Positions 1 through 56,004 of a stretch of DNA of 56,004 bases are shown here, one piece after another (the first letter of the stretch is position 1; every line of letters starts with the position of its first letter). The translations under genes and the position numbers were made by a program. This DNA comes from an uncultured archaeon (lineage in GTDB: Archaea; Asgardarchaeota; Thorarchaeia; Thorarchaeales; Thorarchaeaceae). The stretch covers positions 1 to 56,004 of the forward strand of contig CAZPWM010000008.1 in NCBI GenBank assembly GCA_964590575.1. The letters run 5' to 3'. The notes beneath the pieces are model-generated. The model saw only the letters and a list, made by a program, of their open reading frames with translations. It was not told the DNA's origin and made no database searches.

Positions 1-19
1 GGAGTGGTGGTCATTTGTC

Positions 20-1003
20 ATGATTGAAGACCATATTCCATTATATTACGGTAATGTTCGAAACTACCTTGAGCAGATAAGAAACCTCTCTAAAAGAAGA
101 CAAATACGATTGTTAGATTCAGCTAGTGAAGAGTGTGAACTTATTATAGAATCATACTGGTATACCTTTCTTCTTTCTGAATTAATCGTGATTTCTGTAG
201 GTAAGCATTATGGAGAAGACACTTCATTCTATCAATCTTTCATTAGTAAATGGTCTGGAGTATGGACTCGACTCGTCGAAACCCTGAATTTACTTTTTGA
301 TTCCATGATTATTGGTCTTGAAGGACGTTCTACTAGCGCAACTAACCTACTTCGTCCAGCTTTAGAAAGTATCACTACCGGTGTCTTCTATCATTATCTT
401 GCTCAAAAGGAGTATCGTGATGAGGCATTAGTTGTAAACCAAATCCGTATTGGCCGTAATGAAGATACATTCACCGATTTAATAGAGGAAGCAATTGAAA
501 GCATACCTGAGAAATCTACAATTCCTCTCAATCTAGAAGCAGCTGTGACGAAGATTGCTTTGATGGCTGAACCTCATCTCCATGTTCCAAAGTTTAAAAC
601 AATGCTTAAACAAATAGGTGAGTGGGGTATAGTCAATAATACGGTCGAAGAACTAGTAGATCAACTATATTCTACATTGTGGATCTCACTTTCTTCGTAT
701 TCACATAGTCTACATGAAGGAACATATATCAAAAACGCAATGTTTGAGAATGATATCAACATCTTGCTTGGAAAGCAAATTGATTTTAATGCGTTCAAAG
801 ACTATTCCAAGAAGTTCAAGAGTATATGTTATGTTGCACTTATCCTATATTTGAACTCAACAGAAGAAATACAAAGGATTGAAACCTTCTCTGCGATGTT
901 CTCCGAATTTCTAAAACGCAATCCTACTGTCAGAGAAGTTTTGAAAGATGTTATAGATCAGATTGAGAAGAATATTTTATCAAGTGAGTTAAAGAGTGAA
1001 TGA
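20..1003 (+). CDS. Hypothetical all-helical protein, possibly DUF5677/HEPN-like
   Basis: 327-aa AT-rich ORF with GGTGG RBS. Motifs 'LLRPALE' and 'LSSYSHS' recall the R..lE and lS...H pattern of DUF5677-like proteins (recognised from memory). Confidence 0.5.
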   Translation: MIEDHIPLYYGNVRNYLEQIRNLSKRRQIRLLDSASEECELIIESYWYTFLLSELIVISVGKHYGEDTSFYQSFISKWSGVWTRLVETLNLLFDSMIIGLEGRSTSATNLLRPALESITTGVFYHYLAQKEYRDEALVVNQIRIGRNEDTFTDLIEEAIESIPEKSTIPLNLEAAVTKIALMAEPHLHVPKFKTMLKQIGEWGIVNNTVEELVDQLYSTLWISLSSYSHSLHEGTYIKNAMFENDINILLGKQIDFNAFKDYSKKFKSICYVALILYLNSTEEIQRIETFSAMFSEFLKRNPTVREVLKDVIDQIEKNILSSELKSE

Positions 1004-1079
1004 TTTCATTTACATATTCTCAATCTAATTTACTGGATCAGAGTTTCTGAAAAGAAGTAGCCACTGGCCCACAAAACGG

Positions 1080-1120
1080 CATCTGCTCGGTTTCAGTTTA
1101 TAGAGATTGCGGTGTCAACG
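1080..1120 (+). repeat. Degenerate direct repeat, copy 1 (partner 2257-2297)
   Basis: Ungapped hand alignment gives 32/41 identical bases, including the blocks TTTCAGTT and ATAGAGATTG. Confidence 0.75.
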
Positions 1121-1234
1121 ATGGACAATATCTCACTCTATGTTACTGATCCGAAGTGTGCAAATGACAAGCTTTCCAATGAAGATAGCAAGATGTAATA
1201 CTAAGGACAGTGTATATGACTGAGGGCGTTTGAT

Positions 1235-2224
1235 GTGACTAGATCCGCTCTCACCAAGGGTGTAATTGCAGTTATTCTCTCTGCGCTCATCATCTCCGTT
1301 GGAGTTCTATTCCTCTTAGGTGCACAAGAACCCCCTGCGGAAGATACAGACCTAAACAATGTGGATGTTGCATACTACAATGGAGAGGGGGCGTGGGGGA
1401 TAACAGAAACAATTCTTTCAAATATGACTAAATGGATGGGTTGTTCCTTTACAACAGTGAGAGGACAGAATATCCAAGACGGATGCCTTGATGATTATGA
1501 TGTGCTAATGTGGCCAGGAGGTCACTATCCAGCGTATTGGGACGAGGTGGGTATTGAAGGCAAGGCAGAGATACAGGAATTTGTTTCTGAGGGTGGCGGG
1601 TATCTGGGAATTTGTGCTGGGGCGTACTATGCTGCGGATTACATGGTCTGGATGGATGATAATAGTTTTCCACCACCTGATTATAAGGTGGAGGGAGATG
1701 AATTAAACCTAGACCTCTTTCCTGGCGTAGCTTGGGGACCTATCTTTGAAATCGCAGACCGACCTGAACCAGGTTGGGCAATGACAGAGATCAACATTGT
1801 TGACCAAACTCACCCCATTACTGAGTCCATGCCAAATCCGATGACAATGTTCTACTATGGTGGACCCTATCTTGACCCTTATGATGATGCGAGCGTTTCT
1901 ATTCTGGGGGAGTATGATGTCACAGGAACAGCTGCAATCGTGGCCTGCGAGTACGGGGAGGGTAGAGTGTTTCTTATTGGTCCGCATGGCGAGATAGAGG
2001 AAGGAAGCGATCGGGATGGTTGGGAATTCCCGGATATTCCAGAACCGGATGATGTGGAGTCAGATTGGCCATTGTATAGAAATGCGGTTAAATGGCTGTG
2101 CAAAATCGATGACCCCAGTTCCTCAACAACTGCGCTTGTTGGTTCATCCGAGATACAAGTCAACACAAATAGAGCATCAGGCTTACACGAGCGAGTCGAA
2201 CATCTCTTTTCATCTGGAGTATAA
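1235..2224 (+). CDS. Membrane-anchored/secreted BPL_N-type (class I GATase-like) protein
   Basis: N-terminal hydrophobic helix; 'LMWPGG', 'GGGYLGICAGAYYA' nucleophile elbow and 'GPHGE' His-x-Glu. Confidence 0.8.
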   Translation: MTRSALTKGVIAVILSALIISVGVLFLLGAQEPPAEDTDLNNVDVAYYNGEGAWGITETILSNMTKWMGCSFTTVRGQNIQDGCLDDYDVLMWPGGHYPAYWDEVGIEGKAEIQEFVSEGGGYLGICAGAYYAADYMVWMDDNSFPPPDYKVEGDELNLDLFPGVAWGPIFEIADRPEPGWAMTEINIVDQTHPITESMPNPMTMFYYGGPYLDPYDDASVSILGEYDVTGTAAIVACEYGEGRVFLIGPHGEIEEGSDRDGWEFPDIPEPDDVESDWPLYRNAVKWLCKIDDPSSSTTALVGSSEIQVNTNRASGLHERVEHLFSSGV

Positions 2225-2256
2225 CAAATAGAGCCTCGTCTGATGAGCTTCAACAT

Positions 2257-2297
2257 CATCTATTCGTTTTCAGTTCATAGAGATTGTTGTGCTGACG
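2257..2297 (+). repeat. Degenerate direct repeat, copy 2 (partner 1080-1120)
   Basis: 32/41 identity to 1080-1120; lies just upstream of the glyA promoter. Confidence 0.75.
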
Positions 2298-2317
2298 TGT
2301 TTTGTATCTGGCACAAG

Positions 2318-2345
2318 TCATATAACGGCGCCTGATTTAGCGCCG
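2318..2345 (+). promoter_or_regulatory. Putative glyA TATA box followed by an inverted repeat
   Basis: TCATATAA followed by CGGCGC-N8-GCGCCG; GGAGG RBS before the TTG start. Confidence 0.5.
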
Positions 2346-2373
2346 AACGTCTTCAAGAGAAGGAGGCTCATAT

Positions 2374-3696
2374 TTGAGCGAGCACAAAAAGCTTTACGAT
2401 GAAGTATTTGGACTCATTGAGAAACATGATGACTGGATGAGTAAGACAATCAATCTCATTGCTTCTGAGAACGTTAGCTCTCCAGCTGTCAGATCTGCTA
2501 TCGTCTGCGATTTCCGAGACCGTTATGCGGAAGGATGGCCAGGGGAGAGGGTCTATGCAGGTTGTAAGTATATAGACGAGGTCGAGCTCATTACAATAGA
2601 CCTTGCAAAGAAGCTGTTCAAGGCCGAGTTTGCTGATGTGAGACCAATTTCAGGGGTTGTCGCAAATCTAGCCATGTACACAGCAGCCATGGAACCGATG
2701 GAGAGAATGATGGCCTTGTCCATTGCCCATGGTGGACATATCTCGCATGCAAGAAAGGACCTTGGCGGAACCGCGGGCCAAATACGAGGTCATAAGGTAC
2801 GTAACTGGGTATTCGATGACACAGAGTTCAACATCGATATCGATGCTAGCATGAAACTCATAAAAGACCTTCAGGAAAAAGGAGATGAGATCAAGTTTCT
2901 CCTCTTTGGAGGGAGTGTGTTTCCATTCCCACACCCGGTCAAGGAGTTCCGCGAGATAGCAGATGAGTATGGAATGACTATTGGTTATGACTCGGCACAT
3001 GTTTCGGGGCTTATCGCGGCTGGATTCTTCCAAGACCCTCTGCGAGAAGGTGCTGACATGATGACTGCATCAACCCATAAGACGATGCCTGGTCCGCAGC
3101 ATGGAATCATATTAGCAAAGGAAGAGTTTGCTGAACGAATCAAGAGAGCATCATTCCCAGGCCTATTGAGCAACCACCACCTGCACAACGTAGCGGGTCT
3201 TGCTGTGGTCTTGGCTGAGATGACCGAGTTTGGTGTTGAATATAGCACACAGATAATGAAGAATGCAAAAGCTCTCGCTCAGGCCTTACACGAACGAGGG
3301 TGGAGTGTCATCGGTGAACACAAAGGATTCACCGAGTCTCATGTTGTCCTAGTGGATGTCACTGAAACCCCCATGAAAGATGGGGCTGCTGTCGAAGAGA
3401 ATCTTGAGGATGCAAACATCATAATCAACCGAAATCTCCTACCTTGGGACAAGAAGAGAGGTCGTGACTATAAGACTCCGGGCGGTATCCGTCTTGGTAC
3501 AAGCGAACTGACCAGACTGGGTATGAAGGAGTCTGAGATGGATGCTGTTGCAGAGTTCCTTCATCGTGTCGTGATGAAGGGTGAGGATGTCAAGAAGATT
3601 GCAGCAGAAGTAGCTGAGTTCAGAAAGGAATACCAGAAAGTCCACTACGCTTTCGACACAGACACACCGGCATATGCTCATCTGAGATTCAAATAG
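2374..3696 (+). CDS. glyA: Serine hydroxymethyltransferase
   Basis: 'INLIASEN', 'RYAEG', 'GGHISH', PLP-lysine motif 'STHKTMPGPQ', 'GIRLGT'. Confidence 0.97.
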   Translation: MSEHKKLYDEVFGLIEKHDDWMSKTINLIASENVSSPAVRSAIVCDFRDRYAEGWPGERVYAGCKYIDEVELITIDLAKKLFKAEFADVRPISGVVANLAMYTAAMEPMERMMALSIAHGGHISHARKDLGGTAGQIRGHKVRNWVFDDTEFNIDIDASMKLIKDLQEKGDEIKFLLFGGSVFPFPHPVKEFREIADEYGMTIGYDSAHVSGLIAAGFFQDPLREGADMMTASTHKTMPGPQHGIILAKEEFAERIKRASFPGLLSNHHLHNVAGLAVVLAEMTEFGVEYSTQIMKNAKALAQALHERGWSVIGEHKGFTESHVVLVDVTETPMKDGAAVEENLEDANIIINRNLLPWDKKRGRDYKTPGGIRLGTSELTRLGMKESEMDAVAEFLHRVVMKGEDVKKIAAEVAEFRKEYQKVHYAFDTDTPAYAHLRFK

Positions 3697-3735
3697 GATC
3701 CGACAGTTAATCAGACCCTCTCTGGGGGATTTCTA

Positions 3736-4032
3736 ATGAAGATCGAAGAAGCACAAGAAATGATGCGAAAGATTTACCTTGAGAAAGACCGAGCTCGGGG
3801 TGTTGAGGGAACTCTGAAGAGAGCTTTTGATGAACTTGGAGAGTTGAGAGAGGCAATCGAGAACAATGACTCAACTCTGGCCATTGCCGATGAGGTGGCA
3901 GATGTCTTTGCATGGCTCTGTTCTCTAGCGAATTTGTTGGAAATCGATGTTTCTGAAGCGTTCTACAAGAAATATCCTGATGCCTGCTCGAAATGCAAGA
4001 AAAGCCCTTGTGATTGTGATAGGCCAAGATAG
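3736..4032 (+). CDS. MazG-like nucleotide pyrophosphohydrolase with C-terminal Cys cluster
   Basis: 'DELGEL...DEVADVFAWLCSLAN' and 'KY...CSKCKKSPCDC'. Confidence 0.9.
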   Translation: MKIEEAQEMMRKIYLEKDRARGVEGTLKRAFDELGELREAIENNDSTLAIADEVADVFAWLCSLANLLEIDVSEAFYKKYPDACSKCKKSPCDCDRPR

Positions 4033-4055
4033 TGGTATATTCTTGGTTTTGTCCC

Positions 4056-4075
4056 ATCAAAAGCTATCTTTTGAT
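4056..4075. terminator. Hairpin downstream of the mazG-like gene
   Basis: Perfect 8-bp inverted repeat ATCAAAAG-CTAT-CTTTTGAT. Confidence 0.35.
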
Positions 4076-4253
4076 AGTTGTAGTTGAAACTTCACTATCT
4101 CTGGATATCTCTGCAATTGTTCCCCAACTAGGCTCTTTATTGTGTACTGCTCCAAAAGTTCCATGGACACGATTGTACAGAATGTTGCGCTATTCATCTT
4201 GTATTATAAATAATGAATGCAATCTGAATTGAATCTAATTGGTGGTAGGATTC

Positions 4254-5027
4254 ATGCAGAATGAAACTAATTTGGAACTGGCGAAAACACTTCTTAAGAA
4301 TCCTGCATTTCCTCGAACAGCAAAATACGATCCTGAATGGATGGTTGGATTGGATCTGGGCTGCCCAACTTTTTGGCTGCTTGAACGATTATGCGAAGGA
4401 ATGAAATTTGAACCAGATATGCGCGTTCTGGACCTGGGCTGTGGGAAGGCTGGTGGATCAATATTCTTAGCGAAAGAGTTTGATGTTCAGGTTTGGGCTG
4501 TAGACCTAGGAGTAAGTCAAAGTGAGAATTGGGAACGCATTAGAGAACTGGGTCTGGAGAGTCAAGTTTTCCCCCTTCGAGCTGATGCGCGAGAGATGCC
4601 ATTCCCAAGGGAGTTCTTTGACGCTATTGTTTGTGTAAATTCTCTCTTCTTCTTTGCAACTGATGAAATCTATCTGCGGCATCATCTAATCCCAAGAGTC
4701 AAAACCGGCGGCCAAATAGGAAGTGTAGTGCCGGGATTCTACAAGGATTTTGATGGAGAATTGCCCAAGAGTCTGCCAGAGCATCTGAAACAATATTGGG
4801 CTTCATGTATGCTTTATACGTGGCACTCTGCAGAATGGTGGCGACAGCAATGGCTGAAGACCGAATCGGTCGAGGTCGAACTAACAGATGACTTCCCCGC
4901 CAACGAGGGATATCAGACCTACCTTGACTGGGAGAGAATAATAGGATATCCAGAGAAGATAGCGGAAGACGATAAGGGTAGGAATATCACATTCTCACGC
5001 TTGGTTGTTCGCCGACTCCTGACCTAA
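4254..5027 (+). CDS. Class I SAM-dependent methyltransferase
   Basis: Motif I 'VLDLGCGKAG', 'VWAVDL', 'FDAIVC'. Start taken at ATG 4254. Confidence 0.9.
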   Translation: MQNETNLELAKTLLKNPAFPRTAKYDPEWMVGLDLGCPTFWLLERLCEGMKFEPDMRVLDLGCGKAGGSIFLAKEFDVQVWAVDLGVSQSENWERIRELGLESQVFPLRADAREMPFPREFFDAIVCVNSLFFFATDEIYLRHHLIPRVKTGGQIGSVVPGFYKDFDGELPKSLPEHLKQYWASCMLYTWHSAEWWRQQWLKTESVEVELTDDFPANEGYQTYLDWERIIGYPEKIAEDDKGRNITFSRLVVRRLLT

Positions 5028-5034
5028 AGCTGGA

Positions 5035-5089
5035 TCAAAGATAGGAGTTTCAGCTTCTTCTAGCTTAGATACGTCATTCCTATCTTTGA
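5035..5089. repeat. 12-bp perfect inverted repeat between convergent genes
   Basis: TCAAAGATAGGA (5035-5046) and TCCTATCTTTGA (5078-5089). Confidence 0.7.
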
Positions 5090-5178
5090 GTTCACGAGTC
5101 GGCGAAGTGGAAGTGACACAGCCTGTACAGAATGACATTGTGATGCGGCATTCAACGCATCCCTCTGCCTCCTCTCCA

Positions 5179-5619
5179 TCACACACCCTTTTTGCTCAGA
5201 GCCTCTTCTAATGTACGTTGAAGACGCCGCCGCTCAGATCTATAATAGAACGGGCTCCATATCGTAATAGCCCAAATAAGGACGTCAAAGATACCAAAGA
5301 CAGATGTCCCGATTATTGTTTCCAGGTCCTCTGATAAATCAAGAGGAAGCGAAACTCCCAGAACGATAGCAACCACGCTAATGACCCCAATAATTATGAA
5401 ACCAATGCAATAGATAATGCCTTCAATCGCATATACTGGAGGACCTCGATCTGGCTTCAGAGTGATCTCTACACCCGCCTCTTCAGCCATTTTAATAGTC
5501 CTCTTCCTAGCTCCATCCACCGCAAAAGCTATAATCAAACCAGCAACGAACATTACAAACAAACCAATGAAGAAGAGTAGTCCCAACACTCTCGCCAAGT
5601 CCAATATTGTCTGCATCAT
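5179..5619 (-). CDS. Hypothetical membrane protein (about 3 TM helices)
   Basis: 146-aa ORF with three long hydrophobic segments. Confidence 0.7.
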   Translation of the reverse strand: MMQTILDLARVLGLLFFIGLFVMFVAGLIIAFAVDGARKRTIKMAEEAGVEITLKPDRGPPVYAIEGIIYCIGFIIIGVISVVAIVLGVSLPLDLSEDLETIIGTSVFGIFDVLIWAITIWSPFYYRSERRRLQRTLEEALSKKGV

Positions 5620-5724
5620 ATTCCTGATTGCACCCCATGATCATATGCTTCAGATGTTGATTCAATAATTATTCATCTGCTTAAATCATCATCGAAACGA
5701 TGACTCTCGAGCTTGGAAGCTACT

Positions 5725-5853
5725 TGGCTTTGTTCTCTGGCCAATCTATTAGAGATTGATGTTTCTGATGCATTCTACAAGAAGTATACTGATGTATGTT
5801 CGAAATGTAAGAAGAGCCCGTGTGTCTGCCCTGAGTCACCAGATATGAAGTAG
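5725..5853 (+). pseudogene. Diverged remnant copy of the mazG-like gene 3' end
   Basis: Translates WLCSLANLLEIDVSDAFYKKYTDVCSKCKKSPCVCPESPDMK*. It is 84/105 nt identical to 3913-4017 and has no start codon or 5' part. Confidence 0.9.
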
Positions 5854-6208
5854 GTTTGGACATATGAAATCGCATTTCGTACGGAATATTGGTAAAAAGG
5901 ATGGTTCTCGTTGCACAAATGGACTCTAGTAATCACAAAAAAGGGCCCATAACTCCGTAAATAGGAAAATTTCATCTAAAATAACCAATAATCCGACCGC
6001 TCCCGTTTAGGACCTAGTTTCAAGGCATACAAAGGACGTCACTCAGTATTCGTGTCTGTGCAAAGGGCTTTGGATATCTAATTCTATACAATTCATACAT
6101 CCAACAAACCGGTTCCTGTCGACGAATGTGAATCGGTGGGAGCGTAAAAGGCACTGGGGTAACACAAGTGCAGTCGATTACGAAATCCATTAGCGGAGGG
6201 ATGGGACA

Positions 6209-7591
6209 ATGACTGATGATGGGAATTCAGGATTTGGTATACTAAGACTAACTAAGTTTCTTATTGTGCTCCTTGTGACCTTTGTGCCTGTATCATGCAT
6301 CACATGGCTACTCTCTTTGGTCCCTTTTGGCTCAGCCACAATGAAAGGGCAAGCATTGATTCTCTCTGGTATCTGCTTCTTTGCTGGATCATGTGCACTG
6401 ATTTTCTCAAAGCCCTCCAAAGAGAAGGGACTTCTTTGGTTGAGCGGTTTTGTTGTCGCAGTTGGTGCAATAATTATCGCAGGTGTTCAAGCTCTCTATG
6501 CATTGGTTATCGAGTTCCCGCTCCAGAGCATCGTAATCATTGGACTTCCTCTCACACTGCTGATGGTATGGACTCTTCAGAAAGAAGCAGCAGTTGAAGA
6601 ACTTCATCCTGTGCAACAAGACACACTGGGAATCTCACTCTCGAGAGTGGTCATCAAGAAGGAGATTGTAATAGGGGCTGTTGAGCTCACAGAGTTTCCA
6701 GAGTCGCATCTTCTGGATATGGAAGCAAGTGAACAACAGAATCAACCGTTCTACAAGATTCTCCGAGTGATGATGCTAGCGAACTATCCATTGGCTCTTC
6801 GATACCAACGAATCAAACGCAGAGTGCGTGTCTTCTATCTGACTTGGGCGAAAACCGAATCGCAGCTTAAGGAGAATCTCGATACTCTTGAGGACTCAAT
6901 TAAGGGAACTCTCACCGGTTTCAAACGAAAGAGGCATGCCCGGTTTCACGGACCCACAATCAGTCCCTTGGCATCTGTAGCTACCTCATATCTACTAGGA
7001 GAACCACTCTCAATTGAGGATCCAAAACAGGACAAGGATGCCATCAATGTCGTGGCTGAAGTTCTGTTAGGAATGGAGGATGGCATCATCCAGATCTCTG
7101 CCATCCCTCGAAGGTCTAGTGACCGTGAGCTGAAGTCTCTAGAGAAGGAGTACCAGTCCGAAACAGAGAGGAGTCAGCTCACAGTCTCCACTCCGCAATC
7201 AACGCTGTTTTCGGGGGAGGTACAGAAGTCGACCACCAGAGTAAATGAGCGAGCCGTCAGGAACGCTGACTCTTTGAAGCTACAGATAGCCCGCATGAGC
7301 AACAGCCATCTTTGCGAGGTTGAGGTTTCTGCAACATGTTGGGACAGGGACCCTGAGATAGCGAAACAAAACTCCAAAAAACTGCTCGGGATGTTGAGAG
7401 GTTCATTAGTCCCTGCAGACTCGACACAACAGCAGACCATTGAGACTAGACTAAAACCAAACGAGGCTACCCGAGTCATAGAGGGAGAGACTATAGGAAA
7501 GACCACACTCCTCTCATTAGGAGAGGCGAGTGTCTACTTCTCGCTCGAAATGACCTCGGAGTCCCAATCGCTGACCACGCCTCATTCATAA
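6209..7591 (+). CDS. N-terminal, membrane-anchored part (about 4 TM) of a frameshifted HerA/VirB4-like ATPase
   Basis: Four hydrophobic segments in residues 16-122. The downstream ATPase frame is already open from 7450, overlapping this ORF; the frameshift is near 7540-7547. Confidence 0.7.
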   Translation: MTDDGNSGFGILRLTKFLIVLLVTFVPVSCITWLLSLVPFGSATMKGQALILSGICFFAGSCALIFSKPSKEKGLLWLSGFVVAVGAIIIAGVQALYALVIEFPLQSIVIIGLPLTLLMVWTLQKEAAVEELHPVQQDTLGISLSRVVIKKEIVIGAVELTEFPESHLLDMEASEQQNQPFYKILRVMMLANYPLALRYQRIKRRVRVFYLTWAKTESQLKENLDTLEDSIKGTLTGFKRKRHARFHGPTISPLASVATSYLLGEPLSIEDPKQDKDAINVVAEVLLGMEDGIIQISAIPRRSSDRELKSLEKEYQSETERSQLTVSTPQSTLFSGEVQKSTTRVNERAVRNADSLKLQIARMSNSHLCEVEVSATCWDRDPEIAKQNSKKLLGMLRGSLVPADSTQQQTIETRLKPNEATRVIEGETIGKTTLLSLGEASVYFSLEMTSESQSLTTPHS

Positions 7592-7737
7592 CTAATCCAG
7601 CTGACCTACGGGCCAACCAAGAGTCAGGGGACACTCCTAAGAAGAGTGAGGGCGTTCTCCTTGGTCAAAAACTGGATGACTCGGGGAACCCCATTAGCGA
7701 GTTCAGAATCCCACTCATTGATCTTGCCTCCCACTCA

Positions 7738-9714
7738 GTGGCTGGTGGTGACACAGGGACAGGAAAGACTGTGACTCAGTCAAACATCGCTCTCGAACTC
7801 GATAGACTGCACACTCCGTTCCTGGTTATCGCTTCATCCAAGCATGAGGACCAACTTAGGCTCATCAGAAAGATCAATGGAGTCCGTGTCTTCACTCCAG
7901 GTGATGAGACCACTACGCCAGTTCGTTTCTCCTTCAGTTATTTCTACGAGGGTATGCATGTCAACTCCGTAATAAACGACACAAAGGCGATGTTCGTCGC
8001 CACTATGCCCTCGCAGGGAATCATCAAGGAATACATGGAGAAGGTCATTGAACTCACTTTTCTGAGGTTAGGCTGGGACCGTGAGACCAACACACCTGGT
8101 CTTCCCATCCTGTTCTCGGACTTCCTAGAAACCCTCCCCCTCATCAGGGACGAGATACAGTACAGCACTCGAGGGAATGAGGATGTCTGGGGTGCTCTGT
8201 GGGGCCGGTACGGGACACTCTATCCCAGTGTCCTCAGCTCCCTGTTTGACACGATCTCTGGGATGACCATTGAGGAGCTGGTGTCAAAGCCCACCATCAT
8301 CATACTTGACAGGCTCTCACTGGAGGAACAGATGTTCTTCGTCTACTGGCTGGTGACAAGGCTAGCACGCTACTTCGAGGCCAAGAAGAAGACAGACGCT
8401 CATGACCAGAGGGGGCTGAAGTATGAGGTCTTCATGGAGGAGGCCCAGCGGTTCTTCTCTGGAGGGACAGGGGTCAAGGTGGATGAGGAGCATGGAGTAC
8501 GGTTCGCTGCTGTTGACGCTATCACTACTATCATGAAAGAGTCAAGGAGCGCAGGGCTCGGGTTCTGGCTAAATGCTCCGAATCTATCAGAGCTCACAAA
8601 CAACGCCTGCAACATGGCCCTGAACATCATGATGCACAGGAAAGGGGCGAAGAACGACCGCAAACAGATTGGGGACCAGATGAACTGCACGGATGACCAG
8701 ATCCGGTTGATAGGGTCCCTCCCAGTCGGCGAGGCGGTGGTCCGTACTGCTAGTATCGGCAAACCAGTACGTGTGAGGATCAATAATCCAGTTGAACAGT
8801 ACCCTGAACTTGCTCCTGGTTCTCTGGTCACTGACAAGGTGGTCAAGGAGTTCATGGAACCTGTCTATGAACAGCACCCTGAGTTCAAGACGAAGTCCGG
8901 TTATTCGGTCGAGGTGAAGAAGGATGAACAGAGTCTTTCGGTAGCCTCATTGAGGATCGATGTCACAAAGATGCACAGACTCTACTCGATATTAGACAAG
9001 CCCTCTGTCAAAGGTGCGCTCAAGGGTATGGAGATGGCTGCACAAAGTGGGAATACTCTTCTCGGAGCACTGGTCCTGCGGAACTTTGTGTCAATCGTGG
9101 AACCGAACGAGTCATACTTTGCCTTCTATTGTCATCATCTATTGTGGTTTCTCTCTGAGACTGAAACACCACTCTCTGAAGAGAATCTTGACAAGATCAC
9201 TACAGAGCTCGCAAATTTCGTTCCCCTCAATGAACTGGCACAGGTCAATCTTGGTCACATTCACGAACGTATCAGACTCACTGTGGAGAGAGGACTGGTC
9301 TCTTACAAAGAGGATAAGGCAGCACTGAGGACTGACCTGAAGGATGCTGTTGCTAGGGCAATTGAAGAGATGAAAGAGATACAAGACAAGGCTGCTGAGC
9401 GTAGACTCTCTGACAATGAATACAGGCTTAGCAGGCTTATTCCTGAGATCGTCAGGAACGAGAAGTTCACTAGCAGACACATCAAGCGGTTCAACAAGGC
9501 CCTGGATGGCGATTTTGAACCAATTGTACGGATGATTACTGTGTTTGCAAAGAAGATCGCAGGTCCTGAGGATGACCTCTGCCATGTCGCCACCATACTA
9601 CTGCATCATGCACGGTCTGAACTTGGTAATTCCGACAATGACTCAGTCTGGAAGACTATCCCGGATGAGGTGCATGCAAGCATACACGACTCGGGGTCAG
9701 AAGTTGCCGTATGA
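7738..9714 (+). CDS. C-terminal HerA/FtsK/VirB4-family (DUF87-like) ATPase part; true frame begins upstream at the frameshift
   Basis: Walker A GDTGTGKT, Walker B 'FMEEAQRF', Arg-finger-like 'KESRSAG', 'LPVGEAVV'. The upstream in-frame 'GVLLGQ...LASHSVAGG' is the usual pre-Walker-A strand. Confidence 0.85.
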   Translation: MAGGDTGTGKTVTQSNIALELDRLHTPFLVIASSKHEDQLRLIRKINGVRVFTPGDETTTPVRFSFSYFYEGMHVNSVINDTKAMFVATMPSQGIIKEYMEKVIELTFLRLGWDRETNTPGLPILFSDFLETLPLIRDEIQYSTRGNEDVWGALWGRYGTLYPSVLSSLFDTISGMTIEELVSKPTIIILDRLSLEEQMFFVYWLVTRLARYFEAKKKTDAHDQRGLKYEVFMEEAQRFFSGGTGVKVDEEHGVRFAAVDAITTIMKESRSAGLGFWLNAPNLSELTNNACNMALNIMMHRKGAKNDRKQIGDQMNCTDDQIRLIGSLPVGEAVVRTASIGKPVRVRINNPVEQYPELAPGSLVTDKVVKEFMEPVYEQHPEFKTKSGYSVEVKKDEQSLSVASLRIDVTKMHRLYSILDKPSVKGALKGMEMAAQSGNTLLGALVLRNFVSIVEPNESYFAFYCHHLLWFLSETETPLSEENLDKITTELANFVPLNELAQVNLGHIHERIRLTVERGLVSYKEDKAALRTDLKDAVARAIEEMKEIQDKAAERRLSDNEYRLSRLIPEIVRNEKFTSRHIKRFNKALDGDFEPIVRMITVFAKKIAGPEDDLCHVATILLHHARSELGNSDNDSVWKTIPDEVHASIHDSGSEVAV

Positions 9715-12700
9715 GAACTCAGATGATGCAGAACGGTACTCAGACCATGAGGAGCGAGAGAGGACAGAAGACCCGGAGCGAGAGGAGTCCTCTGAGGACT
9801 TGGAGAAAGAAGCTCAGGAAGCAGTTGATGATATAGAACGTCGCAGGGCTGCAGACAATGTAGCCAATGAGGCTGCTGATGAGCTTGATGAGGTGGAGTC
9901 CAGAGACCCTGAGGATGTTGAGAAGAATGAGTTTGACAAGGAACAGTCAATGGAGGATGACATAGGTCATGACATTGATGAGGCTCGTGACGACCTGCAC
10001 GATAGGTTCGTCAACGACATGGAGCGACAGCTTGATGGGGCTTCAACCAAAGACGTAGAGGGAGATGAGACCAATTCAGAAGGGTCATCCTCAGAGATGA
10101 CCGAGTCAAATGAGTCCTATCATGACGCAGGGGATGGGATGGCTTATGCCGTGCAAACAGAGAACGGTTCCGGAGAGGTTGAGGAGGAAACACAGGAGGT
10201 CTCAGAACCAGAGTCACAAGAACCCGTTGAACAACAGACTGAGTCAGAGGAAATTGAAGAGCCGGGTACTGAGAGGGGCATCAATCGAATAACCCGTCAG
10301 GAATCCGAGGAGGGTGAAACAACCACCTCATCTGAGACTCAAGAGACCCACGAGCCTAGGACATCAAGTTCCAGTCCTGAGGTGTCAGAGACCGAGGTGG
10401 AAGATACACAAGAGATCAATGAGTGGCATGCAGAGTCTGAACCTGCTGCATCCACTAAGGAACAGGATCAGCACGAGTACGAGACTAATGACCTCTCGGA
10501 ACCGGATGAGGAGAGTCAGCGTGAGGGAGAACCTGTAGAGGCCGATGAACCAGATGCAGGGTCTGAAGACCTTGAACAAGAGATTGAGGACATTCTCGAG
10601 TCCCTTGAAAAACCAGAGGGAGAACCATTAGCACACAAAGAACCTGAGACTGAAGTAGAGTCTGTTGAGCACGCTGAGGAACTGACTGTTGACCATGAAA
10701 CACCTGAGCAGGAGCTGTCTGAGGCACAAGAGGTTGAGTCTGAAAAGGCAGAAACAAGCGAGGTCCCCGCAGAAGATGAGCCACTCCCCGAAACCCTTGA
10801 AGAGTTTGTGGAGCGGGTCAAGGAGATTCTGGATGAGTGGACGGAGGAGGATGACAGGTATGACTATGTTCAGGACCCTCTGACCGGCGAGATACAGCGT
10901 GTCCCGAAGATCCTTGCAGAGTATGAGTCAGATGAACAGAAGCAGCGTCGGAAGATCAGGAGCCTCTTTGCAGAACTCTCAGAGGAGGAGCGTGAGCGGT
11001 TCAAGGAGCTTGTCCGGGAGAGTGCTGAGAGCGAGGATGAGCGCTCTGCAGAGGCTGTTGAACGGGCTTGGAATCAGGTGGTAGCGAAAGCTGAGCAGGA
11101 GCGAGAGGAGATGCTTGAGGAAGTCAGGCAGGTGCTTGAAGACCCGGAGGTGATGCAACTCCTTGAGGGAATTACAGAGGGGGAGAATAAGAGCCACACG
11201 AGTGTAGAGTATGCTGAGGATGATGAGATGGATGAGGAGGACTCCCTTGAGCAGTTCCTGATGCGAGAGGAGTCCAGACTGCGGGTCTGGATACCCAAGG
11301 TCAACGGGGAGCTGGTCGAGTCCATCGAGCAGTTGGAGGAGCTGGTCAGGGAGAGGTATCCCGGTCTCTTGAGGCACAAGGACTATGCTAAGTACATCCG
11401 ACAGGCTGCACTCCATCTCGAACTGGTGGAGCGTTTTCAGAACGAGGAGTTGAAACGTGGTGACATCGCGAGCATCTCCAAGGAGACCGGGGAGTCTCCC
11501 ACCACCGTCAAGCGGTGGCTCATCGAGGGTGCTAAGCCCCGGATTTGCCATTACCTCACACGGAATCCACTGGATGACCGAGAGGAGCGGGTGGCCAAGA
11601 TCTTGTCCTCGTTGAATGGCGTAACCGACATGGAGACCCTCGAGCGGCGACTCAGAACACTTTTTCTCTATGGTGCGTTGGAGCGTTCAAAGAGCCATGC
11701 CAGGGATCTCGACCGGGCGATGCTGTTCTTTGATTTTCTGGACGAGTACGCCAAAGGTGGGATCCTCAAGAGTATCGCAAAACGACTTGGGATTGGGAAG
11801 AGCACGGTCTGGGAGTGGTTCAATGGTTCGCAACTGCCCTCCTATGTTCGGATGGCTGCTACAATCCCGAGCGAATCACCTGGTCCAGGGAAGAAGTGGT
11901 TGCCTCTACGACTCAACTCGCGCACCAATCTCCCCGAGCGGTTCATTCAGGTCCCGGAGGTGGTCAATTCGGAGGAGGACCTGCTCTCAGTCCTGCGACA
12001 TCTCCAGAGTCTTAGCACCCCCGAGATAAAAGATTTCGAGAAGAAGTACGGGAGAGAGCCCACACATCTGGCGTTCATGTATCTTCTTGGACTCATTGTG
12101 TCTGATGGAGGATTTGATTCTGACTCTGACCAGTCAGCTAGGGTTGTTTTGTACGCGTCTAAGAAGTATCGTTGGAGCCTCAGGTTGGGCAGGGCATTCT
12201 CAAACGCAATGGGTAGGATAGGCATGAATGTGGAACGTAGGGCTGATGAAACCAAAATCAAGAATGGAAAGACCATCGTATGTAAAGTATGGGCGAGTCA
12301 GGCCAGTCCTCTTCTTCGCTGGGTGAAGGAGGTGTTGCTTGGATTGGAACGGTTTCATTCGAAGAAAGAGAGCCCCATTGATGCTGAATGGATTCTGAAA
12401 ATGCCTCGTGACTATCGGGTTGCATTCTTGCAGGGTCTTGCAGATGGGGATGGGTACGCTTCCATCAAATCATTCTGTTTGGGAATTGCATCTAAGCCCA
12501 ATCGGGATTTCATCAGCAAACTTCTCTCGACCCTTGATATACACTCAAACTCGAAAAAGACAAAAGTAGTAATAAATAGACAAGAGGACATAATCAAGGC
12601 AAGTAGTCTTCCCCTTTTCAGACATGCCACAAGTCGTAAGAGGAATCATGATGAACTTTGCAAGATAATCGGCTTACTGGATAGGAGTCATGGCAAAGTT

Positions 12701-12856
12701 CCTGAGAGAGATCGCAAGATCATAATGAAACTTCACAATCAAGGTTTCTCTTTTGGTGAGATAACCGAGAAACTCTGGTTTGATTATGGGATTGCTCGTT
12801 CTACGAGCAGCGTCGAAAGAATTGTCAGTCGCCATAATAGAAACCAAAGTCCTTGA
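9704..12856 (+). CDS. Large protein: Glu/Asp-rich low-complexity N-half, two HTH-containing repeats, double-motif LAGLIDADG endonuclease-like domain, C-terminal HTH
   Basis: TTG 9704 with GGGGT RBS, overlapping the ATPase stop. Motifs 'YLLGLIVSDGG' (~12080) and 'FLQGLADGDG' (~12425); HTHs 'ISKETGESPTTVKRW' and 'IAKRLGIGKSTVWEW'. Confidence 0.85.
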   Translation: MPYENSDDAERYSDHEERERTEDPEREESSEDLEKEAQEAVDDIERRRAADNVANEAADELDEVESRDPEDVEKNEFDKEQSMEDDIGHDIDEARDDLHDRFVNDMERQLDGASTKDVEGDETNSEGSSSEMTESNESYHDAGDGMAYAVQTENGSGEVEEETQEVSEPESQEPVEQQTESEEIEEPGTERGINRITRQESEEGETTTSSETQETHEPRTSSSSPEVSETEVEDTQEINEWHAESEPAASTKEQDQHEYETNDLSEPDEESQREGEPVEADEPDAGSEDLEQEIEDILESLEKPEGEPLAHKEPETEVESVEHAEELTVDHETPEQELSEAQEVESEKAETSEVPAEDEPLPETLEEFVERVKEILDEWTEEDDRYDYVQDPLTGEIQRVPKILAEYESDEQKQRRKIRSLFAELSEEERERFKELVRESAESEDERSAEAVERAWNQVVAKAEQEREEMLEEVRQVLEDPEVMQLLEGITEGENKSHTSVEYAEDDEMDEEDSLEQFLMREESRLRVWIPKVNGELVESIEQLEELVRERYPGLLRHKDYAKYIRQAALHLELVERFQNEELKRGDIASISKETGESPTTVKRWLIEGAKPRICHYLTRNPLDDREERVAKILSSLNGVTDMETLERRLRTLFLYGALERSKSHARDLDRAMLFFDFLDEYAKGGILKSIAKRLGIGKSTVWEWFNGSQLPSYVRMAATIPSESPGPGKKWLPLRLNSRTNLPERFIQVPEVVNSEEDLLSVLRHLQSLSTPEIKDFEKKYGREPTHLAFMYLLGLIVSDGGFDSDSDQSARVVLYASKKYRWSLRLGRAFSNAMGRIGMNVERRADETKIKNGKTIVCKVWASQASPLLRWVKEVLLGLERFHSKKESPIDAEWILKMPRDYRVAFLQGLADGDGYASIKSFCLGIASKPNRDFISKLLSTLDIHSNSKKTKVVINRQEDIIKASSLPLFRHATSRKRNHDELCKIIGLLDRSHGKVPERDRKIIMKLHNQGFSFGEITEKLWFDYGIARSTSSVERIVSRHNRNQSP

Positions 12857-12869
12857 ACCATTGGAAGAC

Positions 12870-12892
12870 TTAATAAACCTCACAGGGTGAGG
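12870..12892 (+). promoter_or_regulatory. Putative sec61beta promoter with adjacent palindrome
   Basis: TTAATAAA followed by CCTCAC-AGG-GTGAGG. Confidence 0.45.
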
Positions 12893-12921
12893 ACAGCCAT
12901 CCTTTACGTAGGTGATACTTG

Positions 12922-13116
12922 ATGCCGAAGACAGCGAAGAAGAGAAAAGGAAAGCGTGGGGAAGGCCCGATGCCTTCAGGTGGCGCGGGCTTAATTCGCT
13001 TCTTCGAAGACGAGACGCCAGGCATCAAGGTAGGGCCGACGATGGTAGTGATTCTGGCGGGCATACTTCTGATAGCCACCGTGATTGCGCACATCGCTGC
13101 TTTGGCCGCTGCATAA
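12922..13116 (+). CDS. secG: Preprotein translocase subunit Sec61beta
   Basis: 'GAGLIRFFEDETPGIKVGP' followed by a C-terminal TM; GGTGA RBS. Confidence 0.93.
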   Translation: MPKTAKKRKGKRGEGPMPSGGAGLIRFFEDETPGIKVGPTMVVILAGILLIATVIAHIAALAAA

Positions 13117-13205
13117 TGATTCTGAGCGTCGGTTCAGAAGGAACATGCCCTAATGATTATAAAGGACTCTAGGCCGTTTCGCACGGTCAAGACTGGTGAC
13201 TGACA

Positions 13206-13487
13206 ATGAACATGAAGAGCGAACTGAACAAATACTGTCCCCGGTGTAAGAAGTACACTATACATAGTGTTTCGATCGGAAAAGCAGGCAAGAGACGTAG
13301 TATGGCTGCAGGAGAACGCCGGATGAAGAGGAAAACTCGGGGATATGGGTCATTTCCAAAACCAATCCAGAAGAGGTTCGCAAAGACGACTAAGAAGACA
13401 GTTCTAAGGTTCAAATGTAAGGAATGTGAGCACATAATCCAGTCTAAGGGTATGCGGCTGAAAAAGGTCGAGGTTCAGAAGGTGTAG
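13206..13487 (+). CDS. rpl44e: 50S ribosomal protein L44e
   Basis: 'YCPRCKKYTIH', 'GYGSFPKP', 'KTTKK..LRFKCKEC'; conserved order rpl44e-rps27e-aIF2a-nop10. Confidence 0.96.
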   Translation: MNMKSELNKYCPRCKKYTIHSVSIGKAGKRRSMAAGERRMKRKTRGYGSFPKPIQKRFAKTTKKTVLRFKCKECEHIIQSKGMRLKKVEVQKV

Positions 13488-13496
13488 GTGATTGAT

Positions 13497-13697
13497 GTGC
13501 CTAGAGATGATATAGTTCAACAACCAAGATCGCGGTTTCTCAAGGTGAAATGTCTTGACTGCGAAAACGAACAGATTATTTTCGGACATGCTAGCACAGA
13601 AGTAAAATGTTTGAAGTGTCAAAAGGTGTTGGCAAAGCCTAGTGGTGGAAAAGCAAAGCTGGAGCCAACCGCAAGAGAGATTGAGGTGCTACCGTAG
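13497..13697 (+). CDS. rps27e: 30S ribosomal protein S27e
   Basis: 'PRSRFLKVKCLDCENEQIIFGHAST.V.C..C...LAKPSGGKA'. Confidence 0.96.
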   Translation: MPRDDIVQQPRSRFLKVKCLDCENEQIIFGHASTEVKCLKCQKVLAKPSGGKAKLEPTAREIEVLP

Positions 13698-13709
13698 GGA
13701 GTAGAGAGA

Positions 13710-14504
13710 ATGGTTCTGAAACGTGCTGAATGGCCTCTTGAGGACGAGTTTGCCATTGCAGTTGCCACTAAAGTGGCTAATTATGGAGCCTACGTTGTTC
13801 TGCCAGAATTTGGAGAGAAAGAAGGTTTCATTCACATCTCAGAAGTAAGCAGCACATGGGTCAGGAACATTCGTAATCATATCCACGAGAATCAGCGCGT
13901 TGTTGTTAAGGTTTTGAAAGTAGACGCTGAAAAGAAGCACATTGATTGTTCTCTCCGGAGAGTGTCTGCCGAGGCTAAGAGAACAAAGAACAACGAGTGG
14001 AAACGAGCTCAGAAAGCAGAAAAGCTACTCGAACTCATCGCTAAAGAAAATGGCATGTCACTTGAAGAGGTCTATGAAAAGATTGGCTGGCCAATTGAGG
14101 ATGAGTTTGGAGAAATCTACAAAGGACTTGAACTCGCTTCCGATGGCAACATTGATGTCTTTGAGAATGTGGTCGCAACTAAGAAGCTACGAAAGCAAGT
14201 GGTCGACCTCGCAAAGCAGAGAATTGAGATTCCATCTGTGGAAATTGATGGAGAGATGACAATCACAGTCCCTGGTCCAAACGGAATTGAAGTGATCAAG
14301 AACGCTTTGTATGATGGTATTACCGAGGGGAAGAAACGAGAAAAATCCACGACTGAGATATACACGCTTGGCTCACCTAGATACAAGCTTAGGATTGTCA
14401 GTCCCGACTACAAAGAGGCTGAGGATTTACTTTCGGATATCCTCGCTCTGATCACGAAAACTGTAGAAAACGGGTCGGGTAGCATTAGTTTTGTAAGAAA
14501 GTAG
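13710..14504 (+). CDS. eif2a: Translation initiation factor 2 subunit alpha
   Basis: S1 domain 'YGAYV.L.E...KEGFIHISEVSSTWVRNI'; 'LGSPRY'. Confidence 0.96.
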   Translation: MVLKRAEWPLEDEFAIAVATKVANYGAYVVLPEFGEKEGFIHISEVSSTWVRNIRNHIHENQRVVVKVLKVDAEKKHIDCSLRRVSAEAKRTKNNEWKRAQKAEKLLELIAKENGMSLEEVYEKIGWPIEDEFGEIYKGLELASDGNIDVFENVVATKKLRKQVVDLAKQRIEIPSVEIDGEMTITVPGPNGIEVIKNALYDGITEGKKREKSTTEIYTLGSPRYKLRIVSPDYKEAEDLLSDILALITKTVENGSGSISFVRK

Positions 14505-14523
14505 GGAGTTGAGTTGGTCTACA

Positions 14524-14700
14524 ATGACGCATCTCTACAAGTGCAGTAAATGCGAACAATACACACTTGAACATGATAAATGTCCAAGGTGCGGAGAAGC
14601 TGTTTCTAGCCCAAAGCCATCAAAATATAGTCCTCAAGACAAATATGGTGGCTATCGCAGAAAGGCAAAACGTAAGACCCAACATCTTTCCTCTGATTGA
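14524..14700 (+). CDS. nop10: H/ACA RNP protein Nop10
   Basis: 'KCSKCEQYTL...CPRCG...PKPSKYSPQDKYGGYRR'; follows aIF2a. Confidence 0.93.
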   Translation: MTHLYKCSKCEQYTLEHDKCPRCGEAVSSPKPSKYSPQDKYGGYRRKAKRKTQHLSSD

Positions 14701-14765
14701 TTGATTTTGTAAAAAGAAGAGGACTTGGCGATTGATTCTAAGACCAACCGCCAGTCTGTTGGTTT

Positions 14766-17492
14766 CTAATGCAGTTGAACGGGTACCCAGAAAGTATTCC
14801 AGTTTACTGTGAATGAGGGTTCTCCATGGTTCACATTGTTCCACCAGAGTAATCTAATCTGGTAGTTCATTCCAGGTGACATTTGAAGATCCTGAGGATC
14901 GCCTCCGTCCAGAGGAATCAGGAACTCGATCACGTTGCCAGCTGAGGCAAACTCTGATGAGTTGGTTCCAGTAGAGTCTTCAGCCCAAGTACCATCGTAA
15001 CGAATATGTCCATCAAAGTTCTGACCATTGTAGTTCACAATTCGTAAGTCAGAGCTGAGTGGTGAGTTCAATGGTGCAATCTGAAGACCAAGTGCATCAT
15101 CACCGATTGTGTAGTTATCCATTTGGATACCATAATACATGTGTGTGGAATTGGATTGTGTATAGACTTGAGCCTTATAACCTGCACCAAACGAAACGGA
15201 GTGGCTTGGAAAAGCCAGTTCAGACTCTGCGAGAGCCCCATCAATATTGATGTTCATCGCACCGTTAGAAAGGCCAAGATTCCAGTCAGATTGTGTGCGA
15301 TTCAACCACTGCTCATACATGGTATAGTCAATCGCATAGATTTTTACTGTTCCATAACCAGAGCTATAGTACAGGTCTGTGAAGCTACCATAGAGGGACA
15401 CAGGCATATGTGATGTCCAATCAGTATCCTGCCAGAGAATCTGATCAACACTCTGTCGAACCTCGGGAACATCAATTTGAGTAGCCTCATCTTGGTTTCT
15501 TGGTTCACCGTACACCATTAGTTTGAACAGTGTGGATGAGTAGAAGGCTTCTTGAGTCGCATCATTAGTGCCAAGGTAAGTTGCATCGTCAATAACTGCA
15601 CTACCTAACATGTCCTCTGCAATTCTGACCATCCAAGGCCACTTGCCTTCATCACCACCGAAATTAGAGTAGCGGTGTCCGAAGTATATGAGTACATGTG
15701 TCGTATTCCAACTCTTGAAGGTCCTAAGAGACTCCGTGAGGTTGAGTGCCATGAGCGCATACCCAATCTTAGCAATTTGCGTACTATTAAACGTCGCATT
15801 ATCCACTATCGTCATTTTACCAGTCGCGCTGTTTATCCAATATCCATAATCCCACCAACTCGCTATTATTGCATCATCTGGTAACACATTACGGATATAG
15901 GTCATTGCGGTCTGCCAATCAGTTGCTTGTCCAGATTGTGATAAGGGTGCACTTGCGAATTCTGGTCTTCCAACCTGCATATCTACATATTGTACACCAA
16001 GTATGATGTTGATTGAAAGAAGTAATCCAACAAATGCAAATGCAGTAAGTGCGTGTTCTGATGTCAGTGATGAACTCATCCTGAATCTTCGTCTTTCAAA
16101 CACAGACTTCTGGGTAACAACTTTTGCAAATGGCGCTAGAATGTTGTACGTGGCTACAGCGGCCAAGATTGCAACTCCAGGAGCTAGAATCAGATTCAAA
16201 CGAATCATGCTACCAGCAAAATACACGGATGTCAGACCATAAAGAAGCATAAGCCAATCTTCGTCACGACCTCTCTTGAAGAGGAAATACATTCCAAGTG
16301 GGAAGAAGAATATCAAGATTAGAAGAATGTTGTAAAAGCTACCCCATGGACTTGGCAGATGCTCAGCGACTGATGCAAGAATCCTCTGGTCGAGACGAGT
16401 AAATGGATTGATTACTGTAAGAAACTTGGCACCAATCTGAATCAATGGATTCGAGTTGTATGGTCTGATTTCAAGCTCTGTTCCACTACTATACAACAGG
16501 TAAGCACCGATACCAACAACTGGAACGAGTAGACCAGTAAGAATTGGCTTGATATGAGGAGCTAGTGCTGTTGCTGTTGTTTCACGATAGCTTCCAATCC
16601 TAAGCCAGATCTCATAGATTGCTAGGAGCGCGCCAATCCCAATAGGAGCAATAACTGTGAAGTCAGTGAGACTGCCAAAGCCATTCCGCGGAACAAGGGC
16701 TCCGATGAAAATGCCCAGTGATATTGTCAGGAGGTATGATGTCAAGAGACGTCGACTATATCGTCCCATCACTAACATTATGAAACCATATAATGCAAAG
16801 AGGCCCAACATGAACTCAGATGCACCCCAAGACACTTGTAAATACCCAAGGGCAAGACCAGCACCAATAGATGCGGGTACCGAGCCTCGCTTCAATCCAC
16901 GTATGAATAGGAATGTGGTGAGTACAATCGCGAAAACTCCTACGCATTCATTATCATAGAAACCCGCAACGGTTCGTGTTATGAAAGCTGGTATGAAAGC
17001 TGTGAACAGTCCTGCGAAAAGTCCTACTGTGTTGTTTGAGAGCTCTCTTCCAAGGAAGAAGGCAACAACTGCAGTCAGGGCACCCATAAAAGCTGGCAAG
17101 AGCAGAGATACTGTTAGAACATCGACGTGGATTCCAATCCCGTTTAGCAGGAAATAGAAGAATGCACTTGTAAATGGAACTCCAACATAGCTTGTTTTAG
17201 CCATATCACGACCGAATGGGACCCAAGTGGTGTCGTCATACCATGTGAAGAAAGCACCGAATCCGTTGTCAGCGACATAATCCGTCACTTTTAGCTGGAA
17301 CCAGGGGTCAAACGCGCGAACAATTGGTTGAGCATTAAACAGGGGCTCAATACGGAGCAAGAGTGCTGTCGTGAATATCAGAAGAAGTATCACAACAAGC
17401 ATGATAGAACCGCGTGAAATCTTTGACTTGGGTCTGTGGAATATTTTCCGGAGAAATCTTCCAGTAGACCTTGTGAACTTGCTAAATGACAT
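14766..17492 (-). CDS. aglB: Oligosaccharyltransferase catalytic subunit (AglB/STT3) with extra C-terminal beta domain
   Basis: 'FDPWF', 'GFYDNE', 'SVAEH', 'WWDYG', 'DNAT'; many TM helices. Confidence 0.95.
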   Translation of the reverse strand: MSFSKFTRSTGRFLRKIFHRPKSKISRGSIMLVVILLLIFTTALLLRIEPLFNAQPIVRAFDPWFQLKVTDYVADNGFGAFFTWYDDTTWVPFGRDMAKTSYVGVPFTSAFFYFLLNGIGIHVDVLTVSLLLPAFMGALTAVVAFFLGRELSNNTVGLFAGLFTAFIPAFITRTVAGFYDNECVGVFAIVLTTFLFIRGLKRGSVPASIGAGLALGYLQVSWGASEFMLGLFALYGFIMLVMGRYSRRLLTSYLLTISLGIFIGALVPRNGFGSLTDFTVIAPIGIGALLAIYEIWLRIGSYRETTATALAPHIKPILTGLLVPVVGIGAYLLYSSGTELEIRPYNSNPLIQIGAKFLTVINPFTRLDQRILASVAEHLPSPWGSFYNILLILIFFFPLGMYFLFKRGRDEDWLMLLYGLTSVYFAGSMIRLNLILAPGVAILAAVATYNILAPFAKVVTQKSVFERRRFRMSSSLTSEHALTAFAFVGLLLSINIILGVQYVDMQVGRPEFASAPLSQSGQATDWQTAMTYIRNVLPDDAIIASWWDYGYWINSATGKMTIVDNATFNSTQIAKIGYALMALNLTESLRTFKSWNTTHVLIYFGHRYSNFGGDEGKWPWMVRIAEDMLGSAVIDDATYLGTNDATQEAFYSSTLFKLMVYGEPRNQDEATQIDVPEVRQSVDQILWQDTDWTSHMPVSLYGSFTDLYYSSGYGTVKIYAIDYTMYEQWLNRTQSDWNLGLSNGAMNINIDGALAESELAFPSHSVSFGAGYKAQVYTQSNSTHMYYGIQMDNYTIGDDALGLQIAPLNSPLSSDLRIVNYNGQNFDGHIRYDGTWAEDSTGTNSSEFASAGNVIEFLIPLDGGDPQDLQMSPGMNYQIRLLWWNNVNHGEPSFTVNWNTFWVPVQLH

Positions 17493-17669
17493 TTAGGGTA
17501 CAGTCTCCAAGTTCTTTCGAACTATCGGCAGCGATTTTGTGATTCGCTAAAAAGGTTGCTGTTGATTGTAAACTCGTCCTATACAGAAAACCGTGTCTAG
17601 AAGTGAGAATAGAGGCGTCGGATGGAGGGTAACCTCTTTCGTATCATTTTCTCATTGATTCTATGGAAT

Positions 17670-18065
17670 TCAAAGAGACTCAATGAACTCTTTGTATGCT
17701 GCAGGATCCATAAGACCCGCAAGGTCAGCATCAAGGTTTGATGGTTTGAGTTTGAACATCCAACCCTTGCCGTATGGGTCTTCGTTGACTATCTCTGGAG
17801 CATCTTCTAATTCACTATTCACTTCGACGATTTCACCGCCCACGGGTGAAAAGATGTCTGATGATGCTTTCATGGACTCAACTAACCCGCACTCACTATT
17901 AGACTCTAAAGAAGTACCAACTTCAGATATTTCTACAAATGTGATCTCGTGGAGGGAGTTTTGAGCAAAGTCTGTTATGCCAACAACGACTAGGTCGCCT
18001 TCGACCTTAATCCACTCATGATCCTTGCTATATTTTCTATCATCCTTAACCTCGGTATCGCTCAT
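17670..18065 (-). CDS. gcvH: Glycine cleavage system H protein
   Basis: 'HEWI', 'VGITDFAQ', lipoyl-Lys 'VESMKA', 'VNEDPYGKGW'. Confidence 0.96.
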   Translation of the reverse strand: MSDTEVKDDRKYSKDHEWIKVEGDLVVVGITDFAQNSLHEITFVEISEVGTSLESNSECGLVESMKASSDIFSPVGGEIVEVNSELEDAPEIVNEDPYGKGWMFKLKPSNLDADLAGLMDPAAYKEFIESL

Positions 18066-18115
18066 TAGGTCCACCTACACGTTGTGATGAGCTAACTCGG
18101 TTTAAATGAGTTTGG

Positions 18116-19264
18116 TTATTGTGTCCGGGATACTCCATAGACCTCAGGATTATAGAATGGCCACTTTGTAACCTCTGCTTTTCTCATTCTTCCTTTGATA
18201 TCAATCGCCACAGTGTCACCCATATTGACTGATTCAGGCTTAACATAAGCAAGAGCAATCCCCTTGTTCAGTATTGGTGACAGCCCTCCACTGCTGACTT
18301 CTCCTATCACTTCACCGTTCAAAAGAACAGGATAGTGTTCCCTCGGAATTCCGCGATCAATCATAACTAACCCAATACGAGTCTTTCTGATTCCACCCTC
18401 ATTCTTATGTTGTTTTACAACATCAAACCCAATGTATTGCGGTTCAACCTTAAATTTCACAGCATATGGAATTCCTGCTTCAATTGGAGAAGTGTCCTCG
18501 TCAAGCTCATGGCCATAAAGGACGAATCCGGCCTCAAGTCTCGTTGAGTCTCTTGCTCCAAGTCCACAGGGTTTTACTCCGAACTCCTTGCCCGCTTTCA
18601 AGAGTTCATCCCAGAACGAAATTGCCTTTTGTTTGCCTTCATCATTGAATGGAGTATCTAGAACAAGAATCTCTACTCCATCTTCGCCCGTGTAACCGGT
18701 TCTACAAAGATAGCAATCATATCCAGCAAGCTTGAGTCTATAGCAGGAGAATCTACGATATTCACTGATATCACTATTAGTAATTCTCTTTATGAGGGGG
18801 AGTGCTTTGGGACCTTGAACAGCGATCATGGTGATATCTCTAGATTTATCAACCACCTCAACTTCAAAGTTTGATGAGTGTTTCATCAGATGCTCATGGA
18901 TCTTAGGCCCATTTGATGCATTTGTAATCCAGATGTATTCATCTTCTCCTACCCTATAGAGCGTAAGGTCATCATGAATCCCACCGTGTTCATTTAGACA
19001 GGTGGTGTAATGGCCTTCATTTATTTCCAGCTTGCTGACATTGTTTGTGGTGAGTTTCTGGAGAAACACTTGTGCTTGTGGGCCCTTGATAAGGAAACGG
19101 GACATGTGAGTCGTATCAAACAAGCCAACACTGTTTCTTACGGTCATGTGTTCCTCTCGAATATCGGTGTAGCGAACAGGCATTTCCCATCCTGCGAAAG
19201 GAATCACATCGCCATGTTTCACATGCCAATCATAAAGATGCGTGCGCTTCAGTGTGTCATTCAT
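18116..19264 (-). CDS. gcvT: Glycine cleavage system T protein (aminomethyltransferase)
   Basis: 'FAGWEMP', 'RTGYTGEDG', 'GLGARDSTRLEAG'. Confidence 0.96.
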   Translation of the reverse strand: MNDTLKRTHLYDWHVKHGDVIPFAGWEMPVRYTDIREEHMTVRNSVGLFDTTHMSRFLIKGPQAQVFLQKLTTNNVSKLEINEGHYTTCLNEHGGIHDDLTLYRVGEDEYIWITNASNGPKIHEHLMKHSSNFEVEVVDKSRDITMIAVQGPKALPLIKRITNSDISEYRRFSCYRLKLAGYDCYLCRTGYTGEDGVEILVLDTPFNDEGKQKAISFWDELLKAGKEFGVKPCGLGARDSTRLEAGFVLYGHELDEDTSPIEAGIPYAVKFKVEPQYIGFDVVKQHKNEGGIRKTRIGLVMIDRGIPREHYPVLLNGEVIGEVSSGGLSPILNKGIALAYVKPESVNMGDTVAIDIKGRMRKAEVTKWPFYNPEVYGVSRTQ

Positions 19265-19362
19265 GTCAATTCACCGAATGTGTGCTTCAACAAGTGGTCG
19301 TAGCGGATTCAGCTACCATTTTATTTCCTTCTATGAAGCTGTGTAACTAGAGGTATTATCAC

Positions 19363-20199
19363 TTGAGCGATTTCGTAAATGTCGATATAGGCGGACTACT
19401 TGTTGGACCAGATAAACCTGTTCGAGTGATGGGTGTAATTAACTTATCACCAGAGTCATTCTACAAAGGAACTGTTGCTGATAGTATTGACATGTATCAA
19501 GCAATGGTCGAAAATACCTCGAAACAGGGTGCTGAAATAATTGACATTGGTGGTGCATCCACTGCTCCAAAGAGTATCTATGGTACATCGGATATTTCAG
19601 TTCAGGAGGAGATTAAAAGAGTAGCTTATGCACTCGATTCCACAATGAGCTCAGCGTATCCTCCTTTTTCAATTGATACAACATCATCGGAAGTTGCAGA
19701 GGTTGCATTGGACCGCGGTGTTTCAATGGTTAATGACATCTCAGGACTGCATGCAGATCCGAACATGGCAAGTCTGGTTGCAGAAAGTGGGGTTCCTATT
19801 GTATTGATGGCGAACTGTGGCACGCCTTGTGAAAGTGTTCAGAAATCATTGAAGTCGTTGGAGGATAGTCTTGATATTGCGAAAAAAGCTGGAATCAAAT
19901 CGGAAAAGATAATCATAGATCCTGGAATTGGTTTCGGAAAACCTCCAGAGGTGGATGTGTCAATCCTCCAAGAGCTGACTCGTTTCATGAAACTTGATCA
20001 TCCGCTTCTGGTAGGTGTGTCAAGGAAAGCCTTCATTGGTCATATACTTGATCAACCGAATCCAGATGAACGATTGATTGGCTCAATGGTAGCAACTGCA
20101 GTCGCAGTGATGAATGGAGCTAGTGTTATTCGGACTCATGATGTCAGGGAAACAAAAATGGCTATACATATGGGGGAAGCCTTACGTAGGTCAAAATAG
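19363..20199 (+). CDS. folP: Dihydropteroate synthase
   Basis: 'MGVINLSPESF', 'IIDIGG', 'NDISG', 'DPGIGFGK', 'GVSRK', 'RTHDV'. Confidence 0.95.
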   Translation: MSDFVNVDIGGLLVGPDKPVRVMGVINLSPESFYKGTVADSIDMYQAMVENTSKQGAEIIDIGGASTAPKSIYGTSDISVQEEIKRVAYALDSTMSSAYPPFSIDTTSSEVAEVALDRGVSMVNDISGLHADPNMASLVAESGVPIVLMANCGTPCESVQKSLKSLEDSLDIAKKAGIKSEKIIIDPGIGFGKPPEVDVSILQELTRFMKLDHPLLVGVSRKAFIGHILDQPNPDERLIGSMVATAVAVMNGASVIRTHDVRETKMAIHMGEALRRSK

Positions 20200-20219
20200 T
20201 ATAATGAAATTCTTGGTGA

Positions 20220-20939
20220 GTGATTTTGAAATGGAATGATTGGTATCCAATTTACTTGGATATCGTGCAGAGATTGAATTTGGATTCCGATGCTGACAAG
20301 GAATCTACAGACCTTCTCACATCAATGCTTGAATCAATAGACCCTAACCCTCTCTTGAAACGATTGTCGGAACTCATATCGGGAAGTCATGTGATTGTTT
20401 GTGGTGCAGGACCATCATTGAAACAACATATGAAATCTCTACAGAAAGGAAGCAGTTTCGCAGATTCTGTGATTGTTGTGGCAGATGGTGCTACATCGGT
20501 CATTCTTGAACTTGGTCTACGTTGTGATGTGGTTGTGACCGATTTGGATAGTAATGTAGACCATCTTATAGAAGCGAAGAACAATGGAGCTCTTCTTATT
20601 GTTCATGCCCATGGAGACAATATTGATCGTGTGAAATCCATTGTCCCCAAGTTAGGTAACATTCTAGGAAGCACACAAGTTGAACCAACTGATAGAGCAT
20701 TCCTGTGGGGAGGGTTCACAGATGGGGATAGGGCATGTTATGTAGTGAGTGAATATTCGCCCAGAAGAATCATCCTAGCAGGTATGGATTTTGGTGTGAC
20801 CGTTGGAAAATGGTCTAAGCCAGGACATGACGATCACTTTCCAGCCAATGAGAGGAAGAGGATAAAACTGGAGATTGCTGAAGAGCTCATCTCTAATCTC
20901 TTGAAGAGGACTGGAGTAGAGCACCTATTCCTAACATAG
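20220..20939 (+). CDS. mptE: 6-hydroxymethyl-7,8-dihydropterin pyrophosphokinase (MptE, DUF115)
   Basis: 'GAGPSL', 'ADGA', 'VTDLD', 'HAHGDN', 'GGFTDGDRA', 'GMDFG'; adjacent to folP. Confidence 0.9.
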   Translation: MILKWNDWYPIYLDIVQRLNLDSDADKESTDLLTSMLESIDPNPLLKRLSELISGSHVIVCGAGPSLKQHMKSLQKGSSFADSVIVVADGATSVILELGLRCDVVVTDLDSNVDHLIEAKNNGALLIVHAHGDNIDRVKSIVPKLGNILGSTQVEPTDRAFLWGGFTDGDRACYVVSEYSPRRIILAGMDFGVTVGKWSKPGHDDHFPANERKRIKLEIAEELISNLLKRTGVEHLFLT

Positions 20940-20979
20940 ATTGGTTTCCTTACATTCTATGGAAGAAGAGGAGAGTCTA

Positions 20980-21399
20980 TTAGATACCCGCCTTGATACG
21001 CCATAGATAGGTGAAGATGAGGAAAGCTACACCTGCCATTATCATTCCAAGTATCATAAGTCTGGTTGCATAACCTGGTTGGAACACGTATTTCGAAGCA
21101 TAGTATATTAACCCGAGACCACCCACACCCACAAGAATAATCACTGAAGCAACAATTCCTTCCATTCCTAGTTGCTGATCGAGTCCAGGAGCAATAACAA
21201 TCGGTACACCGCTCTGGCTTCCTGCTATAGCAGGTGGTGTTCGGACTAAGGTATAGATATTACCACCGAGAACGAACAGTACAACAAGGAAAATCATTCC
21301 AAATATGACTGTGTCCGGAGGGCGAGAAGGCATTCCAAAACTGGGCCTAGTGAGTCGCACTCTTGGTTTTACTATGATTCTCGGCCACCAGGGCTTCAC
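20980..21399 (-). CDS. OST3/OST6- or OSTC(DC2)-like 3-TM membrane protein
   Basis: 'GGNIYTLVRTPP...IAPGLDQQLGMEG' matches the G..Y..I..PP...Q...EG pattern of OST3/OST6/OSTC; three TM helices. Confidence 0.75.
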   Translation of the reverse strand: MKPWWPRIIVKPRVRLTRPSFGMPSRPPDTVIFGMIFLVVLFVLGGNIYTLVRTPPAIAGSQSGVPIVIAPGLDQQLGMEGIVASVIILVGVGGLGLIYYASKYVFQPGYATRLMILGMIMAGVAFLIFTYLWRIKAGI

Positions 21400-21552
21400 T
21401 TATCTTACCTCGAGCGGTCCACATTTTGCGTCTGCTTTTAAGACTTACGCGATATACAATATTGTACTAGCATGGGTTGGACAAGTGTGCCACAACTGCT
21501 ATTTGAACGTGTAAGTGAATGTGAAAGAGACTAAGAAGAGAGGTATGCAATA

Positions 21553-23682
21553 ATGTCCAGAGTGATGCTAATCACAGAGAAACCTACTGCAGCAAAACGT
21601 ATCGCTCATGCTCTGGATGACAATAAAGCCCCCACTGAGGTTAAGAAACGTAGAGCCTCATATTTTGATTGCAAAAGGGGAAATGATGACCTCATTGTCG
21701 TATATGCACTCGGACATCTATTCGAACTACAACAGACTGTGAAAGGGTGGACCTACCCCAGGATGGAGACCTCATGGGTTCCAAAGTATGAAGTTGAAAA
21801 GAAAGCTACGCACATGAAACCCATAATCAGTTTAATCACCAAATTAGCGAAGGAAGTCGATAGTTTTGTCATTGCAACGGACTATGATATCGAGGGAAGT
21901 CTGATTGGATATCTTACATTGAAGTATGCTTGTAAGGCGGATCCAACAAAAGCACGTAGGATGCTCTTTAGTACTCTCACCGACTCAGAAATACAAAATG
22001 CCTTCGAAAAGATGTCAGATACCTTAGATTTCCCAATGATTGAAGCTGGGCAAGTCAGACATGAGATTGATTGGCTGTACGGTATTAATCTTACCAGAGC
22101 GTTAACACTCGCTGTGAAGAACATTGCTGGGTGGTTCAAGATTGTGTCAACCGGAAGGGTTCAAGGACCGACTCTCTCATACGTTGCAGAGAGGGAGCAG
22201 AAGATCAATCTCTTTGTACCATTCCCATTTTGGGTGATTCATGCAAAGACTGTACACAATGACATTGAGATAGAACTAGAGTATTCTAAGAAACGTATAG
22301 ACACTAGGCACGATGCTGAAACTATAGTAGCAACCTTGGATAAGAAAACAGCCTATGTGGAATCAATAAACAGCAGGACCACTACACAGCAGCCACATCC
22401 GCCATTCAATCTTAGCACTCTTCAGGCTGAGGCTTATCGACATTTCGGCTTTAAGCCAAGCAGAACACTTGCTATTGCACAATCACTCTATCTAGATGCG
22501 CTCATCTCATATCCTAGAACAAGTAGCGAGAAACTACCACAGTCATTGGATCTAAAGCAGATTCTCAACGGGCTTGGTAAGATGAAGAACTATGCTTCAA
22601 TGGTGAAGCAGGTGATGAGAGCTAGTAGTCTAACTCCAGTACAAGGGAAAAAGAGCGACCCTGCTCACCCGGCGATACATCCTACCGGGTCCAAGGCAAC
22701 AAAACGACTCACGCCGAGTGAGCGTAATCTGTATGACCTCATAGTCAGGAGGTTTCTTGCACTTTTTGGGGACCCTGTGGAGAAAGAACATCTCCGTGCA
22801 GACATTAAACATGAGGATCATCTATTTTACCTGAGAGGACTCAGGATTCTGAAGCAGGGTTGGATGGAGTTCTATGGACCTTATGCTAAAACAAGTGAGA
22901 GAGAACTTCCGGATATTTCTGAAGGCGACTCACTTCTATTGAGTCCTGTCAAAGATGAAGAGCGATACACTCAACCTCCATCTCGGTTCAATCCAGCAAG
23001 TCTCTTGAAGTTGCTGGAGCGAGAGAATCTTGGTACGAAGGCAACAAGAGCAAGAATTGTTGATTCCATCAAGTCCCGAGGGTATACGTTGAATGATAGC
23101 TTTGAACTCTCTACATTGGGATATGCCCTCTTTGAAACTCTGGAAAAATATATACCAGACATTCTCTCTCCAGAACTAACACGGCAACTGGAAAAAGAGA
23201 TGGATGAAATTCAACAAGAAAAAACGAATAGAGAATATGTGTTGTCAAGAGCAAAAGATGAACTCCTAAAACTACTTGAAAATTTCAATACTAGAGAAAG
23301 TGAGATTGGAAACGATCTTGTCATGGGTATACAGAGGTATTGGAAATCCAAAGAGGAACTGGGTGAATGTCCAAAATGTAAAGTGGGAACACTTCGTGTG
23401 ATAAGGTCCTCCAAGACAGGGAAGAGGTTTGTGGGATGTTCTAACTACAGCGAAGGCGCGTGTGACCAAACATTTCCTCTCCCGCAGAAAGGAGATTTGT
23501 CGCCTTTGGACCAGAAGTGTCCGTATTGTGGATATCAAATGTTCCAAGTCATATCTGGGCGTAGAAAATGGGAAACATGCATCAATTGGACTGAGTGCCC
23601 AGGCAGGAAGGATGAACTCAAAGCTCTTGATGAACGAAGAACAAAGCAGACTGAAGAACTGCAGAAGGAGGCTGAAAAGTGA
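21553..23682 (+). CDS. topA: Type IA DNA topoisomerase with C-terminal zinc ribbons
   Basis: 'ITEKP', 'ATDYDIEG', 'STGRVQGP', catalytic 'ISYPRT', 'LGTKATR'. Confidence 0.96.
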   Translation: MSRVMLITEKPTAAKRIAHALDDNKAPTEVKKRRASYFDCKRGNDDLIVVYALGHLFELQQTVKGWTYPRMETSWVPKYEVEKKATHMKPIISLITKLAKEVDSFVIATDYDIEGSLIGYLTLKYACKADPTKARRMLFSTLTDSEIQNAFEKMSDTLDFPMIEAGQVRHEIDWLYGINLTRALTLAVKNIAGWFKIVSTGRVQGPTLSYVAEREQKINLFVPFPFWVIHAKTVHNDIEIELEYSKKRIDTRHDAETIVATLDKKTAYVESINSRTTTQQPHPPFNLSTLQAEAYRHFGFKPSRTLAIAQSLYLDALISYPRTSSEKLPQSLDLKQILNGLGKMKNYASMVKQVMRASSLTPVQGKKSDPAHPAIHPTGSKATKRLTPSERNLYDLIVRRFLALFGDPVEKEHLRADIKHEDHLFYLRGLRILKQGWMEFYGPYAKTSERELPDISEGDSLLLSPVKDEERYTQPPSRFNPASLLKLLERENLGTKATRARIVDSIKSRGYTLNDSFELSTLGYALFETLEKYIPDILSPELTRQLEKEMDEIQQEKTNREYVLSRAKDELLKLLENFNTRESEIGNDLVMGIQRYWKSKEELGECPKCKVGTLRVIRSSKTGKRFVGCSNYSEGACDQTFPLPQKGDLSPLDQKCPYCGYQMFQVISGRRKWETCINWTECPGRKDELKALDERRTKQTEELQKEAEK

Positions 23683-23912
23683 CTTACTGCACAATTTGTG
23701 GTCGCATTGCATTAAAGGAGAGTACCATCTGTCGGTATCATAAGGAAGCACTGGATAATCTACAATCATCGTATAAGCACTGGAAAGAAGCAAGCGGAGT
23801 GAGTTGGGAGGAATATCTAGAGAAACTCTGTCAGATAGAAGAAACAGGGCGTTGGGTGTTTGAGGTGGCTGAACAGATTAAGTCAGGAGACGATCCCTCA
23901 AAACTGACATAA
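23679..23912 (+). CDS. Small Cys/His zinc-finger hypothetical protein coupled to topA
   Basis: CxxC...CxxH, 'WEEYL', 'TGRWV'; 4-nt overlap with the topA stop. Confidence 0.75.
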   Translation: MTYCTICGRIALKESTICRYHKEALDNLQSSYKHWKEASGVSWEEYLEKLCQIEETGRWVFEVAEQIKSGDDPSKLT

Positions 23913-24222
23913 GTTCCAACATCCGTTCCCGTGTCAGCGAACTCATCGCGACGATAAGCATGCAGGTCTGATTAGTCCATGAGGCTAACCTTTCGGCTAG
24001 TGTTCGTACTAGTGTGCTATCAATCTCATTGGTGAAGAATCCAACTGATGTGGGTTCAGAACGGCCTTGCCCAGCAGGGATTGCCATAGCAGACAATCCA
24101 AGTCTAAACTTGTTTGTGTCTGAGATTAGAACCAGAATGCCATTTGTCAAAGTCATAATGCGTACCTTGATAGTTCCAGCTGAGGTTTCTGATGAAAACT
24201 CGGTTATGTCATCGAACTCCAT
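23878..24222 (-). CDS. Proteasome assembly chaperone PAC4-like protein (tentative)
   Basis: 'LGLSAMAIP...PTS......TLAERLA....CMLIV' resembles the PAC4/PSMG4 pattern (recognised from memory). Confidence 0.55.
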   Translation of the reverse strand: MEFDDITEFSSETSAGTIKVRIMTLTNGILVLISDTNKFRLGLSAMAIPAGQGRSEPTSVGFFTNEIDSTLVRTLAERLASWTNQTCMLIVAMSSLTRERMLELMSVLRDRLLT

Positions 24223-24327
24223 TACTGATCAAGCACCTGATGAAGTGGTAGGATAAATCACTAGCGCAAATGGGTTTTAGAAGCAACACTGTTATCAAGG
24301 CGTCGATTGGCAGATGAATAGAGATCT

Positions 24328-26259
24328 ATGACCGGAGATTCCTCGAGCTATGCGGACTTTTTTCCGTATCCTGAAGCGCGCGAAGGTCAAGAGGCCATGA
24401 TGAAAAGAATAGAGGAATCAGTCAACGCCAAAGTCCACATTTGTTCAGAAGCACCAAATGGTTTTGGAAAAACCTGTGTGACGTTGAGTAGTGTATTGCC
24501 TTGGATAAAAGAGAAGAAGGGAAAGATTCTGTATTGTGCGCGCACTCACAGACAACTCGACAGGGTGATGGAAGAACTAGAGGAAATATCAGGCAAAAAA
24601 GATGTTTCTGGTGTTTCTTTCCGTGGCCGACGACATATGTGTTTGAACGCATTTGTACTTGAGAACGCTGATTTTGTTGCTCCGATTTCAGAAGTCTGTG
24701 GACAACTGAAGGCGACCGGGAGATGTGCATACTATGAAAATCTTCGTCACGCTGGAAATCCTGAAGATCTTCTGGATGACATGCCAAAGAAGGTGCTTAC
24801 AGCACCAGAGATTTCAAAGATTGCTAGTAGTAAATCATTTTGTCCATATGAACTCACGAAACGTCTTGCTAAAGTTGTTGATGTGGTGGCACTTTCATAT
24901 CTCTATGTCTTTGATCCATGGATACTTGAGGTGTTTATCCCTGACCTTGATACACCTCCATCAAAGATGGTACTTGTACAGGATGAAGCTCATAATGTAC
25001 CCGCCACTGCGTTGGACTCAGCTAGTGATTCATTGACTATTGGAACAATAAGACAAGCATTGCGTGAGGCAACAACCTACAATGATGAACCCTCCAAGGA
25101 TTTCAATCGCGCATTAGCAAAAACAATCTTGGAACTTTCTTCAGATATGAAACAGGTTGAAGAGAGACCAGTGGATCCCCGCAAGATAGTCGAGTCTACA
25201 ATTAAGATAGCTCAATTGGAACATCAACCACAGATACTTGCACATATGAAGGATTTAGGTTCCAAAATCCGACGAGGTCTATTGAAGTCGGGTAAGTTTC
25301 CACGTTCTTCAATCCATAGAGTAAGTGAATTCTTGGTCAAATGGTTGAGATGTGCAGAGAGAAAGGACTATACTTTCCTATTGGCATCCAACAAGGGGTA
25401 TGGAGAGAGTAGGAGGGTTTCATTAGACCTTGTTGCATTAGACCCAACAGCAGTTACAAAGAACGTTTTGAACATGGTGCATAGTTCAATAGCAATCTCG
25501 GGCACAATGTCACCACTAGATGCATATGCTGAGATGCTGGGTTTTGGATCGGATGCGGTCAAAGCAACTTTTCAAAGTCCTTTTGCTAGAAGGAATAGAC
25601 TTGGTCTGATTGTAAGTGGTTTAGATACATCATTTCAGAACCGAAGTAGATCTACCTTCGAACGAATGGTTGATCATTGTGTGGCTGTCGCAGATGGTAC
25701 ACCAAGCAATACAGGAATTTTCACCTCAAGCTATTCTGTCGGTAAATCACTTATCGACGCAGGTCTCGAGAAACGCCTTCGGCGTAAACTCTTTGTGGAA
25801 AAACCCGGAATGAAGGGTGTTGAAAATGATAAATTGATTGATGACTTCAAAAAACAGGGAGACCGTGGTGGAGCTGTGCTTCTTGGCGTACAAGGCGGTC
25901 GCAACTCAGAGGGAGGAGATTTTCCAGGCACAACCATGGAGAGTGTGGTTGTTGTAGGAGTCCCCTATGCTAAACCTACTCCAAGGATGGAGGCACAAAT
26001 CAACTACTATGATGCGAGATTCAACCAGAAAGGCAGAGATTATGCATATGTACTTCCAGCTGTGACTCGTGCCATTCAAGCAGCTGGTAGACCGGTGAGA
26101 CGATTAGAGGATAGAGGAGTAATTGTAATGCTTGACCAACGATTTGGTACACCTTACCTTAGCAGATTCATTCCATCCTGGCTAATCGATGTCACACAAG
26201 TCATTCCAGACGATCCAGAAATAACATCTCATCAAGTTGAGAGCTTCTTTATTGTCTAG
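24328..26259 (+). CDS. xpd: XPD/Rad3-family Fe-S DNA helicase
   Basis: Q motif 'FPY..AREGQ', 'APNGFGKT', Fe-S cysteines including 'FCPY', 'DEAHN', 'QAAGRPVR'. Confidence 0.93.
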   Translation: MTGDSSSYADFFPYPEAREGQEAMMKRIEESVNAKVHICSEAPNGFGKTCVTLSSVLPWIKEKKGKILYCARTHRQLDRVMEELEEISGKKDVSGVSFRGRRHMCLNAFVLENADFVAPISEVCGQLKATGRCAYYENLRHAGNPEDLLDDMPKKVLTAPEISKIASSKSFCPYELTKRLAKVVDVVALSYLYVFDPWILEVFIPDLDTPPSKMVLVQDEAHNVPATALDSASDSLTIGTIRQALREATTYNDEPSKDFNRALAKTILELSSDMKQVEERPVDPRKIVESTIKIAQLEHQPQILAHMKDLGSKIRRGLLKSGKFPRSSIHRVSEFLVKWLRCAERKDYTFLLASNKGYGESRRVSLDLVALDPTAVTKNVLNMVHSSIAISGTMSPLDAYAEMLGFGSDAVKATFQSPFARRNRLGLIVSGLDTSFQNRSRSTFERMVDHCVAVADGTPSNTGIFTSSYSVGKSLIDAGLEKRLRRKLFVEKPGMKGVENDKLIDDFKKQGDRGGAVLLGVQGGRNSEGGDFPGTTMESVVVVGVPYAKPTPRMEAQINYYDARFNQKGRDYAYVLPAVTRAIQAAGRPVRRLEDRGVIVMLDQRFGTPYLSRFIPSWLIDVTQVIPDDPEITSHQVESFFIV

Positions 26260-27020
26260 CAGTCGTCAGCCAATATACGGTCCAGAGATGTTTCACCAAG
26301 CAAAATAGCACGGGCTTCGTCACGAGATATCTCTTTTTTAGCCCGAGTGAAACGTCGAACATATAGTTTCAGGGATTTGATATACCCTTCTTTTGGTTCA
26401 AGGATAGTGTCATTCTCTGTGTGTGGACGTCCGGATCTTCCAGCTATAAGGATAGCTGATGACTGGTCAGAGGTGAATCCTCCTGATAGAGTTGTGCGAT
26501 GTTCATTCACAAGTTCAACTTCTAGGGCTGGAAAACAATGGTTCATGGTTCTGAGATACAATGTTGAATACAATTTTGATCCTATGCCAGTACGGACTAT
26601 CGTTTTGCAACTCGGGAAAAGACGAACAACATAGGATTCCAAACGTGATGTAAGTCGAGCTGCAGCATCCGGAGATGTGAGCGAGTTCTTGAATATCGCA
26701 ACACCATCGATGACAAGAGCCACACCAAATCTCATTCCGGGGTCAATCCCAATCACTGCAAAGGATGGTTTATGAATATCGTAAAGCTTGGTCATAATCT
26801 CAATTGCTGTGAAATCAGGGTCTATCTCGTCGTTGATGACAATGGTATTGTAATTGCTATTGGAGTTATTGTGATCTGTTATGATTACCTTGGCATCATC
26901 ACAATGAGAATCTCGCGGAGGGCAGACAACAAAAGTGAGGTCGAGTTTCTTAAGGAGCTCGATGACAAGATAGAGTGTCCGGGGATTCTCTGTAGTAATT
27001 GCAACCTGCCATTTAAGCAT
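26256..27020 (-). CDS. Conserved hypothetical protein with RNase H-fold (YqgF/RuvC-like) domain
   Basis: 'VIGIDPGMRFGVA', 'LVNEHRTT', 'DQSSAILIA'. Confidence 0.7.
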   Translation of the reverse strand: MLKWQVAITTENPRTLYLVIELLKKLDLTFVVCPPRDSHCDDAKVIITDHNNSNSNYNTIVINDEIDPDFTAIEIMTKLYDIHKPSFAVIGIDPGMRFGVALVIDGVAIFKNSLTSPDAAARLTSRLESYVVRLFPSCKTIVRTGIGSKLYSTLYLRTMNHCFPALEVELVNEHRTTLSGGFTSDQSSAILIAGRSGRPHTENDTILEPKEGYIKSLKLYVRRFTRAKKEISRDEARAILLGETSLDRILADDC

Positions 27021-27073
27021 GATATCGGTCCTTCTAGATACGCTTATCACTCGATAACGACGACAAGAAGGCA

Positions 27074-27775
27074 GTGAGACTGAATTTGATTCTTCCGTCT
27101 GGGGTAAAGTTACTTGATCGCATTCTTAATGGCGGGCTCAATACAGGTTTGTTCTCACATGTATATGGTGAAGCAGCTTCAGGAAAAACCACCCTTGCAT
27201 TGCAGTTCGTAGCAAGTGCGTATAAGCTCGATATAGGAACCATTTACGTGAACTCTGAAAATACCTCGCCCGTAAGACGCCTTGAACAGATGACAGATCA
27301 ACCATTTGGAAAAATCGAAAGAATGGTAAAGATTCTAGCTCCGAAGGGATTCAGTGAGCAGGGCGTCTTGATTGACGACCTAGAACTATACCTGCGGGAG
27401 AACACAAAACTTGTCATTATTGATACCTTGACTAAATACTATAGGCTGGAATTGGAGGACAAGAAAACAAACTATGCTAGGCATCGTGAACTGAATCGAC
27501 AAGCTGGAGTCTTGAAAGGGCTAGCAAGAAATAATGAGATTGCAATACTGGTTTTAAATCAAGTCAGATCACAATTCAAAGGTGTTGATGACTTCGAGCC
27601 AGTTGCGAAGAATATCTTAGATTATTGGTCGGACTATACGATTAAATTACGTGTTGCACAAGGGATTGGAGAAAGAGTCATCAAACGGGTTACACCTGAA
27701 GGAACATTCTCTGATGGGCGACTTTATCTAATTGAGAGTGGTTTTTCATCCGAAAAGCCAATTGAGAAAGAGTGA
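27074..27775 (+). CDS. radB: DNA repair and recombination protein RadB
   Basis: 'SG...LDRILNGG', 'YGEAASGKT', 'VIIDT', 'VLNQV'; no RadA N-terminal domain. Confidence 0.88.
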   Translation: MRLNLILPSGVKLLDRILNGGLNTGLFSHVYGEAASGKTTLALQFVASAYKLDIGTIYVNSENTSPVRRLEQMTDQPFGKIERMVKILAPKGFSEQGVLIDDLELYLRENTKLVIIDTLTKYYRLELEDKKTNYARHRELNRQAGVLKGLARNNEIAILVLNQVRSQFKGVDDFEPVAKNILDYWSDYTIKLRVAQGIGERVIKRVTPEGTFSDGRLYLIESGFSSEKPIEKE

Positions 27776-27813
27776 AATTGGAAAACTAAACGGCACACTT
27801 GGAGTATTACTCG

Positions 27814-28374
27814 ATGTACGAGGAACTAGCCATCTTCGAGCTATCAATCTGGCTTGGGTTATCTGCATGGATTGCTAACGCCACTCCTGTGTTAGGTGGT
27901 GGTGGTAGACCAATCGATGGGGGTAGGAATTTTAGTGATGGCCGACGTCTCTTGGGTAATGGTAAGACAGTACGAGGGTTCATTTTAGGAGTGTTTTTTG
28001 GTACACTCACTGGCGTAGGACAGTATCTTGCAGCTCCATACCTAAGGCCAATACTCGCACAGTTTGTCGTCATTACATCAGAGATGGATTATGTTCTCAG
28101 TATTAGTATCCCAGTAGCGTTTCTCTTATCACTGGGAGCTCTAACGGGAGATATGATTGGTTCGTTCATTAAAAGAAGAATCAATGTAAAGAGTGGCAAT
28201 CCTTCACCATTTCTTGACCAGATAGGATTCATAATCATGGCTTTGATTTTTGCATCTCCGTTAATTATACCAAATCCTATCTTTGTGATTGTCTTGACAC
28301 TAACTACACTAGGAATTCACTGGCTCAGCAATATCCTAGGGTACTTATTGGGCTTGAAAAAGAATCCATGGTAG
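27814..28374 (+). CDS. carS: CDP-archaeol synthase
   Basis: 'ANATPV...PIDGGR', 'LGNGKTVRG', 'GDMIGSFIKRR', 'LDQ', 'LGLKKNPW'. Confidence 0.95.
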   Translation: MYEELAIFELSIWLGLSAWIANATPVLGGGGRPIDGGRNFSDGRRLLGNGKTVRGFILGVFFGTLTGVGQYLAAPYLRPILAQFVVITSEMDYVLSISIPVAFLLSLGALTGDMIGSFIKRRINVKSGNPSPFLDQIGFIIMALIFASPLIIPNPIFVIVLTLTTLGIHWLSNILGYLLGLKKNPW

Positions 28375-28509
28375 TTTGGATTTAAGGAAAACCATAAAAG
28401 GTGACCAAAAGGACACTATATCATCTTAATCAATTCCACAGGACTGCTTCAATGGCCATGTGATTTGATGAGTGTTAGAGTTTCTGTAAAAACCGGAGTA
28501 GTTCTAACA

Positions 28510-29370
28510 ATGATGGTCAAGGATTGTATGCAATCGGACGTAGTGTACGTATCAGTTCCAGGATCTAGAGAAGATGTTCTTCAGCTGATGGCAGAGAAAC
28601 AAATCAATGGTGTTCCAGTTGTGAAAAAGGGGACCAAGTCGCTTGTTGGAATAGTCACTAGAACGGATCTTCTTCGGAAGGCTGATGAAAATCAACTAGC
28701 AATGCTCATGGTGAGGGACCCAGAAACCGTTTCTCCCAGAACTGATGTTAAAACAGCTCTTAAGTTAATGATTGATAAGAATTTTAGAAGGCTTCCTGTC
28801 GTTGAGAAAGACGAACTGGTTGGATTAATTTCAGTCCCTGATATCCTTGGAGCCACACTTGAGAAAGACAAGAAATATGGTGCAATGGAACTAGCTAATT
28901 TTGTCACACGAACAGTAAATGCGGTTTGGGAAAAAACTCCGCTTCCACTCTCATATATGATAATGGAGATGGCTGGTAAGAATGGTCTTGTTGTGCTTGG
29001 CGAGGGAGGAAGTGTAACAGGTATGATTACCGTGAGTGATTTCATCCGCCTCTCTGAAGTCACAGTTGAAGATAACGTTTCACAAACCTTCAGTGGTACA
29101 GACAACACAGTTGACTGGGGATGGACATCGAAAGATTTCCTTGTCGTGACCAAGAAACTTCTTCGATTACCGGGTACTGCAGTACAGGAAGTGATGACAA
29201 AGAACGTCATTAACTTCAGTGAGATTACCACCGTAGCTGAATGCGTCAGGACTCTTCGAGATGAGGATATTGATCAGGCGCCTGTATTGTCAGTCACTGG
29301 AAGTCTTATTGGTATGATTGAGGACAAAGACCTGTTACATTTGGCTTTAGAGTCTCTAGATACTGATTAG
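28510..29370 (+). CDS. Four-CBS-domain protein
   Basis: Repeated CBS motifs 'GVPVV...LVGIVT..D' and 'RRLPVV...LVGLIS..D'. Confidence 0.92.
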   Translation: MMVKDCMQSDVVYVSVPGSREDVLQLMAEKQINGVPVVKKGTKSLVGIVTRTDLLRKADENQLAMLMVRDPETVSPRTDVKTALKLMIDKNFRRLPVVEKDELVGLISVPDILGATLEKDKKYGAMELANFVTRTVNAVWEKTPLPLSYMIMEMAGKNGLVVLGEGGSVTGMITVSDFIRLSEVTVEDNVSQTFSGTDNTVDWGWTSKDFLVVTKKLLRLPGTAVQEVMTKNVINFSEITTVAECVRTLRDEDIDQAPVLSVTGSLIGMIEDKDLLHLALESLDTD

Positions 29371-32300
29371 GATTCGAAGAAATCAGTCAACGAGGTCTGC
29401 TCTGAAACAAATAGTGAGTCCAGAGAGGCTGTGATAAGCTTCAGTCGTTCCTGTAGATGTTCGTCTAAGCCATATTCTTCAATGATTTTTTGTGTCACTT
29501 CTAGATATTTGGAGATATTCTTTTGTCTAACTGTCAATGAGAGTTTATTGCCACAGGTACAATTACCAGATAGGGGAATCCGTCTATAGATCCTTCGACA
29601 TTTTTGACATTGTGTTTTCTGTGTAGAATATGCCCTCAGATTTCCTCGAATATCACGGAAAAAGTGATGTGAGAGAACACGTTCGGCAACATCTTTCGCA
29701 TCAACTGCTGATATTAGGGAAGCTAGCCGTAGTTGAGCGCCTAATTTCTCATCCATAGTGCCCAATAACTTGTATCTAGTATTTTTCGGACCAGCATCAA
29801 ATGATGAAGTACTATGTGTGAACCCGAATCCCTCGTATTGTGCAGGTGAATTGAGCCGTGATGCGATTATGTCAACAAGGTTTTCCACATCCTTGGGATG
29901 TCTAGCCTCAGCAACCATATTGTAAAACTCAGCAGGATATCGCCTACAGACTTCGATGTTATGACTCTCATCATCCACCTCAGTAGGATTAAGAATGACT
30001 GATAGAACTAGAGGCGCATCCATCAGACCGCCTCTTCCAGCGGGAAGATAACTTTTCGAGAAATTGAGGAGTGCATCGAGGACCAATATGAGCGCATCCT
30101 CATCCCCATCACAATTTCTTCTCTTAGCAGCATGCCAGTAAGGATGAGCGTAGCAGACACTGGCATTTGTGAATCCGATTATACGACCAATTATTCCAGC
30201 TGATGTGTGAGGCGCAAGACCAATGACAAGCTGACCAATGACATCCTCTTGAGCGTCAAATCGATAGTACCGATCTAAACCGAAAATCTTCTCTAGGCAG
30301 TCATCAATGAACCTTCCAACTTTTACCATGTAAATTGCGCAGTTTTCAGACACAACAATATCCTGAACTCGGAGCTCTACCACTTGGTCATCCGAAATTA
30401 GAGGCTCTCCATCTTGGTCAGTAATATATCCCAATTCATGTAGACGGCTGACGGGAGTGCCTATCTCGCGGGGTATGAAGTGTGTCAGAGGCGCGTCAGT
30501 AGCATCGAAGCGGGCGGTTCCATCACGATAACAGTACACATCGTGTTTCGCTCGCAGAATGCCCTTTCCGAGATATTCAGGAATCTTGTAGTCACTAGTA
30601 AGACCAAGAACTCCACGAACGCCATGTGCTTCAAACTCGCTGATCTCGGTCTTAACACGGTTTATCAGGCCGGTTATATCGACAGGTATCTTTTTTGTCA
30701 TACGTATGAGATTCACATCGTGACTGTATGGACACATACCTGTATTCGGGTCGACCGGTTGTCCACAGTCCTCATAGGAACACCAAGGCTGAACATTGGT
30801 ATGCACTCTACATTTAGGACATCTTGACTCAAAGGTTTCTGATGAACAAGAAGGACACACTCGAGAAACCATCTCAAGTTCGATACCGTTCGTTTCAATG
30901 ACCTCAGGTTCAACTGAATCTTCTTCGAATGTATCTAGTGTTGAGATATGCTCTATACTCCTTGCGACTTCTTCTATTCGACGTTCGGTTCCCTTTGTAC
31001 GACCAACAGGAAATAGTGATTGGACTGGTGGTCTCATCCTACGTTCTTCAGCCTTTTCCGGTCGACCCATCCTTGCTCCAATTGAAAATCCAACCTTGTC
31101 CATTAATTTAACATAGGCAACAGAGTTCATTAAGTCAAGCGAGGTCTTACCTTTTGGTTTAGCATCTTTCCTGCCGAGCTGTGCAAGGATTGACACAGAA
31201 TCATCGCTAAGGTGAATTTTTTTCTTATTGGACGAAAGCGTATGTGGTATCGCAGCCAGTTCAAGCAATCTCTTGTACTCAAGATTAAAGGGTAGAACCA
31301 TGACAGATTCGTTGATACTGTGTTTTGTGAGAAGCCAGTTTCTCAACTTGAGTGCTTCATCAGGATTGAGAGCCATCCAACGATAGAGATAGGATGGATG
31401 AAGTGGAATCTTGAGTTTCTTAGATAGGAGTACTGCTTGAGAAGCACTCGGAATCTGAAGGAGTGGCGAATCGATTAACTGGCTAATCTTTTCTGGGAGC
31501 ATATCAGCTTTCGATAGGAGTTTGTTTAACTCAGTCAATGTGATTTTGGAAATAGCATGGTCAAGATTGTGTGACCACCACTCTTCACAATATCCTGATG
31601 GAACAAGTGGATGGTTGTTTTCGAGAAATTCACCAAGAGCGACCAGAATGTCACCAAGGTAGAGGATTTTCTTAACTTGACCCTCTAGCATTCTAGCTTC
31701 ATCGGCATCTTTCACTTTTACTACAGAACCATCCTTCAAGAGGACTATTGGTCCCTCAATTGAGTCAACTGGTGCAACTATTGAGCCCTTTCCGGGTCTT
31801 TCTGTACGAATATGAGTACCAGTTGCCAGAAACTCTTCCACGATGTACATGGTTGCTGGGTGAACTCCAACGCCAGCAAGACCTGTGTTTCGAGACCTAC
31901 CATATCTTAGTCTGAATCCCCCTATGCGTGAAGGGTGTGAAAATACGGGTCTTCCACCTATGACGTCAGCCAAGTAATCAGACTTTGGCTCAAGTTTCTT
32001 GTCTACCGTGTCTTCCTCCTGGCTCGATGCAACTTTTGACATTCTTGACGAGAGTTCATCAAGCCATTCCCACCCGCTGATTTTTATGCCGCTCACAATC
32101 TTTGCTAACTTTACAGCTCGTCCAACTACACCATCATTGAGGACAAGAACTGCTCCTCCCCGGACCCTATTTGTTTCAATACGCTCCAAATCACGACTCC
32201 CTGACACTTCAAACTCTTCAGTTGGTTCACCAGTCAACATTATTGGCAACCGTGATGCAGCAAATTGTACCAAATCAGGATGAACGGGGTATTGAAGGTG

Positions 32301-32903
32301 GACAGAACGAGCGTATAGCTCGACTTCTTCCAGAGCTCGTTCGGTTTCTTCTTTTGTTGCCTTGAATGCAGGTAGACCAAGAACTTGACGTACATAATCA
32401 GCTACTAGAACAGTCATCGCAGCTTCGGTTCCACCTGCAGCGCGTATTGGTCCAGCAAGGTATAATGCCAGATATTGATCATCACCAGAACCTCTGATAC
32501 TGACCTTTGAAATACCTTCAAGGGGTGCAGCTGTGATGCTTTCTGTAAGTATGGAGAGCGCTACTCGGACCGCTTTATCAGCTGCCTTCTCAGCATCTTG
32601 AATACCACCAAGAGTTCCCTCGGCAATCTCTTTAGCTACGGCAAAAGCAACTTCTTCACGAGACTTATCCTCTTGTAGTTCACGAATCCTTTTTGCTACT
32701 CCAATAGGACCCTCAAGAGTCGCTTCAACACGAGCTGCTACATCGTGAGCAGGAGGTATTTCGACCTTGGTGGTTGGGTCAAATCCTTGTAATCGAGCAG
32801 TTTCTGCAATAGCATAGAGTTTGTGTATTTCCTCATTTAGAACACTGAAATACTGTTGGTAGAATATACTATGATCGGGAAGACTCAGTTCAGATTCGGT
32901 CAC
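29367..32903 (-). CDS. polC: DNA polymerase D large subunit DP2
   Basis: 'GPIRAAGGT', 'GFRLRYGRSRNTG', 'RMGRPEK', catalytic 'RRNCDGDED'; no intein. Confidence 0.97.
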   Translation of the reverse strand: MTESELSLPDHSIFYQQYFSVLNEEIHKLYAIAETARLQGFDPTTKVEIPPAHDVAARVEATLEGPIGVAKRIRELQEDKSREEVAFAVAKEIAEGTLGGIQDAEKAADKAVRVALSILTESITAAPLEGISKVSIRGSGDDQYLALYLAGPIRAAGGTEAAMTVLVADYVRQVLGLPAFKATKEETERALEEVELYARSVHLQYPVHPDLVQFAASRLPIMLTGEPTEEFEVSGSRDLERIETNRVRGGAVLVLNDGVVGRAVKLAKIVSGIKISGWEWLDELSSRMSKVASSQEEDTVDKKLEPKSDYLADVIGGRPVFSHPSRIGGFRLRYGRSRNTGLAGVGVHPATMYIVEEFLATGTHIRTERPGKGSIVAPVDSIEGPIVLLKDGSVVKVKDADEARMLEGQVKKILYLGDILVALGEFLENNHPLVPSGYCEEWWSHNLDHAISKITLTELNKLLSKADMLPEKISQLIDSPLLQIPSASQAVLLSKKLKIPLHPSYLYRWMALNPDEALKLRNWLLTKHSINESVMVLPFNLEYKRLLELAAIPHTLSSNKKKIHLSDDSVSILAQLGRKDAKPKGKTSLDLMNSVAYVKLMDKVGFSIGARMGRPEKAEERRMRPPVQSLFPVGRTKGTERRIEEVARSIEHISTLDTFEEDSVEPEVIETNGIELEMVSRVCPSCSSETFESRCPKCRVHTNVQPWCSYEDCGQPVDPNTGMCPYSHDVNLIRMTKKIPVDITGLINRVKTEISEFEAHGVRGVLGLTSDYKIPEYLGKGILRAKHDVYCYRDGTARFDATDAPLTHFIPREIGTPVSRLHELGYITDQDGEPLISDDQVVELRVQDIVVSENCAIYMVKVGRFIDDCLEKIFGLDRYYRFDAQEDVIGQLVIGLAPHTSAGIIGRIIGFTNASVCYAHPYWHAAKRRNCDGDEDALILVLDALLNFSKSYLPAGRGGLMDAPLVLSVILNPTEVDDESHNIEVCRRYPAEFYNMVAEARHPKDVENLVDIIASRLNSPAQYEGFGFTHSTSSFDAGPKNTRYKLLGTMDEKLGAQLRLASLISAVDAKDVAERVLSHHFFRDIRGNLRAYSTQKTQCQKCRRIYRRIPLSGNCTCGNKLSLTVRQKNISKYLEVTQKIIEEYGLDEHLQERLKLITASLDSLFVSEQTSLTDFFES

Positions 32904-33023
32904 AAGAAGTCAACTTGTTTCTGTCGTGATTGTGTATTCTATGTTTCGCTTGATGAGTCTAGAAATTCTCCAAGCTCGTGCTTCTTGAGGATATTACTTT
33001 AAAGCATCTAGCCATGACCATAA

Positions 33024-33039
33024 AATGGCTTTAGCCATT
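33024..33039. promoter_or_regulatory. Palindrome in the divergent polC/rpa promoter region
   Basis: AATGGCT-TT-AGCCATT, downstream of a TTTAAA box. Confidence 0.4.
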
Positions 33040-33055
33040 ATATAGACAATGGAAG

Positions 33056-34852
33056 GTGACCTATTTGCTCACTCTTGAGGAAACAATTGAACTGATTCTG
33101 AAACACAGGTCCGATTATGAACGTAAAGACATATTGACAATGATTGAAGAGAAACGTGAAGAACTCGGACGAGAGGTAATCAATGACGAGTCTGCAGCTA
33201 TGATAGTAGCTAGAGAACTCGGGGTAGACCTTCACCAAATATCGCCTAAAGCACGTCAGAAAATTGAAGATATTACAGAAGCCTCTAGAAGTATAGCACT
33301 TACAGCCAAAATAGTCAACATTGGCACAGTTAGGACATTTTCTCGAAAAGATGGCGGAGGAGAGGGTAAGGTTGCTAGTATAATGGTTTCAGATGAAACT
33401 GGAAGTATCAGGGTTGTTCTATGGGATGACCTAACAAAAGTTGTTACTGAGGACGTCATCTCTATTGGTGATATCATCCAAGTGCGAGGAGCTTATGTAA
33501 AGAAAGGACTTGGAGACGCACTAGAACTGAATCTAGGTAGAATGGGTCAAATCAGAGTTCTTGAAGAGTATGAAATTGACGATCTTAACATTGACTTCCC
33601 TGATTCATCGACAGGAACCCAGAAAATTACTGACCTCAAAGACGGTCTATTTAGCGTCAGTCTGAAGGTGAAGATTCAACGGGTGTTCAGGTTATCTACA
33701 TTTACGAGACAGAGAGATGAGTCTGAAGGAAAGGTCCTAAGCATTATAGGAGCAGATGAAACTGGGACTGTTAGACTTGTGTTTTGGGATGATAAAGCCT
33801 CAGAGATGGAGAACGCAGATGAAGGGGAAGTTATCCAACTCATAGGTGTAAATACCAGATTGAATCGTGATGGTACCGAAGTGGAAGTGCACGTTGGACG
33901 AGCCGCTTCAATCGAGCGTGGCCTCAAAGAGAAGATTGACGCTGTCGAAGCGGTTCAGTCTGGTGGCGGTTCTGAACCACTGGGAATGAATGCAATAGTC
34001 AATCTCACAACAGGTATGTGGGATGTTGATATCGAGGGCAAAGTTGTCACGGTATATGACGTTACCACCTTCACAACAAAGGATGGAAAGGATGGGCGTG
34101 TTAGAAACGTCATTCTTGCTGATGAGTCGGGAAAAACTCGTGTTACATTTTGGAATGATGATGTCGATAAGATAGAAGATCTCAAAGAAGACGATGTTAT
34201 TAAAATTCTTCATGGATATGTGAAAGAAGGATTCCGGGGTGGCGTAGAATTCCAAGTCGGACGTAAGGCTGAGATTCACATTAACCCTAAGGGATCAAAG
34301 CTGAAGAAACTGGATGTATCACAGGTCGCCCTTCAACCCATGGCAAAGGCTTCGAGAATTCTTATTGAGGACATTGATGATAATACAGAAGGAAAGAACG
34401 TGGAAATCTGTGGCATTGTCGTCAATTTGAGTCAATCAATAACTCCAATATACCAAGCCTGTCCGAGTTGTAGTAAAAAGCTAGAAACAACAAGCGATGG
34501 ATACGTCTGCAAGTCTTGCGGAAAGGTCGATAAACCAGAGCCAAGAATGTTGTACAAAATAACCATAGATGATGGATCAGGTTCAATTAGAGTCACACTC
34601 TTTGGCAAAGTCGGAGAAGAACTGCTTCAATTAACGGCAGAAGAGGCCAATGAGATAATCAAGAAAACTGGAAAAGAAGAACAGCCCCTAATTGAAAACG
34701 CTGACAAAGTTGTTGGAAGATATATTGCAGTCTATGGTCGCGTGAAGAAATTCAGAGATTCATTTGACCTCTCAGCGAGTGGGTTTGAGTTTGCTGATCC
34801 TGTAAAAGAAATTAAGCGGATGAAGGAAGAGATACAAAAAGAAGTGGGTTAG
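33056..34852 (+). CDS. rpa: Replication protein A (multiple OB folds plus zinc finger)
   Basis: Repeated 'DETG..R...W' OB motifs; 'YQACPSCSKK...CKSCG'; 'DDGSG'. Confidence 0.93.
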   Translation: MTYLLTLEETIELILKHRSDYERKDILTMIEEKREELGREVINDESAAMIVARELGVDLHQISPKARQKIEDITEASRSIALTAKIVNIGTVRTFSRKDGGGEGKVASIMVSDETGSIRVVLWDDLTKVVTEDVISIGDIIQVRGAYVKKGLGDALELNLGRMGQIRVLEEYEIDDLNIDFPDSSTGTQKITDLKDGLFSVSLKVKIQRVFRLSTFTRQRDESEGKVLSIIGADETGTVRLVFWDDKASEMENADEGEVIQLIGVNTRLNRDGTEVEVHVGRAASIERGLKEKIDAVEAVQSGGGSEPLGMNAIVNLTTGMWDVDIEGKVVTVYDVTTFTTKDGKDGRVRNVILADESGKTRVTFWNDDVDKIEDLKEDDVIKILHGYVKEGFRGGVEFQVGRKAEIHINPKGSKLKKLDVSQVALQPMAKASRILIEDIDDNTEGKNVEICGIVVNLSQSITPIYQACPSCSKKLETTSDGYVCKSCGKVDKPEPRMLYKITIDDGSGSIRVTLFGKVGEELLQLTAEEANEIIKKTGKEEQPLIENADKVVGRYIAVYGRVKKFRDSFDLSASGFEFADPVKEIKRMKEEIQKEVG

Positions 34853-34853
34853 A

Positions 34854-34876
34854 AGCCGAGTTCCTCGAACTCGGTT
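34854..34876 (+). terminator. Stem-loop directly after the rpa stop
   Basis: AGCCGAGTTC-CTC-GAACTCGGTT, followed by a T-rich tract. Confidence 0.6.
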
Positions 34877-34944
34877 CCTCATTGTTTTATCAAATGATTA
34901 TATTATTCATTTTTATAACCGATGACATACTGTTAGAATGTGAA

Positions 34945-35217
34945 ATGAGTCCTGTTCGTATGGTTGTTGCAGAACGAAACTACCTAAGAGGTGTTCTTAG
35001 AGCGTACTTAGAGGGAAAAAAGAATCAGAACTATGTCATAGGTTGTTTCAGAAACGTACCTATTTCTATTTTTGATGAGATTGCAGCAGATCTTTCACAC
35101 TATTCTGATACACAACGATTTACTGAGCTCTATACGATAAGAAAACAGCTCGTTCATCAACTAAAGAAAAGACGGGGAAAAACACGTTGGAGTCCCTGGG
35201 CAATTAGTAAATACTAA
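34945..35217 (+). CDS. Hypothetical protein
   Basis: 90-aa ORF from ATG 34945, preceded by a TTTATAA box about 27 nt upstream. Confidence 0.6.
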   Translation: MSPVRMVVAERNYLRGVLRAYLEGKKNQNYVIGCFRNVPISIFDEIAADLSHYSDTQRFTELYTIRKQLVHQLKKRRGKTRWSPWAISKY

Positions 35218-35231
35218 CTGACCGTTTAATC

Positions 35232-36473
35232 CTACTTACTTGCTTCGATAAGCGCTTCCAGCCCTGAGAGGAAAGTGTCCACATCAGAACGGTTGTTATA
35301 CAGATAGAAGCTGGCTCGTACAGTCCCCTTCTTTGGGTCGATACCTAGTTGATAGTGAAATGGTCCAACACAATGCCAACCACTACGGACCATTACATTG
35401 AGTTCGTCGTTCAGGAAAGTGGCAACATCATGTGCAGAAGGTACTGTGTCAACAAGGAATGTGACCAAACCGGTTTTGATAGTAATATTATCCGTTCCAA
35501 TGATTTGAATATGTTCCATATCACAGAGTCTTTTCAATACCACATCAAGTAGTGAGCGTTCATGTTTTTCAATCTCATGCATGCCTATGGCTTGAAGGTA
35601 TTCAGCTGCTGCACCAGCGCCTATGGCACCAGCGTAGTTCTGTAATCCGGCTTCAAACTTCTCGGGTGGAGGTAAATACTCAGGAAGTATCACGCCATTC
35701 TCAAAACGAACATCACTCACGGTATCTCCACCATAGAAACACATGTTCATAGATTCAAGATGTTCTGACTTGCCATACAAAACGCCCATCCCTGTAGGTC
35801 CACACATCTTATGGACTGAGATTGCTGAAAAATCAACATCAAGCTCTTGAACATTAAGGGGATGGTGTGGAGCATATTGAGCATCATCGCTCATAACTAG
35901 AGCTCCGCGATCATGTGCAATCTCTACGATTTCCTTCATTGGAGCAATGGTACCAGTCACATTAGACGAATGAACAACCGATATCAGACTTGTCTTGCTG
36001 TCTATCGCATCTTTCCACTGTTCTATGTCAAAGGTACCATCAGATTTTGCCTTGATTACCTCGATGCTCAAACCATCTCGTCGAGCTCGTTCCACAAAGG
36101 GAAGTGAGCCACTGTGATGTTCGAGAGAAGTCGTTAATATTTTGGAATCTTTTGGTAAGTTAATTGCACTCGCTACGATGTTCAAAGATTCTGTGGCATT
36201 TCTTGTCCAGATACATTCCTTTTCATCAGCAGCATTCAAGAATTTAGCAAACTTACCTCTAGCTGCGGTATATGCATTGGAAGCCTCTTCTCCAAACTTG
36301 TGGATACTTCTTCCTCCACAAGCAGGATATTGCTCATAGTACTCATTCATAGCCTTGATGACTTGCCGAGGTTTAAGAGCCATGCACGCACTGTCCAGGT
36401 ACACTACTGGACGACCATTAATGGTACGTTCAAGGGCAGGAAAATCACTTCTAATCTTGGTCCAGTCCACCAT
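35232..36473 (-). CDS. sufS: Cysteine desulfurase, SufS type
   Basis: 'IRSDFP', 'YLDSA', 'EHH', PLP-Lys 'SVHKMCGPTG', 'RSGWHC', 'RASFYLYN'. Confidence 0.92.
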   Translation of the reverse strand: MVDWTKIRSDFPALERTINGRPVVYLDSACMALKPRQVIKAMNEYYEQYPACGGRSIHKFGEEASNAYTAARGKFAKFLNAADEKECIWTRNATESLNIVASAINLPKDSKILTTSLEHHSGSLPFVERARRDGLSIEVIKAKSDGTFDIEQWKDAIDSKTSLISVVHSSNVTGTIAPMKEIVEIAHDRGALVMSDDAQYAPHHPLNVQELDVDFSAISVHKMCGPTGMGVLYGKSEHLESMNMCFYGGDTVSDVRFENGVILPEYLPPPEKFEAGLQNYAGAIGAGAAAEYLQAIGMHEIEKHERSLLDVVLKRLCDMEHIQIIGTDNITIKTGLVTFLVDTVPSAHDVATFLNDELNVMVRSGWHCVGPFHYQLGIDPKKGTVRASFYLYNNRSDVDTFLSGLEALIEASK

Positions 36474-36478
36474 GCTAA

Positions 36479-36712
36479 TCAATCCCTTACCAATTGCCAC
36501 CGGTAACCACCCTTGCCGAATTTCTTTGTGATTAGTCCCATTTGCACTAGTTGATTAGCAGCAGCTATGAAGGTATCACCACCTGCACAATCAGTGCAAA
36601 GATCGGCATAGTTGTCAGTGCTTGCAATCCCAAGAATCTCTGTTGTCGTCAATGACTCCACATTTTCAAGGATTTTCAGAACACACTGAGCATTTTTTGG
36701 GAGGCCTGTCAT
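36479..36712 (-). CDS. Small winged-helix-like protein with CxxC insert
   Basis: 77 aa from ATG 36712: 'LTTTEIL...CTDC...AANQLVQMGLITK..GKGGYRW'. Confidence 0.65.
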   Translation of the reverse strand: MTGLPKNAQCVLKILENVESLTTTEILGIASTDNYADLCTDCAGGDTFIAAANQLVQMGLITKKFGKGGYRWQLVRD

Positions 36713-36871
36713 CGAGTACCCAAGCGGGACAACCAACAATATGAAGCCTTCGTAATAGACGGTAAGGTCATTCAACAAAACGCTTAAATTAACACCTGAG
36801 CCGGAGAGCCCGCTCTATTTCTCTCGGGGCTGCTGCTCTGATATGTGTGAAATAGGTAAATGGTGACTCTC

Positions 36872-37123
36872 ATGGGAAGAAGACGAAGACAGAAAGTACG
36901 TCGACGACCACAGAAACGCATTCCAGATGTGTATCCATGTCCAGACTGTGGAAATACTGCAATCAAGATTGAGCTTTATCGAGATAATGGCATGGCTACA
37001 GTGAAATGTGGATCGTGTGGACTGGAGATGAACATTGATGATGTCAACCCTCTGACCGAACCAGTAGATATCTATGGATCATTCATTGATAGATTCTATG
37101 AGAGCCGAAAAGCAGAAGCTTGA
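36872..37123 (+). CDS. elf1: Transcription elongation factor Elf1
   Basis: 'MGRRRR', CxxC...CxxC zinc ribbon, 'EPVDIYGSFID'. Confidence 0.93.
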   Translation: MGRRRRQKVRRRPQKRIPDVYPCPDCGNTAIKIELYRDNGMATVKCGSCGLEMNIDDVNPLTEPVDIYGSFIDRFYESRKAEA

Positions 37124-37148
37124 TGCAGTACAACGCCTAACATTCAGC

Positions 37149-37173
37149 AACGGTTATAAGCGGACTTAGTCCG
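37149..37173 (+). promoter_or_regulatory. BRE/TATA plus perfect palindrome
   Basis: AACGGTTATAAG followed by CGGACT-T-AGTCCG, about 30 nt upstream of ATG 37190. Confidence 0.55.
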
Positions 37174-37189
37174 TGGGCACAAGATTCTG

Positions 37190-37306
37190 ATGCAGGCCAT
37201 TAATACCTTCATTTCTATCCTGTTCATCCTACTTGCTGCAATGGGAATCTTGGCACTCTTGCTCACGATGGGCTATATGGTCTATGGTGAGGAAGAAGAG
37301 GAATAA
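37190..37306 (+). CDS. 38-aa single-TM microprotein with Glu5 tail (not in ORF track)
   Basis: MQAINTFISILFILLAAMGILALLLTMGYMVYGEEEEE*; TATA box at a leaderless-type distance. Confidence 0.65.
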   Translation: MQAINTFISILFILLAAMGILALLLTMGYMVYGEEEEE

Positions 37307-37326
37307 CCCACGGGATGGTGTTCCCG

Positions 37327-37557
37327 ATGACAAACTCGATTTTGCGTATCGCATTTGAAAGGGTAGCATCACACATTTCCAATCTTGATGAAGTGAAGAT
37401 GCTTGTTGATGAGATTGAAAAGAAGACTGACTCTCTTGAATCTGTCCTAAGTGAATTGGAATCAGAACTAGAAGATGCAGAAGTTACATTCAGGACAGAT
37501 ATACGCATCTTGATTAACGAATGTCGGCATTTGGGTGATAGGGCGTCTCCCCGATGA
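37327..37557 (+). CDS. Small helical hypothetical protein coupled to lhr
   Basis: ATGA overlap with the helicase start; coiled-coil-like composition. Confidence 0.7.
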   Translation: MTNSILRIAFERVASHISNLDEVKMLVDEIEKKTDSLESVLSELESELEDAEVTFRTDIRILINECRHLGDRASPR

Positions 37558-40394
37558 ATGAGTTTGCACCCCTCAGCGATGAGATATCTAATTTCCTCAG
37601 AGCCAATGGTATGGTCCAGTTCACTCCAATTCAGGATAAAGCAGTACCTCTTCTTTTCAGAAAGGACCAGAACGCACTTCTTCTAGCCCCGACGGGAAGT
37701 GGTAAGACTGAGGCTGCGTTATTGCCACTTCTTCATCGCCTACAAGAATTGAAGAAAACACAGGAGCTCTTCGGATTCTATATCCTGTACATCACCCCTT
37801 TGCGGGCATTGAATCGTGATGTGTTCAAGAGAATTGAAGAATTATGTATGCATTTGGACCTCAGTGTTGCTGTTCGTCATGGTGATACCACTCAATATGC
37901 AAGAAGAAAACAGGCAATCTACCCTCCAAACTTGCTCATCATTACACCAGAGTCACTTCAAGCCATATTACCAGGGAAGAGACTAAGGTATCATCTTAGA
38001 ACTGTTTTTGCAGTCATCGTTGACGAAGTGCATGACTTAGCAGACAGTAAGAGAGGAGTACAACTTAGTCTGGGTCTTGAGAGACTTGACAGACTTGTAG
38101 GGACTCCAGTACAGCGTATTGGATTATCAGCTACGGTTGGAAATCCTGGTGAAGTAGCATCCCTATTAGGTGGGACTAGAGCTGCGAAAACAGTCTGGGC
38201 AGGGTATGGTAAACGTAAGTTGGATCTTAGAGTGGAAGTACCAGAACCGACAGACAAACACCGAGCACTGGCAAAGAAAATATCATATCCACCACATTCT
38301 ACTGCTCGTTTGGACACTATCGTGGATCTCATTAAAAGTCATCAATCTGTACTTGTATTTACCAATACTCGATCCTTTTCAGAGGTTTTGGGAGCAAAGA
38401 TGCGAGTTGTTTCGCCCCCTTTCGAGTTTGATGTCCATCATGGGTCTTTGTCCAAAATAGCTAGACTCAGTGCAGAAGATAGACTCAAGACTGGAGTTTC
38501 GAAGGCGATAATTGCTACTTCTAGTTTAGAGCTTGGAATTGATATTGGGTTAGCGGACTTGGTGATTCAGTATTCGTCACCAAGAGAGGTTGCTAGACTA
38601 CTTCAACGGACCGGGAGGTCTGGTCATGGAGTCGGTAGGTCGTCTAAGGGCGTAATCATCGCAACTGTTAATCTAGATGATATCATCGAGTCAGGAGTTA
38701 TCCTCAAACGTGCTCGTCTGAACAAGGTAGAAGATGCAAGAATTCCCAAGAAGTCGTGGGATGTGCTTAGTCATCAAATAGCTGGTTTGCTTCTTGATGC
38801 AGACGAGGTTAGAAAGGAGGAACTTTTGAAACTCCTTAGTTCAGCTTACCCCTTTTCACAAATTATTCAGGAAGAATTGGATGCATTGTTAGCGTTCTTG
38901 AATGGTAGAAAAATATTGGAACTTGATGGTTTATTGGTGAAAAAGGGATCAAGAACCAGAATTTTCTACTATGACCATTTGAGTACTATTCCTGATGTGC
39001 GAAAAGTTAACGCGGTAGATATGACAACACGTACTTCAATAGGAGTACTCGATGAGGACTTTGTTTCTTCTAATGTTGAATCAGGCTCAGTATTTGTGAT
39101 AAGAGGTCGACCTTGGAATGTGGTCAGTATAGACGATGAAACAGGAGAAGTTCTGTGTGTGCCGGCTGGTGGGACTGATACCGAAGCGCCTCGTTGGGTC
39201 GGTGAGATGATACCAGTCCCATTTGAAGTTGCATCTGAAGTCGCGAAAGTTTGGAATTCTGTATTGGATAAGGATTCAAAGACAGTGAGTAAATGGTTGA
39301 CAAGAGAATACGGAATATCTCGTGATTCACATGAGCATGTACTTAAAGTTTTGAGAGATAGCAAAGATGTTCTTGAGAAACTTCCTACAGAAAATCTCTT
39401 TGTCGTTGAAGATTTTGGATCGGGAATAGTACTGCACGCTCCATTAGGGACCAGGGCTAATGAAACCCTGGGAATTGTGATTGGATCACTCTTAACGACA
39501 CGTTTTGGGGTAGAGGTGGCAGTAGAAAGAGATCCCTATCGTATTCTTTTCACAGCAGGTAAGAGGATCAGTCCTAGCTGGATAATAGATGTGCTCCAGG
39601 AATATTCTGGCGAGCAGGTATCGGTCATTCTTCGACTAGCAATGAAACATACACAGAATTTTGCATCAAGGTTCATTCATGTTGCCAGGAGAATGGATGT
39701 TGTGAAGAGGGATGTAAAACAGAAGGAGGTCCCTGTGAAGTATCTCATTAAGGCATTAGAAGGGTCTCCTGTCTTCGAGGAAGCAATGAGAGAGGTCTTA
39801 GATGACAAGATGGATGAGAATATGGTTATGAAAATCTTTGACAGGTACTCCGAGGGAAAACTCAAAGTTCATGTTGTAACTACTGAGAATCCATCTCCTC
39901 TTGCACGACTTATAGTCGAAGAGAAGACACGTTTTGAAGTCATGGGAGAGATTACCGAAGAAGATGAAGTACTTCGAATGATGGAGGAACGGTTACTCTC
40001 AAAGAAGTTCAGATTGATTTGTATGGCAGCTGATCACTGGAATTCAGTTAGAACTTTATCAACACTTGAGGATGATGTTAGATGTCCTATTTGTGAATCG
40101 AGGATGATAGCAGCGATAGCACCCACGAAAAAGGACTTCCCAAAAATAGTTGCAAAAAGAGTTCGTGGCGAAACACTCACAAGAAGTGAAGAAAAGGACC
40201 ATAGAGCAGCCTCTCTAGTGGCTGAACTTGTGTCACGCTATGGAAAGACTGCTTTGCTGGTCCTGGCAGGAAGAGGAATTGGGGCGACAGCGGCTTCTAG
40301 GATTCTCAAACCAGGATTGAAGGATCGACTTGAGATTCTCAGGGCTATAGCTAAAGGAGAGTTGCAATATGAAAGAACCCGACCATTCTGGTAA
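37554..40394 (+). CDS. lhr: Lhr-like SF2 ATP-dependent helicase
   Basis: 'APTGSGKT', 'PLRALNRD', 'DEVH', 'SAT', 'HHGSLS', 'LELGIDIG', 'QRTGRSGH'; C-terminal Cys motif. Confidence 0.93.
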   Translation: MNEFAPLSDEISNFLRANGMVQFTPIQDKAVPLLFRKDQNALLLAPTGSGKTEAALLPLLHRLQELKKTQELFGFYILYITPLRALNRDVFKRIEELCMHLDLSVAVRHGDTTQYARRKQAIYPPNLLIITPESLQAILPGKRLRYHLRTVFAVIVDEVHDLADSKRGVQLSLGLERLDRLVGTPVQRIGLSATVGNPGEVASLLGGTRAAKTVWAGYGKRKLDLRVEVPEPTDKHRALAKKISYPPHSTARLDTIVDLIKSHQSVLVFTNTRSFSEVLGAKMRVVSPPFEFDVHHGSLSKIARLSAEDRLKTGVSKAIIATSSLELGIDIGLADLVIQYSSPREVARLLQRTGRSGHGVGRSSKGVIIATVNLDDIIESGVILKRARLNKVEDARIPKKSWDVLSHQIAGLLLDADEVRKEELLKLLSSAYPFSQIIQEELDALLAFLNGRKILELDGLLVKKGSRTRIFYYDHLSTIPDVRKVNAVDMTTRTSIGVLDEDFVSSNVESGSVFVIRGRPWNVVSIDDETGEVLCVPAGGTDTEAPRWVGEMIPVPFEVASEVAKVWNSVLDKDSKTVSKWLTREYGISRDSHEHVLKVLRDSKDVLEKLPTENLFVVEDFGSGIVLHAPLGTRANETLGIVIGSLLTTRFGVEVAVERDPYRILFTAGKRISPSWIIDVLQEYSGEQVSVILRLAMKHTQNFASRFIHVARRMDVVKRDVKQKEVPVKYLIKALEGSPVFEEAMREVLDDKMDENMVMKIFDRYSEGKLKVHVVTTENPSPLARLIVEEKTRFEVMGEITEEDEVLRMMEERLLSKKFRLICMAADHWNSVRTLSTLEDDVRCPICESRMIAAIAPTKKDFPKIVAKRVRGETLTRSEEKDHRAASLVAELVSRYGKTALLVLAGRGIGATAASRILKPGLKDRLEILRAIAKGELQYERTRPFW

Positions 40395-40995
40395 GTCAAA
40401 GAAACCAATGATTGTGTTCGCTGGTAGAAGCAATGTTGGTAAGAGTAGTATAATCCGGGCTCTCACTGGTAAGAAAGTACGAATAGGTAAGAAACCAGGT
40501 AGCACCCGTTGGGAGATGATGATTGATTTTGGTCCAATAACGATTGTAGACATACCAGGGTTTGGATACATGGCAGGACAAAGTAAGACCACAATAGAAG
40601 AAACAAAGACTAACATCGTTCAAAAATTGGAATCTTGGAAGGACGACATAATATTAGCAGTTCTGATTATTGACATATCTCTTTTCAAAGAACTGCATGA
40701 AAGATGGTCAGCTCGTGGAGAGATTCCTATTGATGTCGAATTCTATAGTTTCCTTTCCGATATTTATCCCAATGTAGTTGTGGTAGCTAATAAAATTGAC
40801 AAGGCAAAGAAACGTGTTCTTCAGGGCGAGATTGATTTCTTACAGACTGAACTCAAAAAAGCAGATCCAACGAAAACCCCTGTTATAGTGCTCACCTCAG
40901 CTCAGAAAAAACAAGGACTGACTGCTCTAGTTTCTGTAGTAGATGACTTGTTAATGGAGCGGGGTTTGGAGAAACCCCGATGGGCAATTATTTGA
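40369..40995 (+). CDS. engB: GTP-binding protein EngB/YihA
   Basis: G1 'GRSNVGKSS', 'PGST', G3 'DIPGFG', G4 'NKID'. Confidence 0.92.
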   Translation: MKEPDHSGKSKKPMIVFAGRSNVGKSSIIRALTGKKVRIGKKPGSTRWEMMIDFGPITIVDIPGFGYMAGQSKTTIEETKTNIVQKLESWKDDIILAVLIIDISLFKELHERWSARGEIPIDVEFYSFLSDIYPNVVVVANKIDKAKKRVLQGEIDFLQTELKKADPTKTPVIVLTSAQKKQGLTALVSVVDDLLMERGLEKPRWAII

Positions 40996-42082
40996 TTTTC
41001 TTGAGCAAATAGAATGCTACACCTACAACCATGATCGCAGATGAAATGATTAACATTGGAACTATTGCACTTGGAGCTTCAATAAACTCATGAGATAACC
41101 AATTCATGATGTTCATGAAAAGACGTGCATTATCACCCGCGTAGAACCATCGTAAGTCAGTATCTGGATGGTCAAGAACTCGGCCTGTGAACATGAGCGT
41201 GGATCCTATCATGACTATCCTGCTTTCATCATACTCGAAAGCGGACATCCACGATGGAAAAGTCCCATTGATAGCAGAATAAGATAGTGGATCCTGCTCA
41301 AAATCGGAAAGCGTCATGTTCGGATAAGAGTAGTTTGCCCAAGCAACGGGTCCAGCTTTGAACTGTGCAAAAGTTGTGTCATACCCTGAAGCGATTCCAC
41401 TTATGAGTTCGACTGGCTTCAGGGTTGCGGTCATAGTAAAGAGTTCGTTGATGTTCCGGAATATTGGGTGATTTGCTTTCCAGGTTGTTGAATCAAGTTT
41501 TATAATATATGGATATGATATATTAAACGCAGAGTTGTCATAGTCAAACATTGTGTCTGAATAGAGGTCGTTCATAGTAGTTTCATTTACACTGAATCGA
41601 ACCCCAGTCACATTGATGCTATCAAGAAGGTCGTTAATTGCATAATTCTCACCCATATCTTGCATAGCAGTAGTAGCCCAATATTGAGAACTCTGTTCAA
41701 TGGTAGGGTCACCCAACAGGAATAATGAACTGCCGTTAGCTAGCATCTCTGCAATTCCATCAGTTTCTGCACTTGAAAATGGTGAACTTGCATCAGGACT
41801 GGCTATTATAAGAATATCAACATCGTTGAGGACTGTTTCCGTCATCTCATCAGTGTTGATTTTTACAATGTATCTTGTTGATGCATTGACCATGTCAATC
41901 ATGAGTTTCAAGCCTGTTTCTTCATTAAGAGCGTCATGTTGGGGACTATGGCTTGCGTCATAGAGTACTAGAATGGGATCCAAATCAGTCTGAGCTCTAA
42001 CACCAGTCTGAAGACTAGATAAAAGAACCATTACGGCGACTAGTACTGCAAGTACTCTAGGGACGTTACCGAGCTGACTCAT
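40988..42082 (-). CDS. Type I membrane protein with DUF4350/GldG/WBP1(DDOST)-like extracellular domain
   Basis: Signal peptide; 'LYDASH', 'DILIIASP', 'GSSLFLLGD', 'SRIVMIGS..MF', 'N.RLFMNIMNWL'; C-terminal TM ending KKIK. Confidence 0.65.
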   Translation of the reverse strand: MSQLGNVPRVLAVLVAVMVLLSSLQTGVRAQTDLDPILVLYDASHSPQHDALNEETGLKLMIDMVNASTRYIVKINTDEMTETVLNDVDILIIASPDASSPFSSAETDGIAEMLANGSSLFLLGDPTIEQSSQYWATTAMQDMGENYAINDLLDSINVTGVRFSVNETTMNDLYSDTMFDYDNSAFNISYPYIIKLDSTTWKANHPIFRNINELFTMTATLKPVELISGIASGYDTTFAQFKAGPVAWANYSYPNMTLSDFEQDPLSYSAINGTFPSWMSAFEYDESRIVMIGSTLMFTGRVLDHPDTDLRWFYAGDNARLFMNIMNWLSHEFIEAPSAIVPMLIISSAIMVVGVAFYLLKKIK

Positions 42083-42162
42083 TTTGATATTCCGACCTTT
42101 TGCTCAGTCAGCGTGTTTGACTCTAGACCGTGTTTTAAAGGTATCCTCATATGCGACCATTA

Positions 42163-42549
42163 TCAATCAGTCCTCCGCCATTCGACATATAGCTTTCTTC
42201 GTTCTGCATCGGTGGACTCCTGAGTTTGATATTCATGACGGATTTCAGCGATTCTTTGCGCTAGAAGATGATAGCACATATTGGTTTCTCGTGAAATTAC
42301 TACCTCTTGATAGAAGCTTCTGCAGGTACAATATAGTTGAGGAATGATAAGGTATTGACGACCCCTGCCCTTTGCAATCCACGTCACTGATTCACTTGGC
42401 CTGAACTGAAATCTGATGATCTTACCTTCCTCCACCGTTCTTAACGCTTTAACAAACTTTTTTCCGTATTTGTGTTTGAAGTATTCAATATCATCTTGTG
42501 TGAGGTTATCCTTTGATAATTTCTTTACTTCAAACTGTGGAATGGACAT
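42163..42549 (-). CDS. SWIM zinc-finger protein (SWS1/ZSWIM7-like)
   Basis: 'YCTCRSFY...MCYHLLA' (CxCx15CxH); start taken at ATG 42549. Confidence 0.85.
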   Translation of the reverse strand: MSIPQFEVKKLSKDNLTQDDIEYFKHKYGKKFVKALRTVEEGKIIRFQFRPSESVTWIAKGRGRQYLIIPQLYCTCRSFYQEVVISRETNMCYHLLAQRIAEIRHEYQTQESTDAERRKLYVEWRRTD

Positions 42550-42613
42550 AATACTCACTCTGATTTCTGGTATAACGAGGTTAAAATGTTGTACTTTCAA
42601 TGTTAAACTTGTG

Positions 42614-43462
42614 ATGGAAACGATATTTGACGATAGAAGCATAATTATCACATATGACAATACATCAGTCCTTCTAATATCGGACATTCATCTTGGATTT
42701 GAAGAGGAACTATCCGAGAATAAAGGGGTGCGGTTTCCTCCTCAACATCCAATCATCTTTGAAAGAATTAAGAATCTAGTAGAGAAACATAGTATATCAC
42801 ATCTTTTCATCATTGGAGATGTGAAACATACTATTCTTACTGATAGCTACTTCAATTGGGAGATTGTCCCAGAGTTTATGGAAACGCTTACTGAACTTGT
42901 AGAAACAACAGTGATTCCAGGTAATCACGATGGTGATTTGAAAGCATTACTTCCTCGGAATGTCAATATCACTGATGTCCATGGAATACTGATTGGGCCA
43001 GAGAAAGAAAAGATTGGTATTTTGCATGGCCATTCCTGGCCTTCTGCTGATGTTTTAAATGCAAAAATTATCGTTATCGGGCACAATCATCCAACGATTC
43101 GCAGATTTAGAGATGCCTCAGTACCGGAAATAGGGCGCTCCGGAAGACGAAGGTATGTGGGAACAGTTCCTGTCGTCTTGAAATCAAAACTGGATAAGAA
43201 TTGTGTCAGGCGTGCAATGGGATTGCTTGAGATCCCTGATGATGATTCGGTATTGTTTACTCTTCCAAGCTTCAATAATCTTCTCTCAGGCGTATCTATC
43301 AACTATCCAAAGTCTGAATTTCAAGGCCCATTCTTTGAGAATAAATGTGCTAATCTTCTAGATTCGGAGGTGTTCAGTATAGATGGAATATTCCTTGGTT
43401 CTGTAAAGTGGCTTCGAGAACGGTTCAACGAAATGATTAAATCCAATCCAACCGGGGACTGA
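42614..43462 (+). CDS. Calcineurin-like metallophosphoesterase
   Basis: 'SDIHLG', 'GDVKH', 'GNHD', 'HGH', 'GHNHP', 'LPSFN'. Confidence 0.92.
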   Translation: METIFDDRSIIITYDNTSVLLISDIHLGFEEELSENKGVRFPPQHPIIFERIKNLVEKHSISHLFIIGDVKHTILTDSYFNWEIVPEFMETLTELVETTVIPGNHDGDLKALLPRNVNITDVHGILIGPEKEKIGILHGHSWPSADVLNAKIIVIGHNHPTIRRFRDASVPEIGRSGRRRYVGTVPVVLKSKLDKNCVRRAMGLLEIPDDDSVLFTLPSFNNLLSGVSINYPKSEFQGPFFENKCANLLDSEVFSIDGIFLGSVKWLRERFNEMIKSNPTGD

Positions 43463-43473
43463 TTCGAACTCAT

Positions 43474-43550
43474 GGGTCGGTGGTCTAGCTTGGTATGATT
43501 CTTGGTTCGGATCCAAGGGATCGCGAGTTCAAATCTCGTCCGGCCCACCA
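43474..43550 (+). tRNA. tRNA-Pro (anticodon CGG), CCA encoded, no intron
   Basis: Acceptor stem GGGTCGG/CCGGCCC, anticodon arm CTTGG-TTCGGAT-CCAAG, T loop GTTCAAATC, 3' ACCA. Confidence 0.96.
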
Positions 43551-43583
43551 TTCCTTATTCTAATCCTTGTCGTATCTGGTTTC

Positions 43584-44186
43584 TCAAGAACTTCCATCAC
43601 GAACAACTCGAAGGGTAGGATACAGAGTAACAAGTAGGACAAACACGCCTCCGAGTGGATAGATGATGCTTCCACTAAGATATAGAGAGAGAATTTGTAT
43701 AATGAGAGTTAATTGTAGAGTAATGAGTAAAAGGGCTGAAGACTTTCTTTGTTTTCTCGGAACTGTAGTCTTTCTTTCAATTAGAGTGAGCAAGCCAACA
43801 AGAACTACTACCACTAGAAGAAGTAATAGTCCAATGCTTAAGCCGGAGAAATAATGTTGCGCATGGATAAAATGGGATTGGTCTTCCTGTAGAGCAAACT
43901 GTAGTAAGGGAATTCCCTCTGGCCAACCGAAAGTTACTGCATAACTGAAAAGATGTGCATCATAGTCACGATATTGTTGAATACAGAATGGGTATGCAGC
44001 TGGTGGATAAACTCGTATAGCTTCGTTCCCGCTCAATGAGATGTCTATAATAGGTGGCAGACTAGCTAGCACTGCAACTATGAAAGATGTGATAAGTCCG
44101 ACAGAAAGTAGGACTACTATCTTCTCTGTGCCTGTTTCGCCAGCCAATAACCACGCGATAACAACAATGGCAATTACAAGGAACAA
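43584..44186 (-). CDS. Hypothetical multi-pass membrane protein
   Basis: 200-aa ORF with about 5 hydrophobic helices; start uncertain. Confidence 0.65.
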   Translation of the reverse strand: MFLVIAIVVIAWLLAGETGTEKIVVLLSVGLITSFIVAVLASLPPIIDISLSGNEAIRVYPPAAYPFCIQQYRDYDAHLFSYAVTFGWPEGIPLLQFALQEDQSHFIHAQHYFSGLSIGLLLLLVVVVLVGLLTLIERKTTVPRKQRKSSALLLITLQLTLIIQILSLYLSGSIIYPLGGVFVLLVTLYPTLRVVRDGSS

Positions 44187-44300
44187 ACGAATACGCTCCT
44201 CTGTGTCCTACTGGTTCAATATTGTACTTTCTGAACATATCCCTTTCGACTAGTGTCAAATCGTCGTTTTGTAATCTCTAAATCATCTCTTCATAGTAAG

Positions 44301-44336
44301 AATGGAATTCAAGTTCAAATCTAGTCAAGCTTATCA
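44301..44336 (+). repeat. Decayed copy of the tRNA-Pro 3' half (att-like)
   Basis: AGTTCAAATCTAGTC versus tRNA AGTTCAAATCTCGTC (14/15); 25/36 ungapped against 43515-43550. Confidence 0.6.
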
Positions 44337-44822
44337 TCACTGTTTCTTCATGGATAAGGCGTAGAGAATTATAGCAGCAGTACCTGAAGGGCCAATGTCG
44401 ACTCTAGCATCTAGACTACGACATTCCCCAAGATCCATCTCCTTTTTTGAAAATGAGCTGTTGCTTCCAGAGAGCACAATGGCTATTCGTTCTCCTAATT
44501 TTGCCCTTTCAGAAAGCTGGTCCAAATCTAGACGCTCTTTTGTGAGCACTGGAGATGTGATAAGCAATGGTTTTTCGATGTTAAGGACTTCCAAGACATC
44601 CTTGAGATCTGGTAAGACAATGAAGTTCTGTTTCATCCTCATGGCTAAGCGGTTTGCATCAGGGACACCGGCTTGTGCTGCAGAACCCTCCGCTTTGGAA
44701 ACTACAAAATTCGAAAAACCGAGTCCATATACAACTTGAGCTGTTTCAGCCGTTTTTGATGCTGAGTGGACATTATGTAATACCACGTAGATGTTCTTGA
44801 GGAAATCAGACAATGTTTGCAC
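44337..44822 (-). CDS. DUF2122-type SPOUT-fold protein (often annotated RecB-family nuclease)
   Basis: 'VVLHNVHS', 'SKAEGSAAQAGVP', 'VLPDLKD'; overlaps the methyltransferase gene. Confidence 0.75.
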   Translation of the reverse strand: MQTLSDFLKNIYVVLHNVHSASKTAETAQVVYGLGFSNFVVSKAEGSAAQAGVPDANRLAMRMKQNFIVLPDLKDVLEVLNIEKPLLITSPVLTKERLDLDQLSERAKLGERIAIVLSGSNSSFSKKEMDLGECRSLDARVDIGPSGTAAIILYALSMKKQ

Positions 44823-45783
44823 AAACCTCCTGTGCGATTAGCTGAGATACTAAGGGGGGAACACTCTCACCCACTTGATTGTATTGGCTGTCAGAAAAGC
44901 CAGCGAAGATAAAGGAGTCTGGATAACTCATCAATCGCGCATGTTCTCGCACAGTCAATAGTCTATTCTCGTAAGGATGTATATATCGCGAAAGACCGTT
45001 GATTGATGTTGATAGGCGATCAGGGAATAAACGAACCCAGTTTGGGAGACTTCTGTTCTTTGAAACACGGAATCTTCTGACACCCTGACCCCATCGGGTC
45101 TTTGAGATGGCCTTCATTTTATCTTCAGAAACTGGATAGTCTACATGGTTTGGAACATCCATCTCTGGACTGAAAATCTGATGAAGTCCAAGACTAGGAA
45201 GATCACCAATTGCTTCCATGACTGTGGGAGGTGCTTTTCTTGGTGGTTTTAGTTTGATGTTGCTTAAGAAAACACGAAGACGTTTGGAGGGATTACCATG
45301 TTGATGTGCTCGTATCAGATTGGTATGCACATCGTCAATACCAACACGTTCGAACTCTTTCTGGATAATTTCCTTACCCCCAGCGTTTAGGAGTGCAGCT
45401 ACATTCTCAATAACAAAGACTTGTGGTGTGAGGTCGCCTATGATTCGAATAGCATCCAACAACAATTTTGCAGTCCCTTCACCGTAGATTCTCTCAGCTG
45501 CTGACCTTTTGCTATCAGGATTTGCCTTGCTGAACTCCTCACATGGTGGTGATGCAATAATGACATCTGGAGTTTCATTCAGAGTCCCCTCAATTTGATT
45601 AGAGTGAAGACTGTGAATATCAGTCTGCCAAATAATAGAATCAGGAAAGTTGAGTTTGTATGTTTCTAGAGCTGAAGAGTCAATGTCTATGGCGAGATGT
45701 GTGTCATCAATGTGATCTTTGAATCCATAGGAGAAACCTCCTGCGCCACAGAACAAATCAAGAATCTTCATGTACTTCTTCAC
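44806..45783 (-). CDS. DNA (cytosine-5)-methyltransferase
   Basis: Motif I 'DLFCGAGG', motif IV 'SPPC', 'ENV', 'R.R.F', 'LTVREHARL', 'QVGESVPP'. Confidence 0.93.
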   Translation of the reverse strand: MKKYMKILDLFCGAGGFSYGFKDHIDDTHLAIDIDSSALETYKLNFPDSIIWQTDIHSLHSNQIEGTLNETPDVIIASPPCEEFSKANPDSKRSAAERIYGEGTAKLLLDAIRIIGDLTPQVFVIENVAALLNAGGKEIIQKEFERVGIDDVHTNLIRAHQHGNPSKRLRVFLSNIKLKPPRKAPPTVMEAIGDLPSLGLHQIFSPEMDVPNHVDYPVSEDKMKAISKTRWGQGVRRFRVSKNRSLPNWVRLFPDRLSTSINGLSRYIHPYENRLLTVREHARLMSYPDSFIFAGFSDSQYNQVGESVPPLVSQLIAQEVCANIV

Positions 45784-45863
45784 AATCCGTCTGATTTGTC
45801 TTGCACATACCTCTGATTATAACAATTCAGTAATAGTCAATCCTTATTCCAAAATGCTCAAGT

Positions 45864-47057
45864 TTGTTTTCCACTTCTTTCAGGATATCATCATGTAACT
45901 CATCACTAATTCCATTGCCCTTCCATTGCCCTTCCTTGCCCTTCCATTTGAATCAGATTCGACGAGGAGAAGTAAAGGCAGTACAGATTTTCACTGATCG
46001 ATTTAGAAAATGGTGGGTGACTATTGCTGTTAGGGTCGTGATTGATGACACTCAAGAAGACAAACTTCCTGCTGCGATTCTTGGAATTGACCTTGGTATT
46101 GAGAAGGCTGCTTGCTCGACACTTCTCACTCCTGAGAAGACAAGGGAAACACGCTACTTTGTCCAGAGGGAGAAGGTTGCAGTCATCAAGAAATATGATA
46201 GACTTGTCGCTGATCTTCAGAGTGTGATGAACACTCGGAGGAATAATGGACTATCATATGATAGAGTTGCCAGGAAACTCCGTCGGATGCGTTCCAAAAG
46301 GGAGAATGTGGCAAAGGAGTATGACCGTGTTCTCGTACATCAGCTTCTTGACTACATCTCCAAACTTTCCAAGAAGTACACACTCTATGTAGCCATCGGT
46401 CGCCTGAAAAATATACGAATGCGTGCGAAGAGAGGAAACTACAAGGGGCGGAGGTTCAGAGGGATGATACATTCTTGGGCCTTTGCCCGGATAACCAATA
46501 GTCTGAAACATGGACTCGCTCAGCTTGGTTGTAAGGTTGAAGGAAAGGACACTCGGTTCCGAGCTGTTCCTGAATCTTGGACTTCCATTGTGTGTTGGAA
46601 GTGTGGAAGCAAGGGTAGACGACCCAAACAGAACTATTTCCATTGTCCATCGTGCGGACACAAGACCAATGCTGACAGAAATGGTAGTATCAATATTGCA
46701 GCACGCATGCTCATGCTCACAAAGTCACTGCACTCTGTGAGAGGACTAGGTATGTGGACTAGGGCGGTTGTTCGAGGAACAACCAAACGACGTGCATCAC
46801 CGAAAGCTCGAAAGAAGAAACCTTCTCAAGGGAAGTCCTTACTCTCCAAGAAGGAACAGACATCAGGTTCCGGAGAGTCCGCGGCTGTTCACTTTGTCCA
46901 ATCGGACCTTGTTAGTTTCAGTGATGAACCTAATGAGAGTGATGATGACCCCGCCGTGGTAAGAACTGTGGAAACTCTCGCTGTGGTTGGAAGTGATGCT
47001 CCAGCATCAACACAGGAGAAGGAAGCCAGGTCTTCAGGAGGGATCCCATCCCGATGA
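45864..47057 (+). pseudogene. tnpB: 5'-truncated TnpB-family RNA-guided nuclease with rearranged RuvC site
   Basis: RuvC-I 'LGIDLG', RuvC-II 'VAIGRL' (E replaced by G), 'VPESWTS', CxxC..CxxC, RuvC-III 'NADRNGSINIA'. Only about 45 plausible residues precede RuvC-I. Confidence 0.85.
45910..45948 (+). repeat. Short tandem repeat at the tnpB truncation point
   Basis: TTCCATTGCCC TTCCATTGCCC TTCCTTGCCC TTCCATT. Confidence 0.85.
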
Positions 47058-47165
47058 ACGTTGACAATGCTCTTGCTAATTCTACATTCAATTTGAATGT
47101 GGGAAGTGGTGACACCGGCAGGAGAGGGGCGGAACATAGAAGTTTCTTGTTGTGGTTCACTCACA
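46700..47165 (+). ncRNA. Possible omega/reRNA scaffold and element right end
   Basis: Position at the tnpB 3' end; hairpin ACATTCAA-T-TTGAATGT (47084-47100); TTCAC/TCAC motifs near 47156-47164. Boundaries are inferred only. Confidence 0.35.
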
Positions 47166-47263
47166 TTCATTCTTGAATCGGGTCAGATAACAATGTCGAA
47201 GGAAGACTTCAAAAGTACCCATTATCTACGACGGCTTCAAACTGTCACTGTGAGTGAGAGAGA

Positions 47264-48205
47264 ATGGCGACAGCCTCAGGAAAAGGTAAGGTAATTCTGT
47301 TTGGAGAACACTTCGTTGTCTATGGACTTCCAGCCCTTGTTGCAGGGATAGCCTCAGAAACAACAGCTATGATCACGCGAGTGCGTTCTTTTGGTTGGAA
47401 ACTTGTGGATAATCGCCCAGCCATGCCGGGGTATAAGGAGAAAAAGTATGAAGAACAGAAAGCATCGATAGATAATATGTTGAAACATCTCGATATCGAT
47501 ATCACCAAGACCGGATTTCAGATTGATTTGGGTGGCGATTTGGTATGTGCTTCTGGTATTGGAGCAAGTGCTGCGAGCTGTGTTGCCATTGCTAGAGCCC
47601 TAAGCGATGAATACTCTCTGGCTCTAGATGACGACGAGATTAACCAAACTGCCTACATAGGAGAAACGGGATATCATGGTACTCCTTCAGGGCTTGATAA
47701 CACAGCATCAACATTTGGGGGACTCATTTGGTTTGTACGTGACCTGGGTGGAGGTCCTCCTAAGTTCGAGAGAATGAAGCTCGGGAAATCGGGAAATCTT
47801 GTGATTGCATCAACGGGGTTAACTGCCAGTACAAAAGTAGTTGTAGGGGATGTTAAGAAAAAGAAAGATGCAAACCCAAATTGGTTCGATTTAATCTCCA
47901 GTGAGTTCAACCAACTTGTAAGTGATGCTAGAGATGCTTTGATTGAACTGAATTTCATCAAAGTTGGGAAATTGATGAATAGAAATCATGAGCTGCTACA
48001 ACAATTGACCGTTTCTTGTAAGGAACTCGATAATCTAGTTGATATTGCTCGTGAAAATGGAGCTATTGGAGCTAAGATGACTGGTACTGGCAGGGGAGGA
48101 AATATGATAGCGCTTGCGCCTGATGTACCCACAATGAAAAGGATAGCAGAGGCAGTCAAGAAAGGAGGCGCTGCAGGAGTGTGGACCACATCATTTGGAC
48201 TTTGA
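47264..48205 (+). CDS. mvk: Mevalonate kinase
   Basis: 'GKVILFGEHFVVYG', 'GIGASAA', 'HGTPSGLD', 'GAKMTGTGRGG'. Confidence 0.95.
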   Translation: MATASGKGKVILFGEHFVVYGLPALVAGIASETTAMITRVRSFGWKLVDNRPAMPGYKEKKYEEQKASIDNMLKHLDIDITKTGFQIDLGGDLVCASGIGASAASCVAIARALSDEYSLALDDDEINQTAYIGETGYHGTPSGLDNTASTFGGLIWFVRDLGGGPPKFERMKLGKSGNLVIASTGLTASTKVVVGDVKKKKDANPNWFDLISSEFNQLVSDARDALIELNFIKVGKLMNRNHELLQQLTVSCKELDNLVDIARENGAIGAKMTGTGRGGNMIALAPDVPTMKRIAEAVKKGGAAGVWTTSFGL

Positions 48206-48214
48206 GGTGAAAAT

Positions 48215-49522
48215 ATGATACTTGAAGAATACATCAAAAAACTACAGCAGAATGGAAAAATCACCACTATAAGCAAGGTCATCTCAAAAAACTTAGAGAT
48301 TGCTGGAGTACTAAAGACCCTTGAACCTGAACCTGTATTGTTTGAGAATGTGAAAGAAAGTGAATTCCGAGTCGCAGGCAATTTGTTCTGCAATAAGATG
48401 CAGGTAGCAGATTATTTTGGGATAACACCTGAGCAGATTATCCCAACTCTCACAAATGCAATAGAAAATCGTAGCGAGCCAGAACAGATTGAGAATGCAC
48501 CGTGTCAAGAAGTGATTGAAGAGAAGGTAGACCTTGACCTGTTGCCTATATTGATTCATAACAAAGTTGATGGAGGTCCATACATATCCTCTGGAGTTGT
48601 AGTTGCTGCAGATCCAGAATTTGGACAGAACCTAGATTTTCATAGAGCGATGCAGATTGGTAAAGATAGAATGGTTACTAGAATTGTTAGTGGCCGCGAT
48701 TTTCATAAGTTCTTAGAGCGTAATGGCGAGGTAGATGTTGCATTCTGTGTGGGTAATACACCTGAAGTGCTGATTGCTGCAGCAACCTCAGTTGAAACTG
48801 GAATAAACGAACTAGAGATAGCAAATGCTCTGAGTCCTATTAGACTCACCAAGGCCAAAGATGTTGACTTGATGATACCAGCAGATTGTGAGTTTGTGCT
48901 TGAAGGCAGAGTAGTGCTTGAAGAAAAACACGCGGAAGGACCTTTCATCGATTTGACTGAAACTGTAGATATCGTTCGACAAGAGCCAATATTCGAAGTG
49001 AAGAAGATAACTCATAGAAAGAGTGCTATTTGGCAGGGATTGTTACCAGGACGTTCAGAACACAAGATTCTGATGGGGATGCCTAGAGAACCTACGGTTT
49101 TCAGAAAGATTAAGGAACGTGGAATTAACGTTCTTGATGTCTATATCACTCCAGGCGGAGCAAGCTGGTTACACGTTGCTGTGAAGGTTCAGAAGAAGAA
49201 CGAAGATGATGGTATTCAAGCCCTAGAAGCGGCCTTTGCAGGGCACAAGAGTGCTAAACATATCTGGGTCTATGACGAAGACATCGATATCTACTCAGAT
49301 GAAGAGCGCGAATGGGCACTAGCCACTAGGTTTCAAGCTGATGAAGATCTTCTAATCAAAGACAAAGAGCCTGGATCAAGCCTGGATCCAAGTGCTGAGC
49401 CTGTCACAAAGCTTACGACCAAAATGGGATTTGATTGTACAAAACCATTGGAAACTAAGGGGAAGAGCTATGATAAGGCAGATTTCCCTAAAGTGAATTT
49501 AAGTGAATATCTAGATGAATAG
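48215..49522 (+). CDS. UbiD-family decarboxylase, likely anhydromevalonate phosphate decarboxylase
   Basis: 'DGGPYI', 'EGPF', 'WALATRFQ', 'SSLDPS', 'KMGFDCTKP'; context of mvk and aconitase X. Confidence 0.9.
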   Translation: MILEEYIKKLQQNGKITTISKVISKNLEIAGVLKTLEPEPVLFENVKESEFRVAGNLFCNKMQVADYFGITPEQIIPTLTNAIENRSEPEQIENAPCQEVIEEKVDLDLLPILIHNKVDGGPYISSGVVVAADPEFGQNLDFHRAMQIGKDRMVTRIVSGRDFHKFLERNGEVDVAFCVGNTPEVLIAAATSVETGINELEIANALSPIRLTKAKDVDLMIPADCEFVLEGRVVLEEKHAEGPFIDLTETVDIVRQEPIFEVKKITHRKSAIWQGLLPGRSEHKILMGMPREPTVFRKIKERGINVLDVYITPGGASWLHVAVKVQKKNEDDGIQALEAAFAGHKSAKHIWVYDEDIDIYSDEEREWALATRFQADEDLLIKDKEPGSSLDPSAEPVTKLTTKMGFDCTKPLETKGKSYDKADFPKVNLSEYLDE

Positions 49523-49541
49523 GTAATTTCAAAGACACAAA

Positions 49542-50489
49542 TCATCTTTTCATGATACTGAAAATATCATCCCATACCCAGTCCTTAATCTGCATCAGTG
49601 TATGAACTCCCTCGTGACACAGTTTGCATAATGCCGCCCATTCGTCTGGATTAAGCGATTCCAATTTTCCTCTAGACCAGAGAGTGGAGGAGTTGTGTGG
49701 TGCTCCATCTTTTCTATGTATGAGATGTTTGGGCTCACCGCATATGGTACACTCAGTGCCAAAGATCCTTTCTCGCAGTTCGTGGATTTCAAGTCTATAT
49801 TTTTTCCTTCTGTTTTTGCGTTCTTCATCTGTAACGATGGGGGTCCTTTTTGTGGTCCAACCCCATTTTTTGATTTGTTCATAGATGTGAGCTATAGATA
49901 CATCCAGCTTCTTTGCAATTTCAATCATAGATTGTTTCTTGTCATAGTATAGCTGGTGTAATTCCTCTTGATTGAGTTCTTTTCGGGAAGATCGACATAT
50001 CCAACCATTCTCTTTGAATATACGTGTAATGGGAGTAAATGACCTGAAACCTAATTTTTTGGCAATCTCTCTCTTTGTCTTCTTCTCAACGAAATAGAGT
50101 TGCCAAATTTCCTCCTTATTCAAATTCATACCTTTAGGTCTGATCTTCCATCCTTGTTCTTTGAAGATGCGGCGGATTCTAGTAGCGGAATTGTAACCAA
50201 AATGTTTCGCAATCTCTTCTTGTGACATCCTCTTCTCGAAATACATCTGATAAACTTCTTCAGAATCAATTTCCATCTTATCTCGTGTTTTCCATCTTTC
50301 TTCTTTGAAAATTCGTACAATAGGTTTCTTCGTTTTGAAACCAAGATGATGAGCTACCTCTAAGAGTGTCTTCTTCTCAATGTAGTATTGTCTATATACT
50401 TCGTCAACATCAATACGAAGCTTTTTTGGTCCGACCCTCCATCCTTGTGCAAAGTTTACCTTCTCACTAGATTCTTTCAGCCTAACCAC
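49542..50489 (-). CDS. Protein with four ~48-aa HTH repeats and a C-terminal HNH-like Zn domain
   Basis: Repeats 'I/L..EE....Y......EIAK..G.....I.RIFKE.GW' starting at residues 26, 74, 123 and 172; 'CTICG...HRKDG.PH...LCKLCHEGVH'. Confidence 0.8.
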   Translation of the reverse strand: MVRLKESSEKVNFAQGWRVGPKKLRIDVDEVYRQYYIEKKTLLEVAHHLGFKTKKPIVRIFKEERWKTRDKMEIDSEEVYQMYFEKRMSQEEIAKHFGYNSATRIRRIFKEQGWKIRPKGMNLNKEEIWQLYFVEKKTKREIAKKLGFRSFTPITRIFKENGWICRSSRKELNQEELHQLYYDKKQSMIEIAKKLDVSIAHIYEQIKKWGWTTKRTPIVTDEERKNRRKKYRLEIHELRERIFGTECTICGEPKHLIHRKDGAPHNSSTLWSRGKLESLNPDEWAALCKLCHEGVHTLMQIKDWVWDDIFSIMKR

Positions 50490-50618
50490 CTTTAGTTATT
50501 TATCATATTATACAAATATTAGCACCTAGAACAGCTTTGGAATCCAATCGGATTCAGTTATTCCGCAGAAATTGAAAGTTTAGTAGAATAAGTAGAAATA
50601 AGAGATGTTCTTCATTTC

Positions 50619-50697
50619 ATTGGTTATGATGCGACCAATCCAAAGTGTCAACGTGATTTCGGAGATTCATTATCTCAAAAAGTATCTAGGTGAGTAA
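50619..50697 (+). pseudogene. Decayed remnant of an alternative ubiD 3' end
   Basis: IGYDATNP...DF, then after a frame change YLKKYLGE*, versus the ubiD end MGFDCTKP...DF...NLSEYLDE*. Confidence 0.65.
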
Positions 50698-50698
50698 G

Positions 50699-51886
50699 AT
50701 GGGGCTCGAACTGACCAAAGAAGAAAAGGAAATGCTTGATGGCAAGCAGGGCAAAGCTACAAGAAAATCTATGGAGATAATCACGACTCTTGGCGAGATC
50801 TATGGAGCTGAGAGGCTCATCCCAGTTTCAAGCGTGCAGATTGCAGGAGTGTCATATGACAATCTTGGAGAGGCTGGACTCGATTACTTGTCTGAGATGG
50901 CGGAAGATGGTCGGACTCAAGTTCTAACGACATTGAATCCTGCTGGAATGGACCTTCTTGAATGGAAAAAACATGGAATTAGTGAAGATTTTGCAATAAA
51001 CCAACAGAGAGTTATTGATGCTTTTGAGAGAATGGGTGTAATCACTACTTGTACATGTACACCATATCTAATTGGAAACCTACCACATTACGGTGAGCAT
51101 ATTGCATGGGCAGAATCTTCTGCTGTTTGTTTCTCTAATTCTGTAATTGGTGCTTTGACCAATAGAGAAGGGGGCCCCAGTGCGCTGGCATCAGCATTGA
51201 CAGGAAAAACTGCAGAATATGGGCTGCATCTTCAAAAGAATCGAGTGGCTCAAGTGAAATACGCGGTTAAGACAGACCTGAGGGAAACTGATGATTTTGG
51301 TTTGCTTGGTTACATTATTGGAGAAAGAACTGGAAAAACAGTACCGTACATCACAGAGATTGATTCAGCAACCATGGAGCAATTGAAGTCTTTCAGCGCA
51401 TCTGTGGCAACATATGGAGGCGTAGCAATCTTCCACATGGAAGGGATCACTCCAAACAGGACTACTATTCCGGAAACGACCGAGGTCATCACAAAAGATG
51501 ACTTGAATGAAGCACGCACTCAACTCGATGATGAAAAGGCAGATATCGACTTCATCAGTGTCGGATGTCCACATGCTAGCATCAAAGAGATTGCTACTAT
51601 TGCAGAGATGCTTGATGGTAAACATGTGACGGAAGGTAAAACTGTCTGGATTACAACTGCAAAACCAACCAAGGACCTTGCGATAAAGATGGGATTCTAC
51701 GATAAGATTGAGAGTGCGGGAGCGTTCCTCGTTTCTGATGCATGTTGTGCTGTTGCTCCCTTGAAAGGGAGATTCACTGGATTAATGACTGATTCAGCGA
51801 AAGCGTGTTTCTATGCCCGAGGAAAGAATAAGTTCAAGACTGAGATACGGACCGTCGAGGAGTGTATCAAGGAGGCAGTGTCTTAA
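50699..51886 (+). CDS. Aconitase X large subunit (phosphomevalonate dehydratase large subunit)
   Basis: 'GVSY', 'TTLNPAG', 'TCTCTPY', 'WAESSA', 'TNREGGP', 'GCPH', 'TDSAK'; ATG 50699 after GGTGA. Confidence 0.92.
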   Translation: MGLELTKEEKEMLDGKQGKATRKSMEIITTLGEIYGAERLIPVSSVQIAGVSYDNLGEAGLDYLSEMAEDGRTQVLTTLNPAGMDLLEWKKHGISEDFAINQQRVIDAFERMGVITTCTCTPYLIGNLPHYGEHIAWAESSAVCFSNSVIGALTNREGGPSALASALTGKTAEYGLHLQKNRVAQVKYAVKTDLRETDDFGLLGYIIGERTGKTVPYITEIDSATMEQLKSFSASVATYGGVAIFHMEGITPNRTTIPETTEVITKDDLNEARTQLDDEKADIDFISVGCPHASIKEIATIAEMLDGKHVTEGKTVWITTAKPTKDLAIKMGFYDKIESAGAFLVSDACCAVAPLKGRFTGLMTDSAKACFYARGKNKFKTEIRTVEECIKEAVS

Positions 51887-52272
51887 TGCAAGGCAGAAAA
51901 ATCTTCAAGGGGAAAATAATGGGAGAAGCTCTAGTTACAGGAGAGGATATCTCCTTCTATGGAGGATGTGACCCAGAAACTGGAGAGATAGTTGAGAAGG
52001 GGCACCATCTTGAAGGAAAATCTGTTTCCGGAAAAATACTTGTTTTTCCCACAGGCAAGGGTTCTACTGTGGGTTCTTACGTTCTTTACGCTCTCAAGAA
52101 AGCAGAGAAGGCACCACTAGCAATAGTCAACAGAATAACCGACCCTGTCGTGGCTGTAGGGTGTATCATCTCTGAAATCCCTGCAGTAGATCAAATAGAA
52201 ATTGAAAAGATTAAAACAGGGCAGAAAGTGGAAGTTGACGCCACTAATGGCGTCGTTTCCATAGTTGAATAA
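51886..52272 (+). CDS. Aconitase X small (swiveling) subunit (phosphomevalonate dehydratase small subunit, DUF126)
   Basis: 'GEALV', 'ISFYGG.DPETG', 'GKGSTVGSY'. Confidence 0.92.
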   Translation: MQGRKIFKGKIMGEALVTGEDISFYGGCDPETGEIVEKGHHLEGKSVSGKILVFPTGKGSTVGSYVLYALKKAEKAPLAIVNRITDPVVAVGCIISEIPAVDQIEIEKIKTGQKVEVDATNGVVSIVE

Positions 52273-52275
52273 AAC

Positions 52276-52911
52276 TCAGAACCGCTGGGCCTGAGGTTCG
52301 AAGTCCTCAGGAGTGAATGCAGTTTCACCTTCCTCTGGCATATCGCCCCTTTCACGAAGTGTTTGTGCAGTTAAGAGGTAATACACTAGTGCTAAAGATT
52401 TGCGACCGCGGTTGTTAGTTGGAATCACAAGGTCGATATTTGTGGTCACGTTGTCAGTGTCGCAAAGTGCAACTACTGGAATTCCAATCTTAGCGGCTTC
52501 TGAAAGGGCTTGTTGGTCAGTCCTTGGATCCGTGAGAATCACCACATCAGGCTCAATGTAGGTCCTCGGACCTGCGATGTTTGGATTGGTGAGGGTCCCT
52601 GGTACAAAACGCTCAGTGAAAGCATGAGCACCAATATAATAGGAAAATGTTTCGACAGGTCTCTTACCGTAGACTCTTCCCGAAACAACCACTATTTTTG
52701 ATGGGTCAAATCGGGCAAGGAACTTAGCAGCTACTCGGACTCGTTCGTCGGTTTTTCGAACATCGAGAACATAGAGACCGATTGGTCTTTGTCTATAAAC
52801 GAAGGGCTCCATATCCTGTGTCTTCACTTGTGTGCCAATGTGACAACCTGCAGCAAGGTAACGATCCATTGGGGTGAGTAACTCAAGGTCTGTAACTTCA
52901 ATTTCTGCCAA
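52276..52911 (-). CDS. rps2: 30S ribosomal protein S2
   Basis: '[10 protein letters not shown]', '[10 protein letters not shown]', '[11 protein letters not shown]', 'IPTNNRG'. Confidence 0.97.
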
Positions 52912-52959
52912 GATGTAATACTCCTAAATTTAGAGTGGCTTTGACGAAACCGCTGAGGG

Positions 52960-52977
52960 ATGCTTAAAACCGTTTCG
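52960..52977 (-). promoter_or_regulatory. rps2 BRE/TATA
   Basis: CGAAACGG-TTTTAAG on the minus strand, about 50 nt upstream of the start. Confidence 0.55.
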
Positions 52978-53332
52978 ACAGAGCACCTTTCAGTTTCTCA
53001 CGGAAACTCGTCCTACCCAGCATACCTTTCACTTTCTCTTCTATCTGGCTCCAATTGAAATCGTATGCGCGCATCAACGTATGTGTAACTCTGTGACATG
53101 GCACGCACAATGCAGCCCATTCATCGGGATTCAGCTTCAGAAGAGATTTCCTTGACCATAGAATGTGACTCTTGTGGGGAGTTCCGTCCTTTCTATGGAC
53201 ATGCTCATACGGTATTCCACACAATTTGCACTCAGTCCCGAAAATTTCGTCACGTAGTTCTTTTCCATATTTTAGGACTCTATCATCTAATTCTTGTTCT
53301 TCACGGAATCGGATTACAGTACTTGTGGATAC
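52964..53332 (-). pseudogene. 5'-truncated paralog of the HTH-HNH gene
   Basis: Open frame VSTSTVIRFR...ELRDEIFGTECKLCG...HRKDGTPH..LWSR..L..LNPDEWAALCVPCHRVTHTLM matches 49542-50489; no start codon upstream of the domain. Confidence 0.85.
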
Positions 53333-53379
53333 TTACGAATCCGATTATATGATAGATATTTGAACCAAATAACGTATAG

Positions 53380-53506
53380 CACTGTAGGAAATTATAGAAG
53401 TATTGGTCATCAGGCCCAATATTCAGGAAAATACTACGTCCGAATAGATGTGGAACAGTATTCAGGAGACTATTATGATATAACTATAATGACAACACCC
53501 TCTTAG
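53380..53506 (+). pseudogene. Possible C-terminal fragment of a PPC-like extracellular beta domain
   Basis: 'SIGHQAQYSGKYYVRIDVEQYSGDYYDITI*' with no credible 5' part. Confidence 0.3.
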
Positions 53507-53642
53507 TACACCATCAATCTTGGAGCTGAGAGTGAAAGCTTAATACAATCCTGACCCTCATTAAATGCAGGTTAGACTATGTCGGGAGCATAGTAATGAA
53601 AATCTAGTTAGAAGATTGGAAATTGTATGAGGACGACCTGAT

Positions 53643-54113
53643 ATGCACAGTGAACGACCGAATGAGAATGATGACTTGCATAGCTTTGATAAAATCGCTA
53701 CAGAACTTAAAGGAAATACGCTCCTCATATACTGGCTCCTGTTACGAGAAAGCAGTCCGCGAAGAGCACGTGAGATTCAACGACTTGCAGGACTTTCAAG
53801 TTCAAGTCTTGCTCTCCATCATTTATCAAAACTTATTGATCTTGGTCTTGTAACTACCGATAATGACGGATACTATATTCTCAAACGTAGAATCAGACCA
53901 GGGTTGCTTAGTCTATTTGTAGGATCAGGAGTACTCTTTGTTCCACGATTTGTCTTCTATGGGACCCTCAATACTGCACTCCTTGTGTCATGCTTCTACA
54001 TATTTGGATGGCAGATTAACTCAGCCATTATGATACTAATACTAGTATTGATAATCAATTGCATCATTTTCTGGTGTGAATCTATCAGAATGTGGCGTCT
54101 TCAACCGCTCTAG
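53643..54113 (+). CDS. Winged-helix (ArsR-like) regulator with two C-terminal TM helices
   Basis: 'TLLIYWLL...AREIQRLAGLSSSSLALHHLSKLIDLGLV...GYY' followed by hydrophobic helices. Confidence 0.85.
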   Translation: MHSERPNENDDLHSFDKIATELKGNTLLIYWLLLRESSPRRAREIQRLAGLSSSSLALHHLSKLIDLGLVTTDNDGYYILKRRIRPGLLSLFVGSGVLFVPRFVFYGTLNTALLVSCFYIFGWQINSAIMILILVLIINCIIFWCESIRMWRLQPL

Positions 54114-54188
54114 AAGTTGCTCAGTGCTGCTCAAAAACTAGACTAATTAATTGAGATATAACCATATAATAGAGAGAGTGTCCACATC

Positions 54189-55349
54189 ATGTTATCCGCT
54201 ACTAACAATAGAAACATTGTTCTAATCTTCTTTCTCATCATCTCAGGCGGGCTGACAATTCCCCTCTTGGTTGTACAAGTAGTAGGATATCCCTCACACC
54301 AGGCAACATCGCAAGGAGTGCCTGTCCTTGACTCTGTGTTCGCTGATATGGTCGAATCAGAACCAGATACTGTAATGTTCCCAGCACACCCAATTGTTGA
54401 AACTGATGTATCAATAACAATGAAATCTGACTATGATGATTTTCTACAAGTAAATGAGAGTAGTGCAGTTTCTACAGCTCTTGATTTTGTTTCGCGGATC
54501 TGGTATTTGTCTGATATGAATGTTTCATATGACAATGCAGGTGGGCTTGATGATGGAAGTTGGCACCTTCGATTCCTTGGAGAAGATCTAAGAATCAATG
54601 TTGACGTGAATGCCATAAGTGGGAAAGTCAATTACTTTTCATCTGTATGGCCTATAGGACATTCACCATTCTTTCTAAATCAGACTGAGAGTCACTTTGC
54701 CAGCACAACAAAATTAGAGGATCTCGTATATGATTTCTTAGATCAATTCAACTACACACTCTCACCTTTTGCTCAATATGTTGGTCCTACCTTTGTCTAC
54801 GATTATATTCTCCATCATGATGTTTTCAAGATTTCTTTCTACAATTTCGTGAATGGAGCGCTAATAGAATACAACGGAGTTCATCTTTTTGCTGATGTTG
54901 AAGCAAGTGCAATCCTCAGATTTAGCTATCACTGGATACACATAGATACAATTCCAACAGAGGACATAATCTCTCCAGAGAGAGCAGAACAGTCTGCAAT
55001 AGCTTATCTTGAAGGCCCCATGAACCTTACAGAATATGAGATTCAGGCAACAGGTTTAGTCTTCGAGCGGGTGGGGACACATCCTGGTCACGAATATAGG
55101 TTGGGCTGGGTTGTAATCATAAAGTCGGACTTTGTGGCGTCCATACATATTGATGCGAAGAGTGAAACCCGCTATAATATGGGCTTTTATTCGTTGTTTG
55201 ATTTTGAATCACCATCAGCTCCGTTCAGTCCAAATGTAATGATGCTTTCTTCTATTCAAAGCATGTTGGTCTTCATAATATCTGCCATAGTTGCGCTTGT
55301 AGCATTTACAATAGTGAGGCATAGGACATTTTTATACGTGGGTAGATGA
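54189..55349 (+). CDS. Surface protein anchored at both ends, with PepSY/YcdB-like segments
   Basis: N- and C-terminal TM; 'VDVNAISGKV', 'ISPERAEQSA', 'LGWVV...IHIDAKS'. Confidence 0.65.
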   Translation: MLSATNNRNIVLIFFLIISGGLTIPLLVVQVVGYPSHQATSQGVPVLDSVFADMVESEPDTVMFPAHPIVETDVSITMKSDYDDFLQVNESSAVSTALDFVSRIWYLSDMNVSYDNAGGLDDGSWHLRFLGEDLRINVDVNAISGKVNYFSSVWPIGHSPFFLNQTESHFASTTKLEDLVYDFLDQFNYTLSPFAQYVGPTFVYDYILHHDVFKISFYNFVNGALIEYNGVHLFADVEASAILRFSYHWIHIDTIPTEDIISPERAEQSAIAYLEGPMNLTEYEIQATGLVFERVGTHPGHEYRLGWVVIIKSDFVASIHIDAKSETRYNMGFYSLFDFESPSAPFSPNVMMLSSIQSMLVFIISAIVALVAFTIVRHRTFLYVGR

Positions 55350-55516
55350 CAGATTATTCTCAATCACGAGTTCTTTAATAGTTCAGATGTGAAAGCATCA
55401 GTGAAACGACTATGCGCCTCCAGCTAGTATCACCATTAGGTGATTATATCGAGATTTTCTGGACTTTGTTTTTATTTTGATCTCTCTGCTTCTTTCTCTA
55501 GGTATCAGGGGAGAAT

Positions 55517-55741
55517 ATGAGGGCTAGAGGAATAGTTGAGTCAGGACGAGTTCGAAGACTGAGATTTGTGTTCAGTTGCTTGATTGCGGCTGTTTGGTTA
55601 GTTTTCCTTGTTTCTTCGGTGACTCTGATTGATTTCGTTTATTATCCATTGACCCTTGCTATCGTTTTTCTATTGGTTGTGATCCCACTTGCAATTCTAT
55701 TCATGGATCTGAGAAAGCAATACAAATTTCATCTATTATAA
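55517..55741 (+). CDS. Small 2-TM membrane protein
   Basis: 74-aa ORF with GGGGAG RBS and two hydrophobic helices. Confidence 0.55.
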   Translation: MRARGIVESGRVRRLRFVFSCLIAAVWLVFLVSSVTLIDFVYYPLTLAIVFLLVVIPLAILFMDLRKQYKFHLL

Positions 55742-56004
55742 CCAATTGTGAAAACAAAGGTTTTGACGTGGCGTTTTCCCTGCAAATATTCCTGTGCTAT
55801 AGTTCTCCCCGAGGGAGATAATGATGTAACTCGGAAAAGATGATTTACCACAAATTCGTATGAAAATTCTGAGAGGAAATAGAATCGCTACTTATCCATA
55901 GGCGTGAGCAACTCTAGATCAGTGACTTCTATCTCACTCATTCTACTTAGCCTCCGTAGATTCTGTCGTGGCAAAAGCCATGAAGCTGTCAATAATATCA
56001 ATAT

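What the first reader, a model, noticed from the sequence alone, without database searches (positions are those of the whole stretch)
6209..12856. Two-gene island: membrane-anchored HerA/VirB4-type ATPase coupled to a giant acidic HTH-LAGLIDADG protein (candidate undescribed export/effector or DNA-transfer system)
Seen: a GC-richer block between housekeeping genes. Gene 1 has about 4 N-terminal TMs, a linker, a HerA/FtsK/VirB4 ATPase core and a helical tail. Its stop overlaps the start of gene 2 (TTG 9704 with RBS). Gene 2 has about 500 aa of very Glu/Asp-rich low-complexity sequence followed by DNA-binding and nuclease modules. Known: membrane-tethered FtsK/HerA/VirB4 ATPases pump DNA or protein (conjugative coupling proteins, CedB, type VII EssC), and LAGLIDADG domains normally occur in inteins, introns or WhiA. 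Inference: the ATPase may export or handle the acidic protein as a nuclease effector, or the pair may be a minimal integrase-free selfish module that cuts and moves DNA. I know of no named system with this pairing.
Basis: partly seen in the sequence, partly recalled or inferred. Interest (0 to 1): 0.85.

Follow-up and report, generated by a model that had tools for sequence, protein, structure and literature searches.

The report
Membrane HerA ATPase with acidic LAGLIDADG partner
A Thorarchaeota genome carries a compositionally foreign two-gene module, a membrane-anchored HerA-type motor (broken here by a 4-base deletion) followed by a very acidic DNA-binding LAGLIDADG nuclease, and the same pairing recurs across Asgard archaea without having been described.

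Summary
Gene 1 is not one ORF. A 4-bp deletion (CTCG x2 at 7540-7547, x3 in a related strain) splits it into 6209-7591 and the open frame 7450-9714. Independent contigs of two runs carry the deletion.

Intact relatives are about 1170 aa: 4 TM helices, an alpha/beta N-domain, a HerA-clade ATPase and a helical tail. Gene 2 (9704-12856) has a 500-aa N-part of net charge -133 that contains conserved blocks. It then has HTHs and a double LAGLIDADG core with invariant acidic residues.

In 27 of 28 evaluable loci from Asgard genomes, such an ATPase abuts a large partner, most with an acidic N-terminus. Partner C-parts vary: LAGLIDADG, NUMOD3+HNH, HTH arrays, or no Pfam hit.

The island (5853-12856) has 50.4% GC against 43.5% for the genome and sits in a hypervariable MazG|sec61beta-L44e locus. 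The LAGLIDADG half occurs at that same locus in relatives, mostly without the ATPase.

Best reading (0.42): a HerA-ATPase plus DNA-targeting-nuclease conflict module, decaying in this strain. Rivals are effector export, homing selfishness and DNA transfer. Six literature searches found no description. It is a new variant of a known kind.

The parts
5724..5852 (+). Relic second copy of the MazG gene's 3' end (last ~42 codons, ending TAG). It marks the left edge of the island.
   Evidence: blastn of relatives' MazG 3' ends matches 5723-5860 at 75-84%, as well as the intact gene at 3000-4017. Sequence read.
5853..6208 (+). Non-coding leader of the island, upstream of gene 1.
   Evidence: No homology to empty-site relatives. 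Contigs of other strains diverge at 6039-6099 (table 7).
6209..7591 (+). Gene 1, N-part (ORF A, 460 aa): about 4 TM helices plus the alpha/beta N-domain. It ends in an out-of-frame tail after 7540.
   Evidence: It is 62% identical to the own-genome paralog on C67. Fold of the paralog.
7540..7547 (+). CTCG x2, the site of the 4-bp deletion that shifts the frame. The intact form has CTCG x3.
   Evidence: In one search table 4, the run X5 contig has 'CTCG put in behind 7539' (depth 7.51 of 7.51). Contigs of X1 and X2 span the site without it (records 3 and 11).
7450..9714 (+). Gene 1, C-part (open frame; homologous from 7540): HerA-clade ATPase core (Walker A 7747-7770, VFMEEA from 8428) and a ~290-aa helical tail.
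   Evidence: Fold Z 28-30 to DndH-C, VirB4-CTD and HerA. The PDB profile search hits HerA-type chains.
9704..11200 (+). Gene 2 N-module: acidic (net charge -133) with conserved blocks. It co-varies with the ATPase subfamily.
11447..11824 (+). Two HTH motifs of gene 2 (residues 582-606 and 678-707).
   Evidence: Pfam HTH_Tnp_ISL3 at 26.4 bits and HTH_23 at 24.5 bits, both just under cut-off. Helical bundles in the model.
12083..12112 (+). LAGLIDADG motif 1 (LLGLIVSDGG; D801).
   Evidence: D and G invariant in 15 of 15 aligned sequences (A2).
12428..12454 (+). LAGLIDADG motif 2 (LQGLADGDG; D914, D916).
   Evidence: Q, G, L, D, G, D, G invariant in 15 of 15. Pfam LAGLIDADG_3 at residues 903-966.
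12674..12775 (+). C-terminal HTH (sigma-70 region-4-like), giving a WhiA-like order of domains.
   Evidence: Pfam Sigma70_r4_2 at 23.5 bits, under cut-off. Top fold match is full-length WhiA 3hyi.
9704..12856 (+). Gene 2 as a whole (1050 aa; TTG start, TGA stop at 12854-12856).
12857..12921 (+). Right edge. Homology to empty-site relatives resumes at the first base after gene 2's stop. An A/T-rich TTAATAAA box lies ahead of sec61beta (12922).
   Evidence: Loose ends at 12860 in runs X1 and X2 (table 7).

Best explanation
This is one copy, now decaying, of an Asgard-wide two-gene conflict module. The module pairs a HerA-clade ring ATPase with a DNA-targeting effector.

Proposed working, by analogy with HerA-NurA, SIR2-HerA and DUF4297-HerA:
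1. The ATPase forms a ring. In this subfamily four N-terminal TM helices tether it to the membrane.
2. The partner docks on the ring through the conserved helical blocks inside its acidic N-module.
3. The partner's HTH array and monomeric double-LAGLIDADG core find and cut DNA.
4. The ATPase supplies translocation or activation.
5. The poly-acidic stretch may act as an internal DNA mimic that keeps the DNA-binding half silent until the ATPase engages it.

In this strain a 4-bp deletion has split the ATPase gene. The nuclease gene is intact and could be served in trans by the intact paralogous ATPase on contig C67.

Shown: the architecture, motif conservation, gene linkage, modular shuffling, atypical composition, the indel boundaries and the reality of the deletion.
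Inferred: complex formation, DNA translocation, autoinhibition and a defence or conflict role.
For: ATPase placement:
- The A1 profile hits HerA or DUF87-type chains in the PDB, best E 7.7e-13, and no VirB4, TrwB or FtsK chain at E<=1.
- 12 of 19 family members match Pfam DUF87 at E<=1. So do 9 of 9 sampled distant relatives, above cut-off.
- Fold Z is 28-30 over ~340 residues.

Linkage:
- 27 of 28 evaluable ATPase loci have a co-directional ORF of 563-1696 aa, or cut by a contig end. Of 31 loci examined, 3 were cut at the ATPase.
- The partner ORF is open from before the ATPase stop or starts within 25 nt of it. One locus is at +172, across masked bases.
- D+E in the first 300 residues is 0.15-0.36. 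The genome's 443 ORFs of >=500 aa have mean 0.128 and 95th percentile 0.176.
- The pairs span several genera and other Asgard families.

Modularity:
- The N-module goes with the ATPase subfamily, while C-parts are exchanged.
- Of 32 N-module homologs, 10 carry LAGLIDADG_3, 5 carry only HTH families and the rest have no Pfam entry.

Nuclease competence:
- Both LAGLIDADG acidic residues are invariant in 15 of 15 sequences.
- The model has pLDDT 86.7 and matches I-DmoI, PI-SceI, E-DreI and WhiA.

Accessory, conflict-like behaviour:
- GC and tetranucleotide content are outliers.
- The locus is hypervariable.
- There are decay states: the frameshift here, an ATPase remnant in G004's hotspot, and two partner genes without an ATPase on own-genome contig C22.
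- A Streptomyces plasmid has a DUF87 ATPase whose stop overlaps an annotated ADP-ribosyltransferase with an acidic N-end.
Against: - No experiment or structure shows that the two proteins bind.
- PADLOC gives only weak HerA and mad8 hits, best E 1.1e-7 for the window's ATPase part and 3.4e-11 for a relative. It gives nothing for gene 2.
- No modification or immunity gene lies in the island.
- The nuclease types (LAGLIDADG, NUMOD3-HNH with HTH arrays) are those of site-specific homing enzymes, not typical defence effectors.
- The LAGLIDADG half survives at this locus in many relatives without the ATPase. It therefore has a life of its own.
- The 4-TM anchor, the ~300-aa N-domain and the ~290-aa tail have no counterpart in characterised HerA-effector systems.
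- By fold alone, VirB4 (Z 28.8) and DndH-C (Z 30.1) are as close as HerA.
Confidence: 0.42

Rival explanations
1. Effector export. The membrane ATPase recognises the conserved acidic N-module as a leader and pushes the nuclease out of the cell or into a neighbour, in the manner of a polymorphic toxin system.
For: - About 4 TM helices on the ATPase.
- A conserved N-module with exchangeable C-parts.
- Several partner genes per ATPase in one genome, two of them orphans on C22 that keep the ATPase-overlap codons.
- A Streptomyces analog with an ADP-ribosyltransferase and a small downstream ORF.
Against: - ATPases of four sister subfamilies (C10, L050, L072, L074) show no TM segment yet have the same kind of partner.
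- No immunity-like gene: gene 2's stop is followed directly by the sec61beta promoter region.
- No other secretion component lies in the island.
- The C-parts are long-site DNA binders, not typical toxins.
- Profile searches place the ATPase with HerA, not with EssC, FtsK or VirD4.
Confidence: 0.15
2. Selfish homing element. The HTH-LAGLIDADG half is a free-standing homing endonuclease specific for the MazG|sec61beta intergenic site. It keeps itself, and whatever is fused or linked to it, in the population by cutting empty alleles. The ATPase and acidic module are cargo or a regulator.
For: - Homologs of the C-half lie in this same locus in 9 genus-g1 genomes including the window. They also do in 6 of 6 metagenome loci with enough flank, out of 12 loci returned.
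- In G001 the gene is attached to a different ATPase subfamily and inverted, yet sits at the same locus.
- Three relatives have empty sites and seven have other cargo.
- The indel is clean, ending at the stop codon, with no integrase, transposase or flanking repeat.
- The catalytic residues are invariant.
Against: - Identity of the C-half follows species relatedness. It is 67-69% where eIF2alpha is 88-92% identical, and 43-46% where eIF2alpha is 74-80%. That fits vertical descent with losses.
- Short forms seem to keep vestiges of the N-module. This was judged by eye and points to decay rather than spread.
- In five genomes of other genera, the best homologs lie on different contigs from eIF2alpha.
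- Homing needs neither an ATPase nor 500 acidic residues.
Confidence: 0.2
3. Minimal DNA-transfer or DNA-uptake motor. It would be a VirB4, T4CP or Ced-like membrane translocase whose partner selects and nicks the DNA to be moved.
For: - Fold Z of 28.8 to the VirB4 C-domain and about 22 to TrwB.
- Foldseek's top hits are full-length TrwK/VirB4 chains aligned over ~830-900 columns. VIA aligns 606 residues of model 134-887 to TrwK 1-804, at rmsd 16.7.
- A membrane anchor and a site-specific DNA-binding partner.
Against: - No VirB4, TrwB or FtsK chain at E<=1 in the profile search.
- No pilin, VirB6-like or other transfer gene in the island. Both flanks are housekeeping genes.
- TM-less variants exist.
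- Only ATPase-core matches at ~25% identity in 41 of 72,556 plasmid records. None found in viral contigs with the patterns used.
Confidence: 0.1

Closest known systems
HerA-effector assemblies (HerA-NurA; SIR2-HerA/Nezha; DUF4297-HerA; TdpAB)
   Same: A HerA-clade ATPase core by profile and by fold. The adjacent gene encodes a nuclease-type effector.
   Different: This ATPase has a 4-TM anchor, a ~300-aa alpha/beta N-domain and a ~290-aa helical tail. Its partner is a 1050-aa protein with a 500-aa acidic module, HTHs and LAGLIDADG. PADLOC matches are only weak. The roles of these named systems are recalled, not tested here.
LAGLIDADG homing endonucleases (I-DmoI, PI-SceI, I-SceI)
   Same: Two LAGLIDADG motifs with conserved acidic residues, Pfam LAGLIDADG_3 above cut-off, and fold matches. 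The gene recurs at one intergenic locus with empty alleles in relatives.
   Different: It is free-standing, not in an intron or intein. It has extra HTH domains on both sides, is fused to a large acidic module and is translationally linked to an ATPase.
WhiA
   Same: The order of domains: double LAGLIDADG, then a C-terminal HTH. WhiA is the best Foldseek hit (3hyi, E 2.5e-6).
   Different: WhiA has lost the catalytic acidic residues (recalled). Here they are invariant. No LAGLIDADG_WhiA or HTH_WhiA Pfam hit.
VirB4 / type IV coupling proteins / Ced-type ATPases
   Same: A membrane-associated FtsK-HerA-superfamily ATPase. Fold Z is 28.8 to the VirB4 C-domain. There is a weak NCBIfam CedD hit at E 8.6e-4 and 18 bits, against a cut-off of 600.
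   Different: No sequence-profile match to VirB4, TrwB or FtsK chains. No other transfer genes nearby.
Polymorphic toxin systems
   Same: A conserved N-part with exchangeable C-terminal modules, plus orphan copies.
   Different: No adjacent immunity gene and no known secretion signal or system. The modules are site-specific DNA binders.

Membership tests
FtsK-HerA superfamily, HerA/DUF87 clade | P-loop with Walker A and an hhhhEEA/DEA Walker B | tested here: met
   GDTGTGKT at 7747-7770 and VFMEEA from 8428. G, K, T and EE are invariant in the 19-sequence alignment.
FtsK-HerA superfamily, HerA/DUF87 clade | Match to Pfam DUF87 (HerA central domain) at the curated cut-off | tested here: inconclusive
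   The window's own protein has no hit. 12 of 19 family members match at E<=1, best 2.1e-6. 9 of 9 sampled distant relatives match above 23.2 bits.
FtsK-HerA superfamily, HerA/DUF87 clade | Sequence-profile and fold likeness to solved HerA | tested here: met
   The profile hits HerA or DUF87-type chains (8yho 7.7e-13, 8wiv, 4d2i). VIA gives Z 28.1 to 4d2i with 342 residues aligned.
FtsK-HerA superfamily, HerA/DUF87 clade | N-terminal HAS-barrel and hexameric ring | not tested
Oligomeric state cannot be tested here.
VirB4 / T4SS ATPase | VirB4-type N-domain plus C-domain | tested here: inconclusive
   The C-domain scores Z 28.8 (4ag5). Full-length TrwK aligns over model 134-887, but at rmsd 16.7.
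VirB4 / T4SS ATPase | Neighbouring T4SS or Ced genes (pilin, VirB6-like, VirB3) | tested here: not met
   The island holds only the two genes. Flanks are a MazG relic and sec61beta/L44e.
LAGLIDADG homing endonuclease | Two LAGLIDADG helices ending in an acidic residue; Pfam LAGLIDADG_3 | tested here: met
   LLGLIVSDG and LQGLADGDG are invariant in 15 of 15. Pfam gives 43.6 bits against 22.5. Fold matches.
LAGLIDADG homing endonuclease | Site-specific cleavage and homing | not testable with these tools
   Only indirect signs: the same locus in 9 genus-g1 genomes plus 6 metagenome loci, and empty sites in relatives.
LAGLIDADG homing endonuclease | Residence in an intron or intein | tested here: not met
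   It is a free-standing ORF or domain of a larger protein.
WhiA | Degenerate LAGLIDADG without catalytic acids; WhiA-specific Pfam domains | tested here: not met
   The acidic residues are retained. No LAGLIDADG_WhiA or HTH_WhiA hit. Only the domain order and fold are alike.
Polymorphic toxin system | Constant N-part with variable C-terminal modules | tested here: met
Polymorphic toxin system | Cognate immunity gene directly downstream | tested here: not met
   Homology to the sec61beta flank resumes at 12857, right after the stop.
Known anti-phage HerA systems (PADLOC models) | Match to a system's HerA and effector models | tested here: inconclusive
   For the window's ATPase part, HerA models give E 4.2e-7 to 3.4e-3 and mad8 gives 1.1e-7. 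Gene 2 has no hit.

The most novel reading that the evidence does not exclude
Asgard archaea carry a previously unrecognised, diversifying class of conflict modules. In these, a HerA-type DNA motor, often membrane-tethered, is coupled to exchangeable homing-endonuclease-like 'warheads'. The coupling is through a long poly-acidic, DNA-mimicking leader with embedded docking helices. The motor engages or threads this leader to switch on, position or export the nuclease. This would be a new way of controlling site-specific nucleases. It would also be a source of free-standing LAGLIDADG genes that stay behind when the motor decays.
Probability: 0.25. Interest if true: 0.8.

Novelty: new variant of a known kind. 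Interest (0 to 1): 0.62.

Why it matters
- HerA-plus-effector assemblies are an emerging theme in prokaryotic immunity and DNA repair. This family would add a membrane-tethered, LAGLIDADG/HNH-armed version that appears confined mainly to Asgard archaea, the closest prokaryotic relatives of eukaryotes, whose conflict systems are little known.
- The module shows how site-specific nuclease domains are shuffled onto a constant adaptor.
- It may explain where some free-standing LAGLIDADG genes come from.
- The long-site nuclease domains may interest genome engineers.
- The locus also gives a clear population-level case of decay: a 4-bp slippage allele alongside an intact allele.

Tried and rejected
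- **Programmed -1 frameshift in gene 1.** Rejected. Homologs are single ORFs. A related strain has the extra CTCG. I saw no slippery heptamer on reading the site, and ran no scan.
- **Assembly artefact.** Rejected. Independent contigs of runs X1 and X2 span the site with the deletion. X1 may be the source sample, and X2 is from the same habitat type.
- **Integrase, transposase, tRNA or flanking repeats as a mobility mechanism.**
  - The only tRNA in the window is at 43474.
  - No direct or inverted repeat of >=10 nt is shared by the two edges.
  - No transposase or integrase appeared among the 10 hotspot ORFs scanned.
- **Complex prediction** of the ATPase tail (866-1166 of the C67 paralog) with the partner N-module (1-513). 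The verdict was 'no answer', score 0.00. This is neither support nor counter-evidence.
- **N-domain identity.** The atlas feature search gave unnamed Chloroflexota clusters at 0.93 and DUF8128 at 0.89, which are leads only. Pfam at E<=1 on 19 members gave no N-domain family.
- **C-module of the C10-type partners.**
  - No Pfam hit and no significant PDB hit.
  - hhalign against the LAGLIDADG alignment was not significant: probability 0.27, E 0.23.
  - The atlas gave LAGLIDADG clusters at 0.90, a lead only.
- **Viral contigs.** No relative of either protein was found with the patterns used.
- **Plasmids.** Only ATPase-core matches at ~25% identity.
- **Joint 6895 to 11964**. The side is 24 letters, under 30, so it is treated as spurious.
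- **Literature.** Six full-text searches returned no paper on a HerA-type ATPase paired with a LAGLIDADG or acidic partner in Asgard archaea. I saw listings and abstract starts only, plus passages of PMC10853773. Supplements were not consulted and may hold gene-neighbourhood tables.
Full report
**Organism and setting.** Source names attached to homologs identify a Candidatus Thorarchaeota genome. The window is contig C8 of a 3.40-Mb, 194-contig assembly, 91% complete.

**The observation.**
- Intact relatives are single ORFs of 1162-1178 aa. One is a paralog in the same genome (C67:1367-4867). It is 62% identical over the N-part and 52% over the C-part.
- Alignment to the paralog places the break between EASVYFSL and ARNDLGV. 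There the window reads CTCGCTCG (7540-7547), and an intact frame needs one more CTCG.
- Laying public contigs on the region confirmed this. A ~95%-related strain in run X5 has 'CTCG put in behind 7539'. Contigs of runs X1 (possibly the source sample) and X2 span the site in the deleted form.
- The frameshift is therefore a real allele. It is neither an assembly error nor programmed recoding.
- Both halves are otherwise free of stops, so the lesion is recent.

**Gene 1 product.**
- The AF2 model of the C67 paralog has mean pLDDT 77. It shows:
  - four long helices at 10-125, which are hydrophobic by Kyte-Doolittle analysis in both copies;
  - a disordered linker;
  - an alpha/beta domain at 154-445;
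  - a P-loop domain at 484-865;
  - an all-helical tail at 877-1162.
- VIA-align gives Z 30.1 to the DndH C-domain, 28.8 to the VirB4 C-domain, 28.1 to Sulfolobus HerA, about 23-26 to anti-phage HerA proteins and about 22 to TrwB. Fold alone therefore does not choose a clade.
- Sequence does choose. The family profile hits HerA or DUF87-type chains in the PDB (best 7.7e-13) and no VirB4, TrwB or FtsK chain at E<=1.
- Pfam DUF87 is matched by 12 of 19 family members at E<=1 and by 9 of 9 sampled distant relatives above cut-off.
- The window's own protein has no Pfam or NCBIfam hit at cut-off.
- The profile finds 5167 proteins at E<=1e-3 among 1.84 billion representatives. Among the 150 best listed, full-length matches that include the N-domain are a minority.

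**Gene 2 product.**
- The start at TTG 9704 overlaps the ATPase stop (9712-9714). It is the codon used by gene calls of homologs.
- Residues 1-500 have 177 D+E against 44 K+R, a net charge of -133.
- This region is not featureless. Seven sequences share blocks at 36-65% identity:
  - the N-terminal PYE.SDD.ERYS;
  - DDL..DLDEVRDELH..VNDM;
  - ESYxDAGxGMxYA;
  - YDYVQDPLTGE...RRRLRxLFAELSEEERERFK.
- The C-half was modelled at pLDDT 86.7. It is a set of helical HTH bundles, a double LAGLIDADG core and a terminal HTH.
- Foldseek's best matches are WhiA, I-DmoI, E-DreI, PI-SceI and PI-PfuI.
- Both motifs keep their acidic residues in all 15 aligned sequences, unlike WhiA (recalled).

**Linkage.**
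- I examined 31 loci holding a family ATPase. They came from the genus, other genera of the family and other Asgard families.
- Three are cut by a contig end at the ATPase.
- Of the other 28, 27 have a co-directional large ORF abutting the ATPase stop. The exception, L052, was the weakest ATPase match.
- Twenty-five of the 27 partners have an N-terminal D+E fraction above the genome's 95th percentile for long ORFs.
- Partner C-parts differ:
  - LAGLIDADG_3 (window, C67, G005, L050, L065);
  - seven NUMOD3 repeats plus HNH (L045);
  - HTH arrays only (L015, C22a, L070);
  - no Pfam hit.
- The Pfam-negative C10-type module has LAGLIDADG-like SDG and QDG motifs. An atlas feature search gave LAGLIDADG clusters at 0.90, but hhalign was not significant. 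This is a lead only.
- The N-module follows the ATPase subfamily, while the C-half follows something else:
  - The window's N-module is 36-41% identical to those of the C67, G005:C109 and G014:C49 partners, whose ATPases are the close relatives.
  - Its C-half is closest to genes at the same chromosomal locus in other genomes.
- In the database, 32 proteins share the N-module. Ten carry LAGLIDADG_3, five carry only HTH families and the rest carry none.
- The same genome also has two partner genes on C22 with this N-module and no ATPase. They still begin with the codons that overlap an ATPase 3' end elsewhere.
- This genome therefore has one intact subfamily-A ATPase (C67), one broken one (the window) and four partners.

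**The membrane anchor is facultative.** Hydropathy finds N-terminal TM segments in the window/C67, L045, L042 and L073 ATPases. It finds none in the C10, L050, L072 and L074 ATPases, which start directly with the N-domain and still have partners. This weighs against a core function that requires secretion.

**The locus.**
- The island is compositionally foreign. GC is 0.504 against 0.435, and this includes the non-acidic parts (gene 1 0.496, C-half 0.503). Tetranucleotide distance is at the 99.8th percentile.
- Against relatives with an empty site, homology ends on the left inside a relic second copy of the MazG 3' end (5724-5852). It resumes on the right at 12857, the first base after gene 2's stop.
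- In the empty site of G018, 78 bp stand in place of about 7.0 kb.
- Contigs of other strains in the same samples diverge at 12860 and at 6039-6099.
- In the 19 genus genomes where the locus could be viewed:
  - 9 have a C-half homolog. In the window and G001 an ATPase is adjacent. G010, G008, G003 and G015 clearly lack one. G016, G005 and G023 are cut by contig ends.
  - 3 are empty (G018, G012, G024).
  - 7 hold unrelated cargo. One of these, G004, has a 98-residue remnant of the ATPase N-domain.
- Six of six metagenome loci with enough flank, of 12 returned, also have the gene in this locus. These include a true short form 71% identical to the window's C-half.
- Relative to that short form, the window has an extra 5.3 kb (5857-11181) holding the leader, the ATPase and the N-module.
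- Short forms seem to keep vestiges of N-module blocks, such as RKRRNLFSKL and EVERAW. I judged this by eye and did not test it.
- C-half identity follows species relatedness. Long-term residence with repeated decay is therefore at least as likely as active homing.

**Reading.**
- The conserved, translationally coupled pairing of a HerA-clade motor with a DNA-targeting nuclease resembles the HerA-effector assemblies of DNA repair and anti-phage defence.
- Other features point to an accessory conflict module:
  - the co-variation of adaptor and motor;
  - the exchangeable warheads;
  - several copies per genome;
  - patchy distribution;
  - foreign composition;
  - frequent decay.
- A Streptomyces plasmid shows the same grammar with an ADP-ribosyltransferase.
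- I give this reading 0.42. Export gets 0.15, homing selfishness as the main function 0.20 and DNA transfer 0.10.
- These are not exclusive. The LAGLIDADG half may home while the full module does something else.

**Novelty.** Six full-text searches found no description of this pairing. I rate the module a new variant of a known kind.

Noticed in passing
window 5724-5852 (and 3736-4032): A second, partial copy of the MazG gene's 3' end lies 1.7 kb downstream of the intact MazG-like gene. It is closer to relatives' MazG (82-84% in four of the seven relatives compared) than the intact gene's own 3' end is (76-77% in the same four). The methyltransferase (4239-5027) and the 146-aa membrane protein (5179-5619, minus strand) sit between the two copies. 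They look like an earlier insertion or replacement in the same hotspot.
   Followed up: partly
window 12922-13116: A 64-codon ORF reads like archaeal Sec61beta (MPKTAKKRKGKRGEG...), too short for the ORF list. It is the first conserved gene right of the island. The name is my reading, not tested.
   Followed up: partly
own genome, contig C22: 11257-14076 (-) and 23752-26799 (-) (locus L075): Two 'orphan' partner genes with the same acidic N-module but no ATPase upstream. One has an HTH array, the other a Pfam-negative C-module like that of the C10 pair.
   Followed up: partly
L025 (G004:C9) 4670-4963: A 98-residue remnant of the ATPase N-domain (profile positions 350-447, E 1.5e-21) lies inside the same MazG|L44e hotspot of a relative that lacks the pair.
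   Followed up: partly
L077 (Streptomyces clavuligerus plasmid NZ_CP065235.1) 4110-8367: A 952-aa DUF87-type ATP-binding protein has a stop that overlaps an annotated ADP-ribosyltransferase with an acidic, disordered-looking N-end. A small ORF follows, and a 598-aa TM protein precedes. This may be a bacterial counterpart of the ATPase-plus-acidic-effector arrangement.
   Followed up: partly
L042, L043, L044 (ATPases of 905-933 aa): In this subfamily, one or two small, very hydrophobic ORFs (206-287 aa) precede the ATPase. They may be a separate membrane subunit.
   Followed up: no
window 5031-5824 and 4613-4983, run X5: In the related strain of run X5, a contig joins 5824 back to 5031 with 34 other letters between. 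No contig covers 4613-4983. The left part of the hotspot therefore seems to be arranged differently there.
   Followed up: no

Follow-up and report, generated by a model that had tools for sequence, protein, structure and literature searches.

The window analysed here, a 56,004-nucleotide stretch of DNA from an uncultured archaeon, carries an open reading frame of the TnpB type, with a C5 DNA methylase and a GHMP kinase as neighbours (Table 1). Its translation matches the Cas12f1-like_TNB family (Pfam: PF07282) well above threshold (3.2e-13, 50.1 bits against a cut-off of 26.3) and the guided_TnpB family (NCBIfam: NF040570) at 8.4e-27. The latter score, 94.4 bits, falls short of the 100-bit cut-off, since the match is confined to profile positions 155-389 of 389. 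An earlier note on this DNA had called the frame a TnpB, and these matches bear that out; the four residues that it had singled out (Asp at 46089, Gly at 46398, Glu at 46572 and Asp at 46674) are all confirmed at those positions. The frame retains the last strands of the WED domain, RuvC-I, -II and -III, the zinc finger and a disordered C-terminal tail, and the RuvC Asp-Glu-Asp set is present together with the C4 zinc finger, with D76 and D271 in their usual motifs and E237, at the alternative position, 58 codons past G179 and six residues before the first CxxC.

Table 1. Features of the truncated tnpB locus, in window coordinates.
Feature	Positions	Strand	Description
5'-truncated tnpB	45864..47057	+	open frame of 397 codons, TTG start; profile matches and tblastn
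Truncation junction	45905..45949	+	~11-nt ttccattgccc-like unit, ~3.5 repeats at 45910-45949; from reading the sequence
RuvC-I Asp, D76	46089..46091	+	codon GAC, in 'GIDLG'; D-L-G, versus D-P-G of Fanzors
Gly at canonical RuvC-II Glu position, G179	46398..46400	+	codon GGT, 'VAIGRL'; model residue 343, end of strand beta-4
Putative alternative catalytic Glu, E237	46572..46574	+	codon GAA, 'VPESWTS'; model residue 401, directly after the next strand
C4 zinc finger	46593..46655	+	CxxC at residues 244-247 and 261-264
RuvC-III Asp, D271	46674..46676	+	codon GAC, 'NADRNG' (NADxN motif)
Predicted omegaRNA/reRNA scaffold	46831..47139	+	structured RNA, from covariation; last 227 nt of the frame plus 82 nt past the stop
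Right-hand conserved motif	47149..47163	+	GTTGTGGTTCACTCA, containing GTTCACTCA at 47155-47163
Last, weaker conserved block	47164..47191	+	ends in GGTCAG at 47186-47191; probable right end
Element ends, intact elements			GAGTGAAC.../...GTTCACTC

The window copy lacks the N-terminal third of TnpB

When the window was searched by tblastn with P0123, a 561-residue relative, only residues 190-561 aligned (window positions 45939-47054, 83.9% identity, gapless), and residues 1-189, which comprise the WED and REC domains, were found nowhere in the window. Similarity to intact tnpB genes begins at about 45939, and the DNA upstream of this point is unrelated to tnpB. Both missing domains are present in the paralogs of the same genome and in the AlphaFold2 model described below, and nothing of an element left end or promoter region is left at the window copy. 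The window copy is thus a fragment of a TnpB, without its first ~189 codons, and as this loss removes WED and REC it cannot act as an RNA-guided nuclease; the suspicion, voiced in the earlier note, that a copy lacking these domains is dead as a nuclease was correct.

A fragment may still be kept for another purpose, and the frame as a whole, or a shorter version that starts near the Met of 'MSPFHLNQ', could be a maintained, functional short isoform. Neither gap nor stop interrupts the frame along its 372 homologous codons, at 84% identity to intact relatives, database proteins of 371-374 residues begin at that Met, including one seen on 14 contigs, and two other loci are cut within about 10 codons of the window truncation point and have unrelated upstream DNA. 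However, what is missing are the domains that, in solved TnpBs, keep the duplex of guide and target in place, along with the left end and promoter region of the element; the short database entries may reflect starts that a gene caller placed within full genes or at the edges of contigs, and the open frame may persist through the constraint that an overlapping RNA places on its last third, combined with a young age. We therefore regard a maintained isoform as improbable.

A Gly/Glu swap in the RuvC site is a trait of the family

In an alignment of 70 sequences, consisting of the window protein and 69 cluster representatives of at least 330 residues each, the canonical RuvC-II Glu column holds Gly in 64 sequences, Glu in 2, Ser and Asn in one each and a gap in 2, and the alternative column, directly before the zinc finger, holds Glu in 66, Ala in 2 and a gap in 2. 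Canonical Glu and alternative-site Ala occur in the same two sequences. A second alignment, of 54 sequences and numbered after the 561-residue relative, has E401, D240, T404 and S405 invariant and G343 and D435 conserved at 90% or more. The published pattern D{P}G..E-x6-CxxC..CxxC..D is matched by the window protein and by 119 of 120 database hits in each of two sets (238 of 240 close hits). The swap is therefore a family trait and more than chance, and the relocation of the Glu, as well as its conservation among family members, on which the earlier note had made its reading depend, hold for the family as a whole.

The same note had suggested looking for full-length copies in the same genome, and there are four, at 46-49% identity, all of which combine the Gly with 'VPEQ/AWTS'. 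Two of them pass the guided_TnpB cut-off (C11 with 113 bits and C111 with 100.2) and two fall just under 100 bits (C64 with 99.1 and C2 with 94.8). The pattern with the alternative Glu (Ealt) is missing in all ten of the other TnpB-type matches in this genome.

Pairwise phmmer alignments to solved TnpB and Cas12f chains are ragged and ambiguous around RuvC-II, and G179 is placed by the family alignment together with the strand layout of an AlphaFold2 model of the 84%-identical full-length relative (pLDDT 81.2), in which G343 closes strand 337-344 and E401 comes directly after strand 396-400. We dropped a reading of G179 as a misalignment, with R185 at the Glu position as in the raw phmmer alignment, since the two relatives with the canonical Glu align it to G179. 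The solved TnpB and Cas12f chains shown in the phmmer alignments have no Glu at the alternative position, and these enzymes use the canonical RuvC-II Glu.

By its position, its conservation and analogy to characterised enzymes, the relocated Glu is most likely the residue that makes up the Asp-Glu-Asp site of the family with the two Asp. It is followed after 34 residues by the RuvC-III Asp, the same distance that separates E467 from D501 in the triad of the ApmFz2 cryo-EM structure (PMC11832414). This enzyme, a mimivirus Fanzor2 also known as ApmFNuc, and the Thermoplasma volcanium TnpB TvTnpB are both described as cleaving DNA with the relocated-Glu arrangement, and an E467A mutation as abolishing cleavage by ApmFNuc (PMC10530073). 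Because the alternative Glu most likely completes the triad, intact members of the family are probably active RNA-guided DNA endonucleases.

Relation to Fanzors

The earlier note had taken the relocated Glu as a mark of the Fanzors and their closest prokaryotic relatives, and an Asgard member as bearing on Fanzor origins. Were the family a part of the Fanzor lineage, or its closest prokaryotic relative, an Asgard origin of Fanzors would become testable, and a sister relationship would suggest that eukaryotes received RNA-guided nucleases by way of archaea, which would bear on eukaryogenesis. In line with such a relationship, the alternative Glu position is shared exactly with ApmFz2 (PDB: 9B0L), including the E-x6-CxxC spacing and the 34 residues to the RuvC-III Asp, the fold is that of a TnpB in both, the same Glu position and spacing recur in the cyanobacterial pro-Fanzors, the host of the family is an Asgard archaeon, and its C-terminal tail is disordered and rich in Lys and Arg.

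Against it stands RuvC-I. The Fanzor/pro-Fanzor lineage is described by a DPG motif in RuvC-I combined with the alternative Glu, and by an IS607 context in cyanobacteria (Yoon 2023, PMC10711439), whereas the window protein has DLG, as do 262 of the 266 hits with the Ealt pattern (the others being DFG in 2, DMG in 1 and DVG in 1), and DPG was found in none of the 291 hits tested (120 + 120 + 51). In addition, the alternative Glu is reported to have arisen in several TnpB clades (PMC10691335). Neither an IS607 serine recombinase partner nor a eukaryotic transposon or viral context is present at the window or at three intact loci of the same genome; the partner gene is instead Cas1-like (see below), and the host is archaeal rather than cyanobacterial, viral or eukaryotic.

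Comparisons with solved proteins point the same way. Searched against solved chains, the family profile finds AsCas12f at 4.5e-36 (128 bits), ApmFz2 as the 15th entry at 2e-14 (56.6 bits) and ISDra2 TnpB at 1.5e-7, and the 43 chains listed at E <= 0.01 include no Fanzor1. In the VIA structure comparison, Cas12f and TnpB come ahead of Fanzor2, with a Z of 18.5 for AsCas12f (rmsd 4.3 over 379 residues), 16.6 for ISDra2 TnpB and 15.4 for ApmFz2 (rmsd 4.2 over 373 residues), which ranks 26th in Foldseek. The best profile and structure matches of the family are thus to Cas12f (AsCas12f, 8DZJ/7WJU; OsCas12f, 9NZS) and ISDra2 TnpB (8H1J), with which it has the WED-REC-RuvC-ZnF layout in common. Unlike with Cas12f, no CRISPR array was noticed beside the window copy or its paralogs in the same genome. 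As judged from these sequence and fold comparisons, the family appears to have no special link to Fanzors; the Fanzor reading is weakened, is partly supported at most, and membership in that lineage or closest kinship to it is very unlikely.

A covarying RNA and the right end of the element

The last part of the frame and the DNA just past its stop codon coincide with a structured RNA whose consensus, built from related loci, comprises 84 base pairs, 45 of them with compensatory changes. Sliding the partners lowers the share of paired cells in the alignment from 96.6% to 43-48%, and none of 500 shuffles attains the observed values. The window copy retains 83 of the 84 consensus pairs and carries an intact omegaRNA scaffold, with strong covariation behind it and a predicted role as guide. 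A search of window positions 46500-47400 against Rfam gave no match at E <= 1. Contigs from RNA libraries give a weak hint that the region may be expressed; at 88% likeness, relatives' contigs map on the RNA region only, because the body of the frame is less conserved, so that parts of the body without such cover are not evidence of silence.

Downstream of the RNA, the nonamer GTTCACTCA has its sole occurrence in the 56-kb window and is found in 39 of 50 related 3' regions. The stretch of about 14 nt before it is called 'hypervariable' in PMC10691335, but is only moderately variable in our alignment of 51 sequences. Intact elements have an inverted copy of the right-hand motif GTTGTGGTTCACTCA some 45 nt before the ATG of tnpB; this left copy is lost at the window locus. 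On the right, the element probably ends with the weaker block that follows the motif, as no similarity to other copies extends beyond it.

The intact element and its large partner gene

A search with an alignment of 12 sequences gathered 79 family loci, whose record titles name Thorarchaeota in 63 cases, Promethearchaeota in 2, an 'uncultured archaeon' or 'archaeon' in 12, and a Desulfobacteraceae and a Woesearchaeota bin in one case each, the last two on contigs of 6.7 and 2.5 kb, respectively. The family is thus almost confined to Thorarchaeota, and the Asgard host that the earlier note had presumed agrees with these titles. Intact members are about 560-590 residues long and end in the disordered tail, of roughly 100 residues, which is read through the omegaRNA gene. 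In the genome of the window, a stretch of 7.66 kb, bounded by the ends of the two open reading frames, is common to the paralogous elements on C2 and C64 (74.7% identity), and at least 8 further copies are 5'-truncated or gene-less, with a common 3' end and different flanks. As a multi-copy family with varied flanks and gene-less derivatives, it is therefore mobile.

At the three intact loci of this genome, the partner of tnpB is a large gene, without a Pfam or NCBIfam match beyond weak hits at chance level. Encoding 1500-1900 residues, it lies back to back with tnpB on the opposite strand and starts 228-307 nt upstream of it; in the 79 outside loci, whose neighbours were screened for this gene only, it is present at 39 of the 60 that have at least 1500 nt upstream. 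Residues 8-260 of its product resemble the catalytic domains of Cas1 at Z 9.0-12.8 (8flj with Z 12.8, rmsd 3.8 over 176 residues), and Cas1 or casposase entries make up 11 of the best 50 structure matches to this region. In the C64 copy, the Cas1-like residues are E102, H192 and D202. This likeness is structural only, and the region is helical and its Z lies below 13, a range in which, as the tool warns, a match can reflect a common arrangement. Residues 597-876 resemble RecA, RadA and KaiC (Z 9-11), and the ESM Atlas gives weak leads (0.75-0.81) to the NucS_C and Mrr_cat nucleases and to TPR. Foldseek lists RecA-like matches only (E 1e-4 to 5e-3) and no Cas1 among its best 50; the genome has no match to the Cas1 model of Pfam at E <= 1, hhalign of the large protein against 11 canonical Asgard Cas1 proteins returns a probability of 0.3%, and phmmer against the PDB yields no match at E <= 10. 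The large proteins have no tblastn match in the window at E <= 1, and the partner gene is thus absent beside the window copy.

From these parts, we propose that the intact element consists of 1) a TnpB, 2) a large omegaRNA scaffold, overlapping the tnpB gene at its 3' end, and 3) in about two thirds of the loci, an opposite-strand gene that combines a Cas1-like domain, a PD-(D/E)xK-type nuclease-like motif and a RecA-like domain and whose product is presumably the integrase. The window copy has lost the WED and REC codons, the left end and the Cas1-like gene, and kept the scaffold and the right end. That the family instead has no catalytic activity left and works in RNA-guided regulation, as do TldR and other exapted TnpBs, might be read from the widespread loss of the canonical Glu to Gly and from the inactivated TnpB derivatives described in PMC10691335, but is highly improbable in view of the near invariance of both Asp and the alternative Glu, the mutual exclusivity of the Gly/Glu and Glu/Ala states, the DNA cleavage by enzymes of the same arrangement, ApmFNuc (with its E467A mutant) and TvTnpB (PMC10530073), and the mobility of the family.

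Discussion

Taken together, the open reading frame in the window is, with high probability, the relic of a Thorarchaeota mobile element whose intact members are probably active RNA-guided DNA endonucleases. Much of the setting is already in print: relocated Glu residues, the occurrence of such TnpBs in archaea, and Cas1-linked TnpB elements of Asgard archaea. With respect to the last, the family fits the aCas1-associated Asgard TnpBs, of which Cas1H-Asgard-1 and -2 are described (Altae-Tran 2023, PMC10691335) with the same Asgard host, a Cas1 neighbour, to which the structurally Cas1-like gene of our family would correspond, and GTTCACTCA downstream of tnpB, and are repeat-flanked and mobile-element-like as is our family; that the two may be identical we infer from the text of that paper. 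The window copy differs from them in its 5' truncation and in having neither the Cas1-like gene nor the left end, and the family in the moderate variability of the stretch before GTTCACTCA.

The family also matches, as far as these are described, the RuvC-II-rearranged TnpBs, variously named 'RIIr' (PMC10691335), 'TnpB2', such as TvTnpB (PMC10530073), and 'Ealt with D-hydrophobic-G' (PMC10711439), sharing with them the Gly in place of the canonical Glu, the Glu before the zinc finger, NADxN and the D{P}G...Ealt pattern. Compared to these, it is larger and has the long disordered tail that runs through the omegaRNA gene, its partner is Cas1-like and not a Y1 or serine TnpA, and its scaffold RNA is unusually long, with about 310 nt paired. 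New here, for this family, are the covariation-backed structure of the omegaRNA, the domain sketch of the large partner, with its Cas1-like, PD-(D/E)xK-like and RecA-like parts, and the use of DLG rather than DPG in RuvC-I to separate the family from the Fanzor lineage.

The survival of the scaffold in a copy whose nuclease is broken allows a further, speculative reading with an outside chance of being right, namely that relic RNA genes in this genome persist because full-length TnpB loads their RNAs in trans, as a dispersed set of guides. If true, this would place the system of an Asgard archaeon midway from a selfish transposon to a CRISPR-like array, and the repeat-like GTTCACTCA would fit such a state. 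As it stands, the broken window copy matters little; the intact members, which are compact, probably active by analogy and equipped with an unusually large scaffold RNA, would matter if they proved useful as editors.

A truncated TnpB with a relocated glutamate

The tnpB-type ORF of the window matches NCBIfam guided_TnpB at 8.4e-27 (94.4 bits, cut-off 100), only over the C-terminal part of the profile (positions 155-389 of 389), and Pfam Cas12f1-like_TNB at 3.2e-13, while its match to Pfam OrfB_IS605 stays under the cut-off. A script run on the ORF placed D76, G179, E237, the zinc finger and D271 where the earlier note had read them, with E237 58 codons past G179. The alignment with P0123, a full-length relative of 561 aa, begins only at P0123 residue 190 and then runs without gaps over 372 residues at 83.9% identity, and residues 1-189 have no counterpart anywhere else in the window; the copy is thus without WED and REC, and both this alignment and the profile coverage bear out the earlier statement that most of REC/WED is missing. 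We conclude that the feature is a relic, truncated at its 5′ end, from a Thorarchaeota TnpB family that is already catalogued and has a known active site of the Ealt kind (an alternative catalytic Glu) and of the DLG type in RuvC-I.

Upstream of the relic and on the opposite strand lies a C5 cytosine DNA methylase gene, which shares 17 nt with a DUF2122 RecB-family nuclease gene; the two, possibly a restriction-modification-like pair, abut the truncation point. Past the right end, the GHMP-kinase and UbiD genes form an ordinary archaeal isoprenoid-pathway neighbourhood. Three independent truncated copies, in the window (45905-45940) and at two related loci in other genomes (L079, near 8001; L081, near 2293), have break points no more than about 10 codons apart, with unrelated DNA upstream. 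Database proteins of 371-374 aa, one of them present on 14 contigs, start at the Met of 'MSPFHLNQ', right at this shared break point. A hot spot, a gene-caller artefact or a short isoform may lie behind this.

Coordinates of the features discussed, in the window unless a contig (C) of the same genome is named
Feature	Position	Strand	Remark
C5 cytosine DNA methylase gene (PF00145, 2.9e-46) and DUF2122 RecB-family nuclease gene (PF09895, 3.8e-26)	44337-44822 and 44806-45783	-	upstream of tnpB relic
tnpB-type ORF	45864-47057	+	397 codons, TTG start
RuvC-I Asp D76	GAC 46089	+	in 'GIDLG', placed by script
Gly G179 at canonical RuvC-II Glu site	GGT 46398	+	in 'VAIGRL', placed by script
Alternative Glu E237	GAA 46572	+	in 'VPESWTS', placed by script
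Zinc-finger CxxC	residues 244 and 261	+	placed by script
RuvC-III Asp D271	GAC 46674	+	in 'NADRNG', placed by script
GHMP-kinase gene, probably mevalonate kinase type	47264-48205	+	directly past element's right end
UbiD-family gene	48215-49522	+	9 nt after GHMP-kinase gene
Large gene	C2:60779-66418	+	back to back with intact tnpB
Large gene	C64:1736-6517	-	back to back with intact tnpB
Large gene	C141:764-5266	-	back to back with intact tnpB
3′ fragments	C107, C49, C79, C3, C130, C174, C112, C6, second site on C11		same right end
Gene-less miniature elements	C49:1-342, C79:10278-10732, C3:12322-12797, C130:7078-7457		roughly 430-480 nt

The Gly/Glu swap across the family

The genome holding the window (G000; 3.4 Mb, 194 contigs, 91% complete) encodes four full-length paralogs of the window protein (578-590 codons, 46-49% identity), copies of the kind that the earlier note had proposed to look for there. 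The genome also has numerous 3′ fragments and, at the end of one contig, the N-terminal part of a closer copy. All four paralogs read '..IG(R/Q)(L/V)KGIR' and 'V(P/S)E(Q/A)WTS'. A profile of window-family sequences, searched against 1.84 billion cluster representatives, collected 4295 proteins at E ≤ 0.001, of which 478 reached E ≤ 1e-10 and 94 reached E ≤ 1e-30. The window protein was aligned with those listed representatives that were 330 aa or longer (69 sequences; 81 shorter ones were left out): the RuvC-II column holds G in 64 sequences, E in 2, S and N in 1 each and a gap in 2, and the alternative column A in 2, a gap in 2 and E in the remaining 66 of 70, so that the lack of conservation named in the earlier note as counting against its reading did not occur; the two sequences with the canonical Glu are the same two that have Ala at the alternative site. 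The ten matches to other TnpB types in G000 all carry 'VNP(R/A)(Y/W)TSQ.C' or '..(Y/F)PSSK.C', and none of them fits the Ealt pattern. The Gly/Glu swap is a family trait.

A probable catalytic triad

Fanzors and a set of TnpBs termed TnpB2 are reported to have no RuvC-II Glu and a conserved Glu about 45 residues further on; in the same account, E467A abolished cleavage by ApmFNuc, and the archaeal TvTnpB, with the same arrangement, showed TAM-dependent DNA cleavage (Jiang et al., PMC10530073). The structure of ApmFz2 is described with the triad D324, E467 and D501 (PMC11832414), and the E237-D271 spacing of 34 residues equals that between its last two members. Yoon et al. (PMC10711439) define Ealt as a Glu six residues ahead of the zinc finger and supply search patterns, one of which, D{P}G...E-x6-CxxC...CxxC...D, is fitted by window residues 76-271 and by 119/120 close database hits in each of two sets. 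An AlphaFold2 model of P0123, built from 54 aligned sequences (mean pLDDT 81.2; high over residues 4-465, below 50 for 466-526 and 536-561), has a strand 337-344 that ends at G343, while E401 follows the strand 396-400; this layout fits the published account that in rearranged TnpBs the Glu shifts from β-4 to the next strand, as in RuvX (PMC10691335). By the model and by analogy, from which the geometry is inferred, the alternative Glu most likely completes the Asp-Glu-Asp triad.

Relationship to Fanzors

Rearrangement of RuvC-II is described for two major clades with eight large branches, in the largest of which Glu is replaced by Gly, and several of these branches are given as almost confined to archaea (Altae-Tran et al., PMC10691335). 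Fanzors themselves have been tied to a narrow clade whose members, in addition, carry DPG in RuvC-I, sit in IS607 elements and occur in cyanobacteria (Yoon et al., PMC10711439). The window protein has DLG, as do 262 of the 266 family hits that fit the Ealt pattern (DFG in 2, DMG and DVG in 1 each), and DPG was found in none of the 291 family hits tested. Searched against PDB sequences, the family profile matched AsCas12f (4.5e-36, 128 bits), TnpB 9nzp (1.7e-32) and OsCas12f (1.8e-30) ahead of ApmFz2 (2e-14, 56.6 bits) and ISDra2 TnpB (1.5e-7), with no Fanzor1 chain among the 43 matches listed at E ≤ 0.01. With the P0123 model, Foldseek placed Cas12f entries on top (4e-17), ISFba1 TnpB 13th, ISDra2 TnpB 16th and ApmFz2 26th (3.9e-10), with no Fanzor1 entry in the best 50 rows, and VIA structure comparison gave Z 18.5 for AsCas12f (rmsd 4.3 over 379 residues), 16.6 for ISDra2 TnpB (4.8 over 348) and 15.4 for ApmFz2 (4.2 over 373). 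A full-text literature search pairing both terms found no claim of an Asgard-Fanzor link. A bearing on Fanzor origins, as proposed in the earlier note, is therefore weakened on several independent counts: the position of the Glu stands, a tie to the Fanzor lineage is unlikely, and the family is 'Fanzor-type' in the Ealt sense only.

A 3′ RNA gene overlapping the reading frame

Among the G000 copies, DNA similarity does not stop with the ORF (stop codon, 47057) but reaches as far as about 47165-47191. When the window was aligned with 50 related 3′ regions (51 sequences), conservation from about 46830 onward was seen at each of the three codon positions; it stops at '...GTTG.GGTTCACTCAC', beyond which comes a weaker block, 'AGA....GGT.A', and GTTCACTCA occurs in 39/50 of the related regions and in the window at 47155-47163. 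RNAalifold predicts from these sequences 84 pairs in 16 helices, with two-sided changes at 45 of them. Pairing holds in 96.6% of cells and double changes occur in 329; sliding the partners by 1-3 columns lowers these figures to 43.0-48.4% and 37-72. None of 500 shuffles equalled any observed measure, a comparison somewhat favoured by the structure having come from the same alignment. The window copy keeps 83/84 consensus pairs, its paired part spanning 46831-47139, and its predicted omegaRNA scaffold is intact; Rfam has no match to this stretch of the window. Since the paired stretch encodes a tail predicted to be disordered in the P0123 model, the most fitting explanation of the long C-terminal extension is that the reading frame continues through the omegaRNA gene. 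A Lys/Arg-rich run in this tail, 'KRRASPKARKKKPSQGKSLLSKK' (46786-46860, residues ~308-332), resembles a nuclear localisation signal, a look that may be a by-product, because the same DNA is under RNA-structure constraint.

Metatranscriptome contigs (four runs, two studies, mapped at ≥ 88% likeness) fall almost only on 46617-47135, with exact pieces at 46728-46847, 46818-46900, 46821-46880 and 46950-47051, and the ORF body has thin cover from one run. They give a weak hint of expression only: the sequences are contigs, the family has many copies, and conservation is stronger in the RNA part than in the ORF.

Hosts, element ends and derivatives

Best hits of both subfamilies carry the annotation Candidatus Thorarchaeota wherever a source is named. 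Scanning one genome per species gave 79 loci, by title 63 from Thorarchaeota, 2 from Promethearchaeota, 12 from 'uncultured archaeon' or 'archaeon', and one each from a Desulfobacteraceae and a Woesearchaeota bin; the contigs of these last two measure 6.7 and 2.5 kb and were probably mis-binned.

Beside three G000 tnpB copies (C2, C64, C141) lies a large ORF of 1500-1879 codons, two versions of which share 26% identity over 888 residues (E 6e-68). Its N-terminus is found on the opposite strand at 39 of those 60 outside loci whose upstream DNA extends over 1500 nt or more, at a gap to tnpB of 228-307 nt in 36 of the 39. The C2 and C64 elements share one stretch of 7,662 nt (74.7% identity), bordered on one side by the tnpB stop and on the other lying ~20 nt or less from the end of the C2 large ORF, and extending ~850 nt past the stop of the shorter C64 ORF. 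The latter ends ~285 codons earlier than the C2 copy.

In 10/10 subfamily-A loci examined, the right-end motif recurs in inverted form, as GAGTGAAC(T)CAAC, some 45 nt ahead of the tnpB ATG, and in 9/10 the right-end copy lies ~100 nt past the stop. The inverted pair GAGTGAAC(T)CAAC / GTTGAG(G)TTCACTC brackets tnpB and omegaRNA (loci L039-L116), with the large Cas1-like gene outside it; the window keeps the right copy only (47149-47162). In all six upstream regions inspected, a short hairpin, mostly CTGACC-loop-GGTCAG, comes after the left copy, and GGT(C/T)A(G/T) comes back at the right end.

Besides the window copy, G000 has nine 3′ fragments. In eight of them the 5′ limit falls within the contig, at differing places; the C112 fragment is cut on its 5′ side by the contig start, and the C49 and C130 fragments run into contig ends on their 3′ side. 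Four of the nine are gene-less miniature elements, in which a common 45-nt left piece starting 'TGTA(T/C)GAG' directly adjoins the omegaRNA part and the right end, and whose flanks differ from copy to copy. Just past the right end, the flank resembles part of a tRNA gene (T-arm 'GGTTCGAATCC'-type) at L115, L086 and L116 and on C174 and C6 of G000, which suggests that the element may insert at or beside tRNA genes.

A probable Cas1 partner

The large protein has no match in Pfam, NCBIfam or PDB sequences. When a model of its first 900 residues (pLDDT 82.7, pTM 0.81) was compared with 48,161 solved chains, residues 8-260 matched the Cas1 catalytic helical domain (8flj, Z 12.8, rmsd 3.8 over 176 residues; 4n06, Z 12.1; casposase 6opm, Z 10.6); Cas1-type entries make up 11 of the top 50 matches, and no other type of protein matches this region among those 50. 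Residues 597-876 resemble RecA/RadA/KaiC-type cores (Z 9-11; RecA-like Foldseek match at E 1e-4 to 5e-3), with no GK(T/S) seen at the Walker-A-like place. Between the two parts, an invariant D403...E425-x-K427 on a β sheet is read as a PD-(D/E)xK-like nuclease motif, and weak leads from the ESM Atlas (0.75-0.81) point to NucS_C and Mrr_cat. The protein also has invariant E102, H192 and D202 and a 'PLNALLNY' helix, which by eye resemble features shared by 11 canonical Asgard Cas1 proteins, namely their invariant E, H and D and the sequence 'P.NALLSFG'. As hhalign against these 11 was negative (probability 0.3%), the Pfam Cas1 model found nothing in G000 at E ≤ 1 and the residue and helix resemblance is by eye only, we regard the large protein as a probable, not proven, Cas1 homolog on the strength of its model. 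This assignment agrees with the published account of two Asgard-linked TnpB groups, in which the loci are repeat-flanked, with a conserved GTTCACTCA downstream of tnpB, and the TnpBs are associated with a diverged Cas1 (aCas1) that is probably their transposase (PMC10691335).
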